From an uncultured archaeon (GTDB lineage: Archaea; Asgardarchaeota; Lokiarchaeia; Sigyniarchaeales; Promethearchaeaceae), in contig CAYRPF010000023.1 of NCBI GenBank assembly GCA_964426185.1, positions 1-11,773 on the forward strand: a stretch of DNA of 11,773 bases, read 5' to 3'. A program made the translations under genes and the position numbers. The notes under the pieces were generated by a model that was not told the DNA's origin, did not search any database, and saw only the letters and a program-made list of their open reading frames with translations. Each line of letters begins with the position of its first letter. The stretch's first letter is position 1. Below, piece by piece: positions 1-11,773 of the stretch.

Positions 1-1196
1 ACTATATCCATCCACCCATCTTGATTGATATCAACCAGCGCTGAATGCATAATTTGATATGGAACAACTAAGCGATTTTCAATATATAATGATTTGTTGT
101 TTGAATAAACACCATAAATTACAACCGAATATTTATCATTAGCATAATCAGGGGCGACAATCTCTGTTTTACCATCATGATCCATATCCCATGCATAAAT
201 ATTATAATGATGACTCTCGTATGTCCCGTTTAAGGATTCAAAATTATAGCGGGTATTCCAAATTGACTGCCACTGGCTTGTTTCATCATTATAATCTATA
301 AATTTAAAATCATCTTGAAAATCACTTAATACAACTTCAATGTTCCCATCCCCATCAAAATCCCCAGTAGCCATATCGAATATGTTTTGTAAATAATCGT
401 ATTGGCGAGGTTCACCCATGGTAAGACTGAGATCTTCGTTCCAAATTGTCAATTCTCCATATCCAATATCTGCACTTTTTCTGTAGCTTCCGTATGCTAG
501 ATGGTATGATCCATCGTTAACAGGGTCTGAATACCAATTATAATTTGTTTTCCACGTCAATTCTGGAGCCAAAGCATCTTTTGGGCCATTAGTGGTGATA
601 TCAAAATAGATCATCACTGTGGCGTTTGTGTTTGCTTCCATCATACCAGGAATTTCAAACCACAATCGACCAGTAGCGTTAGTTAATGCATTAAAAGTAT
701 CAGTTGGAATAAATCGGGAATGAAGCAAATATTGATTTGAATCCGAATAACTTACATTGGCTACAACCATATTTCCATTGCCATTATATTGAACCACTCG
801 AACAGAATTTTCATCAAATTCTACGGAACTTAATCCTAATGCTTCTAATTGCTCCGTAAAATTAATATACATGTTAATAGAATAATCTGTTCGATTGTAA
901 TAAGTGGAATTTATTTCAGCTGGTAATCGATAGGTCCAATCTGTGTCCCACCATTCGTATTTCAATCCTGGATCGTATTCTGCAGCTACGCTTGGTGGAT
1001 TATATTTTCCCGTTATTATATCCATCGGCGTTTTCCCTACGTCTTCTGCAAGATTATTCCCAGAAAAGAAATCTTCTGGTGAATTCAGCATAGTATCGGG
1101 ATTTGAAATCATTGCATTATTTCCGTGCCAAATAGACAAAGAGAATAGAAATAACACAAAGATACTTGAAATATATCGCGTTTTTTTAGAATTCAT
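1..1196 (-). CDS. Secreted/cell-surface glycoprotein, N-terminal 398 aa (truncated by window edge): signal peptide, DUF2341-like domain, FG-GAP/VCBS beta-propeller repeats
   Basis: Hand translation: ATG at 1196, open to base 1. It starts MNSKKTRYISSIFVLFLFSLSIWHG (basic n-region plus hydrophobic h-region). WWDTDWTYRLPAEI (WW..YR core 927-953) is the typical DUF2341-type start motif. DxDxDG-type repeats: GDFDGDGNIEVV (330-365), WDMDHDGKTEIV (156-191), VDINQDGWMDI (3-35). GAGGT lies 6 nt upstream of the ATG. Confidence 0.88.
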   Translation of the reverse strand, partial: MNSKKTRYISSIFVLFLFSLSIWHGNNAMISNPDTMLNSPEDFFSGNNLAEDVGKTPMDIITGKYNPPSVAAEYDPGLKYEWWDTDWTYRLPAEINSTYYNRTDYSINMYINFTEQLEALGLSSVEFDENSVRVVQYNGNGNMVVANVSYSDSNQYLLHSRFIPTDTFNALTNATGRLWFEIPGMMEANTNATVMIYFDITTNGPKDALAPELTWKTNYNWYSDPVNDGSYHLAYGSYRKSADIGYGELTIWNEDLSLTMGEPRQYDYLQNIFDMATGDFDGDGNIEVVLSDFQDDFKFIDYNDETSQWQSIWNTRYNFESLNGTYESHHYNIYAWDMDHDGKTEIVAPDYANDKYSVVIYGVYSNNKSLYIENRLVVPYQIMHSALVDINQDGWMDI

Positions 1197-1202
1197 GTTA
1201 CA

Positions 1203-1207
1203 ACCTC
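1203..1207 (-). promoter_or_regulatory. Shine-Dalgarno-like site (GAGGT) for the surface-protein gene
   Basis: Minus strand reads AAGAGGTTGTAACATG, with GAGGT 6 nt before the ATG at 1196. Confidence 0.55.
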
Positions 1208-1285
1208 TTGTTTGAATTTTGTTTCTAATTACAAATAATAATTATTTCATAGAAAATAATTTAATGAAAAATAAATGAGCTTGAA

Positions 1286-1300
1286 CCTATAAACTTATTC
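1286..1300 (-). promoter_or_regulatory. Candidate archaeal BRE-TATA promoter for the surface-protein gene
   Basis: Minus strand GAATAAG-TTTATAGG in the 130-bp intergenic gap: purine-rich BRE followed by TTTATA. Confidence 0.4.
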
Positions 1301-1326
1301 CCTCCATCATAATTCCCCCAACAGAT

Positions 1327-2001
1327 TTAAAAAATCAAATTTTGTATATGAATGATAAGATCAACATATATATCCTTAGCAAACAACCAAAAAATAATCA
1401 GTTCTAAATATGCTTCTATGATTCCGATTATTGTATCACTGATATAATGGCATCCCAACATAATTCTTGAAAATCCAATTAGCAAGTTTAAAATAATTAC
1501 TAAGGAAAAGACCCATGTTGGCAACCAGAGCAAGGTTATCAATCCAAATAAGATGGTGGAATGATGACAGTGTCCTGAAGGAAAACTATAACCATGGCCG
1601 GTGCTGTCCAACCGAATTATTGTAGAATCTTGCTTAAATGGTCGAGGACGTTTGACGGTATATTTAATGAAGAAATAAGAAGCAAATGATTGGAAAAATC
1701 CCGTGAAAAAAATCGCAAATAGGGTAAAATCATGAATAATCAAACCATAAATCCCTAAGATAACAACTACAATTAGCCATTCCCTCGGATCGCCCAAAAA
1801 TGAGATAAATTGCCATATTTTACGCTGCTTTAGCAAATTTTCATGGTTGTATAGAGCGGTAGTTGTTTTTTTATCCCAAATATCAAGTTTTGGAAAGAAT
1901 TTTCCAAAGAAATCTCTTGAATCTTTATGCCCTTGCCTTGATTCTTGTTCTTCATTTGTCTGAATGGTAGAATTCGCTTCATTCATATTTATTTCTCTCA
2001 C
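1327..2001 (-). CDS. PAP2-family integral membrane phosphatase (lipid/polyprenyl-phosphate phosphatase-like)
   Basis: All three PAP2 motifs are intact: C1 KYTVKRPRP (Kx6RP), C2 SFPSGH, C3 SRIMLGCHYISD (SRx5Hx3D). Several hydrophobic helices. The GTG start overlaps the upstream TGA (GTGA, 1998-2001); an alternative ATG is at 1986. Confidence 0.93.
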   Translation of the reverse strand: MREINMNEANSTIQTNEEQESRQGHKDSRDFFGKFFPKLDIWDKKTTTALYNHENLLKQRKIWQFISFLGDPREWLIVVVILGIYGLIIHDFTLFAIFFTGFFQSFASYFFIKYTVKRPRPFKQDSTIIRLDSTGHGYSFPSGHCHHSTILFGLITLLWLPTWVFSLVIILNLLIGFSRIMLGCHYISDTIIGIIEAYLELIIFWLFAKDIYVDLIIHIQNLIF

Positions 2002-2942
2002 TTTACTGTTAATTGCTCTCTGATATTATTTTTTTTGGTTTTAGAAAAGGTTTTTAATTGATAGGCTAATCGGTGAAGCTTCAATATTTCAAATGGAACT
2101 TGAAATAAAAATCGAACATGAAATCCAGAATATGTTCTAATTCGATAAAACCTAAATAAATGAATATAATTTTTGCTAAGACCTTTTGTAATAAAATATT
2201 CACAAATCTCTGAAAGCGGTGTAGATTTTTGAAATAAGTAGAAAAATGATGCCCGAAGAGCCCATTTATAGGCTTCAATCAGGTATTTCGAAAATTTTTT
2301 ATGAAAGGGAATCAAGGCAATTGCACCGTAGGAAAGAATCAGCGTCATTGCCAAAGACTTGAAGATTTGTATATTTGAATAATGATCATGTTTAATAGAG
2401 AGATCTATCTCACCGTAAAGAAGTTTTGCGCCTTGTTTTAAAGAATCCAAAACGATTTGATCAGGTGCAAGCAACCATGCTACAGCACGATTAACCGATA
2501 AAATTTTGTGAAATCGTTCATTTTTCCAATCGTCCTCTCTACATATAAAATGCGAACAGAACATTCCAGTTCTTCTTTCTACTACTTGCAGAATTCGTTC
2601 GATAAGGTTACTGGAAGGTAAGATATATCCATATTTAATTTCGATGGTTTGAAGCAGCTGATGTACTTTTTTAATACGTCGAAATGGGATGGAATTTGAG
2701 ACAACAATTAATAAATCGATGTCTGAATTTGGTGTGGAACCTCCAATGGCTAAAGAGCCAAAAAGCATCACTCCTTTAATTGCATAAGCTCCTAAATAGG
2801 ATGTCACTGCAGAAATTACTTCTTTCACATATATTTGAGCATGAATTGGGAGGAAGTTAATATTTAGAAGTATTTCTTTTTCATTTGCTGCTGATTTACC
2901 CACTTTTTGTAAAGAATTAGGTGAAGAAATGGAAGATCTCAC
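1998..2942 (-). CDS. Pol-beta superfamily nucleotidyltransferase (MNT/KNTase-like domain plus helical C-terminal domain)
   Basis: MLFGSLAIGGSTPNSDIDLLIVV is the canonical hGS..DhD NTase signature. GTG start at 2942, preceded by an SD-like GTGTGA. The C-terminal half looks helical and includes one hydrophobic segment. Confidence 0.85.
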   Translation of the reverse strand: MRSSISSPNSLQKVGKSAANEKEILLNINFLPIHAQIYVKEVISAVTSYLGAYAIKGVMLFGSLAIGGSTPNSDIDLLIVVSNSIPFRRIKKVHQLLQTIEIKYGYILPSSNLIERILQVVERRTGMFCSHFICREDDWKNERFHKILSVNRAVAWLLAPDQIVLDSLKQGAKLLYGEIDLSIKHDHYSNIQIFKSLAMTLILSYGAIALIPFHKKFSKYLIEAYKWALRASFFYLFQKSTPLSEICEYFITKGLSKNYIHLFRFYRIRTYSGFHVRFLFQVPFEILKLHRLAYQLKTFSKTKKNNIREQLTVK

Positions 2943-3049
2943 GATAAAATTTCACACATTATTTGAAAGTAAAGGAATCAAATTAAGGTTTATGTTCTTT
3001 CTTGATGATGTTCCACCTATTTTTGAAACCATTTCACAATTTGTGCATA

Positions 3050-3065
3050 AATATAAAGTTCTACT
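3050..3065 (-). promoter_or_regulatory. Candidate BRE-TATA promoter for the NTase-PAP2 pair
   Basis: Minus strand AGTAGAAC-TTTATATT in the 193-bp gap after fadH. Confidence 0.35.
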
Positions 3066-3135
3066 TATGAAAACGGAGTGGTATCTTCATACAACTGATT
3101 TAATTGACCAATTTATCCGGGACACTGTGGCGCTT

Positions 3136-5256
3136 TCACAAGTCGAATTTTCCCAATTTAAATGCAGCTTTGAACCCAGAATGTATTGCGTCTAAAATTG
3201 TTCCCACTTTTTTCGCATCTCCGACATATTTAATTTTCGGTTTTTTCGTTTTCTCTATTTTTTTCTGTTTCTCACGTGATTTGATGTATTCTAAAATTTC
3301 TTCTCCAATTGTGCGATTTGGGGTTACACCTGTTGCTAAAAGAACGTTGTTTACATCAGTTAAAGTGTGCATATTACCGTTTGTTTTATTTTCTTCCAAT
3401 GATCTTTCTTGATAAACAACCTTATTTCCCTCGATTCTCTGCACATTTACATTCGTATGAACTTCTATTCCTAATTTCTTTAGTTCATCTAAAAAAACCC
3501 ATTTTGTGGATTTTCCAATGCCGTTACCAATTTTAGGGAGATATTCCAGCAGAATTACTTCACGATCACCTTGATAAGTCCGTTGCATGGCTTCGTCAGC
3601 AGTTAATCCTTCATAAAAACTTAAAAAACGGGCAATCTTGGGATCCATTGCTCCTTTTTTGGCTGCCCAAATAGCTGTTTCCACTCCAGTTGCCGCTCCA
3701 CCAATAACTACTACTTTTTTACCTATAGCTACATTTCCATTCAAAGCTTCGTCTGCAGGACTCACCGGGCATTCATCGGTTCCTTCAATACCAAGAATTG
3801 GAGGTATTTTATAATTTACACCAGTTGCAATCAAGATATAATCTGGATTTTGCTCCAAAATCTTCTCTGGACGGACTTCTGTATTTAGATGCAGCTCAAT
3901 CGGCAAAGAATTTATCTGCTCTTGATAATAGTCAATGATGCGTTTCAAGTCTTCTCTTCCAGGAGGGACATGTGCTACATTTATTTGTCCTCCTATGGTG
4001 CTGGATTTTTCATAGATTATCACTTGATGACCATTACTCGATGCAACTCGAGCAGCTTCTAAACCCGCAGGTCCTGCACCAATGATTACAATTTTCTTGG
4101 GATTGTCGATTGATTTTATTTCACTTATCTTATTTTCATTCATAGCTAGTGGATTAACCATGCAAGATAGTGATTTCAATTGGAAAATCGCATCAAAGCA
4201 ACCTTGATTACAACCTACACAATATCTTAATTGAGTAAGATTGTCCGTTTGCACCTTTTTAGGAAGATCTGGGTCGGCTACTAATGGACGTCCAAAACAA
4301 ATGGCGTCTGCATAAAAATCTTGCAGTAATGATTCACCTATACGAGGGTCATTTATTCTGTTGCTCGCAAATACTGGAATATTTACCACTTGCTTGATTT
4401 CTTTGGCTAAATAGGCAAATGCTCCTGAAGGAGTATCCATTGGAAGTTGGGGAACGCGTGTTTCATGCCAACCTCCAGTTACGTTCAGATATTCAATCCC
4501 AGCTTTGGCATATTCCTTCGCCACGATTTTTTTCTCTTTGTAGGTATTACTCCCGGGAACAAAATCATCGCCCGAAAGCCTACAGCCTATGATAATTTGA
4601 TGGCCAATTCTTTTTTTCAATTTTTGAATTAATTCGAGTGGAAAAGTTAATCTTTCTTGGATATTATTGCCTCCGTAACGATCTTTTCGTTTGTTTTTAA
4701 GCGGAGAAAGAAACTGATCGATCAGATAACCTGCAGAGCTTACTATTTCCACACTATCAAAACCAGCTTTAACCGCGCGTTCGCCTGCAACACATATATT
4801 TTCAATTACTTCTCCCACTTCAGTGGTGGTTAATTCACGCGGTACTTCATGTGTGAAGCGTGAATATACAGCAGAGCTGGATACAGCTTGTTCACCGATA
4901 ATCTGACTGTAAGCATACGCACCAGCATGATATAATTGAGCGCAAATTTTGGCACCTTCTTTGTGGACTACTTGGACTAGATTGGCCAGTCTTGGAATAT
5001 ATTTGTCATCTTCGATGGAAAGCATAAGTGGAGCACCGGCACCTCTGCGGGAAACAGCAATGCCTCCTACAATAATCATTCCCACGCCACCTTGAGCACG
5101 CCTTTGATAAAACCTAATAATTTTTTCCGAAACAAAGCCCTCTTCTGAAGCACCTAGATGCATAGCCGGCATTATCATTCGATTTCGAAGTGTCAATTTT
5201 CCGATTTGAAGTGGTTGAACCAATTTATGAAATTTCATGATATTTAGCTGATTCAT
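3136..5256 (-). CDS. fadH: NADPH-dependent 2,4-dienoyl-CoA reductase-like flavoenzyme (OYE TIM barrel + 4Fe-4S + FAD/NAD(P) domains)
   Basis: LRNRMIMPAMH start of an OYE barrel. SSAGYLIDQFLSP and GGWHETRVP match the FadH Tyr/His catalytic motifs. CVGCNQGC-x11-C is the 4Fe-4S motif. Rossmann motifs IIGAGPAG and VIGGAATG. The real start may be the ATG at 5238. Confidence 0.9.
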   Translation of the reverse strand: MNQLNIMKFHKLVQPLQIGKLTLRNRMIMPAMHLGASEEGFVSEKIIRFYQRRAQGGVGMIIVGGIAVSRRGAGAPLMLSIEDDKYIPRLANLVQVVHKEGAKICAQLYHAGAYAYSQIIGEQAVSSSAVYSRFTHEVPRELTTTEVGEVIENICVAGERAVKAGFDSVEIVSSAGYLIDQFLSPLKNKRKDRYGGNNIQERLTFPLELIQKLKKRIGHQIIIGCRLSGDDFVPGSNTYKEKKIVAKEYAKAGIEYLNVTGGWHETRVPQLPMDTPSGAFAYLAKEIKQVVNIPVFASNRINDPRIGESLLQDFYADAICFGRPLVADPDLPKKVQTDNLTQLRYCVGCNQGCFDAIFQLKSLSCMVNPLAMNENKISEIKSIDNPKKIVIIGAGPAGLEAARVASSNGHQVIIYEKSSTIGGQINVAHVPPGREDLKRIIDYYQEQINSLPIELHLNTEVRPEKILEQNPDYILIATGVNYKIPPILGIEGTDECPVSPADEALNGNVAIGKKVVVIGGAATGVETAIWAAKKGAMDPKIARFLSFYEGLTADEAMQRTYQGDREVILLEYLPKIGNGIGKSTKWVFLDELKKLGIEVHTNVNVQRIEGNKVVYQERSLEENKTNGNMHTLTDVNNVLLATGVTPNRTIGEEILEYIKSREKQKKIEKTKKPKIKYVGDAKKVGTILDAIHSGFKAAFKLGKFDL

Positions 5257-5260
5257 GCAG

Positions 5261-5276
5261 CTTAAAAATTCTTTTT
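5261..5276 (-). promoter_or_regulatory. Candidate BRE-TATA promoter for fadH (suggests a leaderless start at ATG 5238)
   Basis: Minus strand AAAAAGAA-TTTTTAAG. The box centre is about 26 nt upstream of the second in-frame ATG (5238) but only a few nt from ATG 5256. Confidence 0.4.
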
Positions 5277-5318
5277 TTCATTGTTCTGAAAGTACGTGAA
5301 TGATTATTTTTTCCTTTA

Positions 5319-5330
5319 GAAAAAGAAAAA
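5319..5330 (-). terminator. Archaeal oligo-U terminator after the AbrB-PhoU gene
   Basis: TTTTTCTTTTTC immediately follows the TAA on the minus strand. Confidence 0.5.
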
Positions 5331-6449
5331 TTAGAAAAAGATATTAGTGAAATCAAAGATGCTTTTGAATACAGACTCCAAATTCTCAATTAAACAAGCA
5401 ACTCGGTAATAATCATAAAAAGTATGACCATCTTGAATCAACTGCGTGTTTGGTGCCAGAGACATCCATTTCGTTTCTAAAATTGCACCGTCTCGTCGAA
5501 ATTTCTGAATTAAAGACATGACATTTTCATTCATTCCTATGGAAGAACCCTTTTCTGATACAAAATCGCGCAGTAAATCGGCCAATATTCCGAATTCGTC
5601 ATGAATAATCACAAAAAAATCCTGCAAATATTCTAAAAGATTTAATTCAACAATAATTTTGTAATGATTTACAAGTATGCTTGCGATTTCTTTTAGATTA
5701 TCTCCGACATCTTCAATTATTTTAGCCAGTAAGCGCAAATCGATTAGTTTTTTATGCGAATAATTCAAAGGTTTGGAAATTTGTGGATGTTCAAAGATGG
5801 TTCGTATTTGTCGAACAATGAAAAAGTAGTAGCGATCTATCTTCTGATCTTGCAAATTTAAAGATGGCAAATTTTCCAAAGACTCGGTTTTTAAAGCATC
5901 TTGAAGGTCATCGAGCATCCAAATCAAAATACTAAAACATTCTCGGATATAACGTGGAATTTCTTCTTGGAATATGTTCTCTGGGCTTTCAGAAAAGACA
6001 TTCTTGATTAGTAATTTATGATTGGAAACTTGGTTTAGATTCCAATTAAACAATAATCTTTCTTGAGCTTGTTCAATTTGCTCGATTAATTTCTTAGGAA
6101 TATTGCCTTTACTGATTATTTCAACGCCTGCAGCTCCATTCATATAATAACTAATCAAAATAAGTTGAATTCCTTTCTGCTCGATAAATTTAGGGTTCTT
6201 TTTGATAACTTCATCCAAATCAAATAAAAAAACTTTACTTTGAGCCGATTTTTCCAAAGAAGTTGGATATAGGGCCAATGAACCATCAGGTTGTTCGAAC
6301 ATATTAATGATTGCATCTGAACTTGTGTTAGATGAAGAATTGGAGTCTGTCTTAGGTTCTAACCCGTGCTTTTGAATCCAATATTTAGGAAGGGTAATGG
6401 CATAACTGTATTTGGCAAATTTTTGAATTTTTCTCCGATTGATTTCCAT
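5331..6449 (-). CDS. Archaeal phosphate-uptake-regulator-like protein: N-terminal AbrB/SpoVT DNA-binding domain plus PhoU helical domains
   Basis: RRKIQKFAKYSYAITLPKYW...QPDGSLALYP is an AbrB/MazE-type swapped hairpin. LISYYMNGAAGVEI, DQKIDRYYFFIVRQ and AKIIEDVGDNL match the archaeal AbrB-PhoU family pattern. Confidence 0.85.
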   Translation of the reverse strand: MEINRRKIQKFAKYSYAITLPKYWIQKHGLEPKTDSNSSSNTSSDAIINMFEQPDGSLALYPTSLEKSAQSKVFLFDLDEVIKKNPKFIEQKGIQLILISYYMNGAAGVEIISKGNIPKKLIEQIEQAQERLLFNWNLNQVSNHKLLIKNVFSESPENIFQEEIPRYIRECFSILIWMLDDLQDALKTESLENLPSLNLQDQKIDRYYFFIVRQIRTIFEHPQISKPLNYSHKKLIDLRLLAKIIEDVGDNLKEIASILVNHYKIIVELNLLEYLQDFFVIIHDEFGILADLLRDFVSEKGSSIGMNENVMSLIQKFRRDGAILETKWMSLAPNTQLIQDGHTFYDYYRVACLIENLESVFKSIFDFTNIFF

Positions 6450-6499
6450 TATAGGTTCATCTTGTTGTAAAAAATACCGAATATACTAGTTAATATTAT

Positions 6500-6520
6500 A
6501 TATAAAATATAAATTCTCGT
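6500..6520 (-). promoter_or_regulatory. Candidate BRE-TATA promoter for the AbrB-PhoU gene
   Basis: Minus strand ACGAGAA-TTTATAT followed by a second TATA-like AT run, about 60 nt upstream of the ATG at 6449. Confidence 0.45.
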
Positions 6521-6546
6521 TTTTTTTTCCTCTTGGTTCTTGAGAT

Positions 6547-7524
6547 TTACTTGAAATTGAGCAATACTTTTGATAAAACATTGAAGATTTCTCCGCTTTC
6601 TCCCCAGATAGTTACATACTTTGGAGATTGTTGTTTGTGCGTGGAATTACTTTCAATAACAAATGGATAGCTAAAAATATAACCAATAAATTTTTGATCT
6701 TTCAATATTATCTCCATAATGTTAAATTCGCTCCCTTGTATGTTGGAAAAATTAAAGTTATTTTTAGCCGGATCTTGCTTCATTATTTGATATTGAGATA
6801 AATTGCGTGTTTTTTCTTCAATATATCCTTTGCGTTCGAGTTTATAGCGAAATTTTATTCCATTGATATGATATTGATGGAGAAATTGGATGATCTGATC
6901 TTGTCTACTTTCTGGATGAACTTCAGCCAGAAAAATCCCCCCAAATAGTGGATAAGGGTCTTGTTCTTTAATAAATTCCAAGGCAGTAAGTCGAAATTGC
7001 CGTTGTTCGTTATTAATCGTAATAGTTATACCATATTCTCCGTTAAAAATTTGTAAATTGGAAGATTTTTGAATTTTATCAATCAATTTAACCGCAAAAT
7101 TCGAAGCATGAGAAGGAATGGAATGATATAAAACGTTTTTTGATGAATCGCCCTTATTTTCGGCATTGATGGCATCAATAATGGTTACGATGTCATAAAA
7201 ACTACTTTTTTGAGCTTGCAAGTGACTTACAGTTTGCTCAATTTCTGAATTAAGCATTTCTCGAAATAAATTCTTATCAATTATAGTATATTTCAAAGGA
7301 TGAGTTCCAATCTGGATGATCCATCCTTGTTTTTTCAGATTCTTTAATCTTCGATAAAGTTGTGGTTTTTTAGAATTTTGGTTAGGAAACATGTGATGCT
7401 GAAGATTTTTAACCGACATTATCCCGTGTTGAAGTAGATAGAATATAATTTCTACATCCAACGGATGAGGGAAGAAATGTTGCAATTTTTGATGTAATTT
7501 ACTTAACTGTAGGGAATCCACCAT
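6547..7524 (-). CDS. TrmB-family-like winged-helix transcriptional regulator with an unrecognised C-terminal domain
   Basis: DVEIIFYLLQHGIMSVKNL...KPQLYRRLKNLKKQGWII...THPLKY followed by a coiled helix matches the TrmB N-terminal wHTH pattern. The ATG at 7524 overlaps the upstream TAA (TAATG); the ORF-track start at 7539 is an alternative. Confidence 0.72.
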   Translation of the reverse strand: MVDSLQLSKLHQKLQHFFPHPLDVEIIFYLLQHGIMSVKNLQHHMFPNQNSKKPQLYRRLKNLKKQGWIIQIGTHPLKYTIIDKNLFREMLNSEIEQTVSHLQAQKSSFYDIVTIIDAINAENKGDSSKNVLYHSIPSHASNFAVKLIDKIQKSSNLQIFNGEYGITITINNEQRQFRLTALEFIKEQDPYPLFGGIFLAEVHPESRQDQIIQFLHQYHINGIKFRYKLERKGYIEEKTRNLSQYQIMKQDPAKNNFNFSNIQGSEFNIMEIILKDQKFIGYIFSYPFVIESNSTHKQQSPKYVTIWGESGEIFNVLSKVLLNFK

Positions 7525-8474
7525 TAATCTTTGCACCATTCTGTCATTGAGAAAGACATTTTTTCGAGTTTCTGGTCTATTTGCTGACGAGAGGGTATTT
7601 CGATTGCTTTGGAAACAGATTGTAACAATTTATCTAATTCGTTTTGAGCTTGATTGACATTTTGTTGAAAATCTGCCAATCCTTGACCAAAAACTAAAGC
7701 TACAGGAAAAATTTCCACATGGTTAGGACCCAAAGAAGGAATTGACCATTGGAGTCCAATTGATAAATCTGTAGAATGAGGATGTAAAAAATCACGAAGC
7801 TTAAGGCGTTCTGGCGAGATCAAAATAGATTCAGGGGTGTTCCCTTCAAAATGTATGGGAATTCTATCTTTTACAGAAACAATCCCTGCAATTAAACCCT
7901 TTTCTAGAGGAAATCGCGAATCATATTGAAAAATTGCACCTGTAGTTGAATCGTAATCCACTCGGTCAGAATCATAGTAATCTTGACCGTAAATATCAAA
8001 GTCATAAAATTGATAGAAATTTATGTCTTTAAGTGGATTTGGTGTAACATTCCTAAAAGAATAGAAGAAAAGAATGTACGGTTTAGAAATAAAACGATAA
8101 ACATCAACATATTCAATAATATAAGCAAGAAGTTCAGTGTCTTTTGGGGTTATTTTTTGAATTTCAGGATGGAAATTCATGATATATCGATATGTAAATC
8201 GTGAGAGAGTGGAATTTTTGTTGTGTTTTGCGTTAATCATTGCAAATATTGGCTGTTTGGAGGGATTATTTAGCGCATGCGAATTTTCTAAACTTCGTAT
8301 TAAAATTGGAACGGAGCAATAATTAAATGCTAAACATGGACCGTTCAGATAAGGTTGGGGTAAATCTAATACTAACTGCTTTTGATATGATATTTTTTTT
8401 AAAGTATAACCAAATGAATATCCTTTTTCTTTGCAATTTACACAAATCGTTTCGTAATCAATTTCAACTTGCAT
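7524..8474 (-). CDS. Uncharacterised protein, probably a beta-supersandwich resembling the non-catalytic N-terminal domains of GH15-type enzymes
   Basis: 316-aa ORF. The ATG at 8474 with upstream GGTGTGA is preferred over the TTG at 8489. The pattern YILFFYSFRN..LKDINFYQFYDFDIYG..DRVDYD..DLSIGLQWSIPSLGPN..FPVALVFG alternates like beta-strands. The fold call is a by-eye resemblance only. Confidence 0.6.
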   Translation of the reverse strand: MQVEIDYETICVNCKEKGYSFGYTLKKISYQKQLVLDLPQPYLNGPCLAFNYCSVPILIRSLENSHALNNPSKQPIFAMINAKHNKNSTLSRFTYRYIMNFHPEIQKITPKDTELLAYIIEYVDVYRFISKPYILFFYSFRNVTPNPLKDINFYQFYDFDIYGQDYYDSDRVDYDSTTGAIFQYDSRFPLEKGLIAGIVSVKDRIPIHFEGNTPESILISPERLKLRDFLHPHSTDLSIGLQWSIPSLGPNHVEIFPVALVFGQGLADFQQNVNQAQNELDKLLQSVSKAIEIPSRQQIDQKLEKMSFSMTEWCKD

Positions 8475-8523
8475 GAAATTCACACCCAAAAGCGGATTGG
8501 AAAAAAATCAATTTAAGCAAAGA

Positions 8524-9489
8524 TTAAAATCGTTCGATAAATTTATACGCCGCATATTGAAAGGCATCGAAGACATTGTTTCCTGTCTTAGCTGATGTTA
8601 ATAAATAGGGACAGCCTAATTTATCCGCCTTTGCTACGATTTCATCAAGACTTACCTCTTGCTCAACTAAGTCAGTTTTTGTGGCAATAAGCATTATGGA
8701 AACCTTCCGATCCACGCTACTCTGCATATCATTTAACCATTGCTCTATGTTTTCAAAAGATCTTCGGCGTGAAATATCAAAAGCAAGAAAAGCAAAATCT
8801 GCACCTTGATAAAAACGCTTTCGATATGGACTCATAGTTGCTATTTGACCACCTATATCCCAAATCGAAAGAACTACTTTTGAATCTTCTTTAAAAGAAA
8901 TTTCTTTTCTTAAAATATCCACCCCAATAGTGCTTATATAGCTTTCTTTGAATTGATTATCTACAAATCTCCGAATTAACGAGGTTTTTCCCACCATAGG
9001 GTCGCCTAAAACAATTATTTTTGCAGAGAAATTACCTTTGGGGAACTCAATTCGCTTTAAATTAGCTAAAATATGGATTATCGGGGGTATTTCAGATTGG
9101 ATCTCATCACCATTAAGGACTAATTGTATTTTCTTCGCAATATGTTCTCCATAAACTTTCAATCGATTGTCTTGGACGGTTTTTTCTGCCAAAACGGTTA
9201 AGATTGCGTTTTCGCCTGCAGAAACAAATAGCATTTTTTGATCATCAACAGATAATATAGTAACAAATTCCTTAGCGGTTCCTAAATCAGTCTTTATACG
9301 ATTAATAAAGGAATCAAATACAGCAGTAACTGCTCCGATAGCTTCATCTTCTGTTTGCTCGCTGTGCAATTTGCTATAAATTATTAATCCATCGCGATCG
9401 ACTATTGCAGATGCCTTTATCTCTGGAACTTCATCCATCATTTCAGAAATTAATTGTTCGAATAATTCTGTATCAGTTTGTCGATTCAT
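8524..9489 (-). CDS. Roadblock/LC7 (MglB-like) domain fused to a Ras-superfamily, Rab-like small GTPase (eukaryotic signature protein)
   Basis: Residues ~10-125 (VPEIKASAIVDRDGLIIYS...AGENAILTVLA) fit Roadblock. GTPase motifs: G1 GDPMVGKTS (8980-9006), G2 STIGVDI, G3 WDIGGQ (8845-8862), FYQGA, G4 TKTD (8671-8682), G5 TSAKTG (8581-8598). Confidence 0.93.
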   Translation of the reverse strand: MNRQTDTELFEQLISEMMDEVPEIKASAIVDRDGLIIYSKLHSEQTEDEAIGAVTAVFDSFINRIKTDLGTAKEFVTILSVDDQKMLFVSAGENAILTVLAEKTVQDNRLKVYGEHIAKKIQLVLNGDEIQSEIPPIIHILANLKRIEFPKGNFSAKIIVLGDPMVGKTSLIRRFVDNQFKESYISTIGVDILRKEISFKEDSKVVLSIWDIGGQIATMSPYRKRFYQGADFAFLAFDISRRRSFENIEQWLNDMQSSVDRKVSIMLIATKTDLVEQEVSLDEIVAKADKLGCPYLLTSAKTGNNVFDAFQYAAYKFIERF

Positions 9490-9543
9490 AAAGCTTCACA
9501 ATTGTTATATGATGGTAATGCAGTTCTTTCCAAAAAATATTTG

Positions 9544-11676
9544 TTATTTTTCTTTGATAACTGGCCGGTAAAAATGTCTTGCTTTTAGTCTTAAGAAACA
9601 ATAATGGATTTTTTCTTTTAAAATTGTCAAAATTTCAAATGGAAGCAAGAAATATCGTAGAATAAAAACATTAAAGTGAAAATTCGCTGGTAAATTTTGA
9701 TGAAAAATATATTTAGGTATTATTGAAGATTCAGGAAGCAATTTGGGAAGGAGGGGAACTATATCTCGGGGATGATCTTTTTCATTAAAAAATCCGTTGT
9801 GTACCACTTCTTCTTTTTGGAATAATGAATGCAAAGGGGAGCGATAATCTCTTAGAATTCCCAAAATCATGCCTTGAATAAATGGCTTAGTTTTTGCTAC
9901 TTTTATTTGAGAAATCAGATAATTTTTTGCATGGAATTGAAACTCTGCAATATCATTATCCAAATTTTTAGTTTTTCGATTATGAGAAGATGCAAATTGG
10001 GTAATTATTACAGGTTTACGCCGGTGGAAGCTATAAATAGTATCCAATATCCAAGAAAATTGGGGTAATCCTCCATAGGTAGAGTTAAATTGTAGATTTT
10101 TACATACAACATCAATTCTTTTATGTATCCCATTAAAAAGAATCTTATTTGTTGCAACACTGATTAATCGGCTGGGGTCCCAATGTTTTGTGTAATATAT
10201 AAGATCAGATAAGAAACGGCGGGAGAAATAGCTGAAGGTATCTATTTCGTTACCAATTATCCAGAGAATTACGCTGGGATGGTTATAATCTCTATTTATC
10301 ATTTGATAAATCATTTTCATGGCTAATTTTCGCGTTTTTGAATCATGAAGCCGAATATTCTTTACCATCGGAATTTCACTAAATATTAATATTCCCTCTT
10401 CGTCTGCTAAATCCAGCAAAGAGGGAACGTGAGGATAATAAGAAGGATAGAGAGTATTCATTCCTAAAGATTTCAACCGCAAGATATCACGCCGGTAAAT
10501 CTCATTTAGATAATCCATTCCGTGTAGATTCTTTTCATCTCTAATCGCAGCTCCAATTAACCGGATTGGGCGATTATTTAAAATGATTTGTCCTTTCTTC
10601 ACTTCGATTTGTCTAATTCCAAACCTGACTTCTTTATCTTCATCAATTCCGTTCAAATGAAGTTTGATCAAATATAAATCGGGTGTGTCTGGGGTCCACA
10701 GCGACGGATTTTGAATGTCTATATGAAAAAGAGTATTATAGTCTTTTGAATCTGCATCCAAGTCTAAATATTGGTGCTTTTTATTTTCCTTTCGTTCTTT
10801 TCGATTTAGTCGTTTTAAGAAATTCTTTGATTCAGAAGAAAAATACGTTTCCAAATCAATTATCTCATCGATCTGTTCAATTTCATCAAGAATTTCATCA
10901 AAATATTCTTCAAGTGATTCTTGATCGTGAGAAATATGATTTAAAGGGGGTAAAATCTCTGGATTTATTTCAAGAGTCCCAGTTTGGATAAGAATTTGAT
11001 TAAACTGTTGTTCACCATCAAAAAATCTTCCTAAATAATAAAGTTCCCATTCTGCTTGAGGCTCAATTTGCATAGCATAGCAGCGATCGAGAAATTCTTG
11101 AGTGTTTTTGATGCTAAAATTGACATAAACTGTTGCCATGGAAATATGGGACGGTTTTACTTTGGTAGTTACTTTTATTTTTATAATTCGAGTTTTTTCT
11201 AAAATCAGTAATTTTACCGATCTATGAATTCCACCCCAATTATACCAATCATAAACTTCAGCGGGAATCCCTTTTCGATCGAGAGCATTCGAGACACGTA
11301 CAACAAGGTAATTTTCTCCTGTAATTGCAATCAGCCTAGGATTAAATATAAAACGGAAAGGCAAAAATCCCCCATAGTTATCTCCCAAATAATTACCATT
11401 GAGCCAAACTTGAGTGTAATAATTAGATCCTTCAAATTCAATGGAATATTCGTGTGATTTAGGGCGGTAGGGTATATCAGGAAGTTTTCTTATATACCAA
11501 ACAGTTCCTGCATAGCGATTCAATCCTGGTAAAGTATTAAAACTGGATGGGACTTTAATGGAAAGCACTGGTTCTGAAGGAGATTGCACCCAATTAATAG
11601 AATACCACTTCTTTTGGATTCCAATATTTTCAGGGTCCAAAACTAAATTCCATGTTCCATCTAAATAAATGTCCAT
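9544..11676 (-). CDS. Glycoside hydrolase family 2 (beta-glucuronidase/galactosidase-like) homolog, probably catalytically impaired
   Basis: GH2 motifs: LDGTWN, FEGSNYYTQVWLNG, GGFLPF, DWYNWGGIHRSV, PSLWTPDTPDLY, RFGIRQI, RDYNHPSVILWIIGNE. The nucleophile motif reads PVIITQF instead of PxxxTEFG. Confidence 0.9.
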   Translation of the reverse strand: MDIYLDGTWNLVLDPENIGIQKKWYSINWVQSPSEPVLSIKVPSSFNTLPGLNRYAGTVWYIRKLPDIPYRPKSHEYSIEFEGSNYYTQVWLNGNYLGDNYGGFLPFRFIFNPRLIAITGENYLVVRVSNALDRKGIPAEVYDWYNWGGIHRSVKLLILEKTRIIKIKVTTKVKPSHISMATVYVNFSIKNTQEFLDRCYAMQIEPQAEWELYYLGRFFDGEQQFNQILIQTGTLEINPEILPPLNHISHDQESLEEYFDEILDEIEQIDEIIDLETYFSSESKNFLKRLNRKERKENKKHQYLDLDADSKDYNTLFHIDIQNPSLWTPDTPDLYLIKLHLNGIDEDKEVRFGIRQIEVKKGQIILNNRPIRLIGAAIRDEKNLHGMDYLNEIYRRDILRLKSLGMNTLYPSYYPHVPSLLDLADEEGILIFSEIPMVKNIRLHDSKTRKLAMKMIYQMINRDYNHPSVILWIIGNEIDTFSYFSRRFLSDLIYYTKHWDPSRLISVATNKILFNGIHKRIDVVCKNLQFNSTYGGLPQFSWILDTIYSFHRRKPVIITQFASSHNRKTKNLDNDIAEFQFHAKNYLISQIKVAKTKPFIQGMILGILRDYRSPLHSLFQKEEVVHNGFFNEKDHPRDIVPLLPKLLPESSIIPKYIFHQNLPANFHFNVFILRYFLLPFEILTILKEKIHYCFLRLKARHFYRPVIKEK

Positions 11677-11773
11677 TGGTTATATGCTCTCCACTACAGC
11701 TAGCTTCATCACTTATTACTTTGTGATTCATACCTTTAACATTTATTTTTAAAAATTCAAAAAGTAAAAAGGC

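Follow-up and report, generated by a model that had tools for sequence, protein, structure and literature searches.

Asgard archaeal genomes hold dozens of small GTPases that resemble those of eukaryotes. Small GTPases can be regulated or dimerised by Roadblock domains, and the RB-GTPases of Promethearchaeum syntrophicum MK-D1 offer a comparison system (Tran et al. 2024, PMC10933270). The GTPase genes of MK-D1 are generally not in operons with regulators (PMC10933270), and because such genes rarely sit with regulators, Asgard small GTPases are almost never matched to a partner. The selenoproteins listed for Asgard archaea, whose genes have eukaryote-like SECIS elements, are SelD, HdrA, FrhD/VhuD, FrhA/VhuU and Prx-like, AhpF-N-like and DsbA-like proteins (PMC4989117, PMC11227280). 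A hypothetical protein, MBD3157761.1, was tied to the Sec machinery by Huang et al. 2024.

We analyzed a window of 11,773 nt from an uncultured archaeon of the family Promethearchaeaceae (GCA_964426185.1, contig CAYRPF010000023.1). It carries five minus-strand ORFs, encoding a GH2-like protein, a Roadblock-GTPase fusion, a protein without a Pfam family (the orphan), a winged-helix (wHTH) protein and an AbrB-PhoU protein (Table 1). The ORF coordinates bore out the co-orientation and the intergenic gaps of 54, 49, -1 and 97 nt given by a sequence-only reading of this DNA. The domain assignments of that reading were right by Pfam, with the TrmB HTH and MazE/AbrB matches scoring under cut-off. The -1 gap presupposes that the wHTH gene starts at the second ATG of its frame. 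Two observations back this start: it forms a TAATG stop/start overlap with the orphan gene, and the orthologue in genome G001 begins at the same residue. The T-runs and the promoter-like element at ~6510 noted earlier were also seen: both the 54-nt and the 49-nt gap contain T-runs, and near 6500-6515, upstream of the AbrB-PhoU gene, there is a TATA-like element, TTTATATTTTATATATAA. The 97-nt spacer is possibly an internal promoter for this gene. A Pfam search turned up neither transport nor catabolic genes for sugar or phosphate within the cluster.

Table 1. Features of the window, in minus-strand order, with the basis of each assignment.
Feature	Position	Strand	Basis and remarks
GH2-like protein, predicted pseudoenzyme, 710 aa	9544..11676	-	Pfam, NCBIfam, alignment to solved beta-glucuronidases, orthologue alignment
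Glu477 codon, retained acid/base Glu (IIGNE)	10246..10248	-	alignment; orthologues YE, YK, SD
Gln560 codon, at GH2 nucleophile-Glu position (IITQF vs IVTEF)	9997..9999	-	alignment; orthologues E, E or K
Roadblock-Rab-like GTPase fusion, 321 aa	8524..9489	-	Pfam, motif positions, orthologue alignment
Orphan, 316 aa, Cys form of a predicted Asgard selenoprotein family	7524..8474	-	TGA alignment, fold
Cys14 codon, second Cys of CVNC	8433..8435	-	invariant; aligns with in-frame TGA (Sec) of relatives
Cys314 codon (EWCKD), near-terminal Cys	7533..7535	-	invariant in order-level family
wHTH regulator, 325 aa	6547..7524	-	Pfam, fold searches
97-nt spacer, A-run and TATA-like element	6450..6546	-	direct reading of letters
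AbrB/SpoVT-like N-terminus and PhoU-domain protein, 372 aa	5331..6449	-	Pfam, NCBIfam

A Roadblock-GTPase gene paired with a supersandwich gene

Like the MK-D1 RB-GTPases (PMC10933270), MglA/MglB and Rag/Gtr-Ragulator, the fusion joins a Roadblock to a Ras-superfamily G domain. Robl_LC7 (PF03259) matched residues 14-101 (~9187-9450) with 33.7 bits (cut-off 23), and the G domain covers residues 157-315 (8545-9021). All of G1-G5 are present (GDPMVGKTS, T187, WDIGGQ, TKTD and TSAK). The sequence-only reading had named Ragulator-Rag among the known Roadblock systems. The G domain is not Rag-like but Rab-like, scoring 138.5 bits with Ras (PF00071) versus 28.6 bits with Gtr1_RagA, and its closest solved chains are Rab1, Sec4, Rab11 and Thor-Rab. 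Moreover, the Roadblock is N-terminal, which differs from the Rag-type order of a G domain followed by a C-terminal Roadblock. The window's genome has 39 small-GTPase matches. The GTPases encoded next to the orphan gene are 41-46% identical between two families, versus 27-31% for in-genome paralogues.

The full order GH2-like, RB-GTPase, orphan, wHTH and AbrB-PhoU, further followed by an OYE gene, was found in G001, Ca. Lokiarchaeum ossiferum (G010) and Promethearchaeum syntrophicum (G011), the latter two belonging to the window's family. Draft genomes of the genera of these three also have the five-gene order, and within the family three or more genera keep it. The synteny reaches the OYE-type reductase, an AAA+ ATPase and HSP20. 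The five genes are therefore a conserved cluster in Promethearchaeaceae-type Lokiarchaeia, and the gene order, proposed earlier as a check, persists beyond the strain, with the GTPase-orphan pair found order-wide.

The conserved core is smaller. The orphan gene follows the RB-GTPase gene in the same orientation, after a gap of 25-205 nt, in 7/8 genomes of the window's family. The same arrangement was found in 54 of the 55 genomes of a second family with enough upstream sequence for counting. The core is thus a two-gene unit, a Roadblock-Rab-like GTPase gene and then a gene for a ~310-aa supersandwich protein. In the second family, the GH2-like, TrmB-like and PhoU-like genes are absent from it. 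The five-gene module proposed earlier is conserved in the window's family, but these three genes are one-family additions outside the core. The surroundings of the second-family pair vary (methylases, MscS channels, a cyclase and an SNF2 helicase), whereas its orientation is fixed and its spacer is ~100 nt. A 624-aa gene often found upstream of the second-family GTPase encodes an Eco57I/TaqI_C-type methyltransferase. It shows no homology to the AAA+ ATPase gene that precedes the GH2-like gene in the window's family.

In genome G005 the pair is split. The orphan gene has relocated, although the GH2-like and RB-GTPase genes are still adjacent, so the GH2-like gene is itself kept beside the GTPase gene. 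The window's GTPase has two conserved neighbours, the GH2-like and the seleno/Cys protein, and differs in this from the GTPases of MK-D1 (PMC10933270). In family f4, Thor-type genomes and f28, the supersandwich gene has no adjoining GTPase gene, indicating that the protein has a function not needing this GTPase. A ~310-aa gene that takes the place of the GTPase gene upstream of the f4 orphan was rejected as a diverged RB-GTPase (hhalign probability 0.05; no Pfam match). Complex prediction of the RB-GTPase with the orphan, run with natural table-11 sequences and database proteins only, gave a score of 0.01, which counts neither for nor against binding.

The orphan as the Cys form of a predicted selenoprotein family

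The orphan was modeled with a pLDDT of 86.9. Its fold is the N-terminal supersandwich of the GH94/GH15 type (galactose-mutarotase-like), here stand-alone and followed by a C-terminal helical tail. Foldseek matched the model to supersandwich structures with E 1e-8, and VIA gave Z 19-21 over 229-242 aligned residues with GH94, cyclic-glucan-synthase and GH15 N-domains. The fold is shared with GH94 phosphorylases, cyclic beta-1,2-glucan synthase, GH116 and GH15 glucoamylase (8RF9, 8BOU, 1V7V and 1LF6; ~235 residues, Z 18-21, rmsd ~3 A). The identity is 9-12%, and the orphan differs in having no (alpha/alpha)6 catalytic domain and in having gained a (C)xxU/C hairpin at the N-terminus and a Cys-bearing tail at the C-terminus. 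A profile search of 1.8 billion representatives returned only ~35 full-length clusters. Residues ~120-270 weakly match large surface proteins, in N-terminal regions to which Pfam assigns no domain; this match gave no functional lead.

More than 100 relatives have an in-frame TGA at the position of Cys14, and TGA-bearing relatives have a eukaryote-like SECIS directly 3' of the stop codon. Since Cys14 aligns with TGA in relatives whose genes carry SECIS, the window's gene appears to be the Cys form of a selenoprotein family. TGA occupied the Sec codon in 55/55 sequences examined, with no other stop. Over the 12 codons upstream of the TGA, the entropies of the three codon positions were 0.85/0.44/1.57, versus 1.5/1.5/1.4 in the spacer. 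The reading frame continues across the UGA in homologues, and the UGA aligns with the conserved Cys.

A hairpin of the form AUGA...AAAA...UGA follows the stop codon in 56/56 loci of the second family and in 0 Cys-form loci. Ten of its 14 pairs covary, and 95% of cells pair, versus at most 48% with partners slid. Searching 11 loci with the Rfam SECIS models (E up to 10) gave no match, and the SECIS-like element was instead defined from our own alignment and RNA model. This model also matches directly after a two-TGA FlpD/VhuD gene. The f4 and Thor-type genes have only candidate hairpins after the stop. We found tRNA-Sec (above cut-off) and SepSecS in G000, G001, G010, G011 and G042, the window's own genome being included.

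The supersandwich family was found in 216/400 genomes of the phylum. The alignments thus show an Asgard-wide family with one invariant residue in the turn of an N-terminal beta-hairpin, predicted to be Sec in the majority of lineages; in the window's family it is Cys. With the Sec only ~14 residues from the start of the protein, the Sec forms are truncated to 283-289 aa in public annotation. The Cys-form locus tags in cultured Asgard archaea are DSAG12_02345 and NEF87_004727, and our literature search found no paper naming them. The family and the supersandwich fold are absent from the Asgard selenoprotein lists in PMC4989117 and PMC11227280. As in the listed selenoproteins, one in-frame UGA aligns with Cys in the orphan's relatives, and their 3'-UTR has an AUGA...AA...GA hairpin, topped by an apical ministem, that is built like the element after a VhuD gene of the same genome. 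The window's own copy differs in using Cys and having no SECIS. We predict a widespread, Asgard-specific selenoprotein family, new relative to the seven listed families, none of which is described with this fold.

Neither C14 nor the near-terminal C314 varies among the aligned members of the order-level family. The C-terminal Cys was present in 55/55 sequences, and a Cys at -3 in only 4/55. Thor-type and f28 forms lack the C-terminal tail and keep CxxU. Together, the invariant Sec/Cys14 and the C-terminal Cys speak for redox or selenium chemistry, not sugar sensing. The orphan had been described as a beta-sandwich without an evident intact catalytic site. It is a glycosidase-derived, non-catalytic supersandwich, but it is not catalytically empty, given its invariant Sec/Cys and C-terminal Cys. 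The broader claim, that only the GTPase has an evident intact catalytic site, agrees with a GH2-like pseudoenzyme and conflicts with the candidate active site of the orphan, its invariant Cys14 (Sec in relatives).

A GH2-like protein and two regulators in the window's family

The GH2-like protein scored above cut-off with GH2_N (PF02837), GH2 (PF00703) and GH2_C (PF02836), an architecture of sugar-binding, Ig-like and TIM-barrel domains, and matched solved GUS enzymes with E 1e-46. It shares this three-domain architecture with GH2 beta-glucuronidases and galactosidases (6NCY, E. coli GUS 3K46). The differences are a Gln in place of the nucleophile Glu, drifting catalytic positions and an insert of ~100 aa. 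Its gene is also kept beside the GTPase gene rather than sugar-use genes. Four orthologues had Q/E/E/K at the nucleophile position and NE/YE/YK/SD at the acid/base motif; other blocks were highly conserved. The alignment marks the protein as a family-specific pseudoenzyme whose catalytic residues drift among orthologues, and the earlier view of a catalytically dead glycosidase was upheld by Gln560 and by the drift at both catalytic positions. The conserved insert lies in domain 2, roughly at residues 190-300. The ~700-aa form bearing it was found in 13/13 genomes of the window's family, and only ~605-aa forms were found elsewhere.

The wHTH protein consists of a winged helix, a long coiled-coil helix and a C-terminal alpha/beta domain. 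The TrmB HTH model (PF01978) gave 18.6 bits, below the 25.6 cut-off. TrmBL2 and TrmB were the best Foldseek matches (E 1e-3 to 1e-2), and VIA gave Z 10.9 to TrmBL2 5BPD over 112 residues, tied with generic wHTH proteins. The C-terminal domain had no TrmB_C Pfam match and was barely covered by the fold searches. A word-based homologue search found only 3 proteins, so the model rests on 9 sequences. The protein resembles TrmB/TrmBL2 (3QPH, 5BOX/5BPD) in its wHTH and long dimerisation-type helix, and differs in its Pfam score under cut-off and its unmatched C-terminal domain. The assignment as a TrmB-like regulator is tentative, the likeness being restricted to the N-terminal, DNA-binding half.

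In the last gene, PhoU (PF01895) matched one stretch, residues 170-258, with 30.4 bits versus a cut-off of 23.5, and the full-length PhoU equivalog models were far below cut-off. At the N-terminus, MazE/AbrB (PF04014) scored 19.1 versus 24.7 over residues 15-34 only. The protein has one PhoU domain in common with PhoU, and differs in its putative AbrB-like N-terminus and in a gene that is not beside pst genes here. Its identity to the G001 protein is 81%, and synteny of the gene extends over three genera.

Possible functions of the cluster

As the sequence-only reading proposed, the cluster may be a carbohydrate or nutrient sensor. Sugars would be bound by the two non-catalytic proteins of glycosidase descent, which feed the GTPase switch, and transcriptional output would respond to nutrients through the TrmB-like and AbrB-PhoU proteins. 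Both proteins flanking the GTPase are of glycosidase-derived fold, the GH2-like protein keeps a sugar-binding domain, a TIM barrel and strongly conserved non-catalytic blocks, TrmBL2 and TrmB are the best structural matches of the wHTH protein, and the cluster is conserved in the window's family. However, the core of the second family is without the GH2-like, TrmB-like and PhoU-like genes, no transporter or catabolic gene belongs to the cluster, and an invariant Sec/Cys would be unexpected in such a protein. The TrmB likeness also stops at the DNA-binding half with no TrmB_C match, and the G domain is Rab-like in a domain order the reverse of Rag. We consider this sensor unlikely; pure sugar sensing is possible, and it is less well supported than thiol/selenol gating. 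The pair may also be conserved neighbours without a direct functional link, kept by shared regulation or slow genome rearrangement only. This would fit the synteny extending to the unrelated OYE-type reductase, AAA+ ATPase and HSP20, and the lineages in which the pair is split or absent. It is distinctly unlikely, given that in the second family the pair alone persists amid varying neighbours with fixed orientation and a ~100-nt spacer.

Known G-protein metallochaperones belong to the SIMIBI GTPase class. If the seleno/thiol supersandwich protein were an enzyme or a carrier of selenium, sulfur or metal, the GTPase could aid its loading, assembly or localisation. The tight adjacency of the pair on one strand in more than 60 genomes would suit such a helper, and the Sec/Cys with its partner Cys could hold metal or selenium/sulfur species. 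Weak leads came from HypD, which adjoins the supersandwich gene in G005 and in G014 precedes the GTPase gene, and from a supersandwich gene beside SepSecS in f28. General HypD adjacency was rejected, as five other genomes (G000, G001, G010, G042 and G051) have HypD elsewhere; the SepSecS adjacency occurs in one genus only, and the Rab-like G domain of the fusion is unlike those of SIMIBI metallochaperones. We regard a helper role as quite improbable. Defence systems are typically patchy in distribution. The pair is single-copy and near-universal (124/135 second-family genomes), and PADLOC models match none of the five proteins, the generic GH2 region excepted; it is thus highly improbable that the locus is part of an anti-virus defence island, even with type II/IIG methyltransferases and a ZorD/DpdE-like SNF2 helicase among second-family neighbours, a type ISP enzyme adjoining the gene in G005, and a weak BrxC/D match in the AAA+ ATPase upstream in the window's family.

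Our best explanation is a GTPase module gated by a thiol or selenol, with a scaffold and transcription factors as lineage-specific additions, and we give it an even chance of being correct. No sequence signature of catalytic or redox function is stronger than a Sec/Cys pair, which the GTPase's neighbour carries. Sec/Cys14 would be a redox-active nucleophile cycling against a resolving Cys, namely Cys314 on the flexible C-terminal tail, or the Cys at -3 in the tail-less Thor-type forms. The redox or selenium state of the supersandwich protein would then gate its action on the adjacent GTPase, as regulator or effector, and the Roadblock domain would probably let the GTPase dimerise or regulate itself. 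Within the window's family, this switch may have gained a non-catalytic GH2 scaffold or ligand-binding partner, with the TrmB-like and AbrB-PhoU DNA-binding proteins added as a likely transcriptional output. The redox role is read from Sec/Cys conservation, and Sec/Cys14 could instead ligate metal or substrate. Also counting against the module are the T-runs and the possible internal promoter, which make co-transcription uncertain, and the genomes (f4, Thor-type, f28 and G005) in which the two core genes are not neighbours.

With this module, an archaeal small GTPase gains a rare candidate partner, apparently redox-active. Our fuller proposal is tentative and on balance doubtful: an Asgard-specific signalling pair, in which a Rab-like Roadblock GTPase is switched by the redox/selenium state of a Sec supersandwich protein. 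This ancient pair would have been extended, in the lineage of the two cultured Asgards, by two transcription factors and a scaffold derived from a dead glycosidase. If true, it would be the first archaeal small-GTPase pathway with identifiable input, switch and output. Both cultured Asgard archaea have the Cys form, and the link to the GTPase is testable by ordinary recombinant biochemistry without selenoprotein expression.

The five-gene cluster and its conservation

The window lies on contig C23 of an Asgard genome that is 3.26 Mb in size and 92% complete and has 39 small-GTPase matches. The five co-oriented genes with gaps of 54, 49, −1 and 97 nt, previously described from the sequence alone, agreed with the ORF coordinates. 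The −1 gap was real: the TAA of the orphan gene overlaps the ATG of the wHTH gene as TAATG, and the orthologue in the relative G001 starts at the same residue. T-runs were present in two intergenic gaps, and a TATA-like element was found upstream of the AbrB–PhoU gene.

Coordinates of the cluster genes and the downstream oxidoreductase gene in the window
Feature	Position	Strand
ORF 1, GH2-like	9544-11676	minus
ORF 2, RB-GTPase	8524-9489	minus
ORF 3, orphan	7524-8474	minus
ORF 4, wHTH	6547-7524	minus
ORF 5, AbrB–PhoU	5331-6449	minus
OYE-type oxidoreductase	3136-5256	minus

Pfam and NCBIfam searches upheld the earlier domain calls. All three GH2 domains were present in the GH2-like protein, and Roadblock and Ras domains in the fusion protein (RB-GTPase). 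The wHTH protein had a sub-threshold TrmB-type HTH, and the last protein had PhoU plus an AbrB/MazE N-terminus at a sub-threshold score. The orphan matched no family in these searches. AbrB–PhoU was 81% identical to its G001 orthologue and had one distant paralogue in the genome.

The GH2-like protein had been read as a pseudo-GH2, and our analysis supported this. Gln560 replaces the nucleophile Glu. In four orthologues, the nucleophile position is Q/E/E/K and the acid/base motif is NE/YE/YK/SD, whereas several blocks away from the catalytic positions, and an insert specific to the family, hardly vary, a pseudoenzyme signature.

We compared the window's proteins with fetched loci by tblastn. 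The order GH2-like, RB-GTPase, orphan, wHTH and AbrB–PhoU, followed by the OYE-type reductase, was kept in three closed genomes, each from a different genus of the family (a Lokiarchaeota MAG, Ca. Lokiarchaeum ossiferum and Promethearchaeum syntrophicum), and draft genomes had the identical order. The gene order, whose conservation the sequence-only reading had named as a check, is thus kept within the family and not confined to this strain. The five-gene cluster is real. In the genome G005, the GH2-like and RB-GTPase genes are still adjacent despite relocation of the orphan, which makes RB-GTPase the cluster's hub.

The OYE-type gene lies downstream of the cluster and encodes a 706-aa OYE/FMN and pyridine-nucleotide-disulfide oxidoreductase, 2,4-dienoyl-CoA-reductase-like, with 59-70% identity and synteny in three genera; it is a flavin redox enzyme beside a putative redox module. 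On the other side, upstream of 11676 and outside the window, a ~630-aa AAA+ ATPase gene (70-72% identity between genera) and a divergent HSP20-domain gene were syntenic with the cluster in the closed genomes (L021, 13377-16371; L022; L023) and in the G006 draft (L120).

The orphan and its selenocysteine-form relatives

The orphan family was detected in 216/400 genomes when the phylum was searched. A genome search found single-copy orphan homologues in 54/61 relatives; of these homologues, nearly all outside the window's family contained exactly one in-frame TGA. This TGA aligned with the second Cys of CVNC, Cys14. TGA occupied this codon in 55/55 sequences examined, with no further stop upstream. 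The 12 codons 5′ of the TGA were periodic in the manner of coding sequence, with entropies of 0.85/0.44/1.57 at the three codon positions, and the spacer farther upstream showed no such periodicity. In databases, the Sec forms are annotated as 283-289-aa hypothetical proteins beginning past the TGA. The Cys form has the locus tag DSAG12_02345 in P. syntrophicum MK-D1 and NEF87_004727 in Ca. L. ossiferum. The Sec-form genes of the second family, f3 (L029-L040, L056-L104), lacked ATG, GTG and TTG at the conserved N-terminus; the codon at −13 relative to the TGA was ATA in 40/55, 9-11 nt 3′ of a conserved GGAGGT, which suggests a non-canonical ATA/ATT start.

The AlphaFold model of the orphan (pLDDT 86.9, pTM 0.88) was a supersandwich followed by helices. 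It aligned with N-terminal domains of GH94 phosphorylases, cyclic glucan synthase, GH116 and GH15 over ~235 residues (Z 18-21), so the modeled orphan resembles the front portion of such enzymes minus the catalytic barrel. In the model, Cys14 is located at the turn of the first β-hairpin and Cys314 in a flexible tail. Both were invariant in the orthologue alignment, Cys314 among order-level members. The orphan had been described as a β-sandwich without an evident catalytic site; the fold stood, but the invariant Cys14 aligned with a Sec TGA spoke against the second part.

In f3, the tail Cys was present in 55/55 sequences and the Cys at −3 was lost in 51/55. Thor-type forms were the converse, keeping the Cys at −3 and lacking the tail Cys. 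Thor-type and f28 forms were shorter, without the C-terminal tail, and had CxxU at the equivalent position. Every member examined had at least one partner Cys for Sec/Cys; the tail of the von Willebrand A (VWA) fusion in G014 lay outside this set. Such retention would fit the requirement of a selenenylsulfide or disulfide redox couple.

Supersandwich residues ~120-270, with an invariant DFDxxG, matched numerous large secreted proteins (P0036-P0150), some of them transglutaminase-like, in an N-terminal region that carries no annotation.

Post-stop hairpins and the Sec machinery

In f3, every gene had a conserved hairpin directly 3′ of the stop; it comprises AUGA, a helix of 8 bp, an apical AAAA loop plus ministem and a return-strand UGA. 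Compensatory changes occurred at 10/14 pairs, and 95% of cells were paired versus at most 48% with partners slid. A covariance model trained on 12 copies gave exactly one match after the gene in 56/56 f3 loci and none in Cys-form, f2, f4 or Thor-type loci. Genome-wide, it also matched immediately after the two-TGA FlpD/VhuD gene, a known selenoprotein. Rfam SECIS models gave no match at the loci searched. The tRNA-Sec and SepSecS were found, the window's own genome included, indicating that the Cys form was not caused by loss of the Sec trait. These comparisons of sequence indicated that the orphan is a relative of selenoproteins and that the TGA in its relatives is probably read as selenocysteine. 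With Sec in the outgroups and in three of the order's four families, the simplest reading is that Cys is a derived state in the window's family.

The published Asgard selenoprotein lists consulted, which were compiled from homology to families already known, hold seven families, and the orphan family is not among them (PMC11227280; PMC4989117; PMC13188914).

The covariance model also matched 3′ of two membrane-type ORFs of ~63-66 aa with one in-frame TGA each (e.g. CLPUG), at L045:1304-1571 (G051:C5) and L046 (G025:C51:24901-24971 and upstream). Both ORFs may encode additional small selenoproteins. Thor-type genes (L105-L108, L111; f31) had a conserved hairpin just past the stop with a covarying 9-bp stem and a GUAAAG/GAAAG loop, and f4 genes (L026-L028) had CCCAAG-N4-CUUGGG there. 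Both hairpins are unlike the f3 SECIS, and they may be other SECIS types.

The core pair and its possible roles

Of the cluster, only the pair of RB-GTPase followed by the orphan persisted in f3, on the same strand with 73-205 nt spacing, in 54/55 genomes with enough upstream sequence. The surroundings varied, including MscS channels, DNA methylases, a cyclase and an SNF2 helicase. The f3 pair GTPases were 41-46% identical to the window's RB-GTPase and in-genome paralogues 27-31%, indicating one orthologous GTPase. Its G1-G5 motifs are intact, and it is closest to Rab1, Sec4, Rab11 and Thor-Rab; the RB-GTPase architectures of MK-D1 have been described (PMC10933270). The cluster has as its core an ancient pair of a GTPase and a selenoprotein. 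We consider a mere neighbourhood of genes improbable, a helper-GTPase role slightly more so, and a defence role very improbable.

The insert-bearing ~700-aa GH2-like gene was present in 13/13 searched genomes of the window's family; other families had only ordinary ~605-aa GH2 genes, located elsewhere. The wHTH protein model (pLDDT 82) had a winged helix, a 40-residue helix and an alpha/beta domain, and its top structural matches, TrmBL2 and TrmB, were weak and covered the N-terminal half. A sugar-sensor reading of the cluster is unlikely, if somewhat less so than those three. We favour a thiol/selenol-gated GTPase module with window-family-specific additions, a statement that as a whole has about an even chance of being right. 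The gating step by itself, in which the redox or selenium state of the supersandwich protein would gate the neighbouring RB-GTPase, is more tentative, at less than an even chance.

Other arrangements were seen around the family. In f4 (L026:10770-11699, L027:7777-8790, L028:2959-3900), the place of RB-GTPase directly upstream of the Sec-form gene is taken by an unrelated protein of ~310 aa that matches no Pfam family. HypD (hydrogenase maturation) adjoins the supersandwich gene in G005 (L024:2599-3702), and in G014 (L025:4750-5871) it immediately precedes the RB-GTPase gene; in five other genomes HypD is elsewhere. G014 also encodes a ~725-aa protein (L025:2047-4221, minus strand) in which the supersandwich domain (CKWU) is fused to a C-terminal VWA domain; the orthologous RB-GTPase gene is 1.7 kb away on the opposite strand, downstream of HypD. 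In one genus of f28 (L109:6048-8675, L110), the genes that come after a 247-aa CxxU homologue are glycine-cleavage-H-like and then SepSecS, the latter convergent; a radical-SAM gene is on the opposite side of the homologue.
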